Shown here: positions 1 to 64,000 of the stretch, one piece after another
Numbering within the stretch: the stretch's first letter is position 1
How the letters are laid out: each line of letters starts with the position of its first letter
Source: an uncultured Chloroflexia bacterium
Lineage (GTDB): Bacteria; Chloroflexota; Anaerolineae; CG2-30-64-16
DNA length: 64,000 nucleotides
Reading direction: 5' to 3'
NCBI GenBank assembly: GCA_963810095.1
Contig: CAWEMM010000012.1
Coordinates: forward strand, 160,001 to 224,000
Program-made: the position numbers and the translations under genes
Notes under the pieces: model-generated
The model's database searches: none
What the model was told of the DNA's origin: nothing
The model's input: the letters and a program-made list of their open reading frames with translations, nothing else

Positions 1-11
1 CGAGGAGGAGA

Positions 12-821
12 ATGATGCGTCTTCTATTGCCCCGCGTTTTGCTCGTCGTGTTGGTCGTCACGATCCTGGCCGCCTGCGGCCAGCCAGGCGTGGCCCCCAC
101 CCAGGCCACTGCGGCGCCCCAGTCGACTGCTGCCGAGAGTGCTGTGGCGCCCACACAGGGGGCAACCGTGACCTCCGCACCGACGGCCGCGCCCAGCAGC
201 ACGCCCGCGCCGACCGCCACCCCCGCACCCACCGCCACCACCGATCCCGCCGCTAACGCGCCGCAGGGCCAGGCCGCGCTCGACCTGCTGAAGGCCTCGG
301 CCAAGGCTCAGTTAGCCCAGAAGGCTTTCCGGGCTACGATCACGGGCAAAGACACGAACGGCAAGGATCAAGCCACCGTGCTCGAATTCGTCAGCCCCGA
401 CAGCTATCACCTGGTGACGCCGGGCGCCGAGATCATTATTGTCAAGGATGGCACTTTCATGAGACAGGGCGCCGGCAAGTGGGAGAAATCGCCGGTGAAC
501 ATGCAGGAGATGGTCACGCAGATTCTCAGCGGCCAGGGCATGGAGGAACTGATCAATAATCTGAAGTTCGAGGACCTCAAGCTGGTGGGGGCCGAGTTCA
601 TAGCTGGCAAGCCCATGTGGGTGTATCAATACTCGTCCGCGCTCGACGTGGGTGGAACGCAGGTCGCAACCGACAGCAAAAACTGGATCGGCGCGCTCGA
701 CAAGCTGCCCTACCGGGTGGAATCCACGTCGGACACGGGCGCAGGCGCTAAATCCACGACCACGGTCGTCTATGAGTATGACGACTCGATCAAGATCGAG
801 GCGCCCGCCGTCGGCGGATGA
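12..821 (+). CDS. Lipoprotein with Pro/Thr/Ala-rich linker and LolA/LppX-like beta-rich C-terminal domain
   Basis: SD GAGGAG upstream; hydrophobic signal ending LAAC (lipobox); PTAT-rich linker; C-terminal 'YEYDDSIKIEAP' typical of LppX/LolA-like lipoproteins. Confidence 0.65.
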   Translation: MMRLLLPRVLLVVLVVTILAACGQPGVAPTQATAAPQSTAAESAVAPTQGATVTSAPTAAPSSTPAPTATPAPTATTDPAANAPQGQAALDLLKASAKAQLAQKAFRATITGKDTNGKDQATVLEFVSPDSYHLVTPGAEIIIVKDGTFMRQGAGKWEKSPVNMQEMVTQILSGQGMEELINNLKFEDLKLVGAEFIAGKPMWVYQYSSALDVGGTQVATDSKNWIGALDKLPYRVESTSDTGAGAKSTTTVVYEYDDSIKIEAPAVGG

Positions 822-909
822 GCCCCGCGCCAGGGCGGCAACCAGCCGGTGCGTACGGCGACATGCCGCCCTGGCCCGGCCCGCACTTGTGGGAGAGCCC
901 GGGCGTTCG

Positions 910-3360
910 CTAGAGTATCACGCGGACCCGGGTGCCCTCCCCGGGGTGCGTCTCGAAATCCAACCGGGCGCCCAGCCGCTGAGCGCGCTCGCGCATCGTG
1001 TGCAATCCCATGCCACCCGCCTCCATGCCCGCGACCGAGTCGAACCCGGCCCCGTCATCCTGCACCTCGAGCACCGTCTGGTCGGGCGAGTACGTCAAGT
1101 GCACCAGGATGTTGCTGGCCTGGGCATGCTTTAGCGAGTTGTTGAGCGCCTCTCGGGCGATGTGGTAAAGCTCCTGCTGCGCAGAAACCGGGAGGTTCTC
1201 GTCGCCCTCCTGCACTAGCTGCGCGTGCACCCCGCCCCGGGTCTCCACCGCCTGGAGCCGACCGCGCAGGGCCGCGGCCAGCCCAATCCGCTCGATCTCC
1301 GGCGGCCTGAGCTCGTAGATCAGAAGTCGCATCTCGCGCAGCGCATCCCGCGACGTGTCGCGCAGGGCGCGCAGGTGGTCGATCACCGCATCCTCGTTCC
1401 CCGCCTCCACCTGCCGCGCCGCGGCCTCGGCATACAGCGTGACGCTGTAGAGCGACTGGGTGACCGAGTCGTGCAGTTCACGGGCAAGCCGGTTGCGCTC
1501 GTCCAGCGCGGCCGCCTGCCCCACCTGCTCGCGCAGCCGGGCGCTTTCGATGGCCAGGGCCGCCTGGTCGGCCAGGCTCTGGGCCTCGCGCATATCTTCT
1601 GGGCTGAAACTGCGCGAGTCGTGATAGTACGCGGTCAGGATCCCATACGATTGCCCGGCGACCGTCAACGGCGTCAACAGCATCGCCTCGAATGACGCCA
1701 TCAGTTCTTTCATCTCCGGCCGCTGCAGGTAAGGGGAAGGCGCCAGGTCGTCGGAGAGCGCTGCCAGTTGGTCCCGGATGTTCGGGACCGCGATGGGTCG
1801 GTTCTCGCGCAGCGCGCGGCCGGCGATGCTCTCGCGGTAGGGCAGCGACGCGTGCTCGATGAAGTCGGGCCTGAGCCCCGAGCCCGCCTGCACGATCAGC
1901 GCGGATTCGCCGCCGGGCACCTGCTCGAGCCGGAAGACGGCCGCGCCCTCGCTGTTCAGCATGCGGCACGCGTGCTTGACGATGAAATCCAGGGTTTCGG
2001 CGAGCGACTGCTGCGAGTTTAGCGCGGCGACAATCTGGCGCATGCCGTCCGCGATACGGTTGCTGCGCTCAGCTTCGGCACGCCGCTCGCGTTCCGCCAT
2101 GTGGAGCATGGCCAGCTCGGCCGTCCGTTCCTCCACCCGCCGCTCCAGGTCCTGGTAGGCCGCCTCGAGCGCCGCCTGCGCCTCGACCCGGGCCGCGAGC
2201 TCTTGTTCGAGCGCGCTGTGCAGCCGGGCATTGGTTAACAGGATGCCTGCGAGCTCGGCGAGACGGCCCATCGCATCCAGTTCGTCCTCGGTAAACGGCT
2301 TCGAGTACACCAGGCGGGTCAACCCGATGACGCCCGCCACCTTCCGGTCGACGAACAGCGGCACGCCCATGGCCGGGCCAATGGCCTCACCCTCGAAGGC
2401 GCCCGCCCGGCCCTCCCACAACCGGTAGTTGTCGACGGCAACGGGGCGCGCTTCAGCCCAGATGCGACCAGACAACCCCTCCCCCCGCCTCAGCCGCACT
2501 CCGACGTGCTCGCGGAACGTGCCGGTTCCCACGTGCGCCACAAGCTCGTTCCGCTCCACATCCACCAGGTACAGCCAACCGTACGCCGCGCCCACCAGGC
2601 TGACCGAGCGCTCGACCAGGGCGGTCAGCAAGCCCTGAACGTCACGCGCGCCCGCGACGCCGACGGCTGTGTCGTGCAGCGCGGCGAGCGTGTTCTTCTG
2701 GCGCACGAGGACGGCCTCCCGCTCGCTCAAGGCGCGGGCGGTCGACGCAAGCTCGCGCGACGTCCGCTGCTGTGAAGCGAGCGCGCGCACCAGAAGGTCG
2801 GCGAAGCGCTCGACCAGAACCGCCAGCACCAGGAGAAAAACAGTGAACGCGAGCCCTGCCTCCAGCCAGTCGGCCAGCGAGGTTGGGTTCACCCGGACGG
2901 TCAGCATGGAATCGAGTTGACCGGTGCCGGCAAGATAGGTGAAGACGCCGTAGATGAGGAGGCTGACGCCTGCCGACAGGTAGCCGGCCCGCGAGCCGAG
3001 GAGCAGCGCGGCAACCACCGGCATCACGAGGAGATACAGCCGTCCGCTGCCTGCCAAGCCCAGGCGGGCCAGGCTGGCAACCCCGTTTGCGTAGGCCAGG
3101 CCCATCAGGCCGAAGGCACGAGTGCTCTCGGGCAGCGAAGGGGCCAGCGCAAGCGCGACGAATGCGATGTAGATGCCAAGGTAGGCCCACAGGAGCGGCG
3201 TGATCCCGCCGTTGGCTTGCGCGTTAATCAGCGGCGCGACGTACGCGGGCAGCCCGGCGATCGCGATCACGGTCAGCAATGTATACAACGCGCGCCGCCG
3301 CCAGACGCGGAGCGTCGGGGCGAGCTCCTCGCGGGCGGGCTCTGAGATAGGCTCGGGCAT
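910..3360 (-). CDS. Membrane sensor histidine kinase with two GAF domains (HisKA_3/NarX-type)
   Basis: N-terminal TM helices, two GAF-like regions, 'ERNRLARELHDSVTQSLY' H-box, 'EALNNSLKHA', 'VQDDGAGF', 'GMGLHTMRERA'; start set at MPEP (3360), 6 nt after a TGCTACACT extended -10. Confidence 0.88.
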   Translation of the reverse strand: MPEPISEPAREELAPTLRVWRRRALYTLLTVIAIAGLPAYVAPLINAQANGGITPLLWAYLGIYIAFVALALAPSLPESTRAFGLMGLAYANGVASLARLGLAGSGRLYLLVMPVVAALLLGSRAGYLSAGVSLLIYGVFTYLAGTGQLDSMLTVRVNPTSLADWLEAGLAFTVFLLVLAVLVERFADLLVRALASQQRTSRELASTARALSEREAVLVRQKNTLAALHDTAVGVAGARDVQGLLTALVERSVSLVGAAYGWLYLVDVERNELVAHVGTGTFREHVGVRLRRGEGLSGRIWAEARPVAVDNYRLWEGRAGAFEGEAIGPAMGVPLFVDRKVAGVIGLTRLVYSKPFTEDELDAMGRLAELAGILLTNARLHSALEQELAARVEAQAALEAAYQDLERRVEERTAELAMLHMAERERRAEAERSNRIADGMRQIVAALNSQQSLAETLDFIVKHACRMLNSEGAAVFRLEQVPGGESALIVQAGSGLRPDFIEHASLPYRESIAGRALRENRPIAVPNIRDQLAALSDDLAPSPYLQRPEMKELMASFEAMLLTPLTVAGQSYGILTAYYHDSRSFSPEDMREAQSLADQAALAIESARLREQVGQAAALDERNRLARELHDSVTQSLYSVTLYAEAAARQVEAGNEDAVIDHLRALRDTSRDALREMRLLIYELRPPEIERIGLAAALRGRLQAVETRGGVHAQLVQEGDENLPVSAQQELYHIAREALNNSLKHAQASNILVHLTYSPDQTVLEVQDDGAGFDSVAGMEAGGMGLHTMRERAQRLGARLDFETHPGEGTRVRVIL

Positions 3361-3487
3361 GGGTGCAGTGTAGCACAATGCGGCAAGGTGCGCGCAATCA
3401 CGCCTCGGGGTCCGCCCCGCCCGTGTGGCAGAGCCGCAGGGAGCGGGTGAGTACGGGTCCGCGACGAGGATGTTAACGAACCTTAAC

Positions 3488-3518
3488 TTGACCCTTACGT
3501 TACGGCATACCTTATCAT
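3488..3518 (+). promoter_or_regulatory. MerR-type promoter/operator (19-bp spacer) for the Mta/TipA-like gene; probably leaderless
   Basis: TTGACC (3488-3493), 19 nt, TATCAT (3513-3518); ACGT-centred dyad in the spacer; ATG at 3525 with no SD. Confidence 0.75.
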
Positions 3519-3524
3519 GCCGGC

Positions 3525-4295
3525 ATGACAGACGTGCGAACATACACGGTGCACCGGGTCGCAGAATTGGCTTCAATCACGGTGCGCACCCTGCATCACT
3601 ACGACCAGGTGGGCTTGCTCACCCCGTCGGCCAGAACGACGGCGGGCTACCGGCTGTACGGCGAAGCGGACCTGCTGCGGCTCCAGCAAATCCTGTTCTT
3701 TCGGGAGCTGGGCTTCCCGCTCGAACAGATCCGGACCATCATCGACGATCCCCAGTTCGATCGGGTCCGGGCACTGGAGCGACACCGCGAGATGCTTCAG
3801 CTCGAACGCGAGCGGCTTGCACGGCTGCTAAATACGATCGATAAAACGATCGCGAGGCTAACGGAGGAAAACATGGGTATTTCGGACGAAGAGCTCTGGG
3901 AGGGCTTCTCGCAGGATCAGGTCGAGCGCTACAAGCGCGAGTCACGCGAAGCGTACGGCACCGAAGTCGTGGAGGAATCCGAGCGCCGGGCCAAGGGCAT
4001 GTCGAAGGGCCAATGGCAGGCGGTGAAGGACGAGGGCGACGCGGTGACGCGGGGGCTGGCGGCCTTAACGGATCGCCCGGTGGACGATCCCGAGGTGCAG
4101 GCGCTGGTCTCCCGGCACTACAAGTGGGTCTGCACCTTCTGGACGCCCAATGCGGAGGCGTACCAGGGGTTGGGACAGTTGTACACCGACAACCCCGAGT
4201 TCCGGGCGAATTATGACAAGTACCGCGTCGGGCTGGCGGATTTCATGCGGGAGGCCATGAAATACTACGCGGAACACGAGTTGACCCAAACATAA
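3525..4295 (+). CDS. MerR-family transcriptional regulator with TipAS antibiotic-recognition domain (Mta/TipA-like)
   Basis: 'TVRTLHHYDQVGLLTP...GYRLY...LQQILFFRELGFPL' MerR HTH; C-terminal 'AYQGLGQLYTDNPEFRANYDKY..GLADFMREAM' TipAS. Confidence 0.9.
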   Translation: MTDVRTYTVHRVAELASITVRTLHHYDQVGLLTPSARTTAGYRLYGEADLLRLQQILFFRELGFPLEQIRTIIDDPQFDRVRALERHREMLQLERERLARLLNTIDKTIARLTEENMGISDEELWEGFSQDQVERYKRESREAYGTEVVEESERRAKGMSKGQWQAVKDEGDAVTRGLAALTDRPVDDPEVQALVSRHYKWVCTFWTPNAEAYQGLGQLYTDNPEFRANYDKYRVGLADFMREAMKYYAEHELTQT

Positions 4296-4409
4296 CGGAC
4301 GCGCGACCTCCGGGAGGATTTCATAGCCGCCGCCCGGAGGTCGCTTCGCGCCGTGCTCAGTACGGCCGCGCGCGGCACGGGTGGTATAATGCGGCCACGG
4401 AAGGCGGCT

Positions 4410-7400
4410 ATGGCTTCTACCCCCCTGACTCAAGCGCCGGCAAAATACCATGGGTCACGACCACGCGTCGGGCTTCTATCCCATGGCGCGGGCGATCCCA
4501 ATAGCCAGGCGATCTGGGAGGGTGTGCAGAGTGCGGCCCGGGCGCATGATGCCCACGTCGTGTGTTTCCCCGGCAAACCGCTCGCGTCCCCGCACGGTTT
4601 CGAGGCCCGCGCCAACATCATCTATGACCTGGTCAGCGCAGAGAATGTGGACGGCTTGGTCATCTGGTCCGGCGCACTGTGTCATTGGGTCGGGCTGCCG
4701 GTCATCACGGCGTTCTGCCGCCGGTACTTGCCGCTCCCCATCGTCACCATCGGCCACCCCACGATCGAGGGCATTCCGGGCGTGGTCCTGGACAATTATC
4801 AGGGGCTGCACGACGTCGTCACGCACCTGGTCGAGTACCACAACCTCGCCCGGATCGCGTTCGTCCGCGGCCCCCAGCCCCAGCCGGAAGCCGAGCAGCG
4901 GTACCAGGCATACCTGGACGTGCTGGCCGAGCACGGCATTCCCTTCGATCCCCGGCTCGTCGCGCAGGGCGACTTCAGGGAAAGCGGCGGTGCGGCCGCG
5001 ATTGACGAACTGCTGGACAGGCGAGGGGTGCAGTTTGAGGCGCTGGTCGCTGCGAGCGACAACATGGCGCTCGGCGCAATGAAGGCTCTACAGCGCCGGG
5101 GTTTGCGTGTCCCGGCCGACGTCGCCGTAGCGGGCCTCAACGACGAAACGCAAGGGCGCTTTATCACCCCGCCCTTGACTACTGCGCCCTTTCGCAGCTT
5201 CGAGATGGCGCACCGGGCCGCCGAGATGCTCCTTGCGCGACTCGAGGCAAAGCCCGTACCCGACCGCGTTGTGCTGCCTTCCCGGCTCATCGTCCGGCAG
5301 TCCTGCGGCTGCGCCGATCCACTCGTCAGCGAAGCTGCCGATGTGCCGGTCCGACTGCACGGACGCTCGCCCGCTGCCGCGCTCGAGGCGCGCCGCCAGC
5401 TCATCCTTGCCGCGCATGGCCGACAGCTGGGAGCTGGCCCTCGAAACCGCGCCGGCCGGCCGCCTGGAGCAGGTGCTCGACGCGTTCATCGACGAGATGG
5501 CCGGCCGCACCCTCGGCTCGTTCCTTGCGGCCCTGGCCGAAGCGTTACACGAGGCGCTGCAGCGGGACCGCAGCGTCTCGCACTGGCAGAGCGCGTTATC
5601 GGTGCTGCGCCGCGAGTCGCTGCCCTACCTGCGTGACCCCTCTGCCTCGCTGCGCGCGGAAAGCCTGTGGCAGCAGGCCCGAGTGCTGCTCGGGGAAACC
5701 GGTCAGCGCTCCCAGGCCTACCAGGCGCTCGAGGCGCAGCAGGAAATCCGCGTTCTGGGCAGTATCGGGCAGGCGCTCGGCAACGCAGTCAGTATGCAGG
5801 ACCTGGAGCAGGCCATTGCCCAGGCGCTTCCCAGTCTGGGCATTCGACGGGCATTCCTCGCGCTCTACGGCGACCCTGCTGCCCCGGCTCAAAGCGCCCG
5901 CCTCGTCATGAGTTGCTGCGGCGAAGACAGCACGGAGCGCGCGGAGCCGGCCGCTACGACGGCGCCGGCCGCCTCCCTGGTTGCCGCCGCCCTGCCCCTC
6001 GACCGCCGTGCGGACCTTGGTCGTGGAACCACTCTTCTACCGCGACGAGCAGCTGGGTTTCATCGTGTTCGAAGCCGATCCACGCCTGGAGGTCGAGTAT
6101 GAAATTCTGCGTGAGCAGATTGCCGGTGCGCTAAAGCGTTCGGCCTTGTACCGCCAGGCAGAACAGGCGCGGTTGGTGGCCGAGGAGGGGCGCCGCTTGG
6201 CCGAGGAAGCTAACCTGCTCAAGAGCCGTTTTCTGTCCACGGTCAGCCACGAGCTGCGCACCCCGCTCAGCCTGATTGTCGGCACGATCGAAATGCTCAT
6301 GCGCAACGGCCGGCGCACCGATCTGCCCACGGCCTATCATCGCGACCTACAGAACATCCGCACCTCCGCGCAGCACCTGGCCCGCCTCATCAGCGACGTT
6401 CTCGACCTCGCCAGCAGCCAGGCAGGCGAGCTGCACCTGGTCGGCGAGCCGCTCCACCTGTGTGAGGTGCTCGCACGGGCGGCCATGCTGGGCGAGGTGA
6501 TGGCGCGCGAAAAAGGGCTTTCATGGGAGGCAGAAGTCCCATCCGATCTGCCCTGCGTGTGGGGCGACCGGACGCGGCTGCAGCAGATCGTTCTGAACCT
6601 CGTTAGCAACGCGGTCAAGTTCACCGAGCGCGGGTACGTTCGCTTGTGGGCCGAGGCGGGCAAGGAGCAGGTCGTGGTCGCGGTTACGGACAGCGGCATG
6701 GGCATTCTCGCGTCCGAGCAGGAGTTCATTTTCGACGAGTTTCGCCAGTCGGAGCGCACCGCTCGCCGGGGTTACGGCGGCATGGGCTTGGGACTAGCGA
6801 TCAGCCGCCGCCTGGTGGAGCTTCACGGCGGCACGATTGGCGTGCTTTCGACCGGCTCGGACGGCGCGGGTTCGACCTTCTATTTCACCTTACCCGTGCT
6901 TGCGTTGGACGGCCAAGTAGCTACGGACAACGTGGAGCGGGCCGGCGATGTGCTTGTGCTGACCGAGCGGCCGGCCATGGCTCAACGCCTGGGCCGCCAC
7001 CTGGTGCAGAGCGGTTTCAATGTCGAAGCCCTCGCCCCGTCCGACAACCCCCGTTGGTTGGCCGAGATCATTGCGGCGCCGCCCGGCGCCATCCTGCTTG
7101 ACTCCGAGCCGGGCGTCGAATCGGGTTGGGAGCTGATGCGTGTTCTGCGCCATAACCCCGGGACGCAGGACATCCCCGTCATCTTCTATAACCTGACAGA
7201 GGCGGAGGAACGCGGCGGGGCCCTCGCGTTGGACTTCGCTGCCAAACCGCTGAGCCCGGGTCCGCTTGCCGCCGCGCTGGCCCGCAAAGGCCTCAATGCA
7301 GACGGGCACGGCCGGCCCACCGTCCTGATCGTCGACGACGATCCTGGCATCCTCGCCCTGCACGCACGCCTGCTCGAAGAGGTCACGCCCCCGTGTCGTG

Positions 7401-8034
7401 TCATTACGGCGTGTAACGGTGAGGAAGCGCTTGCGCGGATGGCCGGCCAGCGGCCCGACCTGGTGCTGCTTGACTTGATGATGCCCGTCTTGGACGGTTT
7501 CGGCGTCCTGGAAGCGATGCACGAACGCGAAGGGCTGCGAGACATTCCCGTTATCGTGCTGACCGCCCAGATTTTGACGCGCGAGGACATGACCCGCTTG
7601 CAGCAGGGCGTGGCCGCCGTATTGAACAAGGCCCTGTTTACCGGCGCGGAGGTGTTGGACCGGATCAGCGAGGCTCTGCGCCGAAACCGGCGGCTGGGCA
7701 GCGAAGCGCAGCGCGTCGTGCGGCAGGCGATGGCCTACATGCACGAGCATTACGCCGAAGACATCTCGCGCGAGACCCTGGCCGAGGCCGTGGGCTTCAG
7801 CGATCGCTATCTGACGCGCTGCTTCCACACCGAGACAGGCATCACCCCCGTCGCCTATCTCACCCGGTATCGCATCCGGCAGGCGCGCAGCCTGTTGGAT
7901 CTGGGCGAGCTAAGCGTGACCGAGGTGGCGCTCGCCACAGGCTTCACCGATGCGAGCTACTTCGCGCGGGTCTTCCGCTCGGAAGTCGGCGTCAGCCCCG
8001 CGCCTACCAACAAGGGAAACGCGCTCCGGCATAG
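4410..8034 (+). CDS. Hybrid sensor kinase/regulator: LacI-type ligand-binding domain, HisKA, HATPase, REC x2, AraC HTH (three apparent frameshifts near 5410, 6010 and 8000)
   Basis: Stitched from ORFs 4353..5636, 5233..6102 and 5981..8143; 'AASDNMALG...PPLTT' LacI SBD; 'FLSTVSHELRTPL'; 'NLVSNAVKF'; 'GMGLGLAI'; 'LIVDDD...LLDLMMP'; 'GFTDASYFARVF'; extended -10 TGGTATAAT at 4382-4390. Confidence 0.8.
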
Positions 8035-8124
8035 TTCCTCTCTTCCATTTATCCGCCTTTCGGCTCCATTTCTCCAAGACGCGGCAGCGTGCCAGCGCGT
8101 TAATACGCGTGCTGGAGCCTCCCC

Positions 8125-8544
8125 ATGCCCGTTGTCTGCCTAATCGCTGAAGCCGACCCATATCTCGCCAGCCTGCTCCTTCGCTTTGCCGAGGAGAGCG
8201 GCCTTGACGGCGTGCGAGCGCGCACGGGCGAAGAGCTTCTGGCCCTCGCACCGCAGGTCAGACCCGACGTCCTGATCCTCGAACCGGAACTGCCGGGGGA
8301 ACGTCGCGGTTGGGAGGCAGTGGCCGCGCTCCGTGCTGCAGAAGCCTTCGACGCGCTGCCGATTATCTGTTGCTCCTGGCTAAAGCAGGCCGAAGCCCGG
8401 GAACTCATGGGCGATTGCGCGTGGCACTTGCAGAAGCCGGACTTGCAGTACACCGATTTCCTGATCGCATTGGAAGCGGCCGGGGTCACCGCCGGTGACG
8501 GCCCGGGATCGAACGAGTCGGCGCCCGTGGTGATCCGCCGGTAG
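8125..8544 (+). CDS. Stand-alone response regulator receiver domain (atypical, phospho-Asp apparently replaced)
   Basis: 'LIAEADPY...PDVLILEPELPG...LPIICCS...LQKP' REC pattern with E at the phospho-Asp position. Confidence 0.65.
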   Translation: MPVVCLIAEADPYLASLLLRFAEESGLDGVRARTGEELLALAPQVRPDVLILEPELPGERRGWEAVAALRAAEAFDALPIICCSWLKQAEARELMGDCAWHLQKPDLQYTDFLIALEAAGVTAGDGPGSNESAPVVIRR

Positions 8545-8629
8545 AAGGAGGCAGAATCCTCAATTCAAACCAAAGAGCTCAGCCACACGACCCTATCCTT
8601 GTGCATCTATCACCCAAGAGGAGGAGTTC

Positions 8630-10669
8630 ATGAAACGTCACCTGCACCTGGCGGCGGCGCTGCTGCTGCTGGCATCGATCGTTCTCACCGCGTCCGCGGC
8701 GCCCGCGCCGGTAACGGCGCCCGCAACTCAGCCGCCCGCCGCGACCCAGCCGGCCGCTGCACCTCAAGCCACGACGGCCCCGGCAGAGCCGAAGCCGGCC
8801 GCGGGCAAGCCGCTGTTTGTGGCGATCAACAAGAGTGCGGACCAGCAGTACTTCATCGACCTGCAGACGTCGTTCGTCGACACGGCGGGCACGCTGGGGG
8901 GCGAAGCGAAGAAGTTCGACGCCAAGCTGGACCCGAACCTGGGGGTGAGCCTGGTGAATGATGCGATCTCGGCCGGCGCCAAGGGCATTGCGATCACCGT
9001 CCCGGATCAGACGATCGGGCCCGCAATTGCCAAGGCGGCCAAGGATGCCGGGGTCGTGCTGATTGCGACCGACGACAGCATCAAGGACGAGGCCGGACAG
9101 CCCGTGCCGTTCGTGGGCTTCAACGGCAAGGACATGGGCAAGAAGGTCGGCGAGGCCGCCGCCAAGCTGCTGACCGACAGCGGCTGGCTCAAGGACACCA
9201 CCAAGAAGGTCGGCGTGTTGTCGACCGAGGTGCAGACCCTGTCCGTGTGCAACGACCGCACCGACAACGCCAAGGCCGCCATCCTCGCGGCCGGCGTGTC
9301 CGAAGCTCAGGTCTACCCGGTGCCCTACACCGGCGAGACGTTGTCGGCCCAGGATGCGGCCGGCCCCATCATCACCGCGCATCCCGAGGTCACGAACTGG
9401 ATCGTGTTCGCCTGCAACGATGAGGGCGTGCTGGGCACGACCAACGCGTTGGCGACCGCCGGCGCCAAGCCCGAGAACATCATCGCGGTCGGCCTGGGCG
9501 CTTACGAAGCCTGCAAGCCGTGGGCCGCCGGACAGCCGTCAGCCTTCAAGGCCGCACTGTTCATCTCTGGCCTCGACGTGGGCAAGACCGCCGCAACCGT
9601 GTTGTATGATGCGGTTGTCAACGGCAAACAGCCGCCCGAGGCCACCTTTGCTCCCACTTCGATCGTCGAGCCGTCCAACTTCAAGGACGTGATGGACAAG
9701 ATTTCGCTGGCCAACTGCTCGGTCGGCCAGGCAAAGCCGGCCGCGGGCAAGCCGCTGTTTGTGGCGATCAACAAGACCGCGGACCAGCAGTACTTCATCG
9801 ACCTGCAGACGTCGTTCGTCGACACGGCGGGCACGCTGGGGGGCGAAGCGAAGAAGTTTGACGCCAAGCTGGACCCGAACCTGGGGGTGAGCCTGGTGAA
9901 TGATGCGATCTCGGCCGGCGCCAAGGGCATTGCGATCACCGTCCCGGATCAGACGATCGGGCCCGCAATTGCCAAGGCGGCCAAGGACGCCGGGGTCGTG
10001 CTGATTGCGACCGACGACAGCATCAAGGACGAGGCCGGACAGCCCGTGCCGTTCGTCGGCTTCAACGGCAAGGACATGGGCAAGAAGGTCGGCGAGGCCG
10101 CCGCCAAGCTGCTGACCGACAGCGGCTGGCTCAAGGACACCACCAAGAAGGTCGGCGTGTTGTCGACCGAGGTGCAGACGCTGTCGGTGTGCAACGACCG
10201 CACCGACAACGCCAAGGCCGCCATCCTCGCGGCCGGCGTGTCCGAGGCTCAGGTCTACCCGGTGCCCTACACCGGCGAGACGTTGTCGGCCCAGGATGCG
10301 GCCGGCCCCATCATCACCGCGCATCCCGAGGTCACGAACTGGATCGTGTTCGCCTGCAACGATGAGGGCGTGCTGGGCACGACCAACGCGTTGGCGACCG
10401 CCGGCGCCAAGCCCGAGAACATCATCGCCGTCGGCCTGGGCGCTTACGAAGCCTGCAAGCCGTGGGCCGCCGGACAGCCGTCAGCCTTCAAGGCCGCACT
10501 GTTCATCTCCGGCCTCGACGTGGGCAAGACCGCCGCAACCGTGTTGTATGATGCGGTTGTCAACGGCAAAAAACCGGCCGAGGCCACCTTTGCTCCCACC
10601 TCGATCGTCGATCCGTCCAACTTCAAGGACGTGATGGACAAGATTTCGCTGGCCAACTGCTCGAAGTAG
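8630..10669 (+). CDS. Sugar ABC transporter substrate-binding protein (AraF-like) with two tandem near-identical binding domains
   Basis: SD GAGGAG; signal peptide and PAT linker; two copies of a type I periplasmic-binding-protein domain 'INKSADQQYF...NDEGVLG'. Confidence 0.85.
   Translation: MKRHLHLAAALLLLASIVLTASAAPAPVTAPATQPPAATQPAAAPQATTAPAEPKPAAGKPLFVAINKSADQQYFIDLQTSFVDTAGTLGGEAKKFDAKLDPNLGVSLVNDAISAGAKGIAITVPDQTIGPAIAKAAKDAGVVLIATDDSIKDEAGQPVPFVGFNGKDMGKKVGEAAAKLLTDSGWLKDTTKKVGVLSTEVQTLSVCNDRTDNAKAAILAAGVSEAQVYPVPYTGETLSAQDAAGPIITAHPEVTNWIVFACNDEGVLGTTNALATAGAKPENIIAVGLGAYEACKPWAAGQPSAFKAALFISGLDVGKTAATVLYDAVVNGKQPPEATFAPTSIVEPSNFKDVMDKISLANCSVGQAKPAAGKPLFVAINKTADQQYFIDLQTSFVDTAGTLGGEAKKFDAKLDPNLGVSLVNDAISAGAKGIAITVPDQTIGPAIAKAAKDAGVVLIATDDSIKDEAGQPVPFVGFNGKDMGKKVGEAAAKLLTDSGWLKDTTKKVGVLSTEVQTLSVCNDRTDNAKAAILAAGVSEAQVYPVPYTGETLSAQDAAGPIITAHPEVTNWIVFACNDEGVLGTTNALATAGAKPENIIAVGLGAYEACKPWAAGQPSAFKAALFISGLDVGKTAATVLYDAVVNGKKPAEATFAPTSIVDPSNFKDVMDKISLANCSK
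8792..10663 (+). repeat. Intragenic direct duplication: 8792-9721 and 9734-10663 (930 bp each, 942-bp offset)
   Basis: Direct comparison; about 15 substitutions counted by eye, mostly synonymous, 4 amino-acid changes. Confidence 0.95.
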
Positions 10670-10823
10670 GCCTGGGGCCGTGCGCCACCGGGACACGATG
10701 AATCGAACCTGGACAATACTGCTCCGTCCAGCCCGATTGCTGCGTGTCCTGGTGGTTGCCTGACCATCACACCGGCGGCCCGGTTCGCACATTCCCACCC
10801 GGCCTCGCAGAGGGCATTCGACT

Positions 10824-12413
10824 ATGACCACGACAACAGACGCCGTTACCGAGCCCGGCGCTGCCGCCAACCCGCCCGGCACGCTGGAGATTCGCAACGT
10901 CAGCAAGGCGTTCCCTAATGTCCAGGCGCTCGGCGATGTCTCGCTCGACATTCGCCCCGGCGAAATCCTGGCCTTCATGGGCGAAAACGGCGCCGGCAAG
11001 TCTACCTTGCTCAAGATCATCAACGGCGACTACCGGCCGGACAGCGGGACGCTCACGATCGACGGCCAGCGCCTCGCCTTCTCCAGCCCGCGCGAGGCGC
11101 ACAAAGCGGGCGTCCGCGTCATTTACCAGGAGCCAGAAATCATTCCCGGCGTGGGCGTGGCCGAGAATATCTGGGCCGGCGAATTGCCCCGCCGTATGGG
11201 ACTCATCGACCGCAGGCGGCTCAACGAGCAGGTGAGCCGGAGCCTGGCGCAATACGGGTTCCAGGATATTCTGCCCACACACCTGCACGGCGACGAGCTT
11301 TCGTCAGCCCAACGTCAGCTCGTCGAGATCATGCGCGCCCTGAAATCCGGCCTGCGGGTCCTGGCGCTCGACGAACCCACGTCTTCCCTGACCGACGAAG
11401 AGGTGGAGCGCCTGTTCACGCTTGTCCGGCGGCTGCGCGATGAGGGCGTCGCCATCATTTACGTGTCTCACCGGATTAAAGAGATTCTGCGCCTTTGCGA
11501 CCGCGTCGCCATTCTTCGCGACGGGCAGCTCGTGGCTGTTCGTCCTGCCGCCGGCCTCACCGATGCAGAGATTGTGCGCCTGATGGTGGGGCGCGAGCTG
11601 TCCGATGTCTTCCAGCGGCACCGGGCCGGCTCGGATGACGAAGTGCTGCGGGTCAGCGAGCTCAGCAGCAACTGGCATCAGAACGTCAGCTTCCGCATCA
11701 ACGCGGGAGAGGTGGTCGGCTTTGCCGGCCTGGTCGGCGCAGGCCGCACGGAGCTGGCAAAAGTGATCTTCGGCGAGCTGCCAAAGTCGAAAGGGCGCAT
11801 CACGCTCGACGGCAAGGACGTGGCTATCCACCGGCCCGACGATGCCATTGCGAAGGGAATTGGTTTCGCGCCCGAAGACCGGAAGCGCGAAGGACTCGTG
11901 TTGATCCGCAGCGTGCTTGAAAACGCCTCCCTGGCGATCCTGCCCCAGCTCACCCGCTTTCACTTCGTCCGCCAACGCCTCGAGCGCTCCATTGCGTCCT
12001 CGTTTATCGAGCGCTTACGCGTCCGCACTCCCTCGCTCGAACAGGAGGTTGGCAAGCTGTCGGGCGGCAACCAGCAGAAAGTGGTCCTGGCGCGATGGCT
12101 GGCAGCCAAGCCGAAGCTCCTGATCCTCGACGAGCCGACGCGCGGCATCGACGTCGGCGCGAAGGCCGAAATCTACCGCCTGATCGACGATCTCGCCAAC
12201 CAGGGATTGGGGATCATGCTGATTAGCTCCGAGCTGCCGGAGATCCTCGGCCTCTCGGACCGTATCTACGTCATGCAGCAGGGTCGGATTACCGGCGAGC
12301 TTGCCGGACCGGACGCGACCGAGGAAAAAGTCCTGGCGCTGGCGATGGCCGACCAACTCAGTGCGGCTCCGGGCGGAGCCGCCACCACCTCGCTCGAGAG
12401 GAGCGCAGCATGA
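10824..12413 (+). CDS. Sugar ABC transporter ATP-binding protein (CUT2, AraG/RbsA-type)
   Basis: Walker A GENGAGKS; 'LDEPTSSL'; second NBD 'LSGGNQQKVVLARW...LDEPTRGIDVGAK'. Confidence 0.93.
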   Translation: MTTTTDAVTEPGAAANPPGTLEIRNVSKAFPNVQALGDVSLDIRPGEILAFMGENGAGKSTLLKIINGDYRPDSGTLTIDGQRLAFSSPREAHKAGVRVIYQEPEIIPGVGVAENIWAGELPRRMGLIDRRRLNEQVSRSLAQYGFQDILPTHLHGDELSSAQRQLVEIMRALKSGLRVLALDEPTSSLTDEEVERLFTLVRRLRDEGVAIIYVSHRIKEILRLCDRVAILRDGQLVAVRPAAGLTDAEIVRLMVGRELSDVFQRHRAGSDDEVLRVSELSSNWHQNVSFRINAGEVVGFAGLVGAGRTELAKVIFGELPKSKGRITLDGKDVAIHRPDDAIAKGIGFAPEDRKREGLVLIRSVLENASLAILPQLTRFHFVRQRLERSIASSFIERLRVRTPSLEQEVGKLSGGNQQKVVLARWLAAKPKLLILDEPTRGIDVGAKAEIYRLIDDLANQGLGIMLISSELPEILGLSDRIYVMQQGRITGELAGPDATEEKVLALAMADQLSAAPGGAATTSLERSAA

Positions 12414-13546
12414 GCAGCACAAGTACCACCAACCCCATTGCCCCCGCGCGCCCCGGCGGCGCGCTCCGGCGTCTGATTGCCTGGATCGGGGCCGACAATC
12501 TCTCGCTCATATTCGCCCTGGTTGTCCTCGTGCTGTTGGTCACGGTCGTCAGCCGTTGGTTCGGGTTGGAGGGAGGCACGAAGTTCTTCTCCTGGCAGAA
12601 CCTCATGAACAGCCTCGCACAGGCCATCGTGATCGTGGGGTTGCTGGCCATCGGCGAGACCGTGGTCATCGTGGCGGGAGCGCTCGACATTTCGGTCGGC
12701 TCCATCGCCTCGGTTGGCTCGGTGACGGCCGCGTCGGTGCTGGTCGGGGTCGGTATAGGCTCCACCCTGGGCTTCCTGCCAACCGGCAGCGTCGTCATCG
12801 CGGTCCTTGCGGGCATCCTCGCCGGCGCACTGTGCGGGGTAGTCAACGGCCTCATCGTCACCCAGCTGCGTGTGAACCCCATCATCGCCACCCTGGGCAC
12901 CCTGGCCGCGTTCGCCGGCTTCGCCTTCCTGCTCGCGCCGGACGGCAAACCGGTCGGCGTGCTGACGCAGCCCGAGTTCACCTGGCTGGCCCAGGGCCGC
13001 TTCCTGACTTCGGTGTCGGTGCCCCCGCTTGGCGGCGCTAAGTGGACGGGCATCCCTGTCCTGACGGTGATCCTGGTCATCGTCGCCGCGCTCGTTCACG
13101 TCATCATGACCTACACCGACTTCGGCCGTGCCATCTATGCCATCGGCGGCAATGCCACCGCGGCACGTCTTGCAGGCATTAACCTGTCGCGCGTGCGCAT
13201 CCTTATGTACGTCCTGTCAGGCAGCATCGCGGGCCTCGCCGGCGTCCTGCTGACCGCTCGCACCACTTCCGGCAACCCGGTCAACGGCACGGGCCTCGAG
13301 TTGCAGGCCATTACGGCGGTCTTTCTGGGCGGCGCCGCGACCGCGGGCGGCAGGGGCACGATCTTTGGCACCTTCCTGGCCGTCATCTTGGTCGGCGTCC
13401 TCAACAACGGCATGAATCTGCTGGGTTTCAACACGTTTGTCCAGCGCATCGCCCTCGGCTTCCTCCTGGTTGCGGCTGTGGCGATCTCTCAATGGCGCCA
13501 GGCGCACGCCGAGCGCGTCCGCACCAGCATCGCCGCACGCGGCTAG
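12410..13546 (+). CDS. Sugar ABC transporter permease (BPD_transp_2)
   Basis: 'LDISVGS', 'GRAIYAIGGN..AARLAGI', 'LELQAITAVFLGG'; 4-nt overlap with the ATPase gene. Confidence 0.92.
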   Translation: MSSTSTTNPIAPARPGGALRRLIAWIGADNLSLIFALVVLVLLVTVVSRWFGLEGGTKFFSWQNLMNSLAQAIVIVGLLAIGETVVIVAGALDISVGSIASVGSVTAASVLVGVGIGSTLGFLPTGSVVIAVLAGILAGALCGVVNGLIVTQLRVNPIIATLGTLAAFAGFAFLLAPDGKPVGVLTQPEFTWLAQGRFLTSVSVPPLGGAKWTGIPVLTVILVIVAALVHVIMTYTDFGRAIYAIGGNATAARLAGINLSRVRILMYVLSGSIAGLAGVLLTARTTSGNPVNGTGLELQAITAVFLGGAATAGGRGTIFGTFLAVILVGVLNNGMNLLGFNTFVQRIALGFLLVAAVAISQWRQAHAERVRTSIAARG

Positions 13547-13555
13547 GCCAGGAGG

Positions 13556-14827
13556 ATGAACATGAATTCACGGGAGCGTGTCGACGCGGCCCTGTCGCAC
13601 CGGGAGGGCGACCGCATTCCGCTGGACCTCGGCGGCTGCGGCCAGACCGGGATGCACGTCACGACCGTCTACAAGCTGCGGCAGGCGCTGGGACTGGACG
13701 TGCCGGGCACGCCCGTCAAGGTCATCGAGCCGTACCAGATGTTGGGCGAGATTGCGCCGGACTTGCAGGATCGCCTGGGCGTCGACGTCGTCGGCGCGAG
13801 CGCTCCCGGCACCCTGTTCGGGTTTCGCAACGAAGACTGGAAGCCGTGGACCTTCTGGGACGGCACGCCGGTGCTGGTTCCCGGCAAGTTCAATACGGAG
13901 CCCGACGAAAACGGGAACCTGCTCATGTACGTGGACGGCGACCGCAGTGCCCCGCCATCCGCCACGATGCCCCGCGGCGGCTTCTACTTTGACTCGCTCA
14001 TCCGGCAGGAGCCGATTGACGAGGCGCAGCTCGACCCGGAAGACAACGCGTCTGACTATGAACCCATCTCGGCGGAGGACCTGGCGCATCTGCGCGGCGA
14101 GGCGGAGCGGCTGCACCGTGAGACCGGCCGAGCGCTGATGATGGTCTTCCCGGGCGCCGGCTTCGGCGATATCGCGTTGGTGCCGGGACCGTGGGTGAAG
14201 CGCCCCCGCGGCATCCGCGACATCGCCGAGTGGTACGTGAGCACCGCCACCCGCAAGGACTACGTGACGAAGGTTTTCGAGCGCCAGTGCGAGGTTGCTC
14301 TAGGCAACCTGCCGCGGGTGTACGAGGCCGTAGGGGACCGGGTGACGGTGGCCTGGATCAGCGGGACGGACTTCGGCGCCCAGAACGGCTGCCTGATTTC
14401 GCCGCGCGCGTTCCGCACGCTCTACAAGCCGTTCTACAAGGCCATCAACGACTGGGTTCACGAGCACACGCCGTGGAAGACATTCATCCACACCTGCGGC
14501 TCGATCCAGCCGCTCATCCCAGATATCGTCGAAGCGGGCTTCGACATCCTCAATCCCGTGCAAACCTCAGCCGCAAACATGGGCCCGGCCGACCTGAAGG
14601 CGCGCTACGGTGACCAGGTCACGTTCTGGGGCGGCGGCGTCGACACGCAGCGCACCCTGCCGTTCGGAACGCCCGAGGAGGTGGCCGCAGAAGTGCGCGA
14701 GCGGCTCGGAATCTTCGGCAAAGGCGGCGGATTCGTCTTCAGCACCGTCCACAACGTCCAGGCGAACGTGCCGGTCGAAAACCTGCTGGCAATGTACGAC
14801 ACCGTGCGCGAGTACGGGGGCTACTGA
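13556..14827 (+). CDS. Uroporphyrinogen decarboxylase / MtaA-CmuA methyltransferase family protein
   Basis: 'SRERV..AL.H.E.DRIP'; 'GTDFGAQ'; metal-binding 'HTCG'; 'GGVDTQRTLPFGTPEEV'; 'FSTVHN'. Confidence 0.85.
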   Translation: MNMNSRERVDAALSHREGDRIPLDLGGCGQTGMHVTTVYKLRQALGLDVPGTPVKVIEPYQMLGEIAPDLQDRLGVDVVGASAPGTLFGFRNEDWKPWTFWDGTPVLVPGKFNTEPDENGNLLMYVDGDRSAPPSATMPRGGFYFDSLIRQEPIDEAQLDPEDNASDYEPISAEDLAHLRGEAERLHRETGRALMMVFPGAGFGDIALVPGPWVKRPRGIRDIAEWYVSTATRKDYVTKVFERQCEVALGNLPRVYEAVGDRVTVAWISGTDFGAQNGCLISPRAFRTLYKPFYKAINDWVHEHTPWKTFIHTCGSIQPLIPDIVEAGFDILNPVQTSAANMGPADLKARYGDQVTFWGGGVDTQRTLPFGTPEEVAAEVRERLGIFGKGGGFVFSTVHNVQANVPVENLLAMYDTVREYGGY

Positions 14828-15057
14828 GCCGGACCCCTGCCGGTTGCACCGGCGCCTCGATTGAGCCGCGCTGAGCCTTGGCCGCGCGGCTCCTGTCGAC
14901 ATCCACGCCCGCTGCCGTTAGGGGCAGCGGGCGTGCTAGTTAAGCCAGTCGACGGCCAGTCGGACGCCGGTCGGGTGCGACCTTTCTCGCTGCCCTCGTG
15001 CCGCCCCCGTGCTATCCTGTGTTTCAATAGGTCAATCTGCAACCGGTGAGAAGTGTC

Positions 15058-16317
15058 ATGAGCGAAATCATCAACAACCGGCGCCAGCGCGTCGAAATCA
15101 TGAAGAGCCTGATCCGCCAGCTCCATTCGGGCGAGGCGGAAGAACGTGTGAAATCGCAACTGGAAACCATGCTGGACGAGGCGGACTACAGCGACGTCTT
15201 CCTCATGGAAGTGCAGCTCGTCCAAGAGGGCATCCCCGCCGAGAGCATTCAGAAGCTCTGCGACACGCACACCCGCGTCCTCAAGCGCCACCTCGACTTG
15301 CAGGAAACGCCGGAAACCATCCCCGGCCACCCGGTGCATACCTTTGTCCAGGAGAACCGCGAGCTGGTCCGCACGGGGGCGCGGGTTCGCCTGCTGATGC
15401 GCCAGATGGAGGCGCTGCCCGACGAGGCGGACGCGACCGACGCCATGCGCGATATCCAGGGTCTGCTCAACAATCTCATGGATGCGGACAAGCACTACCG
15501 GCGCAAGGAATACCTGTTGTTCCCCTACTTCGAGAAAAACGACCTGCCCGGCCCGCCCATGGTGATGTGGGGCAAGCACGACGAGATTCGGACGACGCTG
15601 CGCGAAACGATTGCCGGCCTGCAGGAGATCGAAACCATCACCGCGGCCGAAGCCAGGGCCTACTACCTGTTTACCATCGCGCCGGCGCTCGAAGCCGTAG
15701 ACGACATGGTCTACAAGGAAGAGAAGATCCTCTACCCCACTGCGCTGGACCTGCTGACCGAGCAAGACTGGTACGAGATTTATATCCAGAGCGACGAGTA
15801 CGGCTATTGCCTGTATGCTCCACAGTTCGAGTGGGCGCCCGAAGGGGGTGTGCACACGGAAATCCGGAAGCCGGCAGCCGCGGGCGGTCGGGTGCAAATG
15901 CCCACCGGGAGCTTTTCGCTCGACGAGCTGATCGCCACGTTCAGCGCCCTCCCCTTTGACCTGACCTTCGTCGATGCGGAGGACACGGTACGCTACTTCA
16001 GCCCCGGCAAGGATCGCATCTTCGACCGGTCACGCGCCATCCTGGGGCGGAAGGTCCAGTATTGCCACCCGCCCAAGAGCGTTCACATCGTCAACCAGAT
16101 CGTCAAGGACTTCAAGGCGGGCAAGGAGGACCGGGCGCGCTTCTGGATCAACATGGGCGGCCGGCTGATCTACATCTGCTATTACGCGGTGCGCGATGCA
16201 AAGGGGGCCTACCTGGGCACGCTGGAGGTCACGCAGGACCTGAGCGAGGTGCGCCAGCTCGAAGGAGAGCGCCGGCTCCTGACGTACGACGCAGCGCTGC
16301 AGGCCGAAGGGGCATAG
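15058..16317 (+). CDS. DUF438 + hemerythrin-like + PAS domain protein
   Basis: 'LCDTH', 'GHPVHTF..EN', 'HYRRKEYLLFPY', 'VMWGKHDEIR', 'KEEKILYP'; C-terminal PAS_10 'YCHPPKSVHIV'. Confidence 0.85.
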   Translation: MSEIINNRRQRVEIMKSLIRQLHSGEAEERVKSQLETMLDEADYSDVFLMEVQLVQEGIPAESIQKLCDTHTRVLKRHLDLQETPETIPGHPVHTFVQENRELVRTGARVRLLMRQMEALPDEADATDAMRDIQGLLNNLMDADKHYRRKEYLLFPYFEKNDLPGPPMVMWGKHDEIRTTLRETIAGLQEIETITAAEARAYYLFTIAPALEAVDDMVYKEEKILYPTALDLLTEQDWYEIYIQSDEYGYCLYAPQFEWAPEGGVHTEIRKPAAAGGRVQMPTGSFSLDELIATFSALPFDLTFVDAEDTVRYFSPGKDRIFDRSRAILGRKVQYCHPPKSVHIVNQIVKDFKAGKEDRARFWINMGGRLIYICYYAVRDAKGAYLGTLEVTQDLSEVRQLEGERRLLTYDAALQAEGA

Positions 16318-16319
16318 CC

Positions 16320-16847
16320 ATGGAGATCACCAGACGCAGCAGGCTCCTCGACGTGCTGAAGGCGTACCCCTTCCTGGAAGAACAGATCGTCGAGATCGCG
16401 CCGCCCTTCAAGAACCTGCGAAACCCGATTCTGCGCCGCACGGTCGGCCAGCTTGCTACGATCGAGCAGGTAGCCCAAATTGGGGGGATCGACGTGGTTG
16501 GCCTGGTGAACCGCCTGCGCCGCGCCGCCGGTCAAGCCGAGGTCGTCGAGACGCCTCGCTCGCTCCCCCAGCCAGACCACTTGGAGGGTGACCCCGACTG
16601 GATCGCCGGCGCGCCCGCCCACACAGTCGACGGCGACCGCCTGCTGGCCGATGGCGAAGTGCCGCTGGAGCACGTCAACCAACTGCTGGCCGGCGTCCCA
16701 GCGGACGGCCACATCCTCCTCGTGACCGAGTTCGAGCCCACGCCCATCATCGACGCCATGCGCAAGCAGCGCCGGCCTGTGCACCACAGCCAGGCGCCCG
16801 ACGGTGCGGGCCGGCACTACACCTACATTGGTGGCGCCGGTAAGTGA
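16320..16847 (+). CDS. DUF1858 / DUF2249-type domain protein
   Basis: Start MEIT at 16320; 'LLDVLKAYPFLEE...PFKNLRNPILRRTV...ATIEQVAQIGG' DUF1858; 'FEPTPIID' DUF2249-like. Confidence 0.7.
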   Translation: MEITRRSRLLDVLKAYPFLEEQIVEIAPPFKNLRNPILRRTVGQLATIEQVAQIGGIDVVGLVNRLRRAAGQAEVVETPRSLPQPDHLEGDPDWIAGAPAHTVDGDRLLADGEVPLEHVNQLLAGVPADGHILLVTEFEPTPIIDAMRKQRRPVHHSQAPDGAGRHYTYIGGAGK

Positions 16848-16858
16848 TACACTCGCGG

Positions 16859-16880
16859 GGGGCCGGTCTCTGACCGTGCC
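16859..16880. repeat. REP-like repeat GGGGCCGGTCTCTGACCGTG (other copies at 25301-25327 inverted and 37978-38051)
   Basis: Near-identical motif at three intergenic sites. Confidence 0.6.
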
Positions 16881-17088
16881 CCCCGCTAATTCCCGGATAG
16901 AACCCAAAGCCTACCCTCCCGGGTCACACGCCTCCCGGATCCTCCCAACGATAACAATTCACAACATCTTCACAGCCCGCACACCGGACCTTCGCTACAC
17001 CCCTGTAGCATAGGATCAGTGACACCTGCGGCGGCCTCCCACCTTCGCACCGCTGCGCCGGCAATCCAGTCACTGCTGTGGAGAGAGA

Positions 17089-18000
17089 ATGACCACGATC
17101 GTTCGCACACCTACATTCGGCAAAGTGAAGCCCCGCCGTAAGGGCCTGGCCGGGCTATTGACCCACCACACGTTCCGAAGGCTCACGCAGCTGGGCGTGT
17201 TCCTGTTCATCTTCGTCATGGCCGTTCGCCACGCAGTCGTGGGCGAGAACGGCGCCATCACGACCGCCTCCTGGGAGGCCTACTGCCCGTTCGGCGGCTT
17301 GGAAGGCCTGTATACCTTCGTCGCGTCGGGCGGCAAGACGGTCCCCCACGTCCACCTCTCGAACTTCGTCGTCCTGTTCGCCACGCTGGCCGTCGCGCTA
17401 ATCGCCCGCAATAGCTTCTGCGGCTGGCTGTGCCCGTTCGGGTTCATTCAAGACATGGTCAGCCGGTTCTCTGCGTTCGTGCAAAAGAAGGTGCGCCCGG
17501 TCCGCATGGCGGTTAAGACCCTGAAGACCCGCGGCAAGAAGCTCGCGGTGCTCGATCGCTACCTCCGGTTCCTCAAGTACGGCGTGCTCGCCTGGACGGT
17601 CATCGCGACTGCGGTTTATGGCTTCATGGTGTTTCGCGACGTGGACCCCTGGGCCGGGCTCTGGGGGCTGCTCGAGCTCAGTTTCGGACTCGGGACGCTC
17701 GTGTTGATCATCGTGCTCATCGCATCGCTCTTTGTCGAGCGGCCCTGGTGCCGCTATGCCTGCCCGCTCGGCGCGGCCACCGGGCTGGTGGGCAAGCTGA
17801 GCCCGTTCTATCTCAAGCGCGAGGCGGACGCCTGCAAGAACTGTGCGATCTGCACCAAGGCGTGTCCGATGGGGCTGCCCGTTCATGCGGCGACCACGAT
17901 CAAGAGCGTCGACTGCATCGGCTGCCTGGAGTGCGTAGACGAGTGTCCGCACAAGGGCGCGCTGGAACTGAAGCTGGGCCTGCCCATCTTCGGTAAGTAA
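17089..18000 (+). CDS. Membrane 4Fe-4S-binding protein (NapH/YccM-like)
   Basis: 'YCPFGG', 'FCGWLCPFG', 'WCRYACPLG'; two CxxCxxCxxxCP ferredoxin motifs. Confidence 0.88.
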   Translation: MTTIVRTPTFGKVKPRRKGLAGLLTHHTFRRLTQLGVFLFIFVMAVRHAVVGENGAITTASWEAYCPFGGLEGLYTFVASGGKTVPHVHLSNFVVLFATLAVALIARNSFCGWLCPFGFIQDMVSRFSAFVQKKVRPVRMAVKTLKTRGKKLAVLDRYLRFLKYGVLAWTVIATAVYGFMVFRDVDPWAGLWGLLELSFGLGTLVLIIVLIASLFVERPWCRYACPLGAATGLVGKLSPFYLKREADACKNCAICTKACPMGLPVHAATTIKSVDCIGCLECVDECPHKGALELKLGLPIFGK

Positions 18001-18020
18001 CTTGGGGCTGGAGGCACACA

Positions 18021-18353
18021 ATGAAAGTCAACCCGTTTGTGTTCGGAATCATCATCCTGGCCGTGTTCTTCGGGGTGCTCGGCGGCGCCAAAGCCGCGGG
18101 CGTGTGGTCCGTGTCGGCGAAGGTGACGTCGACAGGGGAAAGAGTCGCGCCCACCGGCCAAAGCGTCGACGAGATCAAGGGGTGGATGACCCTTGCGGAC
18201 ATCACCAAGGCCTATAACGTGACTCTGGCCGACATCGTCGCGGCGTTCGAGTTGCCTGCCGATACGTCTGAGACGGCGCAGCTTAAGAACCTGGAGAGCG
18301 AGAAGTTCTCCGTGTCCAACTTGCGAGCGTGGCTCGCCGCTCGCCAACAGTAG
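18021..18353 (+). CDS. Small exported/membrane-anchored hypothetical protein, partner of the YccM-like gene
   Basis: SD GGAGG; N-terminal TM; 'EIKGWMTL.DI...Y' motif. Confidence 0.65.
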   Translation: MKVNPFVFGIIILAVFFGVLGGAKAAGVWSVSAKVTSTGERVAPTGQSVDEIKGWMTLADITKAYNVTLADIVAAFELPADTSETAQLKNLESEKFSVSNLRAWLAARQQ

Positions 18354-18459
18354 AGCGCGGCGGCACGGGGCGGGCGTGACCCGTCCGTCCCATGCCGCGC
18401 CAAGCGCACATCTCCCCAACAGCCCGCACCATCTCCCCCAACAATGGACTGCCGCCCAC

Positions 18460-18488
18460 TTGCCATTCTATAGACCAGTCGTTATAAT
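18460..18488 (+). promoter_or_regulatory. Sigma70 promoter overlapped by an LmrA/YxaF-type operator
   Basis: TTGCCA (18460-65), 17 nt, TATAAT (18483-88); TAGACCAGTCGTTATAAT (18471-88) resembles the Bacillus LmrA/QdoR box. Confidence 0.65.
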
Positions 18489-18506
18489 AGCCTCGAGGAT
18501 ACGCAG

Positions 18507-19071
18507 ATGAGTGTACGCGAGCAAATTATCGAAACGACGTCACGCCTGCTGGAGCAGCAGGGTTACCACGCAAGCGGGTTGAACCAGATCGTCCAGGAAA
18601 GCGGCGCGCCGAAGGGGTCGCTTTACTACTATTTCCCCCTTGGCAAAGAGGAACTGACGGCCGAGGCCATTGAGCGCTCTGCCCGGGGGCTCACGACGAT
18701 CATCGAGACGGAGCTGGCGCGCTACGAGGACCCGGCTGAGGCGATCGAACAGTTCATGCACGGGCTTGCCGGGCACGTGGAAGCCTCGGAGTGCCGGGGT
18801 GGGGCGCCGATTGCGACGGTGGCTCTCGAGACGGCCGGGCGCAGCGACCGCCTGACCGCGGCGTGTCAGGCGGCCTACCAGAGCTACCAATCCGCGTTTT
18901 CCGCACGGCCTCGCGGCCGGCGGCATCGCGCCCGAGCGGGCGGCCCGGCTCGCCACGCTCCTCGTCGCCGCCATCGAAGGCGGAATCATCCTCAGCCGGA
19001 CGCAGCGCAGCGCGGACCCGCTCCGTCAGATCGCAGGAGACCTGCGCACCCTGGTCGCCCTAGCACGCTGA
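18507..19071 (+). CDS. TetR-family regulator, LmrA/YxaF-like (apparent frameshift near 18908)
   Basis: 'QGYHASGLNQIVQESGAPKGSLYYYFP.GKEEL'; C-terminus 'LVAAIEGGIILSR' in the shifted frame, stop at 19069-71. Confidence 0.85.
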
Positions 19072-19163
19072 CGTCACGCTGACGCGCTCCGGGCAGGCCG
19101 GCAGCAAGGTTCAGGACATCAGGCATAGGCCCCACAGCAAGCCACCCCGAAAGAGGAAGCATC

Positions 19164-20166
19164 ATGTCGTCGATTCTGGTCACCGGCGCCACGGGAAACG
19201 TGGGCCTGGAGGTCGTCAAGGAACTGGCAGCGGCGCGGCGCTTCCGTGGTCGCCGCGGTGATGGACGAGCGCGACACGCGCAAGCTCCCCGCGGCCGTTC
19301 GCACCGTCCCCTTCAATTTCGACCGGCCCGAGACCTTTGCGCCGGCCCTCGAGGGTATGGAGAAGCTGTTTCTGATGCGGCCGCCACAGATCGCCGACGT
19401 GGAGCGCTTCCTCCACCCGGTCATCGATGCGGCACAAGCCGCGGGCGTGCGCCAGGTCGTCTTTCTTTCGCTCATGGGCGTCAACCCGCGGGTGCCGCAC
19501 TACAAGGTCGAGCAGAAGATCCTGGCGTCAGGCCTGCCCTACACCTTCATCCGGCCCAGCTTCTACATGCAGAACCTGGACACGTTCTACCGGGACGATA
19601 TCCGGCTGCGCGACGAGATCTTCGTGCCCGCCGGCAAGGCAAAAACCAGCTTCGTCGACGTGCGAGACATCGGCGCGGTGGCCGCCATGGCGCTGACCGA
19701 GGACGGCCATGCTAACCGGGCATACACGCTAAGCGGCTCGGAAGCGCTCGACTACTACACTGTCGCCGACATCTTTTCTCACGTCCAGGGACGCCGCATC
19801 ACCTATGTCCGCCCGACCCCCGGCGAATATGCTGCCCGGCAGGTGGCGCTGGGTGTGCCCGACGAGTTCGTCAAGGTGATGCGCAGTCTGTACTGGACGG
19901 TACGGCTTGGCATCGGCGCCAAGGTAACGCCTGAGCTGGGCGAGCTGCTGGGCCGGCCGCCCGTCACCATGCAGCAATACGCCGCGAGACTTCGCGGCCC
20001 GGTTTGCGGCCGCACCCCCGGAGGAACGCGCTGTCGGCGCGCCCGCTGCCCGGCGCGGCAAAGCGGAACCTTGCTCGGCCGGTCGTCGAACTTCTGCAAT
20101 AGCGCGGCGCAGGCGCGGCGCCACGCGTCGGCCAACCTGTATGTCCCAAGCGTTCTTTCCGGCTAG
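19164..20166 (+). CDS. NmrA-like / SDR NAD(P)H-binding protein (apparent frameshifts near 19235 and 19985; 3' end uncertain)
   Basis: 'ILVTGATGNVG' Rossmann motif; 'YTFIRPSFYMQNL', 'SFVDVRDIG' in the next frame. Confidence 0.8.
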
Positions 20167-21612
20167 GCCAGCGGGAACACCACCGAGATCAGCCAGCCGA
20201 AGAAGAACGCGCTGCCGATCGCATAGGACCACGGGCGGTCGAACGCCGTGCTGCCCACCGTAAAGACCAGCAGGATCAGCGGCAGCAGCGGCATGAGCAG
20301 CACCAGGAACCCCATCGACGGCGCAAGGATCAAGGTCGCACCCAGCCCGACGACCAGCGCCACGCTCTGCCCCAGCCACCACAGCAGCCGCCCCCCCGCC
20401 CGCGCCCCCCACTGGCTGTATCCCGCGGCAAGGAACCACGGCAGGCAGGCGAGCCCAAGGATTGGCCAGCGCCACACGCGCTGGGGGATGGGCCACCACT
20501 GCACCCACACCACCTGCGCCATCACGCCGAACGCCAACACCAGCAGAACAAGGAAGACCAGTCCGCGGCCGGCCTCGCGACCCGTGGGCCGGTGAATGGG
20601 ACGGCTGAACAGCAGCCAGACGACGCCGGCAACCAGGAACCACAGCGCAACCGCCGCGCCCACCTGGATGCCGAGCAGCGTGGCCACCGGCAGAACCCGG
20701 CCGGCGAGGCCGACCACCAACGTCGCTGCCAGCGGCCCCACGAGCAGGCCCAGCCAGCGGCCGGTGCGCCGTCCGGCGTCCGGTCCTGGGCCGGCCACCC
20801 GCAGCACGGGCGCAAACGCGACCAGCACCAACAGCCAACCCACCAGGTGCAGCCCGTACCAGATAATCCGGCGGTCCACGTAGCCCGACGATCGCGCCGT
20901 TCCAAAAGTGCGCCCCAGCCAGTCCACGCGCCGCGGCGTGGCTCTCGTGGCGGAAGAGGATGCTGATGTGTTCAGCGAGGGGCACGACGATCATGTCGCG
21001 GGCGAGGCCACCCGCGAAGTCGTCGGACCGGCCGCCGGCCTGGGCCAGCAGACCCTCCGCATTGGCGACGAACCGTCCTTCGAGGCTGCCGGCCTGGAGA
21101 AGCAGGTTGCGCGGCGCATCCGGCCGCACGTCCGCGCCCGTTGGGGAAATCGCCACCACTGCAGAGTAGCGGTCGAGACCGGTGATGCCTGCTGTCATCA
21201 CCGCGCCGCTGCCCATCGAGTGCCCCAGCAGCGCCAGGCGGCTCCCGTCCACCTCGGGCTGAGCGACGAGCACGGCTGCCGCGGCCGCGATGTTGGCTTG
21301 CAGCGCATCGCGCACCAGCGGCGAAGGATTCGCGCCGTGGCCGTTGAAGTCGAAGAGGATGGCCGCGTAGCCTGCATGGGCCAGGCTGTAGCCATAGCCC
21401 AGCATGAGTTGCTTCGAACCTGCGAAGCCGTGTGCAACGACGACTCCCGGCACGGGGGCGCCAGCGCCGGCCGGTGCGACAAACAGCATGGGAATGCCGC
21501 CGGTAGACACGTCGCGCACCACGAGCCCCCGCCGGGGCGCGCTCACCATGACCCAGGATGCGACGATGAGGACGATGGCGAAAGCCAGCAGCAACCAGCG
21601 ACGTACGGTCAT
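20163..21612 (-). CDS. Alpha/beta hydrolase fused to a multi-pass membrane domain (apparent frameshift near 20930)
   Basis: 'VVAHGFAGS', nucleophile 'GHSMG', 'EHISIL'; continues into hydrophobic ORF 20163..20927. Confidence 0.75.
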
Positions 21613-21765
21613 TGATCCCCTCCTACCCTTTGGTGCGCGCTTGTGGTGCGCGCTTGCCCGCGGTCGTGCGCAATCCCATGGAGACCTTTTTCAGGCATTC
21701 CGAGCGCTTTAAACCCGCGGCCTGATGTTCGGCGCCCGGCGCCCCCTGTGCTACAATCGCATTGT

Positions 21766-22581
21766 ATGCGATTCGACGATCCGACCAACCCCGCTGCGTG
21801 GCTTCTCGCCAGCTTCCTCGCCCTGGTCCTTGCGACAAACATCGCCTGGCTGGTCGTGCGGAAGCAGGCCACGGACCCCGCTTACCGGCGCGGTCCGCTG
21901 GCCGCGCTGGCGTGGGCGTTACGCAGCATGTTCTACCTGCTCGTGCCGTTTCTGGCGCTCAAGCAGGGTGTCGTGTCGCAGTACGCGCTCGGCCTGACGG
22001 AGATCAACTGGCCCGCGACGCTGTCGAACGGCATGGTCCTGGCCGGCCTGATCGTGGGCGGCCTCCTGTTTGGCTGGCTGGTCTATCGCCGCGCCTCGTT
22101 CGAAGCGCTTCACGACGGCCTGGCCGCGTCTGGGTCCCCCACTGCCGGCGGAGAACCTGCCCTGGCACGCCTGCTCGCCGGCCTGCGCGCGCCCGTCGAC
22201 GCGGCGCTGCAGCAGTGGCACTGGGCGTTCTACCGGGCCGCAGCCATCGGGTGGCTGATGCTCCCGCTGGCCCTGCCCGGGGCAGGGGTCGCCGACCGGG
22301 TACTGCTGGGTTGGCAGCACGACCCACTCTATTGGGGCGCATGGCTGGGGCTCGCCGTCGCGGGGCTGGAATGGGCGCTCGACCCATTTGTGCTCGTTCA
22401 ACTGAAGCGTCCGGGCGAACGGGAGGTTGCGCTGCGCCGTGCAGCGCTTGCCGTCGCTACCACGGGTCTCTTCGTGCTCACCCGCAACTTCTGGTTGTGC
22501 CTGGCGGTGCACGTCGTGGTCGAGACGCTCGCCGTCGGATGGTTCTCCCTCAGCACGCCGGCCCTGCCCGAAGGCGATTAA
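21766..22581 (+). CDS. Multi-pass membrane protein, possibly a degenerate CPBP/Abi family member
   Basis: Hydrophobic; 'TRNFWLCLAVH' resembles CPBP motif 4; 'QQWHWAFYR' in place of EExxxR; TGCTACAAT just upstream. Confidence 0.55.
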   Translation: MRFDDPTNPAAWLLASFLALVLATNIAWLVVRKQATDPAYRRGPLAALAWALRSMFYLLVPFLALKQGVVSQYALGLTEINWPATLSNGMVLAGLIVGGLLFGWLVYRRASFEALHDGLAASGSPTAGGEPALARLLAGLRAPVDAALQQWHWAFYRAAAIGWLMLPLALPGAGVADRVLLGWQHDPLYWGAWLGLAVAGLEWALDPFVLVQLKRPGEREVALRRAALAVATTGLFVLTRNFWLCLAVHVVVETLAVGWFSLSTPALPEGD

Positions 22582-22680
22582 ACCACAAAGGGCCCCGCTC
22601 ACCAATGAGCCAGGGCCCCTTGCACTCTGCTGCGCTGCGGAACGGTGACCGTCCCGCTTCCCATTGCCCGGATGGTCCCT

Positions 22681-22989
22681 CTAGCGGACGATGAACCCCA
22701 GGACGATAAGCCCGGCCAGGATCCCGACCGCCGTAATGCCCAACCGCCGCAGGTCACCCATGACGTACGTGTAGTCGCTGATCCGGTCGACCCGGGTGTA
22801 CGAGCCGGACGCGCCCGCGCCGCGGGGGGTCTGGCCCGCCGAGCGCGAAGTCGCGCTGCGGGTCGACGTCGTCGGGGTGGCTGCCGGCGCCTGCGTGGTT
22901 GCAGTCTGTGAGGGCTGGCCGTCACCGTACATGCGGGGCTCAGATGCTTTGGGCGTGCGAGCCTGGCTCTTCTTTTGTTGCTTCGCCAT
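22681..22989 (-). CDS. Small basic hypothetical protein with C-terminal TM helix
   Basis: MAKQQKKS start; 'DYTYVMGDLRRLGITAVGILAGLIVLGF' tail anchor. Confidence 0.65.
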   Translation of the reverse strand: MAKQQKKSQARTPKASEPRMYGDGQPSQTATTQAPAATPTTSTRSATSRSAGQTPRGAGASGSYTRVDRISDYTYVMGDLRRLGITAVGILAGLIVLGFIVR

Positions 22990-23055
22990 CAGGAAAACCT
23001 CGTCAGGGATAAATGAGTCCAAACCTCGCTATTATAGGCCCAGTGGCTGTTATGG

Positions 23056-24681
23056 TCAATTCGGATGGCTCCCGTTGTCGTGCGGCCTGCGTCTCAGGCC
23101 GAGCCGTATGCGGGCCACGTCGCCGATTTGCGCAATCTCTTCGACCTTGAACAACCGCAAGACGATCAGATAGAACGCGCCGGCAATTCCGCCCGCCACC
23201 GCAACGATAATCAGGTACCCGAGCTTTCCCGCGGGCACCCGCGGGGTCAGGAACGCGGCCGCGGCTGCCGCGACCACTGCCATCATCACAGCCGCCAGCG
23301 AGCCGAATCCCAGGGTTCTCAGGACGTGCTGCCCGTGTAGCCGCGCCACGCTCCGGTAGAGCAGGACGGTCATGATCGTCGCGTGGGCCGCCTGCTTGGC
23401 CGAATCCGCGAGAACCAACCCGAGGAAACCGATGCGCTCCTTGAGCAGGAGTGCGGTCACGAAGTAGAAGCCGACCGAGATCACGCCGACAATCGCCGGC
23501 GTGCGCGTGTTCTGCCGGGCGTAGAAGCTGTAGTTCAGCAGGAAATCGACGCCGGCAAACGGGAGGCCGATCAGGTAGCAGCGAAGCGCCAGCGACGTCA
23601 TCGCCGCGTCCTGAGGGGTGAAGTAGCCGTGCTGGAAAATCAACTGGACGATGGGCAGGGACAGTGCGAACAGCCCTGCCGTCGCGGGCAGCAGCAGCAC
23701 GAGCACCAGCCGCAGCCCGCGGCCAAAAATGTTCCGGAACCCGTCCCAGTCGGCATCAATCGCGAAGCGGGACAGGCTGGGCAGCGCGGCCAGGGACACG
23801 GCTACCGGGATGAGGCCCAGCGGAAGCTGGATCAGCGTCGTCGCAAAACCCATCCATGCGACGCTCTGCTCGCCCGCGGCCGACGCCCAGCGCCCGTCGA
23901 CAATGATCTGGAACTGTGTCACGATCAGGCCGAGCATCAGAGGGACGTAGAGCCGCCCAATCTGGCGGACGGCGGGGTGCCGCCAGGCCGTCGTCAGTCG
24001 CACCCGGACGTCTCGAATGCCATAGCCCACGACGACGAGCTGCAGCAGGCTGCCGGCGACGATGCCAAGCGGCAGCACGTAGATGTTCAGCTTCCCGGCG
24101 AGGAGCGGCGTCAGGATGACGATGCCGAGGTTGAAGACCGCGGCGCTGAGTGCGGTATAGGAGAAACGGCGCAAGGCGTAAAGCAGCGCGGTGACTCCGC
24201 CGGTCAGCCCGAAGAACAGGACCGCGGGCGCGATGACGCGCAGCGAGTTCTGGAGCACGACCTGGAGATGCGGGTCTTCAAAGTTGCCGAGAAGGTTGGC
24301 GAGCGGACCCGAGAAGGCTTCGACCACCAGCACGAGGAGGCCCATCACGATGGCGATGAGGCTGAGGACCGCGCTGGCGACACGGGCGAGCTCGGCTCGC
24401 TGCTCGCGGCGCGAGTATTCGCTGAGAACGGGCACGAGCGCGGCGCTCAACATGCCGCCGACCAGCAGGTCGTAGATCATGGTCGGCACGCGGGCGGCCA
24501 GCCGGAACGCTGCGAGCTCGCCGCTGGCGCCGAAGTAGCCCGAAATCACCGCCTCGCGCAGCAGCCCGATGACCCGGCTTGCGACATTCCCCAGCCCGAG
24601 GATGCCCGCCGAGCGCGCGAGACCGGTGCCGGCGCGCTCAGCGCCCCGGCTTTCGGCACCTTCCCCTGCGGCAGGACTCAT
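23056..24681 (-). CDS. murJ: Lipid II flippase MurJ (MviN), paralog 1
   Basis: 'ASRVIGLLRE...FGA', 'GGMLSAALVPV', 'QLPLG', 'FQHGYF', 'FYARQNTRTP'. Confidence 0.88.
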   Translation of the reverse strand: MSPAAGEGAESRGAERAGTGLARSAGILGLGNVASRVIGLLREAVISGYFGASGELAAFRLAARVPTMIYDLLVGGMLSAALVPVLSEYSRREQRAELARVASAVLSLIAIVMGLLVLVVEAFSGPLANLLGNFEDPHLQVVLQNSLRVIAPAVLFFGLTGGVTALLYALRRFSYTALSAAVFNLGIVILTPLLAGKLNIYVLPLGIVAGSLLQLVVVGYGIRDVRVRLTTAWRHPAVRQIGRLYVPLMLGLIVTQFQIIVDGRWASAAGEQSVAWMGFATTLIQLPLGLIPVAVSLAALPSLSRFAIDADWDGFRNIFGRGLRLVLVLLLPATAGLFALSLPIVQLIFQHGYFTPQDAAMTSLALRCYLIGLPFAGVDFLLNYSFYARQNTRTPAIVGVISVGFYFVTALLLKERIGFLGLVLADSAKQAAHATIMTVLLYRSVARLHGQHVLRTLGFGSLAAVMMAVVAAAAAAFLTPRVPAGKLGYLIIVAVAGGIAGAFYLIVLRLFKVEEIAQIGDVARIRLGLRRRPHDNGSHPN

Positions 24682-24772
24682 GCTCGGTTCGGCTGCTCTC
24701 GATCGGCTCGCGTAAAGTTAGGTCGTACGAGGTGAGGGCGCCCGCCCGCGCCCTGCGCCACTACAAGAGATG

Positions 24773-25252
24773 TCATCCCGCATCGGGCAGAGAACGGATG
24801 CGCTCGATAATCAAAGTGGTCGAGCGGTCGGGCACATAGGGCAGGAAGGCTACCCGCCCGCCGTAACCTTCGACGATCTCCGCCTCTGGGGGTCGTGGTC
24901 CACCCGGCCGTCCCCAGTCCCCGCCCTTGACATAGACCGCTGGCCGCAGCGCCTCGACCAGCCCCGACGCGGTCAGGTCGTCGAAGATCACGACCACGTC
25001 GACGCAGCCCAGCGCCGCCAACAATTCCGCGCGATCCGCCTGGGGCACCAACGGCCGGCCCGGCTTTCGAGCCGCACACGACGCGTCGCTGTTCAAGCCG
25101 ATCACCAACGCATCGCCCAGCGCGGCCGCGGCCTGCAGATAGCGCACATGTCCGACATGCAGCAGGTCGAAGTGGCCGTTGGTAAAGACGACGCGGCCCG
25201 GCTGTTCGCTCCGCCACGCCGTTGCCTCGTCAAGAGTCAGAACGCTGCCCAA
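24773..25252 (-). CDS. RfaE domain II-like nucleotidyltransferase (cytidylyltransferase family)
   Basis: 'VFTNGHFDLLHVGHVRYL', 'IGLNSD', 'YVKGGDW', 'RSTTLII'. Confidence 0.85.
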   Translation of the reverse strand: MGSVLTLDEATAWRSEQPGRVVFTNGHFDLLHVGHVRYLQAAAALGDALVIGLNSDASCAARKPGRPLVPQADRAELLAALGCVDVVVIFDDLTASGLVEALRPAVYVKGGDWGRPGGPRPPEAEIVEGYGGRVAFLPYVPDRSTTLIIERIRSLPDAG

Positions 25253-25271
25253 CAGGAATCTCCCCTGCTCC

Positions 25272-25386
25272 GGAAACCGGGTTTCTTCGGGAAACCGCCA
25301 GCGGCACGTTCGGAGACCGGCCCCAGCCCCCGTTCCGATGCTGCGATTCGTCTAGAAACCAGGTTTCTTCGAGAAACCTGGTTTCT
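25272..25386. repeat. Composite palindromic repeat cluster: GAAACCGGGTTTCT family plus REP-like copy; overlaps the WecB/TagA 3' end
   Basis: GGAAACCGGGTTTCTTCGGGAAACCG at 25272-97; inverted REP-like copy at 25301-27; AGAAACCAGGTTTCTTCGAGAAACCTGGTTTCT at 25354-86. Confidence 0.7.
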
Positions 25387-26104
25387 CCCTGAGGACTGCC
25401 CACACGAACTTGGGCAGGGCCAACTGCCGGCGCCAGCGTGACGGCTGCTTGATCAGCCGGTAGAGCCACTCCAGGTTGACCCGGCGCACCCACTCGGGTG
25501 CGCGCTGCTGCACACCCACGATGAAGTCCAGTGAGCCGCCCACTCCCATCATGGCCGGCACTCCGGCCTGCAACCCGTGCTGCGCGATCCAGAAGTCCTG
25601 CTTCGGGGCGCCATACGCCACAAACAAGACGTCGGGACGGGCCGACCGCACCCGCTCGACGATCTCGGCTGCGTCCTTGTCGGCCGGCGACCCTGCATAC
25701 GTGCCCACGACCTGCAGCCCGGGATATCGCTGGACGAGGATCTGTGCCGCCCGCTCGGCCACCCCCGGCCCCGCGCCCAGCAGGAACAGCCGCCAACCCT
25801 TCTCGGCCGCCCGGGCCGCAATCAGCGGCACACCGTCCGACCCGGTGACCCGCTCGGGGAGCGGCTGCCCCCTGCGCCGCGCCGCCCACAGCAGGCCCAC
25901 GCCGTCGGCAATGCACAGGTCGGCCGCGCTCAGGACGGCCGCAAAGGCCGGATCGCGCCGGGCCTCCATTACGAACTCGGGATTCACCGTGCAAATCTGG
26001 TGTGGACCCCGCTCGTGCACCCAGTGCTCGATGCAGTCCAGCATCCCTTCGAACGTGACGCCGTCGACGCGAATACCGAGGATGCGAACAGAATCGTAGG
26101 CCAT
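25352..26104 (-). CDS. WecB/TagA/CpsF family glycosyltransferase
   Basis: 'TVNPEF', 'ADGVG', 'RVTGSD', 'GAPKQD.WI', 'GVGGSLDF', 'RAP..V....LEWLYRL..QPSRWRRQ'. Confidence 0.92.
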   Translation of the reverse strand: MAYDSVRILGIRVDGVTFEGMLDCIEHWVHERGPHQICTVNPEFVMEARRDPAFAAVLSAADLCIADGVGLLWAARRRGQPLPERVTGSDGVPLIAARAAEKGWRLFLLGAGPGVAERAAQILVQRYPGLQVVGTYAGSPADKDAAEIVERVRSARPDVLFVAYGAPKQDFWIAQHGLQAGVPAMMGVGGSLDFIVGVQQRAPEWVRRVNLEWLYRLIKQPSRWRRQLALPKFVWAVLREKPGFSKKPGF

Positions 26105-26113
26105 GCAGGCGCC

Positions 26114-27274
26114 CTAGCTCTTCGGTGCCCCGGCAGACCCCGCAGGACTCCGTTTGCCCCGTGCCACGCTCTCCAAAACGGCGAGCGTCTCCCGCGCACA
26201 CTTCTCCCACGAGAAGCGCTTGACATTCTCGTGCCCTCGGCGTCGCAGCTCGGCCGCCAGGTCCGGTTCTGTCACCAGCCGGTACATCGCGTCCGCGATC
26301 GCGTCCACATCGTGTGGATCGACCAGCAGCGCCGCATTGCCTGCCACCTCGGGCAGCGAAGACGTATTTGAGGTGATGACGGGCACGCCGCAACCTCCTG
26401 CTTCGAGAATCGGGATGCCAAACCCTTCGTACAGCGATGGGAAGACGAACGCAGTGGCCGCGCTCAGCAGCGCAGCCATGTCTTCGTCAGGGACGTAGCC
26501 CGGGAAGACAACCCGCTCGTCCAACCCGGCGCGCGCGACCCGCTCGAAGAGCGAGTCGTACAGCCAGCCCTGCTTGCCCGCCAATACCAGCTGCACGTCG
26601 GCCATCTGGGGCCGGTCGCACAGCCGCTCAAATGCTTGAACGACGCGCTCCAGGTTTTTGCGGGGCTGCAAGGTGCCCACATACAACAGGTAGCGCTGGG
26701 CCAGGTCGTACTTGGCCCGCACCGCGGCCAGCTTCAGCGGATTGGTCACCTGCTTCAGCGACTCATCCCGACCCAGGTACACCACGTGCACTTTATCCGC
26801 CCGCGCGCCGTAGGCCCGGATCAAGTCCGCCTTCGTCGCCCTCGAGTCGGCCAGCACGGCAGCGGCCTGGTGCGCGTTCCAGCGGGTCGACCAGTCCAGG
26901 TAGCGCCGGTCCGCAGGCTTGTGCGCCTCGGGATAAGACAGGTAGCCCAGGTCGTGGATCGTGACGACGCTGGCACGGGGATGAAACAGCGGCAGGACGT
27001 GCGCAGGCACGAAAAGCACGTCGGGTGGGTCAGCCACCATCTCCGCGCTGAGCCGGGCGTGCGTCCACAACCGGCGAAACGGGATATCGCGCACTTCGGC
27101 CGAGCCGCGCTCGGCTTGGCCGAACAACCCCTCAGGGGGCGGACTGTTCGTGTACAGCCGAAAGTGGTGGCCTTGCCCCAGGCGCAGCATCTCCTGGATG
27201 ACGTGAACCGAGTAGACCTCGGTTCCCGTTCGCCGCTTGACGGTTGCACGGCTGGCATCGACGCCGATCAGCAT
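26114..27274 (-). CDS. Glycosyltransferase family 4 (WbaZ/MtfB-like)
   Basis: 'TIHDLGY', 'YVGTLQPRKN', 'FPSLYEGFGIPILEA', 'SSLPEVAG'. Confidence 0.92.
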   Translation of the reverse strand: MLIGVDASRATVKRRTGTEVYSVHVIQEMLRLGQGHHFRLYTNSPPPEGLFGQAERGSAEVRDIPFRRLWTHARLSAEMVADPPDVLFVPAHVLPLFHPRASVVTIHDLGYLSYPEAHKPADRRYLDWSTRWNAHQAAAVLADSRATKADLIRAYGARADKVHVVYLGRDESLKQVTNPLKLAAVRAKYDLAQRYLLYVGTLQPRKNLERVVQAFERLCDRPQMADVQLVLAGKQGWLYDSLFERVARAGLDERVVFPGYVPDEDMAALLSAATAFVFPSLYEGFGIPILEAGGCGVPVITSNTSSLPEVAGNAALLVDPHDVDAIADAMYRLVTEPDLAAELRRRGHENVKRFSWEKCARETLAVLESVARGKRSPAGSAGAPKS

Positions 27275-27352
27275 GGATCCTGTCTTTATGCGGCCCGCCC
27301 GGTCAGGTTCGGCCGGCAGTGTGCGCCACGAGAAGAGACTGCTATTCGTCTA

Positions 27353-27995
27353 TTATAGCACAGCGAGCAGGTCGGTTTCAGTCAGGGGCCCGGCCCGCAG
27401 AATCGCGCGGCACGGGACCCGTGACGTCGACCACGGTCGACGCCGCGCCGCCGGGGCACGGCCCGCCGTCGAGGATCAGGGCCACCCGCCCTTCGAGCTG
27501 CGCCCGCACTTCCTCTACGGTCACGGGCGAGGGCCCGCCCGAGAGGTTGGCGCTGGTCGTGGCGAGGGGTGCACCAGCAGCCCGAATCAGGGCGCGAGTC
27601 AGCTCGTGGTCGGGTATCCGCACGGCGACCGTGTCGCCGCCCGCCGTAACCTCGGCCGGAACGACCGCCGCTTTCGGCACGACAAGGGTCAGCGGGCCGG
27701 GCCAGAACGCCTCGGCCAGCTTCATGCCCACCGGCGGCAGGTGATCGGCGACGAGGGTGAGATCCGCGGGGTCTGCCAGCAGGATGGGGATCGCCTTGTC
27801 CAGGCTGCGGAGCTTGGCGGTATAGAGCCGGGCGACGGCGGCTTCGTTCCAGCAAACCGCACCCACGCCGTAGACGGTGTCCGTGGGAAACGCGACGAGT
27901 TCACCCGCCCTCAGAAGAGCGACAGCTGCGGCGAGGTCCGGATGTTGAGCGGGTTCAGGCCCCCCTGCCGCCAAGGAGGTACTTTTCGATGACAT
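27353..27995 (-). CDS. tsaC: Threonylcarbamoyl-AMP synthase TsaC/Sua5 (apparent frameshift near 27408; start approximate)
   Basis: 'VAFPTDTVYG', 'FWPGPLTLV', 'TVAVRIP', 'TSANLSG', 'STVVDVT'; shifted tail 'ILRAGPLTETDLLAVL*'. Confidence 0.85.
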
Positions 27996-28783
27996 AGGCC
28001 AATCCATCCTCCGTCACTGCCGGCGCCACCACGTCTGCCGCCTCAAACACCTCGGGCAGCGCGTTGCCCATCGCCACCCCTAACCCGGCCCACTCGATCA
28101 TGGAATTGTCATTGCCCGAATCGCCGACCGCAACCGTTTCGGCCCGATCGACGCCGAAGTGCTCGGCGAGATACTTCAGGCCGTGGCCTTTCGAGGCTTC
28201 GAGGGAGTGGACTTCGACAAACAGGTCGTGCGAGCGCACCACGCCGAGCCGGCCGGCGAACCGCTCCCGTAACTCGTCGCGCAACGCGTCGTTGGTCTCG
28301 GGTGCGCCGATAAACAGGCCCTTGAGGGGCGACCGCCCCAACGCGGCAAAGCGCTCGCAAATCTCGGCGTAGCTCGCCACGAATTGAATGGGCATGCCAA
28401 ACCAGCGTTCGTAGAACTCGGCGGGCCTACCGCGGTCGACGACGTACATCAGCTCTTCGTCGTAGACGTTGAGGTCGAGGTCCCGCTCTGCCGCCATGGC
28501 CAGCACCTCGCACATGGCGCCCGACGGCGCGGGCTCGGCAAACAGCACTCGCTTCTCGCCGGTGAGCTCGCGCACCATTGCGCCCTGGTAACAAATCACG
28601 GGCGCGTCGAGCCCGATGGCCAGCGCGTAGCGGGCGGCCGAGTCATAAGGCCGGCCGGTCGCGAGCACCGTGATTACGCCCGCGGCGCGGCGCCGCGTCG
28701 ATCGCCCGGCAGACGCGCTCGGAAGGCAGCTGCCCGTCGATAGCCGCCGTGCCGTCGTAATCAAATGCAAGTAGTCGGTACAA
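27955..28783 (-). CDS. Cof-type HAD-IIB hydrolase (apparent frameshift near 28690)
   Basis: N-terminal 'LLAFDYDGT' in an alternative frame from TTG 28783; 'LATGR', 'SKG', 'GDSGNDNSMI...VAMGNA'. Confidence 0.85.
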
Positions 28784-28796
28784 CAGAAGCTCTCTA

Positions 28797-28868
28797 AACC
28801 ACAAAGACACAAAGACACGAAGCTCCGCAAAGGCTTAGTGCGCCTTCGTGTCTCCGTGTCTTTGTGGT
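28797..28868. repeat. Palindromic intergenic repeat, ACAAAGAC/ACACGAAG family
   Basis: Left arm ACCACAAAGACACAAAGACACGAAG; right arm CTTCGTGTCTCCGTGTCTTTGTGGT. Confidence 0.8.
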
Positions 28869-28872
28869 GACG

Positions 28873-29901
28873 TCACGTCGAAATCACGACCACCCGGTCC
28901 AGGCCGGTGTAGTCCACCAGCACGCTGCACCCGCACTCGGGAAGCGCCGCGTTGACACATGAGCGCATGAGGGCGCCTTCATCCGACCCAATTTCCAGGA
29001 AGACGGTCGCGCCGGGCTTCAGCTTCGCCTTGCCCTGGCTCGATGCCGTGCTCTGCACCAGGCTCCGCAGCACGTCGCAGCCGTCCGGTCCGCCGTCCAG
29101 CGCCAACACAGGCTCGTACTCGCGCACCTGGCGCGGCAGTGTCGCCAGGTCCGGCGTTGCCACGTACGGCAAATTCGCTACGACGATGTCGACTGGCTCG
29201 GGCAGGCAGTCGAGGAGTGAGCCGGGCACCAGGTGCACCTGCTCGCCCACGCCGTAGCGCCAGACGTTCTTCTCGGCCACTTCCATGCAAGCAGCCGATA
29301 CGTCGGTGGCGTAGACGGTCGCCTCAGGAAAATTCACGGCCAGCGCCACCGCAATGGCGCCGCTGCCCGTGCCGATGTCTGCAATGACCGGCCGCTGGCC
29401 CTCGCGCAGCAGCCGCTGCGCCTGGCCCAACGCGCGCTCGACCAGCATTTCCGTCTCTGGCCGTGGGATCAATACCCGATTGTCTACGGTTATGTCAAGC
29501 CCATAGAACGGCTTGTAGCCGACGAGGTAAGCCACCGGCTCGTGACACATGCGCCGCCGAACCAGTGCCTCGAAACGAGCGATCTCACCTTCGGCCAATT
29601 GCCGGGTGGGATGCGCATAGAGCCACGCCTTGTTGACGCCCAACACGAAAGACAGCAATACCGAGGCGTCCAATTGGGCGGTCTCGATGCCCACTTCATT
29701 CAAGCGCCGGGTCGCCGCCAGCAAAGCACGGCCCACGTCACTCGAACGATCCAGCGACCAAACGATTTGCAAACTTCTATCCTCGAAACACGGGCTTCCG
29801 CGCACTCCAACCACACTGGTCACAGACTCGGAGGCCCCGTTGCCGTTGGCGTCCCGTCCCAGGGACGCTGCCGAGAAAATCTTCATTTGTGAAGTGTTCA
29901 A
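28873..29901 (-). CDS. prmC: Release factor glutamine methyltransferase PrmC (start uncertain; possible N-terminal extension)
   Basis: 'EPVAYLVG', 'VLIPRPETE', 'DIGTGSGAIA', 'ANLPY', 'EPVLALDGGPDG'; follows prfA. Confidence 0.92.
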   Translation of the reverse strand: MNTSQMKIFSAASLGRDANGNGASESVTSVVGVRGSPCFEDRSLQIVWSLDRSSDVGRALLAATRRLNEVGIETAQLDASVLLSFVLGVNKAWLYAHPTRQLAEGEIARFEALVRRRMCHEPVAYLVGYKPFYGLDITVDNRVLIPRPETEMLVERALGQAQRLLREGQRPVIADIGTGSGAIAVALAVNFPEATVYATDVSAACMEVAEKNVWRYGVGEQVHLVPGSLLDCLPEPVDIVVANLPYVATPDLATLPRQVREYEPVLALDGGPDGCDVLRSLVQSTASSQGKAKLKPGATVFLEIGSDEGALMRSCVNAALPECGCSVLVDYTGLDRVVVIST

Positions 29902-29902
29902 G

Positions 29903-30982
29903 TCAATCCTCGCCGATGGCTTCCAGCCGCTCCGTTTGATCCGTCGTTGCCAACTCTTCGATGAATTCGTCCAGATCCCCGTTCATAAAGCCGATTAGGT
30001 TGTATGTTGTCCTGCCGATGCGGTGATCGGTGACCCGATTCTGGGGGTAGTTGTACGTGCGGATCTTCTCGCTCCGCTCCCCGGTGCCGACCTGGCTCCG
30101 TCGCGCCTCGCTGCGCTCGTTGGCCAGCCGTTCCTGCTCTGCCTGGTACAGGCGCGCGCGCAGGATCGCCATCGCCTTGATCTTGTTCTGTAGCTGTGAC
30201 TTCTCGTCCTGGCAGCTCACGACGAGTCCCGTGGGGAGATGGGTCACCCGAATGGCCGAGTCCGTGGTGTTGACGCTCTGCCCGCCCGGCCCGGTGGCGC
30301 GAAACACGTCGATGCGGACATCGCCCGGCGCGATCTGCACGTCGACCTCGTCCGCCTCGGGCAGCACCGCGACCGTCGCCGTCGAGGTGTGGATGCGCCC
30401 CTGCGCCTCGGTAACGGGCACGCGCTGCACCCGGTGGACGCCGCTTTCGAACTTGAGCCTCGAATACGCGCCGCGTCCCTTCACCTGGAAGACGATTTCC
30501 TTAAAGCCACCGATGCCGGTCTCCGCCTGGCTCATGATGTCGGTCTTGTAGCCGTGCTCCTCAGCCCACCGCGCGTACATGCGAAACAGGTCACCCGCGA
30601 AAAGAGCGGCTTCATCGCCGCCCGTACCGGCGCGAATTTCCACAATGACGTTTTTCTCGTCGAGCGGATCTTTCGGCACCAGTAATAAGCGTAAACGCTC
30701 TTCGCGCTGCGCCTGTTCCGCGGTCAGCCGCTCGACTTCGGCGCGCGCCATTTCGCTCATTTCGTCGTCGGCGCCCGCCTCCGCCAGGAGCATCTGCGCG
30801 CCCTCCATCTCGTCCTGGGCTGCGATCCAGGCCCGGTACTCGTTGACGATGGGCTCGATCTCCGACTGCTCGCGCGCCAAGTCGGCCAGGCGCCCGTGGT
30901 CCTTTGCCGCGGCCGGATCGGCCATCATCTCGTTCAGTTCTTCGTACCTGCGGTCTATCGCCGCAACCTTCTCAATTACCAT
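29903..30982 (-). CDS. prfA: Peptide chain release factor 1
   Basis: '[11 protein letters not shown]', '[10 protein letters not shown]' (PxT), '[13 protein letters not shown]' (GGQ), '[15 protein letters not shown]'. Confidence 0.97.
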
Positions 30983-31005
30983 GCGCGTCCTGTCGGGATA
31001 ATCTC

Positions 31006-31067
31006 AACACAAAGGCACAAAGACACGAAGGTCACAGAGAACCATGTGCGTTGGTGTCTTTGTGGTT
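31006..31067. repeat. Palindromic intergenic repeat, ACAAAGAC family
   Basis: AACACAAAGGCACAAAGACACGAAG ... TTGGTGTCTTTGTGGTT. Confidence 0.75.
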
Positions 31068-31081
31068 CGAGCTGACTCTCG

Positions 31082-31630
31082 TCAGCCGATAAACACGGGG
31101 AGGTTGGCACAGGCAATAATGTGCTTCCACTTTTCCGGGTCGTTGCCTTCGGTAAACGCCGCAGCCTCAGCGATCACCTTGCCGCCGGCTTCCTCGACCA
31201 GGCGCGTCATGCCTGCCAGCGTGCTCCCCGTGGAGATCACGTCGTCGACCAGGACGATGCGCTTGCCCTTGACCAGGTGTACGTCCTTGCCGTCCAGCCA
31301 CAGCGTCTGCGGCGCGCCCGTCGTGATGGAGACTACATCGACGCTGAGCGAGCCAAGCATGTAGGGCTTGCGGGTCTTTCGGGCGACAATATACGGCTTT
31401 TGCAGCCGGACGGCCAGCGCATGCGCCAACGGGATGCTCTTGACTTCTGCCGTCATGATGGCATCGCATTCGTCGGGGATGCGCGCCACCAGCCAACCGG
31501 CCAGCGCCTCGACCACCTCGTAGTCGCCCAGCATGTTGAACAGCGCAATGCGCACGCTCGGCGCAACCTCGAAAAGGGGCAGGTCACGCTTCACGCCGCA
31601 GATGTCGACAGGGTAGGAATCCTGGGTCAT
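31082..31630 (-). CDS. Purine phosphoribosyltransferase (APRT-like)
   Basis: PRPP motif 'IVLVDDVISTGST'; 'IVARKT.KPYM'; SD GGAGG before MTQDSY. Confidence 0.85.
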   Translation of the reverse strand: MTQDSYPVDICGVKRDLPLFEVAPSVRIALFNMLGDYEVVEALAGWLVARIPDECDAIMTAEVKSIPLAHALAVRLQKPYIVARKTRKPYMLGSLSVDVVSITTGAPQTLWLDGKDVHLVKGKRIVLVDDVISTGSTLAGMTRLVEEAGGKVIAEAAAFTEGNDPEKWKHIIACANLPVFIG

Positions 31631-31745
31631 GGGTGTTACCTCCGCAGCCCTACGGGGTGCGACCACTCGTCGCGCAACGAACGGTCGCCCGCGCAAAACA
31701 GGCTCCAGCGCCAAAGCCAGAGCCTTTACAGCTTCAATTATAGCC

Positions 31746-31780
31746 GAGAAACCGGGTTTCTCCAAGAAACCCGGTTTCTC
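31746..31780. repeat. Palindromic repeat, GAAACCGGGTTTCT family
   Basis: GAGAAACCGGGTTTCTCCAAGAAACCCGGTTTCTC. Confidence 0.75.
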
Positions 31781-31895
31781 CTGCTGAAGCAGGATCGTGA
31801 GCCGTAACGCGCCCGACGAGAGCAATGGCTTCTGCGAGCCACCCGGTTTCTGCTGCGGCTCGGTAACGAAAGTTGCATAACACGGACCCGCTTGG

Positions 31896-31924
31896 TTTAC
31901 AAACCGCTCCTATCATGGTATCCT
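31896..31924 (+). promoter_or_regulatory. Putative sigma70 promoter of gdhA
   Basis: TTTACA, 17 nt, TATCCT with TG extension. Confidence 0.5.
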
Positions 31925-31975
31925 AATGCTCCGCAGGCAATGCTACCCGCATAACTTATGACAAGGAGGTCCCCT

Positions 31976-33241
31976 GTGTCGCCGAAGCGCAGCGTTTACG
32001 AAAACGTCACGGAGCAGTTCAACCGGGCTGCCGATCTGATGGAGCTCGATCCTGACGTCCGCTCCATCCTGGCCAAGCCCATGAACGAGGTCACCGTCAC
32101 CTTCCCGGTTAAGATGGACGACGACCATGTCGAGGTCTTCACCGGCTATCGGGTGCAGCACTCGAACGTGCTCGGCCCATTCAAGGGCGGGCTCCGCTAT
32201 CACCCCAACGTCAACATTGACGAGGTGCGCGCGCTGGCCACCTGGATGACCTGGAAGACGGCCATCGCCGACATCCCGATGGGCGGCGCAAAGGGCGGCA
32301 TCCAGCTTAACCCGGGCAAGTACTCCAAGGCGGAGCTGGAGCGGATCACACGGCGCTTCACCTTCGCGCTGGGCAACAACATCGGCCCCGACTACGACAT
32401 TCCGGCCCCCGACGTGAATACTAACGCTCAGATCATGGCGTGGATGCTTGACACGTACCTGTCGACGGTCCCGCCTGCGGACCGGCACCGCTCGTACCAT
32501 GTCGTCACCGGCAAGCCGATCGAACTCGGCGGCAGCGTGGGCCGCGACAAGGCCACGGGCCAGGGCGTCGTATACGCGATGGAGCAATGGGCGGCCGACA
32601 ACGACATGGATCTGGGCAAGGCAACCTATTTCGTCCAAGGCTTCGGCAACGTGGGCTCGTGGACCGCCCGGCTGCTGGCGCCAAAGGGCTCAGTTCTGCT
32701 CGCCGTTCAAGACCACACGGGGTCGATTGCCCATCCGGACGGCATCGACGCCGAGGATCTGAGCAACTACGTGGCGAAGACTCGGGGCGTTGCGGGCTAT
32801 CCCAAAGCTGAGGCGATCGACGCAGAGACCTTCATGAGGACGAAGGCGGACATCTTCGTGCCTGCTGCTCTCGAGGGGCAGATCACGGCGGAGACCGCGC
32901 CACTGCTCGACGTGAGGGTCATTTTCGAGGCTGCCAACGGCCCCACCGACCTTGACGGCGACCACATCCTGGCCGAGAAGGGCATTCCTGTGTTGCCCGA
33001 CATCCTGTGCAACTCGGGCGGCGTCATCGTGAGCTACTTCGAATGGCTGCAGAACAAGCGCAGCGAGTTCTGGGATCTCGACGAGGTGGACCTGAAGCTG
33101 TGCAAGCGCATGGTATCCGCCTACGAGCGGGTGCGCGACACCCGCAAGCAGTACGGCGACGTCGACTGGCGCACCGCGGCCTACATGGTCGCGCTCCGGC
33201 GGCTGGCAAGGGTGTATCGCGAGCGCGGGATCTTCCCGTAA
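31976..33241 (+). CDS. gdhA: Glu/Leu/Phe/Val dehydrogenase (glutamate dehydrogenase)
   Basis: 'GPFKGGLRYHP', 'MTWK', 'GGAKGG', 'DIPAPDVNT', 'QGFGNVG', 'EAANGP', 'NSGGVIVSYFEW'; SD AAGGAGG before GTG 31976. Confidence 0.92.
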   Translation: MSPKRSVYENVTEQFNRAADLMELDPDVRSILAKPMNEVTVTFPVKMDDDHVEVFTGYRVQHSNVLGPFKGGLRYHPNVNIDEVRALATWMTWKTAIADIPMGGAKGGIQLNPGKYSKAELERITRRFTFALGNNIGPDYDIPAPDVNTNAQIMAWMLDTYLSTVPPADRHRSYHVVTGKPIELGGSVGRDKATGQGVVYAMEQWAADNDMDLGKATYFVQGFGNVGSWTARLLAPKGSVLLAVQDHTGSIAHPDGIDAEDLSNYVAKTRGVAGYPKAEAIDAETFMRTKADIFVPAALEGQITAETAPLLDVRVIFEAANGPTDLDGDHILAEKGIPVLPDILCNSGGVIVSYFEWLQNKRSEFWDLDEVDLKLCKRMVSAYERVRDTRKQYGDVDWRTAAYMVALRRLARVYRERGIFP

Positions 33242-33256
33242 ACCAAACCGGGCCTT

Positions 33257-33331
33257 CACAGGAAGAACCAAAGAACCAAAAGCGGCACGAAGCAGACCTT
33301 GTGAACGTTTGGTTCGTCGGTCCTTCCTGTG
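33257..33331. repeat. Palindromic intergenic repeat, ACAGGAAGAACC variant of the ACAAAGAC family
   Basis: CACAGGAAGAACCAAAGAACCAAA ... TTTGGTTCGTCGGTCCTTCCTGTG. Confidence 0.7.
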
Positions 33332-33419
33332 CAGCCCAACCTGAGCCGGCACGGAACTGTGGCGCTTTCGAAGCCGTCGCAAACCTGCTGGCAAAAATCC
33401 AATTATCAGGTATTCTATT

Positions 33420-34811
33420 TTGCATAAGAAACTCTTGATCGGCACGGGCTGCGTCGCCGCGTTCGTCCTCGCAGCCGGCGTCGTCCTGATGACATTCGCT
33501 CTCTATCGCTACGGCGGCGTCGAGGGCGTCACAGACCGGGTCCGAATGCAGCTTGTGAGCGAGCAGCCGCACGACGACTTCGTGCCCACCCCAGACACGG
33601 CCGTCGCGCTGCCAGACCCGGTCCAACTTGCCGCCTCCAGTATCCTGGCGACCGCCACGAGCGCGCCTGTCGCACTCGAAGCGGCAGCGACGCCGGACCG
33701 TGCTGCGGAGCAACTGGCCTCGTTGATGCAGCCGTCCGATGTGCCCGTCCACCGGAGCAGCCGGTCCATCGCGCCAGGGCCGGCGCCAATCGCGTCTGCC
33801 ACCGCGGCCCCTGCCCTGCCAACGGCTTCGCCCACCGCGGCGCCTGTGTTCCCGCCCGCCACACAACTCGAGGGGCTCGCGCACTACTGGCAGACGTGGA
33901 ACAATTGCGGCCCGGCCACGCTGAGCATGAACCTCAGCTATTTCGGGATCAAGATGGGCCAGGACAAGATCGGCCCGGCGCTCAAGCCCGAAAAGGACGA
34001 CAAGAACGTCGCGCCGGAGCAAATGGCCGCGTACGCCCGCAGCCAGGGGCTTAAGGCGCTCGTGCGCGTGCACGGCGACTCGAACCGGCTGAAGGCGCTG
34101 TTGCAGGCGGGTGTGCCGGTGCTCGTCGAAACGTGGTACGAGCCAAAGCCGAACGACGGCATGGGCCACTACCGGTTGATCGTGGGCTATGACGACGCGG
34201 GTGCGGGCGGAGGCTATTGGATTGCCTACGACTCCTACGACTCGCACGGCATCCAGAAGGGCGACCCCTACCGGGGCGTGCACTTCCCCTACGGCAGCTT
34301 CGACAAGCTCTGGAAGGTGTTCGGACGCACCTACATCCCGGTTTACGACGAGAGCCGTGCCGGGGCTGTCGAACAGGTGCTGGGGGCCGACCTGGACGAC
34401 GCGCAGATGTGGCAGCGCGCACTGGCCGGCGACTTGGCCTATGTGAAGGCCAACCCTAAGGACGCGTTTGGTTGGTTCAACGTGGGCACAGACTATCTGA
34501 ACCTCGGCGACAGTAAGGCAGCTGCCCAGGCCTATGACGCCGCGCGGCGCCTTAAGCTGCCCTGGCGCATGTTGTGGTACCAGTTTGGTCCGTTCAAAGC
34601 GTATTACGACCAGGGGCGCTACAAGGAAGTCATCACGCTGGCCGACGCGACGATCAAGACCGCCGTCAACGACGAGGAGCTGTTCTACTGGAAAGGCCTC
34701 GCCCAGCAGGCGCTCGGCGACACGGCCGGCGCCAAAGCCTCGCTCCAGCAGGCCGTCAAGCTTCGCCCGACCTACCAGGATGCGCTCGACGCCCTGGCGC
34801 AGCTGAAATAG
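33420..34811 (+). CDS. Membrane-anchored C39-like cysteine peptidase with C-terminal TPR repeats
   Basis: N-terminal TM; 'QTWNNCGPAT'; 'GHYRLIVGYD'; 'YDS'; TPR-like helices. Confidence 0.82.
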   Translation: MHKKLLIGTGCVAAFVLAAGVVLMTFALYRYGGVEGVTDRVRMQLVSEQPHDDFVPTPDTAVALPDPVQLAASSILATATSAPVALEAAATPDRAAEQLASLMQPSDVPVHRSSRSIAPGPAPIASATAAPALPTASPTAAPVFPPATQLEGLAHYWQTWNNCGPATLSMNLSYFGIKMGQDKIGPALKPEKDDKNVAPEQMAAYARSQGLKALVRVHGDSNRLKALLQAGVPVLVETWYEPKPNDGMGHYRLIVGYDDAGAGGGYWIAYDSYDSHGIQKGDPYRGVHFPYGSFDKLWKVFGRTYIPVYDESRAGAVEQVLGADLDDAQMWQRALAGDLAYVKANPKDAFGWFNVGTDYLNLGDSKAAAQAYDAARRLKLPWRMLWYQFGPFKAYYDQGRYKEVITLADATIKTAVNDEELFYWKGLAQQALGDTAGAKASLQQAVKLRPTYQDALDALAQLK

Positions 34812-34903
34812 GGCGCTCATTGCGCTGATCGAACTGATTGCGCTGATCGAACCGATCTTTGGGAGATCAGTTCGATCCGTCGGATCAGTTGAATCGGCGT
34901 CCC
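34811..34903. repeat. Palindromic repeat built from ~9-nt subunits (CTGATCGAA/CTGATT family)
   Basis: GCGCTGATCGAACTGATTGCGCTGATCGAACCGATC ... GATCAGTTCGATCCGTCGGATCAGTT. Confidence 0.65.
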
Positions 34904-34915
34904 ATTCTTTACTCC

Positions 34916-36472
34916 ATGACGGAAGCATCTACCCGCCGGCACATTGCCCGCAACGTCCTGCTCGTTGCGGGCTGCTTCGCGCTGGCGGCCGTGGCGGGCC
35001 TCTTCCGCAACGCGGTCATCGCCGCGACCTTCGGCATCGGCTCCGCGCTGGATGCCTATTATGCGGCTTTTAAGCTCCCAGACCTCCTGTTTACAATCGT
35101 AGCGGGCGGTGCGCTGGCAACCGCTTTCATCCCCGTGTTCGCCGACTACGTGGCCGGCGGCGACCGGGCCGGCGCGTGGCGGCTGACGTCCGCGGTCCTC
35201 AACTGGGTCATCGTCCTGATCACGCTGCTGGCTGCAGTGGCCGCGTTTCTGGCGCCCGTCCTCGTGCGCACCGTCATCGCGCCCGGCTTCACCTTGGCCG
35301 AGCAGGCCGAGACGGCGAGCGTCATGCGCATCGTCCTCTTCTCGACGGTCCTGTTCGGCATGTCTGCCGTGCTGGGCAGCGCGCTGAATGGCCTGAAGCA
35401 CTTCCTGCTGCCTGCGCTGGCGCCGGTCGTCTACCCCCTGTGCATCGCAGCGGGCGCGTTGTTCCTGGCACCCACCATGGGCGTGCGCGGCCTTGCCGTG
35501 GGCGCGGTCGTGGGTGCGCTGCTGCACCTGCTGATCAAGGTCCCGGCCCTCATCAAGTACGGCTTCCACTGGTCGCCCCTATTCCGAATGGGCGACGGCT
35601 CCGTGCGGCGAGTCGCAGTACTGATGGGCCCGCGCGTGCTCGACCTCGCCATGTTCCACCTGACCCTGCTCGCGACGACCAACCTGGCTTCCCGGCTTGG
35701 GCCCGGCAGCGTCAGCGCGCTGCAGTGGGGGTGGGATGCCATGCAGCTGCCCGAAACCATCATCGGCACCGCGTTCGGGCTGGTGGCCTTCCCCACCCTG
35801 GCCGAGCTCGCCGCACGCGGCAACCAGGACGGGCTGCGCCGGACGCTGGGCGAGTCGCTGCGCACCGTGCTGGCGTTCGCGGTGCCCGCGGCGGCGGGGC
35901 TCATCCTGCTCGGCCGGCCGCTCATTGCGCTGCTCTACCAACGCGGCAGTTTTGACGCGCAGGCGACAGAGGCTGTCTATGCCGCCCTGCGCATGTACGC
36001 CCTCGGTCTCACCGCCCAGTGCGTGCTCGAGCTGGCCGCCCGCGCCTATTTCGCGCAGAAGGACACCATCACGCCCCTCATCCTGGCAACCGGCTCCGCG
36101 GTGCTGAACATCGCTCTCGGGATCGTCCTGATGCGGCCGATGGGATACACGGGGCTCGCACTCGCCAACTCGGTGGCAGTGACGCTGGAGGTGCTGGCGC
36201 TCCTCTTCATCCTGGGCCGCCGCATGGGCGGGGTCGAGGGGACGGCAAACGGGAAGGCGTTGCTGCGGGTGTTGGCCGCAACAGGCGTAATGTCGGCGGC
36301 AGTGCTGGCCGTGCTGACGCTGGGCGCGCAGGCGGGAATGGGCGGTTTGCTCGGCGTGGCCCTGGCGGCCGCGGTGGGCGCACTGGTCTACGTGGTCGCG
36401 GCGCTCCTCTTTCGCGTGCGGGAACTGGGACGGTTCGTCGGGGCCATCCTGGGCAAGCGCACGTCGGCTTAA
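34916..36472 (+). CDS. murJ: Lipid II flippase MurJ (MviN), paralog 2
   Basis: 'FGIGSALDAYYAAFKLPD', 'GGALATAFIPVF', 'MQLPETIIG', 'YQRGSF', 'YFAQKDTITP'. Confidence 0.88.
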   Translation: MTEASTRRHIARNVLLVAGCFALAAVAGLFRNAVIAATFGIGSALDAYYAAFKLPDLLFTIVAGGALATAFIPVFADYVAGGDRAGAWRLTSAVLNWVIVLITLLAAVAAFLAPVLVRTVIAPGFTLAEQAETASVMRIVLFSTVLFGMSAVLGSALNGLKHFLLPALAPVVYPLCIAAGALFLAPTMGVRGLAVGAVVGALLHLLIKVPALIKYGFHWSPLFRMGDGSVRRVAVLMGPRVLDLAMFHLTLLATTNLASRLGPGSVSALQWGWDAMQLPETIIGTAFGLVAFPTLAELAARGNQDGLRRTLGESLRTVLAFAVPAAAGLILLGRPLIALLYQRGSFDAQATEAVYAALRMYALGLTAQCVLELAARAYFAQKDTITPLILATGSAVLNIALGIVLMRPMGYTGLALANSVAVTLEVLALLFILGRRMGGVEGTANGKALLRVLAATGVMSAAVLAVLTLGAQAGMGGLLGVALAAAVGALVYVVAALLFRVRELGRFVGAILGKRTSA

Positions 36473-36890
36473 GTGCAACACAGGGAAATTGTCGGCGGAT
36501 GCATAATGGCGATTTGGCGGGGGCACTCTTGCCCCCGCCGCCCCCCGCCCAGGGGCTGCGCCCCTTGGAACCCCAAAGGCAACACCATGGGTACAGGTTT
36601 GGCCGGTTAAGTGACTATAGGGGCGGATGAGCCAGGCACGGCAGGAACCATGCGTGTACTTTTAACCGACGTTGTGTGAGAAGCGACCGTTGCGCCCCCG
36701 GCACCGCCAAGGGCATAACTGTAGCGAGGCAGCCCGCCCGCGAGGAGCGTGTCCTTTGGGGGTTTCGGGGGCATCGCCCCCGAAGCGGGAGCGGCGGCAG
36801 CCGGGCGGCGGGGGCCAGCCGGCCCTCACCAAAAAGCATGACGCACCTTGCACGGCCATCCGCCAATTTCCCAGTGATTGCACCTAAACC
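36466..36890. mobile_element. Putative MITE-like / highly structured non-coding element with ~35-bp imperfect terminal inverted repeats and nested internal inverted repeats
   Basis: Left end GGCTTAAGTGCAACACAGGGAAATTGTCGGCGGATG vs reverse complement of right end GGTTTAGGTGCAATCACTGGGAAATTGGCGGATG; GCCCCCGCCGCCC (36531-43) pairs with 36803-15; CCCCAAAGG (36571-79) pairs with 36753-61. Confidence 0.5.
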
Positions 36891-37086
36891 AATCGCAAAG
36901 TGAAAAGAACACGCTGTAGGGCGAGCTCTAGCTCGACGGTGTACTACGTTCGCAACCCCGTATTGCGACTGCTTTAGTCACTGGCGGGATTTCTGCACTA
37001 GACGAACGTTTGTTGTTCACCCCAAGCGACCATGCTAAACTACGAGAGGCTTCGAATCGTCGCCTGTCCATCCGAGGAGCGTCATT

Positions 37087-37944
37087 ATGAACGTCGTAAA
37101 AAAGGTCGTTGCAGTGCTCGTCATGGTCCTGAGCGTTCTGCTCCTGCTTGTCATGCTTGCGGGCATTGGCGGCGTATGGTGGGGGCAGGGGCAGCTCAAG
37201 GGAGCCGTTACCTCGCTCTCCACCGCGGCCAATACCGCGCTGACAAGCGCCAGCGGCGCAGTAACGCAGGTGGACACGGTCGTGCAGACGAGCCAGGGCC
37301 GCGTCGACGAGGCCGTGACCAACATCACGGCTGCCGGCACGAAGGTCGAGGAAAGCAAAGTGGCCCTCGCGGCCGCAGAGAAACTGCTCGATACTGACCT
37401 CACGTCGGGCCTCCAGCGCGTCACCGAGCGGGTGAGCGACCTTCGGGCCACGATCTCGGTCATCGACCAGACGGTCAGCTTGATGCAGCGCTTGCCAGGG
37501 GGACGTGACAACCAGCTCCTTACAACAGCAGACGCGGTCATCGCGAAGCTTAAGGAGCTCGACCAGGCGGTGCAGGACTTCCGAACCTCTGTCCAGGATG
37601 CGAAGGCGCAGGCCACGGCCGCCGTCGTGGAGAAAGTGACGACCCCGCTCAACCGCGTCAGCGCGCGCCTCGGTGAGGTGAGCACGGACCTGGCGACGCT
37701 CAATCAGCGCATCGCCGAAGAGCAGTCTGCGCTGGCGACGCTCACAGGCCAGGTCTTGACCGGGATCACCCTCGGCGCGATCGTGCTGACGCTCGCGTTC
37801 CTGTGGATGGCGCTCGCCCAACTCGCCCTCTTTGTCCACGCCTGGGGAATCTTCACCGGCCGCGACCCGCTGGCCCGGTGGCACAAGCGCAAGTCGGGTG
37901 CGGATGCGCTCCCGGTCCCTCAGGCAACGGGCGGCGTCGCCTAA
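37087..37944 (+). CDS. Hypothetical membrane protein: two TM helices flanking a coiled coil
   Basis: SD GAGGAG; hydrophobic N- and C-termini; helical heptad-rich middle. Confidence 0.7.
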   Translation: MNVVKKVVAVLVMVLSVLLLLVMLAGIGGVWWGQGQLKGAVTSLSTAANTALTSASGAVTQVDTVVQTSQGRVDEAVTNITAAGTKVEESKVALAAAEKLLDTDLTSGLQRVTERVSDLRATISVIDQTVSLMQRLPGGRDNQLLTTADAVIAKLKELDQAVQDFRTSVQDAKAQATAAVVEKVTTPLNRVSARLGEVSTDLATLNQRIAEEQSALATLTGQVLTGITLGAIVLTLAFLWMALAQLALFVHAWGIFTGRDPLARWHKRKSGADALPVPQATGGVA

Positions 37945-38081
37945 GCTTCTTTGCACTCAGGGTCTATTCGAGGATTAGCTGGGGCCGGTCTCTGACCGTG
38001 TCCCGTCTGGCCCGGGCGCCAGCCAAACTGGCGTACGAGACCGGCCACAGCGTTTTCGGATAGACACTCATGCTTTTTGCG

Positions 38082-38121
38082 GGCCAGACTTCCCGCGGTT
38101 TCAAGCGCGGGAAGTCTGGCC
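38082..38121. other. Perfect 16-bp hairpin upstream of mscS
   Basis: GGCCAGACTTCCCGCG (38082-97) / CGCGGGAAGTCTGGCC (38106-21). Confidence 0.6.
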
Positions 38122-38169
38122 GCGGCGTTGATCTCTATCCCCGACGCTTAGCCCTCGGAGTGACCAATC

Positions 38170-39003
38170 GTGGAAACGCTCGTCGCCGCTCTCGGCAAGA
38201 CCGCCCTCGTCGTGGCGGTCCGCCTGCTCATCCTCGGTATTGCCGCATGGGTGTTTTTCTGGCTCATCGAGCGGGGCCGGCGGCTCTTCGAGCAGCGTAT
38301 CGTGCAGAAGTCCGACGACCCCTCCCGCAAGGCCCGCCTGGCAACCCTGCTCGAGGCATCGGTCCGCACGGCGCAGCTCTTCCTTGTGGTCGTGCTCGGG
38401 CTGATGGTGCTGGCCTCGCTAGGCATCAACATCGGGCCGGTGCTGGCCGCGGCCGGCGTAATGGGTCTGGCAGTTTCCCTCGGCGCGCAGGCATTGATCA
38501 AGGACTTCATCGGGGGCCTGCTGATCCTACTCGAGGACCAGTTCCGGGTGGGCGACGTGATCAGGGTGCAGGATACGGAGGGCACGGTCGAGCGTATCTC
38601 GCTGCGCGCTTGCAACGTGCGCGACCTCCAGGGGCGGCTGTGGGTGGTGCCTAACGGCGATGTCCGGTTCGTCTCGAACGCGACGCGCGACTGGGCCAGG
38701 GCCGTGGTCGACCTGAACCTCGACCTCGGCGCCGACGTGAACAGGGCCGTCTCGGTGCTCCAGGCCGCGCTGCTGGAAGCGGCGGAGGACCCGGCCCTGC
38801 TGGACAAGCTGCTCGAAAAGCCCGTGGTCGAAGGTTACACCGGCATCACCGACTGGGCCGTGCAGGTGCGGCTGAAGGCGATGACCCAAGCGGGTCAACA
38901 GTGGAGTGTCGCCCGAATTCTGCGGGAGGAAGCCTTGGCGGCCTTGCGCGATGCCGGCATCCCCGTCGCCGCCAGGATGGCCGGCCGGGACGGAGCGATT
39001 TGA
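38170..39003 (+). CDS. mscS: Small-conductance mechanosensitive channel (MscS/YkuT-like)
   Basis: 'LAVSLGAQALIKDFIGG..ILLEDQFRVGD.I...GTVERISLR...VPNG'. Confidence 0.85.
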   Translation: METLVAALGKTALVVAVRLLILGIAAWVFFWLIERGRRLFEQRIVQKSDDPSRKARLATLLEASVRTAQLFLVVVLGLMVLASLGINIGPVLAAAGVMGLAVSLGAQALIKDFIGGLLILLEDQFRVGDVIRVQDTEGTVERISLRACNVRDLQGRLWVVPNGDVRFVSNATRDWARAVVDLNLDLGADVNRAVSVLQAALLEAAEDPALLDKLLEKPVVEGYTGITDWAVQVRLKAMTQAGQQWSVARILREEALAALRDAGIPVAARMAGRDGAI

Positions 39004-39187
39004 GGGCCAGGGGGGCGGACTTGCACGACCGGTGCGTGCTTTCGCCGCCGAGGCCTCAGGGGTGGAGTTCGAGTTTTCTGTAGGGGCCTTGCGCTGAATC
39101 TTGCAGCCCGCCCGACTTACGGGTGGAACTTCCGGTCCTCGTTAATCTTGTGTTACAATCCCCGTCGATTGCTTTGCGGAGTCGCGG

Positions 39188-39460
39188 ATGCCGATCTACG
39201 AGTATGCCTGCCGGGCGTGCGGAGCTGAGTTCGAGCACCTGCACGCATCGATGAAGGAGATCACTGCGCCTGCCTGCCCCGCCTGCACGAGTTCGGATGT
39301 GCAGCGGCGCTTCTCCGCGCCGGCCGTCCGGCTGAGCGGCAAGACATCGGATGCGGGCGGCGAGCAACCCGCCACCGCGCCGAGTAAGCCGGAGGTCTTC
39401 GGGCGGAAAGAGCTTAACGCGGCGCTGAGCAGCCAGGGCAAACAACCTACGGGAGAATAG
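39188..39460 (+). CDS. FmdB-family zinc-ribbon protein
   Basis: 'MPIYEYACRACG..FE...CPACTS'. Confidence 0.85.
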   Translation: MPIYEYACRACGAEFEHLHASMKEITAPACPACTSSDVQRRFSAPAVRLSGKTSDAGGEQPATAPSKPEVFGRKELNAALSSQGKQPTGE

Positions 39461-39462
39461 GG

Positions 39463-39889
39463 ATGGACGAGGCGCTGGTCAAAAAGCTGCAAGCTTAAGC
39501 CGGGGGTACGCGTCCTCGTGTTGAACCCGCCCGAGGGGTACCTGGCGCGCTTAGCGCCCCTCCCTGCCCGCGCGACGCTCGTAGACCAGGGCCCGGCCGA
39601 CTGGGTCCAGGTGTTCGTGCGTAACAAGGCCGAGGTGGATGTGCTGGCCCCCCAGGCTATCGAGGCCGTGAAACGCGACGGCGTGCTTTGGCTCAGCTAC
39701 ATCAAGGGCGGCGCCAAGGCCGGCACGGACATCAACCGGGATAAGGGCTGGGATGTTGTCTACGCGGCCGGATGGGGCCCAGTCGCGAGCGCGGCGATCG
39801 ACGAGCAGTGGACGGCACTGCGTTTTCGGCCGGAGGCCGACATAGAGCGCAAGAGTGGGTCGCAGTTTGCACAGGATCGGGGCAAGTGA
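39463..39889 (+). CDS. Conserved hypothetical protein, DUF3052-like (apparent frameshift near 39490)
   Basis: 'LVKKL.LKPG' N-terminus; 'LWLSYIKG...TDINRDKGW...IDEQWTALRFR'. Confidence 0.65.
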
Positions 39890-40416
39890 GGGTCGGCCGC
39901 CCTTCTGCTGCCGGCATCGCCGGCTTGTTTCTGGTGCTCGGGCTGACCGCGTGTGCGTCCGCTCCGAGTACCGTGACGCCGGGCTACCGCGCCGTCAATC
40001 TCCAGCCCGGAGACAGCATTAAGGTCGACGACGCAACACAGGACGTGACGCTCGAGGTCACCAGCGAGCGCGGCATCGGAAAGGTTGACATCGTTCGGAC
40101 GGGGTCCCCGCCCAAGACCTTGACGATCAATTTCCACCTCAAGGGGTTGGAAGAACTGCGTTGGAGCTGGGGCGACACCACCCTGATCGCACACGTATCC
40201 AGCAACGATGGCGGGGTGCGTGAGGAGGTCATCCAGAACGGCGGCCAGCCGGTGCCGGTCGACAGCACCAGCCCGTATTGGGCGCCGGTCGCGATTGAGG
40301 GCAGCAACCCGAAGATCCCGCTGCAAGATGGCTTCTTTGCCGTGACCGCGCCGCCGGCCTTCCTGCAGGCCGCGCCGCAGCGGTTTAGCCTCCAGTGGAT
40401 CGACTTCTACAGGTGA
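39886..40416 (+). CDS. Hypothetical lipoprotein
   Basis: GTGA overlap with the upstream gene; lipobox LTAC; C-terminal 'WIDFYR'. Confidence 0.65.
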   Translation: MRVGRPSAAGIAGLFLVLGLTACASAPSTVTPGYRAVNLQPGDSIKVDDATQDVTLEVTSERGIGKVDIVRTGSPPKTLTINFHLKGLEELRWSWGDTTLIAHVSSNDGGVREEVIQNGGQPVPVDSTSPYWAPVAIEGSNPKIPLQDGFFAVTAPPAFLQAAPQRFSLQWIDFYR

Positions 40417-40450
40417 AACACCTCTACTCGGCCGAGAACTGCTAACACGC

Positions 40451-41701
40451 ATGCGAACTCTTGCCCAAAGACTACGGCATTACGCCTTTGCCCTGTGCGT
40501 CCTGGCGCTTCTGGTGTCGCCGGCGGCGGCCCGCGCCTCGGAACCCGCGGCGAACGCTTTCTTCGATCGCACCGGCCGGGTCCAACGGGCGCCGTTTGCC
40601 ACGCTCAAAGACTTCGATGCTCGGCTCGCATCGCTCACGCCGGGCAAGGCAGCAGATGCTTTCTGGGCCGACATCGTGTCGCTCGGGCAGATGCCGCTGG
40701 TATTCGGCGACACGGCCGTGTTCCTGTACCGGGGGCCTGCCGGCTCGGTCGCATGGCTAGGCGATTTCAACAAGTGGCAGGCCAAGAATGCGCTCCCGGG
40801 TCGCAGGGTTGGGGGCACCGACATCTGGACCGCCCGCCGGACGTTCCCGCTCGACGCGCGCCTTGACTACAAGCTTAGCGTCGACGGCGTGCAGCGTCTC
40901 GACCCGCTCAACCCCCTCGCCCAACAGGATGGTTACGTCAGAAACTCGGTGCTGACGATGCCCCACTATGCACCATCCGCTTGGACCGTGCGACGAAGCG
41001 CAGGCGCGGGCTCCTTGAGCGAGCCGTTTGTCCTGCAAAGCAAGCACCTGGGTTACGCGAAACGCTTCCGCGTTTATACACCCGCGGGCATCAAGCAACT
41101 CGCCGGTCTGCCGGTGCTGTACCTTACCGATGGCCAGGAGTTCGCCGACGAGCGCATGGGCGGGCTGCCCGCCATCCTCGACAACCTGATTGCCGAGGGC
41201 CGGATCGAGCCCGTTCTTGCGGTATTTGTCGACCCGCGCGGCGTAGGCTCGGATGACAACCGGCGCGGCCCCGAACTGCTGACCAACCCACGCTTCCAGT
41301 CCTTCCTCACCCAGGAACTCATCCCCTGGATCGACGCCCGCTACCCGTCTCGTGCGGATGCCGCGAGCCGAGCCATTGCCGGCGTGTCGCTCGGGGGCTT
41401 GCAGGCCACCTATACGGCCATGCGCCAGCCGCAGTGGTTCGGCATGGCCGCCGCGCTCTCTCCCTACTATGCGGCCAAGCCGGCAGTCCTGGCCGAAGTG
41501 GAAAAGAACGCTAAGATCCCCGTCCGCTTCTTCGTCAGCCAAGGCACGTACGACCTGGACGTTGCCAACACCCGCCATCTGCGAGCCGTGCTGGAGACAA
41601 AAGGCGCGGCTTACCGCTACCTCGAGACGAACGACGGACACTCCTGGGGCAACTGGCGTGGCGTGCTCGACGACATGCTCCTCTATTTCTTCGGTCAATA
41701 A
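40451..41701 (+). CDS. Secreted esterase (Fes/IroD-like alpha/beta hydrolase with N-terminal Ig/CBM48-like domain)
   Basis: Signal peptide; 'GDFNKW', 'DPLNP'; 'PVLYLTDG'; 'GVSLGG'; 'GHSWGNWR'. Confidence 0.85.
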   Translation: MRTLAQRLRHYAFALCVLALLVSPAAARASEPAANAFFDRTGRVQRAPFATLKDFDARLASLTPGKAADAFWADIVSLGQMPLVFGDTAVFLYRGPAGSVAWLGDFNKWQAKNALPGRRVGGTDIWTARRTFPLDARLDYKLSVDGVQRLDPLNPLAQQDGYVRNSVLTMPHYAPSAWTVRRSAGAGSLSEPFVLQSKHLGYAKRFRVYTPAGIKQLAGLPVLYLTDGQEFADERMGGLPAILDNLIAEGRIEPVLAVFVDPRGVGSDDNRRGPELLTNPRFQSFLTQELIPWIDARYPSRADAASRAIAGVSLGGLQATYTAMRQPQWFGMAAALSPYYAAKPAVLAEVEKNAKIPVRFFVSQGTYDLDVANTRHLRAVLETKGAAYRYLETNDGHSWGNWRGVLDDMLLYFFGQ

Positions 41702-41781
41702 TCCGGCCCCGTGCCCTATTCCTTCGCCATTGACCAGATTGCGCCTCGTGATTATGATGGTTTGCACAAGGAGGAAGGCGT

Positions 41782-43149
41782 ATGGACGCTGGACAGGTGA
41801 TGAGTGCTCGGACCATGCCGGGGCCGACCGGATCGCGTGCAGAAGCGCTGCAGCGTTTCGGCGGGGACCCGTTAACCTATCTCCGCCAGGCGGCGACTGA
41901 CTACGGCGACTACGTGCGGGTGCCACTGGTGCTGGGGCATGCCGCCCTCGTGGTCGATCCCGAGAGCATCGAAGAGGTGCTGGTTCGCAAGAAGCGGAAT
42001 TTCATCAAGGGCCGGGCCACCAAATCGCTCGGCGCGCTGCTGGGTAACGGGCTGCTGGTGAGCGAAGGGGACTTCTGGCGGCGGCAGCGCCGGCTCGCGC
42101 AACCCGCCTTCCACAAGGACCGCATCGCCCGGTACGGAGAGCGCATGGTTGCGCTCGGTAACCGCATGGTGGACGGCTGGCACGATGGCCTCGAGATGGA
42201 TGTGCACGCCGAGATGGGGCACGTAACCCTCGCGATCGTGGCCGATGCGTTGTTTAGCGCCGACGTCTCAGCCGACGCCGGTGCCGTGGGCGAAGGGCTC
42301 GCCACCGCCCTGTGGCACTTCGAGTGGTGGTCGAACAAGGGGTTCCTCGTGCCGCTCTGGCTGCCGCTCAAGCCGAACCGCATGTACAGGGCCGCCCGGC
42401 AACGGTTGGACGTCATCGTGAACCGCCTCATCGCACAGCGGGCTGCTGCCGGCGTGCCAGGCAACGGGGAGCGCCGGGGCGACTTGCTCGACATGCTGCT
42501 GGCCGCCCGCGACGAAGATGGCTCGGCCATGAGCCCCAAGCAACTGCGCGACGAGGTGATGACGCTGCTCCTCGCGGGCCACGAGACCACTGCGAACACG
42601 CTGACCTGGACCACCATGCTGCTTGCCGAACACCCGGAGGTCGAGGCGAAGCTGGTGGCCGAGCTGGGAGAGGTCCTGGGTGGGCGACCGCCTGTCGTGG
42701 CCGACCTGCCCAACTTGAAGTACACCGAGTTGGTGATCAAGGAATCGATGCGCGTCTATCCCACGGTCTGGATGATCGGGTACCAGGCCGTAGCCGACAC
42801 GCCGGTCGGTCCGTACCTCATCAAGAAGGGTACGGCCGTTTTCATGAGCCAGTGGGTGAACCACCACGATGCGCGCTGGTTTCCCGAGCCTTACCGGTTC
42901 CTTCCAGAGCGCTGGCTGGACCCTGCCATGAAATCGCTGCCGACCTTCGCCTACTTCCCGTTCGGCGGCGGCGAGCGCCTGTGCATCGGGCGGTCGTTTG
43001 CCCTGATGGAGGCGCAGCTGCTGCTGGCCACCATGGTGCAGCGCTACCACCTGGACCTGGTGCCTAACCAGACCATCACGCTGGATCCATCGGTCACGCT
43101 GCGGCCTGGCAACGGGCTGCGAGTCGTGGCACGGGCAAGAACATCCTGA
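41782..43149 (+). CDS. Cytochrome P450
   Basis: 'AGHETT' I-helix; 'ESMR' ExxR; 'FLPERW'; heme motif 'FGGGERLCIG'. Confidence 0.95.
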   Translation: MDAGQVMSARTMPGPTGSRAEALQRFGGDPLTYLRQAATDYGDYVRVPLVLGHAALVVDPESIEEVLVRKKRNFIKGRATKSLGALLGNGLLVSEGDFWRRQRRLAQPAFHKDRIARYGERMVALGNRMVDGWHDGLEMDVHAEMGHVTLAIVADALFSADVSADAGAVGEGLATALWHFEWWSNKGFLVPLWLPLKPNRMYRAARQRLDVIVNRLIAQRAAAGVPGNGERRGDLLDMLLAARDEDGSAMSPKQLRDEVMTLLLAGHETTANTLTWTTMLLAEHPEVEAKLVAELGEVLGGRPPVVADLPNLKYTELVIKESMRVYPTVWMIGYQAVADTPVGPYLIKKGTAVFMSQWVNHHDARWFPEPYRFLPERWLDPAMKSLPTFAYFPFGGGERLCIGRSFALMEAQLLLATMVQRYHLDLVPNQTITLDPSVTLRPGNGLRVVARARTS

Positions 43150-43169
43150 CGAATCCCGTCATTCAGGAG

Positions 43170-43198
43170 AGGCCGGCCGAGCAAGCGCCGGCCTTTTT
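43170..43198 (+). terminator. Intrinsic terminator after the P450 gene
   Basis: AGGCCGGC stem / GCCGGCCT followed by TTTT. Confidence 0.7.
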
Positions 43199-43345
43199 GC
43201 TGCCTTGCGGCCGCGATACTCCTAGATAATAGACTAATCTTCGTATATCATCTGGAACAATTGACAACGCCCCTCCGTTCCACTCCCAGAGTCCCCGCGT
43301 ATCAAGACAGTTACAGTTCCAGAACGGGTCGAAAGGAGTTCAGAG

Positions 43346-45898
43346 ATGCGACGATTGAGTGTACTGGGTTTGCTGACGGTGGTGGTCATGTTGACAGCCA
43401 TGGCGTCGCCGGTTGCGTTCGGCCAGGCGACCACGCCGACGGCCACCGCCTCCGGCTCGGATACCGGCAGCGGCAGTTCGAGCGGTACGGGTTCGACGAC
43501 AACAGGGACGGCCACCCCGCGAGCGGTCGCCACACCGAATGCGGTGAGTGCGCCCGGCCGGACCGGGACGAGTGCCGGCTCCGGCGTGCCGAACGACACT
43601 GCGCCGGGCCGCGTCTTGCGGGAAAACGGTTCCGCCGCAGCCCCCACCATACGCCAGGCTTCCGAGTTGATCGGCGCCCGTGTCTTGAGTTCGGACGGCC
43701 GGCGAATGGGTCGGGTTGACAATTTCCTCGTCGACCCGAACAGCGGCGACGTGTCGTTCGCGTTGGTCGCCACGGGCGGCTTCCTGGGCCTCGGCGAGAA
43801 GCTGGTCGCGGTGCCGGTGACCGCCTTCCAGTACGACCTTTCGGGCGACGATTTCATGCTCGACATGACCGCCCGGACGTTCGAGCTTGCGCCAAGCATG
43901 GCCCGCTACAGCACGTTCAGCGCCAGCGACTTCAGCGCCAGCAGCGACATGCAGACCTTCTGGTCCGGCTATATGGGCGGTGCTTCCGATGGCTCAGGCA
44001 CGGGCTCCGGCGCAACTGGGAGCGGAACAGGCACGGGCTCGACCGGCAGCGGAACGGGCACGGGGACCGGCTCGAGCGGCTCAGGCACGGGAACGAGCAC
44101 GCCAACTGCAGGCGCCGGCTCGACCGGGACCGGCACGGGAGGTTCTTCCAATGACACGCTCAGTACGGCCACGCCGGTCGCTACGTCGGCAGCCGGACTC
44201 GCCGGCACCGCGACGCCGTCGCCGACGTCCGCATCCTCTAGCTCCAGCGGCTCCTCCGGCACGACGGGCACAGGCTCATCTGGCTCGGGTACGGGCACGG
44301 GGTCTGGCAGCTCGTCCACGGGGAGCAGCGCGGGCATCGGCTCGTCTGACACGATCACCGGTACCTCCGGGCCCGCCGCCACGGGCGCCCTGACCGGCAC
44401 GATCGGTTCGGGTCTGGGTACGACCGGGACAATGACCGGCACGACAGGCAGCGAGACGGAGACGACCGGCGCCGGTCTTGCCACGGCAGGCCTCATCCAG
44501 GTGGGCAGCACCTCGAACGCGACGCCCTTCATGAGCAAGGCAAGCCTGGTTCGCATCACCGAGCTCGGCGCGTACACGATGGTTTCCTGCACCACCTCCG
44601 GCACGGGCGCCGGGACCTCCGGGAGCGGAACGGCTTCCGGCACGCCCACGGCCACAGGCTCTACCGGCTCGGGCAACACCTCGACCGGCACGGCGACGCC
44701 CCAGGCCGGGGGGACCAGCAGCGGCATGGCGACAAGCACGCCCATGTCCAACGGCTCGGGAAACACCTCGACGGGCACGGCGACGCCCGAGGCAGCGGGG
44801 ACCGGGAGCAGCACGGCGACAAGCACGCCCATGTCCGGCGGCTCCACCGGCTCCGGCTCAGGGACGGGAACCTCCGGCAGTGACGTGAGCAGCACCGGCA
44901 CGATGACCGGCACGACGAGCAGCGGTTTGGACGGCAAGAGCGCTTCGGCTAAGCCGCTTGGTACGGTCGAAGACGTCCTGATCGACCTCCGATCGGCGAA
45001 GATGCTCTATGCCGTCATCAACGTCGACGGCAGTGGTTTGAGCTTCGGCGGGGGCAGCACCGGCTCGGCCGGTACCGGCACGACCGGCAGCGGCACGGGG
45101 ACGGCGACGAGCACGCCTGCGGCCAGCACGGGCACGTCTGGCACGGGCTCGACTGGCAGCAGCACGGGGACGGCGACGAGCACGCCTGCGGCCAGCACGG
45201 GCACGTCTGGCACGGGCTCGACTGGCAGCAGCACGGGGACGGCGACGAGCACGCCCGCGGCCAGCACGGGCACGTCTGGCACAGGCTCGACTGGCAGCAG
45301 CACGGGGACGGCGACGAGCACGCCTGCGGCCAGCACCGGTTCGACCGGCAGCAGCTCCGGGACGGCGACGAGCACGCCTACGGCGGGCACGGGCACGGCG
45401 GGCACGGGCACGTCTGGCACGGGCTCGAGCACGGCGACGAGCACGCCTGCGGCCAGCACCGGCGCGTCTGGCACAGGCTCGACGGACAGCAGCACTAGCA
45501 CGTCAGGCACAGGCGAGCTGGGCCGATTCGTCGTGGTGCCGTGGCGGGCGCTGACGGCCGACGCGACGGGCACAGTCTTCTGCTTCAGCCTGCCCGCAAC
45601 GGAGCTCGAGCAGGCGCCTTCGACGACCGGCTTTGAAGTTCCCGACACGGCGTCGATCGGGTGGGACACGGACATCAGCAGCTTCTGGAATGAACTGCTG
45701 GGCGCCTCGAGCGGAAGCGACACGAGCGGCACCGGCACGTCTGGTTCCGGTTCGGGCACCCTAGACTCGGGCGCCTCGGGCGGTGGCACAGGGGCCGGAT
45801 CGACGGGTTCCGGATCGACAGGATCGGGTACGGGCACGAGTGGCTCGGGCTCGACCGGTACGCCGACCCCGTTCCCAACCGCGACGAGCGGGGGCTGA
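43346..45898 (+). CDS. Secreted PRC-barrel domain protein with very long Ser/Thr/Gly low-complexity regions
   Basis: SD AAGGAG; signal peptide; 'ASELIGARVLSSDGRRMGRVDNFLVDPNSG.VSFALV..GGFLGLGEKLVAVP' PRC; second split PRC 'LGTVEDVLID...YAVI' ... 'VVVPWRAL'. Confidence 0.8.
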   Translation: MRRLSVLGLLTVVVMLTAMASPVAFGQATTPTATASGSDTGSGSSSGTGSTTTGTATPRAVATPNAVSAPGRTGTSAGSGVPNDTAPGRVLRENGSAAAPTIRQASELIGARVLSSDGRRMGRVDNFLVDPNSGDVSFALVATGGFLGLGEKLVAVPVTAFQYDLSGDDFMLDMTARTFELAPSMARYSTFSASDFSASSDMQTFWSGYMGGASDGSGTGSGATGSGTGTGSTGSGTGTGTGSSGSGTGTSTPTAGAGSTGTGTGGSSNDTLSTATPVATSAAGLAGTATPSPTSASSSSSGSSGTTGTGSSGSGTGTGSGSSSTGSSAGIGSSDTITGTSGPAATGALTGTIGSGLGTTGTMTGTTGSETETTGAGLATAGLIQVGSTSNATPFMSKASLVRITELGAYTMVSCTTSGTGAGTSGSGTASGTPTATGSTGSGNTSTGTATPQAGGTSSGMATSTPMSNGSGNTSTGTATPEAAGTGSSTATSTPMSGGSTGSGSGTGTSGSDVSSTGTMTGTTSSGLDGKSASAKPLGTVEDVLIDLRSAKMLYAVINVDGSGLSFGGGSTGSAGTGTTGSGTGTATSTPAASTGTSGTGSTGSSTGTATSTPAASTGTSGTGSTGSSTGTATSTPAASTGTSGTGSTGSSTGTATSTPAASTGSTGSSSGTATSTPTAGTGTAGTGTSGTGSSTATSTPAASTGASGTGSTDSSTSTSGTGELGRFVVVPWRALTADATGTVFCFSLPATELEQAPSTTGFEVPDTASIGWDTDISSFWNELLGASSGSDTSGTGTSGSGSGTLDSGASGGGTGAGSTGSGSTGSGTGTSGSGSTGTPTPFPTATSGG
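45093..45340 (+). repeat. Intragenic 69-bp tandem repeat (3 full copies plus a partial) encoding TGTATSTPAASTGTSGTGSTGSS
   Basis: Units start at 45093, 45162, 45231 and 45300. Confidence 0.85.
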
Positions 45899-45946
45899 CC
45901 GCGGCCGGGCGGCTACTACCGTCCGGATAAATGCTAACCGGGTTTC

Positions 45947-45976
45947 AAGAGGGGGGCTGGTCACAGCCTCCCTCTT
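45947..45976 (+). terminator. Hairpin, probable terminator after the PRC gene
   Basis: AAGAGGGGGGCTG / CAGCCTCCCTCTT. Confidence 0.55.
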
Positions 45977-46071
45977 CTCATCCGGGGTCAAGCCGGCATC
46001 CAGTCCCCGTGCATGGAACAGGGCGCGTGATGTGCTAGAATGACGGCCACAGACAAGACCGGAAGGCAGAG

Positions 46072-47064
46072 ATGCAGCGTAATCAAATGGAGAGGGCGCG
46101 CCGGGCCGAGAGCCCTCCACCGGCATGTCTCCTGGTCAGCATGGCGGGGCGGTCGGGCGTGCGCGAAGGTGCGGCCCGGCTGGCCGAAGGCGGCGCGGCA
46201 CTCGACGCGATCGAGGCGGCCATCCGCCTTGTCGAGACTGATCCTGCCGAGCGCAGCGTTGGCACGGGCGGCGCCCCTAACATCCTGGGAGGGATGGAGC
46301 TGGACGCGTCGATTATGGACGGGCGGACGCTGAAGGCCGGTGCGGTGGGCAACCTGCAGGGCTTCATTCATCCGATTTGCGTGGCCCGCCAGGTGCTGGA
46401 GCGACTGCCCCACACCTTCCTGGTGGGCCAGGGCGCGGCGCGGTTCGCCCGGGAGGTCGGGGCAGAGCCCGGCGCAAGCCTGACCGCGGAGAGCGAAGCC
46501 GCCTGGCGCCGCTGGCTCGACGAAAATGTGCCGGCGGGCGTGCGGCAGCAGCTGGCGGACGAATCTGGCGAAGAGACTCCGCTGGCCGAGTGGGTGTGGC
46601 GCACAGTGCGCCGGCCCGAGCAAACCCATGGGACGGTGGTGGTGCTCGCCGCCGACGCCGGGGGCAACCTGGCCGGCGGGGTGAGCACGAGCGGCTGGGA
46701 CTACAAGTACCCGGGCCGCATCGGCGACTCGCCCGTCATCGGCGCAGGGCTCTACGTGGACAACCGGTACGGAGCTGTGGGCTGCGTGGGGCACGGCGAG
46801 CTGGCGGTCCGGGCCGGCGCGGCTCGCTCGGTTGTGCTCTACATGAAGTTGGGCGCGAGCGTGCAGGAAGCGGTCCACGAGGCTGCGGACGACCTCCGTT
46901 ACCTGCAGCGCGACTTCGCCGCCTCTTTCGCCATCCATGCGATCGACCGGGACCGGCAACCCTACGTGCTCATGCTCGGCGACGAACCCGGCATGCGCAC
47001 TTTCTTCTTCTGGACGCCCGGCAGTGAGCCGGCCGAGCGGGATGTGGTCCGAGCCGAGTGGTAG
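46072..47064 (+). CDS. Ntn-hydrolase: N(4)-(beta-N-acetylglucosaminyl)-L-asparaginase / isoaspartyl peptidase family
   Basis: 'SVGTGGAPN..G.MELDASIMDG'; nucleophile 'HGTV'; 'STSG..YKYPGRIGDSPVIGAG'. Confidence 0.88.
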   Translation: MQRNQMERARRAESPPPACLLVSMAGRSGVREGAARLAEGGAALDAIEAAIRLVETDPAERSVGTGGAPNILGGMELDASIMDGRTLKAGAVGNLQGFIHPICVARQVLERLPHTFLVGQGAARFAREVGAEPGASLTAESEAAWRRWLDENVPAGVRQQLADESGEETPLAEWVWRTVRRPEQTHGTVVVLAADAGGNLAGGVSTSGWDYKYPGRIGDSPVIGAGLYVDNRYGAVGCVGHGELAVRAGAARSVVLYMKLGASVQEAVHEAADDLRYLQRDFAASFAIHAIDRDRQPYVLMLGDEPGMRTFFFWTPGSEPAERDVVRAEW

Positions 47065-47086
47065 GGGGAACGGGAATGCTGTCTCT

Positions 47087-47222
47087 ACCACAAAGGACCA
47101 AGACACAAGGGTGCCCTCAGCACTCATCTGAAAGGTTCTGGCCGGTCTCCGTCCGCAGACGGGTTGATCGTGCCCCGGCGAGCGCAGCCAGGTCGTTCCT
47201 GGTGTCTTCGTGACTTTGTGGT
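47087..47222. repeat. Palindromic intergenic repeat, ACAAAGAC family, with a longer spacer
   Basis: ACCACAAAGGACCAAGACACAAGG ... CCTGGTGTCTTCGTGACTTTGTGGT. Confidence 0.65.
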
Positions 47223-47264
47223 GAGGTCCTAGCTTTGGTGCAGGGATCGACAGGAGGTGGATAC

Positions 47265-49016
47265 GTGGCGCGACCCCTAAACGACTCGATCTATCTCTAC
47301 GGCTTCCACGACCCGGGCGGGGAGCAGATCATGCTCGACGTCGGAATAACGGGTTGGCTCACCATCACTGAGGACATCGGCCACGATCCCAACGACCGCT
47401 CGGGCCGCGATTATCGAGCGTGGACCGACCGGGGCCTGGGCGTGATCGTGCGCCTCAACAACGGGTACAACCCAGCCGGCACCCTGCCCTTCGAGCGCTA
47501 TTACCCCGACTTTGCCCGGCGCTGCGCAAACTTCGTCGCCGCCTCTCAGGGCGCGCACCTGTGGATCATCGGCAACGAACCGAACCACCCAATCGAGTGG
47601 CCCGGCGCACAGTGGAACTGGGGACCGGGCTGGCCCGCGCCGGTCAGCCCCGATACGCGGGGCGAAGAGATTACTCCGACCCGCTACGCATCCTGCTTCA
47701 GGCAGTGCCGGGCGGCGATCAAGGCGATGAGCGGGCACGGGCAAGACCAGGTGCTGACCGCTCCCGCGGCGCCCTGGAACATCCTCCTGACCTACCCCAC
47801 CAACCCCGACGGGAACTGGATCACCTACTTTGCCGACATCCTCAGGCTGGTGGGGCCGGGCAACCTCGACGGCATCGTCGTCCACACATACACCCATGGC
47901 TCCGCGCCTTCGCTCATCGTCTCAGAGGAGAAGCTGAACGACCCCCGCTTCTCTAGCCTGCACTGGCAGTTTCGCGCATACCAGGACTTTATGAACGCCG
48001 TCCCTGCGGCCATGCGCGCGCTGCCCGTGTATATCACCGAGACGAACCAGGGCGACGAGCCGTGGCTGAACGCGAACAACGGCTGGGTGCGAGCCGCGTA
48101 TGCGGAGATCGACCGGTGGAACAGGTCGGGCAAGCAGGTCATCCGCTCGCTGTTGTTGTATCGCTGGCCCCAGGTGCCGGGCGACCGCTGGGGCATCGAG
48201 GGCAAGGCCGGCGTGATTGAGGACTTCAAGCAGGCACTCGGCCCTCGCTACCAGTGGGCGGCTTACGCTGGGGCTGAAGACCCGCTGGCCGCGCTCGGCC
48301 GCCGTGTCACGGCCCTCGAGCAGGCGGCGGCCGGTCTGAAGCCGCAAATCGACGGCGTGAAGAAGCTGGCGGCCGAGGCGTTGGCGCTCCGCAAGGAGGG
48401 CGAGGCCCTGGCGGGCCAGGCCGCGGCGGCAAAGACCGCCGAACTGCGCGGCCAGTTCGACGCGCTGGCGACCCAGATCAAGGCGCTCGAGGATGCGCTC
48501 AAACCCGCGCCGAGCGGGCCCAAGATCGTCGACAAGACCGGCAAGCTGGCGCACGGTCCGACGCCCTACCCCACCCGCGACCTGAGCGCAACCAAGCGGG
48601 TGGTCTTGCACCACACCGTGACGCCCGACAACATCACCCCCGAGCGCCTCGCGCAGGCCGCAGTGCAGCGCGGGCTGCCGGGCATAACCTATCACTACCT
48701 CATCACGGGCGATGGGACCATCTATGCCACTCAGCCGCTCGACGCCCGTATCAGCCAGACGAACCGCCAGAACGTCAACGCGGACGGCATTGGGATAGCG
48801 CTGGCCGGTAACTTCACGAACACGGTGCCCACTGAAGCCCAGATGCAGAGCGCCGCCGCACTGACCCGCAGTCTGCTCGACCGCTTCAACCTGCCCGTTT
48901 CGTCGGTGGTCGGCGCCCGCGAGGTCGCACAGACGGCCTCGCCCGGTAACCAGTGGCTGTCGGGCGCGAAGTACAAGAACGACTTGGTCGCCCGGATTAA
49001 TGCGCTGGGCAAGTGA
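47265..49016 (+). CDS. GH-A-clan-like glycoside hydrolase + coiled coil + Amidase_2/PGRP-like domain lacking two Zn ligands
   Basis: SD AGGAGG before GTG; 'WIIGNEPN' acid/base and 'VYITET' nucleophile; 'VVLHHT', 'YHY', but 'VGAREV...TASPG' instead of GH...CPG. Confidence 0.75.
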   Translation: MARPLNDSIYLYGFHDPGGEQIMLDVGITGWLTITEDIGHDPNDRSGRDYRAWTDRGLGVIVRLNNGYNPAGTLPFERYYPDFARRCANFVAASQGAHLWIIGNEPNHPIEWPGAQWNWGPGWPAPVSPDTRGEEITPTRYASCFRQCRAAIKAMSGHGQDQVLTAPAAPWNILLTYPTNPDGNWITYFADILRLVGPGNLDGIVVHTYTHGSAPSLIVSEEKLNDPRFSSLHWQFRAYQDFMNAVPAAMRALPVYITETNQGDEPWLNANNGWVRAAYAEIDRWNRSGKQVIRSLLLYRWPQVPGDRWGIEGKAGVIEDFKQALGPRYQWAAYAGAEDPLAALGRRVTALEQAAAGLKPQIDGVKKLAAEALALRKEGEALAGQAAAAKTAELRGQFDALATQIKALEDALKPAPSGPKIVDKTGKLAHGPTPYPTRDLSATKRVVLHHTVTPDNITPERLAQAAVQRGLPGITYHYLITGDGTIYATQPLDARISQTNRQNVNADGIGIALAGNFTNTVPTEAQMQSAAALTRSLLDRFNLPVSSVVGAREVAQTASPGNQWLSGAKYKNDLVARINALGK

Positions 49017-49021
49017 GACCT

Positions 49022-49095
49022 ACAGGAAGAACCGAAGACACAAAGTTGCACAAAGAGAAGCTTAGCGAGACTTCGTGTCTTTGATCCTTCCTGTG
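49022..49095. repeat. Palindromic intergenic repeat, ACAGGAAGAACC variant
   Basis: ACAGGAAGAACCGAAGACACAAAG ... CTTCGTGTCTTTGATCCTTCCTGTG. Confidence 0.75.
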
Positions 49096-49137
49096 AAAGT
49101 CCTGCACCGGCGTGCACGCACCTGAGGAGGCGGGGAT

Positions 49138-50362
49138 ATGGATTCTGGCACAGCCGAAGCTGAGGAAATAGAGCGCTTGCGGGCCCTGCTGGCCGGCGCG
49201 ACGACCGGACAGCGTGCCGAGGCCGGAGATCGTCGACAAGGTTGACCGGCTGGCGCGCCACCCCACGCTGCCGCCCTACAGCCCGCGCACCCGGCCCATC
49301 TCGATGATCGTCGTGCACCACACGGACACGCCGAAGACGACGACCGTCGAAAAGATCGCCGAATATCACGTCTTCGGCGAGCGCAAGGACGCGAAGGGTA
49401 ACGTGCTCAAGGCGCAGTGGCCGGGCATCGGCTACCACTTCGTGATCGGCGCGGACGGCGTCATCACGCAGGGCCAGCGCGAGGCGACTCGCTCCTATCA
49501 CGTGGGCGGCGACCCGAACGACTACAGCGTCGCGATCAGCTTGATCGGCCGGTTCATGCGCAAGAACTACGACGGCACGGACAGGGCGCCCGAGGACCAG
49601 GTGCCGACCCCCGCGCAGCTCAAGAGCGCGGGGCTGCTGGCGGCCTGGTTGATGCAGGAGTACGGCATCCGGCTCGACCAGGTTAAGGGTCACCGGGACG
49701 TGTGGCCCAAGTCGACCGTCTGCCCGGGCGAGCACTGGAAGACGGGGCTGAACTGGTACTCGACGCTGGTGCAGGAGATCGCGGCGGCGCAAGGTGTCGC
49801 GGGCAGCGGACCGGGGTCTCAGAGGATGCCGCTCTACCTGCTCTTCTGGGACCACGCGCCACAAACCGGTGGCGCTGCCTGGGCCGAGGGCGACTGGCGC
49901 AGCAGCCAGGCCTATATCGCCCGCTTCCGCCCGACCGCCGGCTTCTCCATCGACGACGCGCTGCTCGCCCGGCGGGTCGTCATCGTGGGCGGGCCGCTGG
50001 GCGTGTCGGCGCAGGACGAGGCCCGGCTCAAGACGGCCGGGGTGGAGGTGTACCGGCTGGCCGGCAAGGACGAGGCCGACACGAAGCGCATGCTGGACGA
50101 GTTGGCGCATCAGGGGACCCCGTGGCCCGGTGCGTCGCCGGTGGGACCGGTGCCCCGGGAACTGGGACAAGCAGAGGCTGCCGCGGACGAAGCGATTTTC
50201 CCTGACGAATGGACCATGCCCGACGACTGGACGGGACCGGAAGGGGCCGCCGCCCGGGACCGGGATGCGGCCGCGGCCCAGCCTCCGCCGATCCCCAAGG
50301 TCTTCGTCTCGCCGCCGGGCCAGGAACGACCGGTAACGGACGCCGGAGGCAGCCATGAATAA
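49138..50362 (+). CDS. N-acetylmuramoyl-L-alanine amidase (Amidase_2) with CW_binding_2-like C-terminal motif (probable start 49138, apparent frameshift near 49205)
   Basis: SD GAGGAGG before ATG 49138; 'IVVHHT', 'IGYHF', 'SYHVG', 'KGHRDV...TVCPG' (complete His/His/Cys set); 'VVIVGGPLGVS..DE..L......RLAGKD...T'. Confidence 0.8.
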
Positions 50363-52355
50363 GCTCGGCTTCTACGTGGAGAACACCACCGTGCCCTTCC
50401 TGCGCGACGCGTTCGTGAAGGTGAAGCCGCCCGTGCTGCTCATCCACGCCCAGGACCGCGGGCTGCTGCCGCGAAATCCGCAACACGCTGTCGCCCGACA
50501 CGTTTGTCATCGGCCGCATGTACGTCACGCCGGCCGAGCAGAGCGCGTGGCTCACCGGCGGCGACCCCGAGGGCGCGGGACGGGCCTTTGCCGAGCGCAT
50601 CATCAACTATGACTTCCAACTGGCCAAGGAGAAGGGCACGAACGGCCGGCTGCTGGTCGACGCGTGGATGAGCCTCAACGAGCCCGTCCGCGGTCCGGCC
50701 AGCTTTCCCGACGGGAATCCGGACGCCGAGACGCTGGCGCGCTACGACGCGCTCGACCGTTTCCAGGCCGCGTTCCTCGAACGGCTGCGGGCCGAAGGGC
50801 TGGAGGGCGTGGCCTTCAACTTCGCGGCCGGCAACTTCACCCGCAAGAACGATATCGTGCAGTACTTCCCGCGTACATTGGCCGCCTACACCTACCTGGG
50901 GCTGCATGAGTACGGCTGGCCCAACCTCATGCCGCGCGCCGACACGTCCTCGTCCGCGCTGACCTACCGGACCGTGATGGAAGGCATCCGGGAGCGCTAC
51001 GGGAACAGGCATAAGCTGATCATTACCGAAGCCGGGCTCGCTCGCATGTACCGCTACCCCAACGACCCGGCAGGCGACGTGGGTTGGCTGTACGGGGGAG
51101 AAACGATTTCCGAGGACCAGTACTGGCAGTCGCTGGCATGGTACAACAACCAGATGTTGCAGGACGACTACGTAATGGGAGCCAGCCTGTACCAGGTGGG
51201 GCACGGGGGGCGGTGGGAAACCTTCCGGCACCTGGGCGTGAACAACCAGGGCCAGCCGATCCTGCTGATGGACAAGATCGCCACCCTGAACTCGACCGCC
51301 GCGCCGCCGCCTCCCCCGGCCGAGCCGCCCCCAACGCCTGTTCCGCCGCCCGGCGACGAGCGGGCGAAGCTGCTGGCGCGCGTGCGAAGCCGTGCGGTCC
51401 GCAATGCAAGCTGCGGTTGCGGCGACCGACGCGTTCACGGCGGACCTGGCGAAGGCCCGCGCCGCCCTGGGACAGGCCAGCCAAGGCCTCTCTGCGGCCC
51501 CCACCCCCGAGGCCGTGCAGGCGCTGCTCGACCGCCTCACCGCGCTCGACGCCGCGCTCGCGGCCCTGCCGGCAGGATCGGCCGTAGACCCTGCACAACT
51601 GCGCGGGCAGATCGACGCGTTACGGCAGCAAACCAGCGCCCTGCTGGCCGCGGCGCGCAGCGTGGCCGGCCTGGGTGCGCAGGTCAAGGCGGCACAGGCC
51701 CGGCTGGCGGCATCTGACGCGAAGGCGGCGGAAGCGGCAAGGACGAAACAGGCGTCCAACCAGGTGCTCGGCCAGGCGAACACGCTCGCGGGCGAAATCC
51801 AGCCCGTGCCGCGCGCCCTTCCCGTCGGGCGGGGCCTGGAGGCGGCCGGGGAACCGGACGTGCAGGATGTCTCGGCGGCGCTGGCGGAGATCGTTCCAGA
51901 CCCCGGCCCGGCTCGTCCCTTGAGCGACGTCCGGCGCATCGTGATCCATCATACCGGCATGGCCGCAGATGCGACGCCGGAGGCGATCTTGCGCCGGACA
52001 GCAGGGCAGGGACGCCGCGGACTGCCCTATCACTACCTGGTCGACGGCGACGGGATGGTCTCGCAACTCGCCCCCCTGGATGTGGCGGTGAATCAATCGC
52101 GGCTCGCTGCGGTCGATGCGGATGCGATCGGGGTCACGCTGGGGGGCGACTTCGACCTGGCCGTCCCAACCGAGGCGCAGATGGCCGCTGCAGCCGAGCT
52201 GCTGGCCGGCCTGCTCCGCGATTTCGGGTTGGCCGTGAACGACATCTACGGCCGGAGCGAAACTGGAAGGGGGCGTCACCTCGCCCGGCCTGCAATGGAC
52301 GCAGGGCGTGCGCTGGGGCGACGACCTGAAGGCGCGTGTGGCAGCGATGGCCTAG
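50355..52355 (+). CDS. Second GH-A-like glycoside hydrolase + Pro linker + coiled coil + pseudo-amidase (apparent frameshifts near 50470, 51385 and 52260)
   Basis: Stitched ORFs 50355.., 50518.. and 51392..; 'SLNEP', 'LHEYGWP', 'IITEAG'; 'IVIHHT', 'YHY', tail 'IYGRSELEGGVTSPG...AMA*'. Confidence 0.7.
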
Positions 52356-52442
52356 ACTGATCGCAACATGTGGTTGCACATGGCTTTTCCACTTTGCGAC
52401 TAAACGCTCACCCCGCTGCGGCGGACAACGCGGGACAAAATA

Positions 52443-52528
52443 GGACACTGATTGGACCGATTTGACTGATTATCACGATCTTTTCCCGAAGGACTTGCGG
52501 ATCAGTTCAATCAGTTGCATCAGTGTCC
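52443..52528. repeat. Palindromic repeat, CTGATT ~9-mer family
   Basis: GGACACTGATTGGACCGATTTGACTGATT ... ATCAGTTCAATCAGTTGCATCAGTGTCC. Confidence 0.7.
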
Positions 52529-52578
52529 CATTTCGGATCGGTCCGGGAACGGGGGCAGGCATTCGGAGCTTTCGCGAT

Positions 52579-52606
52579 TTGACACCGCGCCAGACTCCTG
52601 TATAAT
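52579..52606 (+). promoter_or_regulatory. Consensus sigma70 promoter of the lysine operon
   Basis: TTGACA (52579-84), 16 nt, TATAAT (52601-06). Confidence 0.85.
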
Positions 52607-52636
52607 GCCGCCAACGTAACAAGGAATACATTACTC

Positions 52637-52711
52637 ATGATGCAACTGTCCAAGCGCTCCAAGTCCAAGAAGCCTTCCCTCGCCTGGGACGGCCGTTGGC
52701 GCTTGGGGTAG
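52637..52711 (+). CDS. Putative attenuator leader peptide 1 (MMQLSKRSKSKKPSLAWDGRWRLG)
   Basis: SD-like AAGGA at 52621; 4 AAG Lys and 3 Arg codons; followed by a terminator. Confidence 0.75.
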   Translation: MMQLSKRSKSKKPSLAWDGRWRLG

Positions 52712-52736
52712 CAGACAGACTGCCCCAGAAGTCCAA

Positions 52737-52779
52737 AAGCCCTGCCAGGCCGAAGTGCCAAAGGCAGGGTTTCTTTTTT
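52737..52779 (+). terminator. Attenuator terminator 1
   Basis: AAGCCCTGCC ... GGCAGGGTTT stem followed by CTTTTTT. Confidence 0.8.
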
Positions 52780-52832
52780 GTTCTCACCTGGCCGTCGCCA
52801 GGATGAGACCAAAAAGAAAACAGGAGAAACAC

Positions 52833-52898
52833 ATGCAGCTTAAGACAAAGCGCAGCGCGAAGCGGAACACCAGCTTGCCGGACCGGAGGTCTGGATAG
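52833..52898 (+). CDS. Putative attenuator leader peptide 2 (MQLKTKRSAKRNTSLPDRRSG)
   Basis: SD AGGAG at 52822-26; 3 AAG Lys and 4 Arg codons; in-frame upstream ATG at 52803 could add MRPKRKQEKH; followed by a terminator. Confidence 0.72.
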   Translation: MQLKTKRSAKRNTSLPDRRSG

Positions 52899-52930
52899 GC
52901 CGTCTCCGCGCACCCATGCGTCGTGCATGC

Positions 52931-52969
52931 AGCCCCTTCCGCCCAGCCGGCGGAGGGGGCTTTTTATTT
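52931..52969 (+). terminator. Attenuator terminator 2, directly upstream of lysW
   Basis: AGCCCCTTCCGCC / GGCGGAGGGGGCT stem followed by TTTTATTT. Confidence 0.85.
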
Positions 52970-52994
52970 CATCTTTGATAAGGAGAATCCTACG

Positions 52995-53165
52995 ATGGTA
53001 CTCAATGCACTCTGTCCCGAATGTGAAGGCGAAATCGCCCTGCGCGACCCAATCATGGGCGAGATCGTCCCATGCGCCTCGTGTGGCGCCGACCTGGAAG
53101 TGATGTCGCTCGACCCGGTTCAGCTGGAACTGGCGCCGGAAGAGCAGGAGGACTGGGGCGAATGA
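52995..53165 (+). CDS. lysW: Alpha-aminoadipate carrier protein LysW
   Basis: SD AAGGAG; CPEC...CASCG zinc ribbon; C-terminal EDWGE. Confidence 0.97.
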
Positions 53166-54019
53166 CGCGCGTTACCGTGATTGCCTCCCGGATCCGAGTG
53201 GAGGAGAAGCTGCTGCTGCAGGCCCTGGAAGCGGCGGGTGCAGAGGTGAGCCTCGTGAACGACGACGAGATCATCTTCCCCGTCCCGGGTCAGGCGCCCT
53301 TCCAGGCCGACGTGGTGCTCGAACGCTCGCTCAGCGCGGCCCGCGGCATCTATGCCCTGCGCCTGCTGCAAGCGGCGGGCGTGCCCACCGTCAACCGCTA
53401 TGACACCGCCGCGACGTGCTGGGACAAGCTGCTGACCTCCGCGGCCCTGGCCCAGTGCGGCGTGCCCCAGCCCCGCATCCGTGTCGCCTTCACGAGCGAA
53501 TCGGCGCTGCAGGCCATCGAGGAGCTCGGCTACCCGGTCGTGCTCAAGCCGGTGGTCGGCTCGTGGGGGCGCCTGCTTGCCCGCATCAACGACCGGGACG
53601 CCGCGGAAGCCGTGCTGGAGCACAAGGAGACGCTCGGCTCCTACCAGCACAGCATCTTCTACATCCAGGAGTACGTCGCCAAACCGGGTCGCGACATTCG
53701 GGCCTTCGTGGTGGGCGACGACACCATCTCCGCGATCTACCGGGCATCGGGCCACTGGATCACGAACACGGCCCGGGGCGGCGCGGCCAGCAACTGCCCC
53801 GTCACGCCCGAGTTGGACGCGCTGTGCCGGCAGACGGCTCAGGCAGTCGGCGGGGGCGTGCTGGCGATCGACGTGCTGGAGGACCCGGACCGGGGCTTCC
53901 TGGTGAATGAGGTCAACCACACGATGGAGTTCCGTAACAGCATTCATACGACGGGCGTGGATATTCCGGCGGTGGTGGCACGCTACGTGGTTGGCTTGGC
54001 CGGCGTGAGCGAGCGCTAA
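53162..54019 (+). CDS. lysX: LysW-alpha-aminoadipate ligase LysX (ATP-grasp)
   Basis: 'RIRVEEKLL', '[11 protein letters not shown]', '[14 protein letters not shown]', '[11 protein letters not shown]'. Confidence 0.95.
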
Positions 54020-54114
54020 CACAAAGACGCAAAGACACAAGGACACGAAGGTTCACAAAGAACAGTACCTGAGGTCATCTTTGTGCGCCTTCGGTTCTTT
54101 GTGACTTTGTGTTG
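54018..54114. repeat. Palindromic repeat, ACAAAGAC family, between lysX and lysY
   Basis: AACACAAAGACGCAAAGACACAAGGACACGAAG ... CTTCGGTTCTTTGTGACTTTGTGTT. Confidence 0.8.
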
Positions 54115-54127
54115 AAGGAGCATTCAC

Positions 54128-55204
54128 ATGACAGAAACTACGTTGGGAACGAGAATGAGTCAGGCAGCAGTGAGCGTGGTTGGCGGGTCGGGCTACGGCG
54201 GCGGCGAGCTGATCCGGCTGCTGCTTGGCCACCCCTGCGTCGACCTGGCGCAGGTCACGTCCGAGTCCCACGCGGGCGAGTTCGTCCACACGCTGCACCC
54301 CAACCTGCGCCCGTCGGGCCGCCGCGAGCCCATCCGCTTCACCAGCCTGGGCGAGTTGGGGCCGTGCGACGTGCTATTCCTGGCCCTCCCCCACGGCGAA
54401 GCGCAGCGCCGCATCGCCCACTTCGCCACCCTCGCCCCCCGCATCGTCGACCTCTCGGCCGACTTCCGCCTCTCCGACCTCGACCTTTACCGGCAGACGT
54501 ATGGCGCAGAGCACCTCGCCCCCCAGTTCGTGCCCGACTTCGCTTATGGCCTGCCCGAGGCCAACCGGGACGCGCTGCGCTCGGCCAGGTACGCCAGCGG
54601 CGTCGGGTGCAATGCGACGGCCGCAAACCTGGCGCTGCTGCCGCTCGTGCGAGCGGGCTTGCTGCGCACCGACCTGCCTGTGATCGTGGACGTGAAGGCC
54701 GGGTCGTCAGAGGGCGGCGCGAGCCACAGCGCGGCGAGCCATCACCCCGAACGGGCCGGTGCGATTCGCTCGTTCGCCCCGACCCGTCACCGCCACGAGG
54801 CGGAGGCCCGGCAGGTGCTCGGCCGGCCCGACGTCTACCTGTCCGTGACGTCCATCGAGCTCGTGCGGGGCGCGCTGGCGACGGCTCACGGCTGGGCCCG
54901 GCCGGGCACGACGGAAAAAGAAGTCTGGCGGGCCTACCGGGCCGCCTACGGCGCCGAGCCGTTCGTCCGCATTGTCCACGACCGCGGGGGCATCTACCGC
55001 CACCCCGAGCCGAAGCTGCTGGCCGGGACGAACCTGGCCGACGTCGGCTGGGAGCTGGACCAGTCGACTGGTCGCATCGTAGCCCTGGCCGCGATCGACA
55101 ACCTCGGCAAGGGCGCGGCCGGTACGGCCGTGCAGTGCATGAACCTGATGCTGGGCTGGGACGAAACCCTCGGCCTGGATGCGTGCGGGCTGCACCCGGT
55201 CTGA
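54128..55204 (+). CDS. lysY: LysW-gamma-aminoadipyl-phosphate reductase LysY (ArgC family)
   Basis: 'GGSGYGGGELIRLL', 'DLSADFR', 'GCNAT', 'GSSEGG...SHHPER', 'IDNLGKGAAG'. Confidence 0.92.
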   Translation: MTETTLGTRMSQAAVSVVGGSGYGGGELIRLLLGHPCVDLAQVTSESHAGEFVHTLHPNLRPSGRREPIRFTSLGELGPCDVLFLALPHGEAQRRIAHFATLAPRIVDLSADFRLSDLDLYRQTYGAEHLAPQFVPDFAYGLPEANRDALRSARYASGVGCNATAANLALLPLVRAGLLRTDLPVIVDVKAGSSEGGASHSAASHHPERAGAIRSFAPTRHRHEAEARQVLGRPDVYLSVTSIELVRGALATAHGWARPGTTEKEVWRAYRAAYGAEPFVRIVHDRGGIYRHPEPKLLAGTNLADVGWELDQSTGRIVALAAIDNLGKGAAGTAVQCMNLMLGWDETLGLDACGLHPV

Positions 55205-55206
55205 TA

Positions 55207-55281
55207 ACAGAAAGACAGAAAGACACGAAGCTTCGCAAGGCCATTTCCGACCTTTAGTGTCTTCGGTGCCTTTGTGGTGAA
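55207..55281. repeat. Palindromic repeat, ACAAAGAC family, between lysY and lysZ
   Basis: ACAGAAAGACAGAAAGACACGAAG ... CTTTAGTGTCTTCGGTGCCTTTGTGGT. Confidence 0.75.
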
Positions 55282-55292
55282 AGGAAAGTGGA

Positions 55293-56174
55293 ATGAATCC
55301 GATAGTGATCAAGTTGGGCGGCGCGGCCGGGGTGTCCGTTGCCCCAGTGCTGGCTGACGTGGCATTCCTGGTCGCCAACGGACAGCCCGTCATCCTCGTG
55401 CATGGCACGTCGGCCGCGGCCGACGAACTGGCAGGACGGGTCGGTGTGCCAGTGCGACACATCACCTCGCCCTCGGGGCATGTCAGCCGCCATACCGACC
55501 CCGATATGCTGGAGCTGTACGTGATGGCCGCCGCGGGCGGCGTCAACAAGGCGTTGGTCGCCGAGCTGCAGCGGATGGGCTGCAACGCGCTCGGGCTTTC
55601 GGGGGTCGACGGCCGGCTGCTGGTCGCGCGGCGCAAGGACGCGGTGCGATCGGTCGAAGGTGGACGCCAGCGCATCGTCCGGGACGACTACACCGGGCAG
55701 ATCGAAGCGGCAAACGGCGACCTGCTCCGCCTGCTGCTGAGCGGGGGGATGACGCCGGTCGTCGCGCCGCTGGCGCTCGGGCTGGGCGGCGAGCGGCTCA
55801 ACGTCGACGGCGACCGGGCCGCGGCCATGATCGCCGGTGCGGTGGGGGCCGCTGCGCTGGTCATCCTCAGCAACGTGCCCGGCCTTCTGGCCGACTACCC
55901 GAGCGAGGCGAGCCTCGTGCGCCACGTCGCCGCCGAGCACCTGTACACGGTCGAGCACCTGGCGCAGGGACGGATGAAGAAGAAGCTGCTGGCGGCAAAG
56001 GAAGCGCTCGACCGCAATGTGCCCACGGTCGTCCTGGCCGACTCCCGCCGCGCGATGCCGGTCAGGGCCGCGCTGCGAGGCGAAGGGACCGTGATCGGGG
56101 AGCGGGGCGGGTTGGATCACGACGACGGGCTCCCGGCGGAGTTTTTCGCCGTGTCCCAAACGGTGGAGGTCTAG
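55293..56174 (+). CDS. lysZ: LysW-aminoadipate kinase LysZ
   Basis: 'VIKLGG', 'LVHG.S', 'SPSGHVSRHTD', 'DDYTG', 'LNVDGDRAAA', 'LSNVPGL', 'GRMKKK'. Confidence 0.93.
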   Translation: MNPIVIKLGGAAGVSVAPVLADVAFLVANGQPVILVHGTSAAADELAGRVGVPVRHITSPSGHVSRHTDPDMLELYVMAAAGGVNKALVAELQRMGCNALGLSGVDGRLLVARRKDAVRSVEGGRQRIVRDDYTGQIEAANGDLLRLLLSGGMTPVVAPLALGLGGERLNVDGDRAAAMIAGAVGAAALVILSNVPGLLADYPSEASLVRHVAAEHLYTVEHLAQGRMKKKLLAAKEALDRNVPTVVLADSRRAMPVRAALRGEGTVIGERGGLDHDDGLPAEFFAVSQTVEV

Positions 56175-56175
56175 C

Positions 56176-57442
56176 ATGGGCGTACTCCTGGGCCTGGCGA
56201 AGACACCCGCTCAAATGGAGCGCCGGCCCTCCCCGGCAGCAGGCGGGGCAGCGGAACGCATCTTCACCGTGGAATCCGCATACACGTCCGGCCTTTACCC
56301 GAAGCGGCAGCTGGCTATCGTGCGGGGCGAAGGCGCGCACGTCTGGGACGCGGACGGGCACGAGTACATCGACTGCGTCGCGGGGCAGGGCTCGGCTAAC
56401 CTGGGCCACTGCCACCCGGCCATCGTTGCTGCCGTAACCGAGCAAGCCGGCCGGCTCATCACCTGCCCCGAGATCTTCTACAACGACGTCCGTGCGGCCC
56501 TGCTCCACCGCCTAAGCCTCGTCGCACCCGCGGGGCTGGACCGGGCGTTCCTCTGCAACTCGGGCACGGAGGCGGTGGAGGCAGCCATCAAGTTCGCCCG
56601 CGCCACCACGGGGCGGCCGGGCATCGTGGCCGCACGCAACGGCTTCCACGGCCGCACGATGGGCAGCCTCTCGGCCACGTGGAAGGAAGACTATCGCCGG
56701 CCGTTCGCACCCTTGGTGCCCTGCTTCTCGCACGTGCCCTTCGGCGACCTCCCGGCACTCGAATCTGCCGTGACGGACGAAACGGCTGCCGTGATCCTCG
56801 AGCCTGTCCAGGGTGAGGGTGGGGTCCACCCGGCAAGTGGCGAGTACCTGCGGGCCGCCGCGCAGCTCTGCCGCGAGCGGGGCGCACTGCTGATCCTGGA
56901 CGAGGTGCAGACAGGCTTCGGCCGCACGGGCAAGCTGTTTGCCTGCGAGCACTTCGGCGTGACGCCCGACCTCTTGGCCGTCGCCAAGTCGATGGCGGGC
57001 GGCCTGCCCATGGGCGCGTGCCTGATTGGGCCTGCGGTCGGCAAGCTGCCGCCCATGAGCCACGGCAGCACGTTCGGCGGCAACCCGCTCACCGCCGCGG
57101 CCGCGCTCGCCGCAATAACCGTTATGACAAGCCCCTACCCTACCCCGACGTCCGCCTACACGCTCGTGCAGCATGCGGGGCAATCGGGTCGCCGGCTGAT
57201 GGAAGGGCTGGCGGCCATCCGCTCGCCGCTGATCCGGGAAGTCCGCGGCCTGGGGCTGATGGTCGGCATCGAGCTTAAGGTGAAGGTCACGCCCGGTGCT
57301 GCAGCGCTTACAAGCGTTGGGAATCCTGGCCCTGCCCGCGGGTCTGACCGTGTTGCGGCTGCTGCCCCCGCTGGTCATCGGCGACGAGGACCTGGCCCGC
57401 GTCGTCGAGGCAGTTGAGGTAGCAACGGATGTCACGGATTAG
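56176..57442 (+). CDS. lysJ: LysW-aminoadipate semialdehyde aminotransferase LysJ (class III PLP; apparent frameshift near 57295)
   Basis: 'CNSGTEAVEAAIKFAR', 'FHGRT', 'EPVQGEGG', 'DEVQTGFGRTG', 'AKSMAGG'; shifted tail 'VLRLLPPLVI'. Confidence 0.9.
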
Positions 57443-57492
57443 CACGGATTTTTCTTCACCATCCTGCTAAGGCGCCAATCCGTGTAATCCGA
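57425..57492. repeat. Palindromic repeat, ACGGATT ~9-mer family, between lysJ and hcs
   Basis: ACGGATGTCACGGATTAGCACGGATT ... AATCCGTGTAATCCG. Confidence 0.7.
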
Positions 57493-57509
57493 TGCAAGAG
57501 GAGGTTCTT

Positions 57510-58661
57510 ATGTCCGTGGATCATTATTCCATCATCGATTCCACCCTGCGCGAAGGGGAGCAGTTCATTAATGCATCTTTTTCGACGGAGCAAAAGATCG
57601 CCATCGCCCATGCGCTCGACGAATTCGGCGTCGAGTACCTGGAACTCACGTCTCCCCAGGCGTCGCCGGGCAGCCTGGCCGACCTGCGAACGATTGCCGG
57701 CCTCGGGCTGCGCTCACGCATCCTGACCCACATCCGCTGCCACCGCGACGACGCCGCGGTCGCGCTCGACGCGGGCGTGGACGGCGTGGACGTGGTGATC
57801 GGAACCTCGTCCCGGCTGCGCCAGTTCAGCCACGGCAAGAGCATCGACGAGATCATCGCGATCGCAGGCGAGGTGCTGCCCTGGATCCGTGAGCAGGCGC
57901 CTGGCATCGAACTGCGTTTCAGCACCGAGGACTCGTTCCGCAGCGAGGAGGCCGAGCTGCTGCGGGTCTACCTGGCCGTCGACCGGCTGGGCGTCGTCAA
58001 CCGGCTCGGTATTGCCGACACAGTGGGCATCGCCACGCCCACGCAGGTGGGGCGCTTGGTGGGCACGCTGCGCCGCCTCACCCACTGCGACATCGAGTTC
58101 CACGGCCACAACGACGCGGGCTGCGCCATCGCCAACGCGTTTGCCGCGCTCGAAGCGGGCGCGACTCACATCGACACGACGGTGTTAGGCATTGGCGAGA
58201 GGAATGGGATCACCTCGCTGGGCGGCCTCATCGCCCGCATGGTGACGCTCGACCGGGGCGCGACGGCCGCCAAGTACCGCCTGGAGCGGCTGCGGCAGAT
58301 CGAGCTGCTGGTCGGCGAAATGGTCAACGTCGACATCCCCTTCAACAACTGCATCACCGGATTCAGCGCCTTCACACACAAGGCCGGCATCCATGCCAAG
58401 GCGATCCTCAACGCGCCCGAGACGTACGAGGCGCTCGATCCACACGACTTCGGGCTGACCCGCTACATCTCGATTGCCCACCGGCTGACGGGCTGGAACG
58501 CGGTGCGCGCCCGGGCCGACCAGTTGGGCCTGGCCCTGTCCGACGGCCATGTCAAGGCACTGACTCAGCACATCAAGGTATTGGCCGACGAGCGCGCGCT
58601 GACCCTCGACGACGTCGACAACCTCCTGCGCAACTGGGGCAACGGCAACGGGACGCATTGA
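57510..58661 (+). CDS. hcs: Homocitrate synthase (Thermus/fungal type)
   Basis: '[12 protein letters not shown]', 'LTHIRC', '[10 protein letters not shown]', 'HGHND', 'GIGERNGIT', '[11 protein letters not shown]', 'HRLTGWNA'. Confidence 0.93.
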
Positions 58662-58717
58662 AACACAAAGACACCAGGACACAACGTTTTCGTTGTGTCT
58701 TTGTGCCTTTGTGTTAC
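58661..58717. repeat. Palindromic repeat, ACAAAGAC family, between hcs and lysT
   Basis: AAACACAAAGACACCAGGACACAAC ... GTTGTGTCTTTGTGCCTTTGTGTT. Confidence 0.8.
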
Positions 58718-58743
58718 AAGGCGATCCCGCAAGGAGCAGAAAG

Positions 58744-60075
58744 ATGGGAGATACATTTGCGCAGAAGGCGCTGGCGCGGGCGGCCGGGCTGGAGCACGTC
58801 GTGGTGGGCCAGATCGTCGACGCCCGTCCCGACGTGATACTCAGCCACGATAACACCGCCGCCATTGCCCGCCTGTTCGCCACGCTGGGCCAGGCACGCG
58901 TCCTCCACCCCGAGCGGCTGGCGATTGTACTGGATCATGCCGTGCCGCCGCCCACCGCCGAGCATGCGCAGAACCACGCGGACGTGCGGCGTTTCGTCGA
59001 GGAACAGGGGATCGGGCGCCCGGGGGCGGGCCACTTCTACGACGCCGGCCGCGGCATCTGCCACCAGGTCGTCGGCGAGGACGCGCTCGATCCTGCCGGG
59101 CCAGACCATCCTCGGAGCCGACAGTCACACCACGCATCACGGCTGGCTGGGCGCCTTCGGCGCCGGCATCGGGCGCAGCGAGGTGGCCGCGCTGTGGGCC
59201 ACGGGCGAACTCTGGCTGCGGGTGCCCGAGACAATCCGTGTCGAGTTGACCGGCAGCCTGCGGCCCGGACTCACCGCGAAGGACCTGGGGCTGTGGCTGC
59301 TCCGACTGTTAGGGCCGGAGGCGGGCATCTACCGGGCCGTCGAGATCGGCGGGCCGGGCGTGGGCACCCTGTCCGTCGAGAGCCGCATGGTGCATCCCGA
59401 ACCTGCTGGCCGAGTCGGGCGCAAAGAACGCGTACGTGGAACCCGACGCGGCCGTGTTCGGCTGGCTGGCCGGGCGGCTGGCACGGCGCACGGGTGAGCC
59501 GGTGGCAGACTGCCGGCAGCCACATCGAGGCCGGCGCGCTCTACCCTGACCCGGACGCTGCCTACGAACGGAGGCACGTTGTGGACCTGGCCGCGCTCGA
59601 GCCCGTCGTCGCGGTCCCGCACAACCCGGCAAACATCGCGCCGCTCTCTGAGGTCGCCGGCGTGCCCGTCCAGCAGGCATTCATCGGCACCTGCACGAAC
59701 GGGCGGCTGGAAGACCTGGCCGCGGCCGCGGCCGTGCTGCGCGGGCCCGGCGGCCAGGTGCGCCAGGTTGCCCGGGGCACCCGGCTGGTCGTCATTCCCG
59801 CGTCGAGCGAAGTGCTGCAAGCCGCGCTGGCCGCGGGGTACGTGGAGACATTCCTCGCCGCGGGGGCCATGATCGGCGTCCCGGGCTGCGGTCCGTGCAT
59901 GGGCAACCACCTGGGCGTGCCGGCCGCCGGCGAGACCGTGATCAGCACGGCGAACCGCAACTTCAAAGGCCGCATGGGCAACCCGGCTGCGCGGATCTAC
60001 CTGGCCAGCCCCCAGGTCGTCGCCGCCAGCGCGGTCCTCGGCCGGATCGGCGACGTGCACGAGATAATGGACTAA
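58744..60075 (+). CDS. lysT: Homoaconitase large subunit (three apparent +1 indels near 59089, 59393 and 59520)
   Basis: 'SHDN', 'LDH', 'GICHQ', 'GADSHT' (shifted frame), 'GTCTNGR', 'CGPCMG', '[12 protein letters not shown]'; operon context. Confidence 0.85.
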
Positions 60076-60154
60076 CAGGAAGAACCGAAGATACGAAGCG
60101 CCACAAAGATGACTTAACCGTTGTGAAACCTCGGTGTCTCCGGTTCTTCTTGTG
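60075..60154. repeat. Palindromic repeat, ACAGGAAGAACC variant, between lysT and lysU
   Basis: ACAGGAAGAACCGAAGATACGAAG ... CTCGGTGTCTCCGGTTCTTCTTGTG. Confidence 0.75.
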
Positions 60155-60177
60155 ACTGGTCGACTAGGAGCACGCAA

Positions 60178-60756
60178 ATGGGACGAGCGTGGGTTTACGG
60201 CGATGACGTCAATACGGACGTGATCTTTCCGGGCAAGTACACCTATACGGTGAAAGACGAGACGGAGATGGCGCGGCACGCGCTGGAGGACCTCGACCCG
60301 ACTTTCGCCGGCGGAGTTCAGCCCGGCGACGTGATCGTCGCGGGCCGAAATTGGGGGTGTGGCAGCAGCCGTGAGCAGGCCGTGACGTGCTTGCGTTCTG
60401 CGGGAGTCCGTTTTATAATTGCGCAAAGTTTCGCAAGAATCTATTTCCGCAATGCCGTCAACAACGGCCTCCTCCCCATCGTCTGCCCGGAGGCGGTTGC
60501 GGCCATTCAGCCCGACGAGGCTGTGACCGTCGACCTGGTACGATGCGTGGTACGTTGCGCCAACGGCGCCTCTGCGGCGCAGGGATCTGCACCCCAGAGG
60601 GAGTTCCCTTTCTCTCCACTCTCCCCATCGGTCGCGGCCATTTTCCAGGCGGGCGGGCTTTTGCCCATGCTGCGGGCGCGCGTTTTGCCAGACGAGCGTG
60701 CTCTGCCAGGTGAGCGCGTCTTGCCGGACGCGCCCCTCTCGGAGGTTGCGAAATGA
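60178..60756 (+). CDS. lysU: Homoaconitase small subunit
   Basis: '[14 protein letters not shown]', 'GCGSSREQA', '[15 protein letters not shown]'. Confidence 0.87.
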
Positions 60757-61865
60757 CTACGATTTGCTTGATTCCCGGTGATGGCGTCGGCCGAGAGGTT
60801 GTTCCTGCGGCCGCGCAAACGGTTGCTATCGTTCTGCCCGGCGTTCGCTTCGTAACGGCACAGGCCGGGTGGGATTGCTTCGTGCGCACCGGCAACGCGC
60901 TCCCGGAAGAAACCCGGCGCGTCGTGGGGGCAGCCGATGCGACCCTCTTCGGCGCCACACAGTCGCCCACCACCGGCGCCGGGAGCGCACGCGACGCGTT
61001 GAACGACGGCACGCCCGCCGTTTACCGCAGCCCCATCCTGGCCCTGCGCAAGACGTTCGACCTCTACGCAAACCTGCGGCCTGCCGCTCCGCTCGTCCCC
61101 AACGGCAAGCCCATCGACCTGCTCATCGTGCGTGAGAATACCGAGGGCCTGTACAGCGGCCGCGAACGGCGGGACGGCGACACGGCCATTGCCGAGCGGG
61201 TCATTACACGGCAGGCCAGCGAGCGCATCGCCCGGGTTGCGTTTGAGCAGGCCCGCCGGCGAGCCGCGCTCCGCTCGTGTGCCGGCCGCTGCGGCAAGGT
61301 CACCATCGTCCACAAGGCTAACGTGCTGAAGATCACCGACGGGCTGTTCCGTGAAAGCTGCCTGGCCGTGGCCCGCCAATACCCCGACGTCGAGGTCGAC
61401 GAGATGCTGGTGGATGCGGCCGCGATGTGGCTCGTGCGCGACCCCTCTCGCTTCGACGTGCTCGTGACCACGAACTTGTTCGGCGACATCCTCTCGGACC
61501 TGGCCGCCGGGCTCGTGGGCGGGTTGGGCATCGCGCCGTCGGCCAACGTAGGTGCGGGCAAGGCCGCGGTGTTCGAGCCGGTGCACGGCAGCGCGCCCGA
61601 CATCGTGGGGCGCGGCGTGGCCAACCCCATCGGCGCGATGCTGAGCGCGGCGATGATGCTCGAACACATCGGCCAGGGCAGCGCGGCCGGCGCCTTGCGC
61701 CAGGCCGTTCGCGCCACGGTCAAGGGCGGCCTGACCACGCCCGACCTTGGCGGCATGGCAACCACGAGCCAGGTCACCGCGGCCGTATGCGATATCCTGC
61801 GCGCGATGGCCGCGCGGGGCGAGATCGGGTACGGCCCGAGCCTGAGCCTGGAGCGGAGCGTTTAG
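60753..61865 (+). CDS. Homoisocitrate dehydrogenase
   Basis: 'IPGDGVG.EV', '[18 protein letters not shown]', 'RENTEG', 'HKANV', 'NLFGDILSD', '[10 protein letters not shown]'; operon context. Confidence 0.85.
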
Positions 61866-62003
61866 TGACGGGTTTTTGAGGGCGGCCCCGCCGGACCACC
61901 CTCTGGCACGTAATCCCGGTGTTGGGATGCTGATCAGCGCGGATCTCCCAGCGGTCGACGGTGCGTCGTTCGTTCGCCTTTGACCAGAGAGCGAGGTTCC
62001 CCC

Positions 62004-63107
62004 ATGTCAGCGTCCATCGAAGACACCACTGCCAGCGGCCTGGCGCTGCTGCGCGACCTGCTGGCAGTCCGGTCCCCATCCGGCCAGGAAATGCCGGCGG
62101 TAAACCACCTCGTCAAGTGGCTCGGCGGCCATGGGTTCATGGCCCACCGCGACACTGCGGGCAACGCCATCGGGGTCCTTGAAGCACCCGGGGCCGGCCC
62201 TACCAAAGAACTCATCCTCCTCGGTCACATCGACACGGTGCGCGGCTTCCCCAAGGTAATCGAACGCGACGGCAAGCTCTACGGCCGTGGCGCGGTCGAT
62301 GCAAAGGGCCCGCTGGTCGCGTTCGCCACGGCGGCCGCCGTGCTCGGCCCACAGCCTGGTTGGCGTATCGTCGTTGCCGGCGCCGTGGAAGAGGAGAGCA
62401 CGACCTCGAAGGGCGCCCGCCACCTCGCCCAGCGCCGCAAGCCCGATCTGTGCATCATCGGCGAGCCGACCGGCTGGCAGCGGGTGGCGCTCGGCTACAA
62501 GGGCCGCCTGCTGGCCGACGTCGAATTTCAGCGCATGGTCTCCCATACCGCGGGGCCTGCCGCGGCCGCGCCCGAGCTGGCGTTCGGTTACTGGCGCTGT
62601 GTGCAGGACCTGGTGGACGAGCTGAACACGGGCCGCGAGCGCTCGTGGGAGCAGGTGCAGGCGTCCTTGCGCCACTTCACCTCGGGCGACGACGGCATGC
62701 TGCAGACCGCCGAGATCCGCATGGGCTTTCGCCTGCCGCTGAGCGTGGGGCCGGAAGTGATGAAACGGCTGTTGGTCAGCGCCGACGGCATCGGCACCTT
62801 CCGCTTCAGCGGGGAGGAAGCCGCCTACCGGGCAGAGAAGAACACACCCCTCGTGCGAGCGTTCGTCTCGGCCGTGCGCGCCTACGGCGGCGAGCCCAGT
62901 TTCCTCAACAAGACGGGCACGAGCGACATGAACGTCGTCGGCCCGGCCTGGGGCTGCCCCATCCTGGCTTACGGGCCGGGCGACAGCAGCCTGGACCACA
63001 CGCCCGAGGAACACGTGGAGATCGAGGAGTGGGTCCGCGGCGTGGCGGTGCTGGTCGACGCGCTGCGGAGGCTGACAGGCAGCCCGGTGGGAAGCCAGCA
63101 AGACTGA
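62004..63107 (+). CDS. lysK: LysW-lysine hydrolase LysK (M20 peptidase family)
   Basis: 'LLGHIDTV', 'GRGAVDAKGP', 'EEE', 'GEP', 'GYKG', 'KTGTSDMN', 'YGPGDSSLDHTP.E'. Confidence 0.93.
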   Translation: MSASIEDTTASGLALLRDLLAVRSPSGQEMPAVNHLVKWLGGHGFMAHRDTAGNAIGVLEAPGAGPTKELILLGHIDTVRGFPKVIERDGKLYGRGAVDAKGPLVAFATAAAVLGPQPGWRIVVAGAVEEESTTSKGARHLAQRRKPDLCIIGEPTGWQRVALGYKGRLLADVEFQRMVSHTAGPAAAAPELAFGYWRCVQDLVDELNTGRERSWEQVQASLRHFTSGDDGMLQTAEIRMGFRLPLSVGPEVMKRLLVSADGIGTFRFSGEEAAYRAEKNTPLVRAFVSAVRAYGGEPSFLNKTGTSDMNVVGPAWGCPILAYGPGDSSLDHTPEEHVEIEEWVRGVAVLVDALRRLTGSPVGSQQD

Positions 63108-63337
63108 CAACTAAGGCGGCCGACAGCGGGCTCCACCAGATCTGAAGCGCACGCCGCGGCCGTCGAAGTCCCAAATTAAGGCGATAGCGCAGGCACCCTT
63201 CGACTGGATGCTGCGCCGTTCCGGCGGCCGCGCCGGCATTTCGAATTGCTGCCGCGGCCGCCGGTCCGGAGCAACAATGTCGCCGGCGTGGTATACTTCC
63301 CCCACAAGCATTCATTGCAGCAGGACGAGACGAACTT

Positions 63338-64000
63338 GTGGCCGGAACCTACGCCTACACACCCGCAATCTGGCTGCCCCTTACCGGCGCCGCGCTCGTC
63401 GCCGTGCTGCTCGTGTACTGCTGGCAGCGCCGACAGATGCCAGCGGTCAGGCCGCTCCTCTACGCGTTCGCCTTAACGATCATCTGCCTGCTCGCGGCAG
63501 CTCTGGCAGCCGCGGCAACGAATCCGACAGCCAAGCTCGACTGGTTCCGCGTCAGGCAGGCCTTCCTGGTGCCGGCCGCGACCGCGGGCACCTGCTTCGT
63601 CCTCGAATATGCCTGGCCCGGCCGCTGGCTGACCCGCCGCAACCTTGCGCTGCTCGGCCTCCCGGCGCTATTGGCGGTCCTGCTGACCGTCGTGAACGAC
63701 GCGTGGTTCATGGCGCCCACGCTCGTCAGCGGTCCAGCCGGCCAGGTGCAGTACGTGACGGGCGCAGGAGTAGTCATCTTTACCGCCTATTTCGTCTTGC
63801 TGAGTTCGATCAACCTCGCCGCGTTGCTCTGGTTGTTCGTTCGCTCGCCTCAGCACCGCGGACCTGTAGCCGTGATGCTGCTGGGACAGGTCCTCAGCCG
63901 CACGCTGTTTCTTGTCGACATCGTCAATCAACCGTGGGCGCCCTTTTTCGATCCGCTGGTCGCAGGCATTCTCATCAGCTGCTCGACCTATGCAGTGGCT
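63338..64000 (+). CDS. HisKA_7TM N-terminal domain protein, probably a sensor kinase; truncated by the window end (apparent frameshift near 63360)
   Basis: Read by eye: 'YAY..P.IWLPL...YCWQRRQMPAVRPLL...AGTCFVLEYAWPGRWLTRRNLALL'; TGGTATACT extended -10 near 63290. Confidence 0.6.
   Translation, partial: MAGTYAYTPAIWLPLTGAALVAVLLVYCWQRRQMPAVRPLLYAFALTIICLLAAALAAAATNPTAKLDWFRVRQAFLVPAATAGTCFVLEYAWPGRWLTRRNLALLGLPALLAVLLTVVNDAWFMAPTLVSGPAGQVQYVTGAGVVIFTAYFVLLSSINLAALLWLFVRSPQHRGPVAVMLLGQVLSRTLFLVDIVNQPWAPFFDPLVAGILISCSTYAVA

Follow-up and report, generated by a model that had tools for sequence, protein, structure and literature searches.

The alpha-aminoadipate lysine operon in the window (the whole 64,000-nucleotide stretch of DNA analysed) is preceded by two leader modules, which are most probably two classical ribosome-mediated (leader-peptide) transcription attenuators arranged in series and both sensing lysyl-tRNA. 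In the most likely model, the tandem modules would switch the operon off in two steps at plentiful lysine. The core of the original prediction, two leader-peptide attenuators in series on one transcript before a LysW operon, is upheld by the family-wide arrangement and by the alternative pairings. The anatomy, its conservation, the complementarity of the strands and the fit between codons and pathway are all direct observations: leader ORFs, Lys-codon enrichment, intrinsic terminators and a predicted antiterminator pairing that excludes the terminator were found.

All elements of the leader lie on the plus strand in the order promoter, ORF1, terminator 1, ORF2, terminator 2 and lysW, and the positions originally assigned to these six elements were confirmed in the sequence. 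The promoter TTGACA-16-TATAAT (52579..52606; TTGACA 52579-84, TATAAT 52601-06) agrees with the consensus at 12/12 positions, and a promoter scan of 51500-54500 returned 2 promoter-like sites, compared with a mean of 0.3 in shuffles. The gene lysW (52995..53165) was identified with NCBIfam TIGR01206 at 71.1 bits against the cut-off of 53.2. As judged from the downstream genes scanned, the operon starts with lysW and continues as lysW-X-Y-Z-J, homocitrate synthase, homoaconitase and further genes, lysZ matching the [LysW]-aminoadipate kinase model. The whole leader folded at -166 kcal/mol, compared with -125.5 +/- 6.0 for 100 shuffles (z = -6.76). Between the two modules, the MFE fold contains a spacer hairpin (52770..52820) formed by the terminator 1 U-tract and an A-tract further downstream; no conservation of this spacer was observed across the relatives compared.

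In module 1, the leader ORF1 (52637..52711) consists of 24 codons, MMQLSKRSKSKKPSLAWDGRWRLG, with Lys codons at 52652, 52661, 52667 and 52670. Its Shine-Dalgarno sequence is weak and distant (AAGGA, 11 nt upstream of ATG), and even with a lenient rule such a motif was missing ahead of ORF1 in 6 of 29 sequences. The MFE fold includes a P1 helix (52650..52706) between the Lys-codon stretch at 52650-57 and the ORF end at 52699-706, a pairing that had been foreseen, and P1 encloses an inner hairpin, GCC.UCCC / GGGA.GGC. In alignment A1, 86% of cells were paired for P1 and 97% for the inner helix. The antiterminator strand UCGCCUGG... (52680..52694) shows complementarity to terminator 1 over its 5' arm and loop (about 52737-52753), with a predicted 11-bp helix in which 98.3% of cells were paired across the family (slid controls, 13-60%); for the terminated state, the value was 93.8% (slid controls, 33-55%). 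Covariation was nearly absent, with 2 pairs changing on both sides, because module 1 is highly conserved. Terminator 1 (52737..52779), a hairpin followed by TTTCTTTTTT with a fold of -20.9 kcal/mol, was missed by the terminator scan because of an internal loop in the hairpin top.

Module 2 begins with a canonical Shine-Dalgarno sequence, AGGAG (52822..52826), located 6 nt upstream of the ATG, where AGGAGAAACACATG is conserved across 8 loci of the genus. Leader ORF2 (52833..52898), of 21 codons, MQLKTKRSAKRNTSLPDRRSG, carries Lys codons at 52842, 52848 and 52860 and Arg codons at 52851, 52863, 52884 and 52887; in the ORF listing, its ATG at 52833 is nested in a longer frame opening at GTG 52755. 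Directly ahead of the stop codon, CCGGACC and GGUCUGG form the A:B hairpin (52878..52894), a helix that co-varies in the wider alignment. Terminator 2 is complementary, in its 5' arm and loop (52935-41, 52947-51), to strand A together with CGGAGG (52884-89), and the predicted pairing of CGGAGG with the 5' arm is thus present. Terminator 2 (52931..52970) has a stem of 13 bp, 10 of them G-C, followed by TTTTATTT; its stem was found by the scan at 52931-52961. P1, P2 and the terminator of module 2 were independently predicted by RNAalifold; as in module 1, the run of Lys codons pairs with the end of the ORF. Among 37 sequences aligned by fitting to the model, one reverse-strand and two terminator-only matches included, 94.6% of cells were paired and 20 of 26 pairs changed on both sides, a result equalled by 0 of 500 shuffles. 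The terminator 2 loop was complementary to ORF2 in all 20 loci carrying this ORF (-10.9 to -22.3 kcal/mol), the window being weak at -12.7. In a cross-locus duplex control, own-locus energies were not consistently better, and the duplexes thus give no evidence of locus-specific covariation between ORF2 and the terminator.

A duplicated module is one possible reading of the two units, whose peptides share a layout, but the DNA profile of either module matched only its own site in the genome, and profile searches found no second copy of either there. A regex scan of the genome for other leaders of the ...PD..SG type gave nothing convincing; its length filter dropped even the ORF2 of the window.

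As had been suggested, lysW upstream regions of relatives were aligned, and Lys-bearing ORFs and terminators were found to recur in these related, non-independent genomes. ORF1 with terminator 1, the latter as a homologous hairpin and T-run, was present at 22/22 lysW loci of the family (f1), and an ORF2 homologue at 20/22; all 20 ORF2-bearing loci had a homologue of terminator 2 (-23.8 to -46.8 kcal/mol). The spacing between promoter and ORF1 is constant in 21 of the 22 loci, the remaining one being cut by a contig end, and no promoter-like site was detected between terminator 1 and lysW in any of the 22. Two complete sensor and terminator units in series without an internal promoter-like site, the arrangement of a tandem regulator, thus characterise the 20 of these 22 loci that have both modules. 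The pattern K-x-x-K-x-K-K was found in ORF1 of all 29 distinct sequences; as K-x-K-K belonged to the search anchor, only its first K counts independently. K-R-A-K-K is present in most ORF2 copies. The C-terminus of ORF1 is altered by a 1-nt insertion in locus L011 and by a premature stop in L013, and a 1-nt deletion gives 4 of the 20 ORF2 copies the C-terminus ...PDCVWIGR; in all of these the nucleotide sequence is retained. Since the C-termini shift frame with the RNA unchanged, conservation of the C-terminal peptide is at the RNA level. At least 7 further distinct module copies were detected in public Anaerolineae or Chloroflexota MAG records. They come from a scan with a degenerate 20-nt pattern, for which the matches listed were mostly chance matches in unrelated phyla and give no measure of distribution; only the 19 loci confirmed by DNA profile were used, and 12 of these duplicated loci already in the set.

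RNA-library contigs, possibly of DNA origin, matched ORF1 exactly, and one exact contig of 203 nt (52686-52888) spans terminator 1 into ORF2. The stretches 52400-52636 and 52889-53497 were without any contig in this search, and for X2 a single partial match was obtained. As contigs show neither ends nor levels, these matches bear nothing on termination. Released leader RNA may persist as a discrete small RNA; the leader of a relative was recovered as a 122-nt contig with a word depth of 241 in one metatranscriptome.

Folding under ribosome occlusion, proposed earlier as a check, gave a Lys-dependent antiterminator for module 1 and none for module 2 of the window. Folds with the whole terminator were of no use, as it prevailed wherever the ribosome was placed. 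Transcripts were thus truncated ahead of the terminator 3' arm, and the expected number of leader-terminator pairs was used as the metric; an earlier metric, the fraction of the 5' arm paired, was dropped since it was blurred by a small hairpin within the terminator top. For module 1, 11.7 pairs were obtained with the A site on the Lys codons, compared with 2.8 at 4-9 codons later and 5.4 for free RNA. The difference between Lys and later positions was at least 4 pairs in 20/22 loci, including the window, where the antiterminator forms for A sites on codons 1-12 but no longer from 3 codons further on. A ribosome at the ORF1 stop codon likewise permitted the antiterminator in these folds. For module 2, A sites on Lys codons gave 13.8 pairs and those between the Pro-Asp codons and the stop 7.0, and the difference reached at least 4 pairs in 13/19 loci, the window not among them. 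Free truncated RNA of module 2 was nearly equal to the Lys-stalled form (12.3 versus 13.8 pairs), the Lys-versus-free difference being at least 4 pairs in only 2/19 loci. In module 2 of the window, no Lys effect was seen (3.9, 3.7 and 3.8 pairs), and about 9 pairs were reached only with the A site at Arg11 or Thr13. As equilibrium folding always prefers the terminator when the whole of it is present, we infer that the switch must be kinetic.

The proposed mechanism is as follows. The single strong promoter would make a leader RNA for both modules, each carrying 3-4 Lys codons within the 5' strand of a P1 helix that surrounds an inner hairpin. At low Lys-tRNA, the ribosome would stall at the Lys codons and keep P1 open, so that the downstream ORF segment could act as an antiterminator by pairing with the terminator at its 5' arm or its loop, and the polymerase would continue. 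When lysine is plentiful, the ribosome would cover the ORF segment up to the stop, the terminator hairpin would form and transcription would end. Since read-through into lysW would need both modules open, the two decisions would multiply, and a lower basal level together with a steeper response is to be expected.

Which amino acid is sensed was judged from codon usage, conservation and gene content. Lys was enriched in both ORF1 (4/24, 17%, P = 0.0018) and ORF2 (3/21, 14%, P = 0.011) over the long ORFs of the window (K 2.2%, R 7.9%), AAG being the usual Lys codon here (68/73). The original prediction also allowed that the two modules combine lysine and arginine signals, the Arg codons of ORF1 or ORF2 being regulatory as well. 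Four Arg codons in ORF2, the retention of the Arg of K-R in 19/20 ORF2 copies and the maximal antiterminator with the A site on Arg11 (CGG), in both the window and its closest relative, would agree with such co-sensing. Against the same background of long ORFs, however, Arg was not enriched (P = 0.29 for ORF1 and 0.078 for ORF2), and the ORF1 Arg following the first Lys alternates with Cys or Ser, while position 11 of ORF2 varies between K, Q and R among relatives. Both Arg codons of PDRR are located where the ribosome covers the antiterminator strand, and the conserved Arg codon, CGC, lies within a GCGCGC helix, so that RNA pairing explains its conservation. The operon itself is specific for lysine, and arginine genes of the genome form a cluster apart, argC-argB-argD, with an RRR leader of its own; similarity searches with DNA matched the argCBD leader region in 13 of the 15 genomes of the family, and the RRR run was present in 11 of the 12 relatives' loci in which the leader peptide was read. 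Only Lys is both conserved and enriched; co-sensing of arginine is improbable, and this part of the prediction is not supported.

It is unlikely, too, that only one module senses lysine, with the other acting as a leaky constitutive terminator, surviving as a relic or responding to something else. In the window, module 2 would be the weaker candidate, with no Lys-dependent switch in the masked folds and a weak duplex between ORF2 and the terminator loop, and three loci (L014, L025 and L165) retain the second terminator without ORF2, indicating that this terminator can exist sensor-free. Yet ORF2, its Lys codons, the Shine-Dalgarno sequence, the A:B hairpin and the complementary loop are kept together in 20/22 family loci, and module-2-like units stand alone before lysW or homocitrate synthase elsewhere. 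If the ORFs were incidental, the leader could be an RNA switch that works without translation, for instance a riboswitch or a leader bound by a protein or a tRNA; this would account for conservation that is mostly at the RNA level and for the poor Shine-Dalgarno sequence of ORF1. Such a switch is very improbable, as all copies keep start, frame and stop, helices or Lys codons explain each of the conserved stretches, the codon run becomes Arg before arginine genes, and Rfam, lysine riboswitch and T-box included, gave no match up to E = 10. The peptides themselves appear highly conserved (...KSKKPSLACRDG..., ...SLPDWRSG-stop), as might be expected of arrest sensors of the TnaC or SpeFL type, in which the nascent peptide would sense free lysine in the exit tunnel. 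The conserved C-terminal peptide of this class was not found, since frameshift and early-stop variants alter it with the RNA retained; the logic would in addition be inverted for a biosynthetic operon, and arrest of this kind is extremely improbable.

Scaffolds related to module 2 were also found outside the family. In another family, a module-2-like scaffold with 6 Arg codons is located ahead of argG in 2 of 3 genomes; Lys versions stand ahead of homocitrate synthase genes, and in other families such units are found alone ahead of lysW or homocitrate synthase. The R1 model missed the module-2-like leaders of L027 and L028, which were recognised by reading the sequence alone. In the class search, R2 matches that scored less than about 40 bits were rejected as leaders, being ordinary gene-end terminators. 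We tentatively suggest that the Anaerolineae might hold modular, 'reprogrammable' attenuators, in which a codon run in P1, a ...P-D-x-x-S-G-stop hairpin and a terminator loop matching that hairpin would form a common scaffold. The codon run would be swapped according to pathway, Lys for lysW and homocitrate synthase and Arg for argG, and in some families a second Lys unit stacked in front could give a two-stage multiplicative, ultrasensitive gate.

The pair of putative lysine attenuators is thus conserved in series in a phylum rich in uncultured members and is absent from Rfam. It offers a ready annotation rule for the start and regulation of the LysW lysine operon in Anaerolineae, and natural Lys/Arg codon-swap variants of a similar scaffold make the mechanism directly testable. 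It may further serve to examine, in a natural setting, whether the response to an amino acid becomes sharper when two ribosome-based sensors are stacked, as has been suggested for tandem T-boxes and riboswitches. When 51800-53600 was compared with Rfam by cmscan (E up to 10), all matches were to unrelated families and at chance level, and no match to the covariance models of the lysine riboswitch (L-box) or T-box was obtained in this region. The literature searched, with subscription journals largely outside its coverage, did not describe leader peptides for lysine or LysW genes in either Chloroflexota or Anaerolineae. The earlier statement that no tandem leader-peptide system is described for LysW operons stands as far as this search and Rfam reach.

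We read the window leader as a variant of classical leader-peptide attenuation not previously described. Leader-peptide attenuation is a textbook mechanism, but nearly all detailed work on it concerns Proteobacteria and a small number of further groups. The classical attenuators control the amino-acid operons trp, his, leu, thr and pheA of Proteobacteria. Attenuation by the his leader peptide is described in PMC12360218 and PMC9413887. The window leader shares with the classical attenuators a short ORF with cognate codons, an intrinsic terminator, a mutually exclusive antiterminator and the location of the regulatory codons in the first strand. It differs from them in that two complete units are placed serially, in its occurrence in Chloroflexota (Anaerolineae by record titles), in the lack of an Rfam match and in the predicted pairing of the module 2 antiterminator with the terminator loop, not just the 5' arm. 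To our knowledge, Thermus is the only known case of lysine leader-peptide attenuation. The alpha-aminoadipate cluster of Thermus thermophilus reportedly has a lysine leader peptide with a single attenuator and two adjacent Lys codons (Tsubouchi et al., J Biol Chem 2005). The window leader resembles this reported system in that a Lys-codon ORF would control AAA/LysW genes by attenuation, and differs from it in having two putative attenuators with 4 + 3 Lys codons. The Salmonella mgtCBR operon is a virulence and Mg2+ operon, whose two leader ORFs reportedly respond to different signals. According to PMC3641672, its leader contains tandem attenuators with two short ORFs, each expected to govern stem-loop choice. 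Two short ORFs within one leader are likewise found in the window, but here Lys codons are abundant in both, and an intrinsic terminator follows each of them. Double T-boxes, as treated in PMC9413887, are like sensors in series before amino-acid genes, for which a cooperative, sharper response has been proposed. The serial arrangement of two like sensors before amino-acid genes is common to the window leader and to tandem T-boxes or riboswitches as presented there; in contrast to these, which sense uncharged tRNA or ligand directly through RNA, the sensor in the window is proposed to be the translating ribosome.

The leader of lysW was found to carry, in the order given by the original prediction, a TTGACA-16-TATAAT promoter (52579-52606) with a 12/12 match to the consensus, ORF1 (52637-52711, encoding MMQLSKRSKSKKPSLAWDGRWRLG), terminator 1 (hairpin 52737-52772, −20.9 kcal/mol, then the run TTTCTTTTTT), the Shine-Dalgarno sequence AGGAG (52822-26) 6 nt ahead of ORF2 (ATG at 52833, to 52898, encoding MQLKTKRSAKRNTSLPDRRSG), terminator 2 (13-bp hairpin 52931-52961, then TTTTATTT), and the lysW start at 52995. 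ORF1 with terminator 1, and ORF2 with terminator 2, are hereafter referred to as modules 1 and 2. The folding energy of the 384-nt leader was −166 kcal/mol, as compared with −125.5 ± 6.0 kcal/mol for shuffled sequences (z = −6.76). The gene order downstream is lysW, lysX, argC-type reductase (lysY), kinase, LysJ-type transaminase, homocitrate synthase, and homoaconitase subunit. This gene set and the match of the kinase to the NCBIfam [LysW]-aminoadipate kinase model (324 bits; cut-off, 223) indicate that the operon is the alpha-aminoadipate lysine operon. In lysJ (near 57289), the argD-family match is broken at contig positions C12:217288/217290 by an apparent reading-frame change, and the match to the homoaconitase large subunit (about 59080-59480) falls into two parts, between which the sequence looks out of frame, the expected motif being read in a different frame. 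Assembly indels or pseudogenes might account for both cases. The lysW and lysX genes of one relative (G001) likewise look frameshifted.

Several repeats were noted around these elements. Immediately 5′ of the promoter, an A+T-richer stretch (52431-52540) contains a long imperfect inverted repeat with five copies of ACTGAT/ATCAGT, possibly an operator or else some repeat element; the Rfam matches there were microRNAs at chance level only. Within the hairpin at 52770-52820, the U-tract of terminator 1 is paired with an A-tract farther downstream. The same spacer in relatives carries unrelated palindromes, of which GCCAGGCACTTGCGAAGTGCCTGGC, common to L010 and L016, looks REP-like, and the spacer between terminator 2 and the lysW Shine-Dalgarno sequence holds microsatellite-like arrays (GCGAATCA..., AACCAACC...) in L006, L015, and L016.

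To examine conservation of the leader, 41 related genomes were searched for LysX; this yielded 30 loci, all with lysW directly 5′ of lysX. As anticipated, short Lys-rich ORFs and terminators recur upstream of lysW. All 22 loci of the window's own family carry an ORF1 homologue (consensus ...S-K-[C/R]-S-K-S-K-K-P-S-L-A-C-R-D-G-x-L-C-L-G-stop) and the terminator 1 hairpin with its T-run (−19.7 to −26.7 kcal/mol). An ORF2 homologue is present in 20 of the 22, ending in ...K-R-A-K-K-Q-x-x-S-L-P-D-W-R-S-G-stop in most genera and bearing K-T-K-R-x-x-K in the window's genus, and is followed each time by terminator 2 (−23.8 to −46.8 kcal/mol); the two exceptions (L014 and L025) have terminator 2 without ORF2. 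The Lys-codon run of one ORF2 (L019) is interrupted by 78 inserted nucleotides that keep the frame, contain a hairpin of their own, and are flanked by a repeated CTAAG; the insert looks like a miniature mobile element. A near-consensus promoter at constant spacing to ORF1 was detected in 21 of the 22 loci, the last being cut by a contig end. No promoter-like site was found between terminator 1 and lysW in any of the 22, indicating that the modules stand in series on one transcript. Their origin by duplication, as originally suggested, is no more than a possibility. A pattern scan of public genomes with a DNA-profile filter gave at least 19 loci, 12 being duplicates of those above and at least 7 new; among the matches listed, record titles were of Anaerolineae, Anaerolineales, or Chloroflexota MAGs, and the new ones among these brought the module 1 set to 29 distinct sequences.

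In module 1, the Lys-codon stretch at 52650-57 (CCAAGCGC) pairs with the end of ORF1 (52699-706) and encloses an inner hairpin, so that the alternative pairing originally proposed is present as a long helix, P1. The 5′ arm of terminator 1 has its complement within ORF1: among most relatives, GGCCUGCAGGG faces CCCUG(C)CAGGCC, with 98.3% of cells paired vs 13-60% when partners were slid, and in the window's subtype UCGCCUGG (52680-87) faces CCAGG-C-CGA (52745-53). Covariation is scant in so conserved a module, only two pairs varying on both sides. Folding was then performed with 29 nt around the A-site codon masked and the transcript ended just ahead of the terminator 3′ arm, the readout being expected leader-to-terminator base pairs. 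This value was 11.7 with the A site on Lys codons, 2.8 with the A site 4-9 codons later, and 5.4 for free RNA; a difference of at least 4 pairs between Lys and later positions was obtained for 20 of 22 loci, including the window. The antiterminator was likewise permitted with the ribosome placed on the stop codon of ORF1. When the whole terminator was included, it won at equilibrium for every ribosome position, so that a switch would have to operate kinetically, like those of classical systems. In these calculations, the attenuator model fits module 1 well.

For module 2, unguided RNAalifold predicted P1 (Lys/Arg codons GCGCGCU with AGCGCGC just past the stop codon), an inner hairpin A:B (GCCAGAC/GUCUGG) containing the stop codon, and terminator 2. 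In a 37-sequence alignment, which was fitted to the model and includes one reverse-strand and two terminator-only matches, 94.6% of cells were paired and 20 of 26 pairs changed on both sides; none of 500 shuffles equalled this, and slid controls reached at most 52%. Terminator loops normally vary freely. That of terminator 2 is conserved, with complementarity to strand A in all 20 loci (−10.9 to −22.3 kcal/mol), most weakly in the window's genus; a cross-locus control gave no additional support for this complementarity. Masked folding gave 13.8 pairs with the A site on Lys codons, 7.0 from the Pro-Asp codons to the stop, and 12.3 for free RNA, and a Lys dependence of at least 4 pairs relative to the later positions held for 13 of 19 loci but not for the window itself (3.9, 3.7, and 3.8 pairs), where about 9 pairs were reached solely with Arg11 or Thr13 in the A site. 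The model thus fits module 2 at family level in these folds, and the window's own module 2 is unexplained by this simple calculation.

As the original prediction invoked lysine and arginine signals, codon content was compared with the window's own proteins (K 2.2%, R 7.9%). Lys was enriched in both ORF1 (P = 0.0018) and ORF2 (P = 0.011); enrichment of Arg was not found (P = 0.29 and 0.078, respectively). The Lys codons of ORF1 are indeed all AAG, but this is unremarkable because AAG accounts for 68 of 73 Lys codons nearby. K-x-x-K-x-K-K occurs in all 29 distinct ORF1 sequences, only its first K lying outside the search anchor. The Arg following this K swaps with Cys or Ser among relatives, and one ORF2 Arg (CGC) is almost invariant but lies within the GCGCGC helix of P1. 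The argC-argB-argD cluster is separate, on another contig of the window's genome, and its leader (contig C10, about 197670-197930, minus strand; loci L176-L190) contains a promoter of its own, a strong terminator, and a short ORF in which three Arg codons follow one another (LAISLRFPRRRILIRAG). Of 15 family genomes searched at the DNA level, 13 had a match to the region upstream of argC, and the RRR run was present in 11 of 12 relatives' leaders inspected, 10 of them as ...SLRFPRRR... or ...LRFPRRR.... This leader looks like an arginine leader-peptide attenuator, and arginine genes appear to be served by Arg-codon leaders, and lysine genes by Lys-codon ones, in the same organism. The lysine part of the prediction is supported; arginine sensing by the lysW leader, alone or combined with lysine, is not supported.

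Similar leaders were detected elsewhere in the class. The module 2 covariance model matched in 10 of 151 sampled genomes, and the module 1 model gave strong matches in three families, its weak matches being ordinary terminators. Both modules precede lysW in a locus of one other family (L153); in another family (L165), module 1 is followed by a second terminator before lysW without an ORF. A single module-2-like Lys leader precedes lysW in L160 (by model) and in L027 and L028 (by eye only). Lys versions also stand before a homocitrate synthase gene accepted by its model in L159 and before a homocitrate-synthase-like gene with a score under the cut-off in L155. In a further family (L157/L174, L175), a module-2-like scaffold carries six Arg codons (MQLCFTRARRNRFRRPDHPSG; second genome, MPVWFIRARRNRFRRPDHPSG) and ends in ...RRPDHPSG; it lies upstream of argininosuccinate synthase in two of three genomes of that genus. 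These natural Lys/Arg swaps, which agree with the pathway encoded downstream, are the strongest of the indirect evidence for translation of the ORFs and for their codon content as the signal.

Conserved C-termini might point to a functional small protein or a TnaC-like arrest peptide. In L011, a 1-nt insertion stops ORF1 early (...KKPSLALQGR-stop), in L013 a substitution gives an earlier stop, and in 4 of 20 ORF2 sequences a 1-nt deletion in the hairpin loop shifts the frame to ...PDCVWIGR-stop, the surrounding nucleotide sequence being kept in each case. Judged from these variants, C-terminal conservation is a constraint on RNA and not on peptide, which disfavours both of these readings.

One soil metatranscriptome contained short contigs matching 52646-52715 exactly and an exact 203-nt contig (52686-52888) across terminator 1 into ORF2. 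Such contigs show no ends, strand, or level, and libraries may include DNA; all they demonstrate is the presence, in an RNA library, of nucleic acid that extends over both modules. In run X3, a contig of a close relative (122 nt; word depth, 241) that has the GCA insertion characteristic of the LACRDG subtype corresponds to 52637-52725 and covers just ORF1; its loose ends resemble sequencing adapter. Fragments of run X1 end at a similar place (about 52728-52731), just ahead of terminator 1. These contigs may represent a stable processed leader fragment but are no proof of one.

Altogether, comparative and in-silico evidence supports two attenuators in series ahead of the LysW operon, and the leader is probably a genuine and conserved pair of leader-peptide attenuators for lysine. 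No Rfam family matched the leader region above chance level. In the literature searched, mostly other than subscription journals, no account of lysine leader peptides from Chloroflexota came up. The nearest lysine precedent is reportedly the leader of the Thermus thermophilus AAA cluster. Serial pairs of sensors occur among T-boxes and riboswitches, and a sharper response has been proposed for such an arrangement (PMC9413887); the Salmonella mgtCBR leader has two short ORFs (PMC3641672). By its anatomy, the leader resembles the classical trp/his-type attenuators and would work in a like mode.
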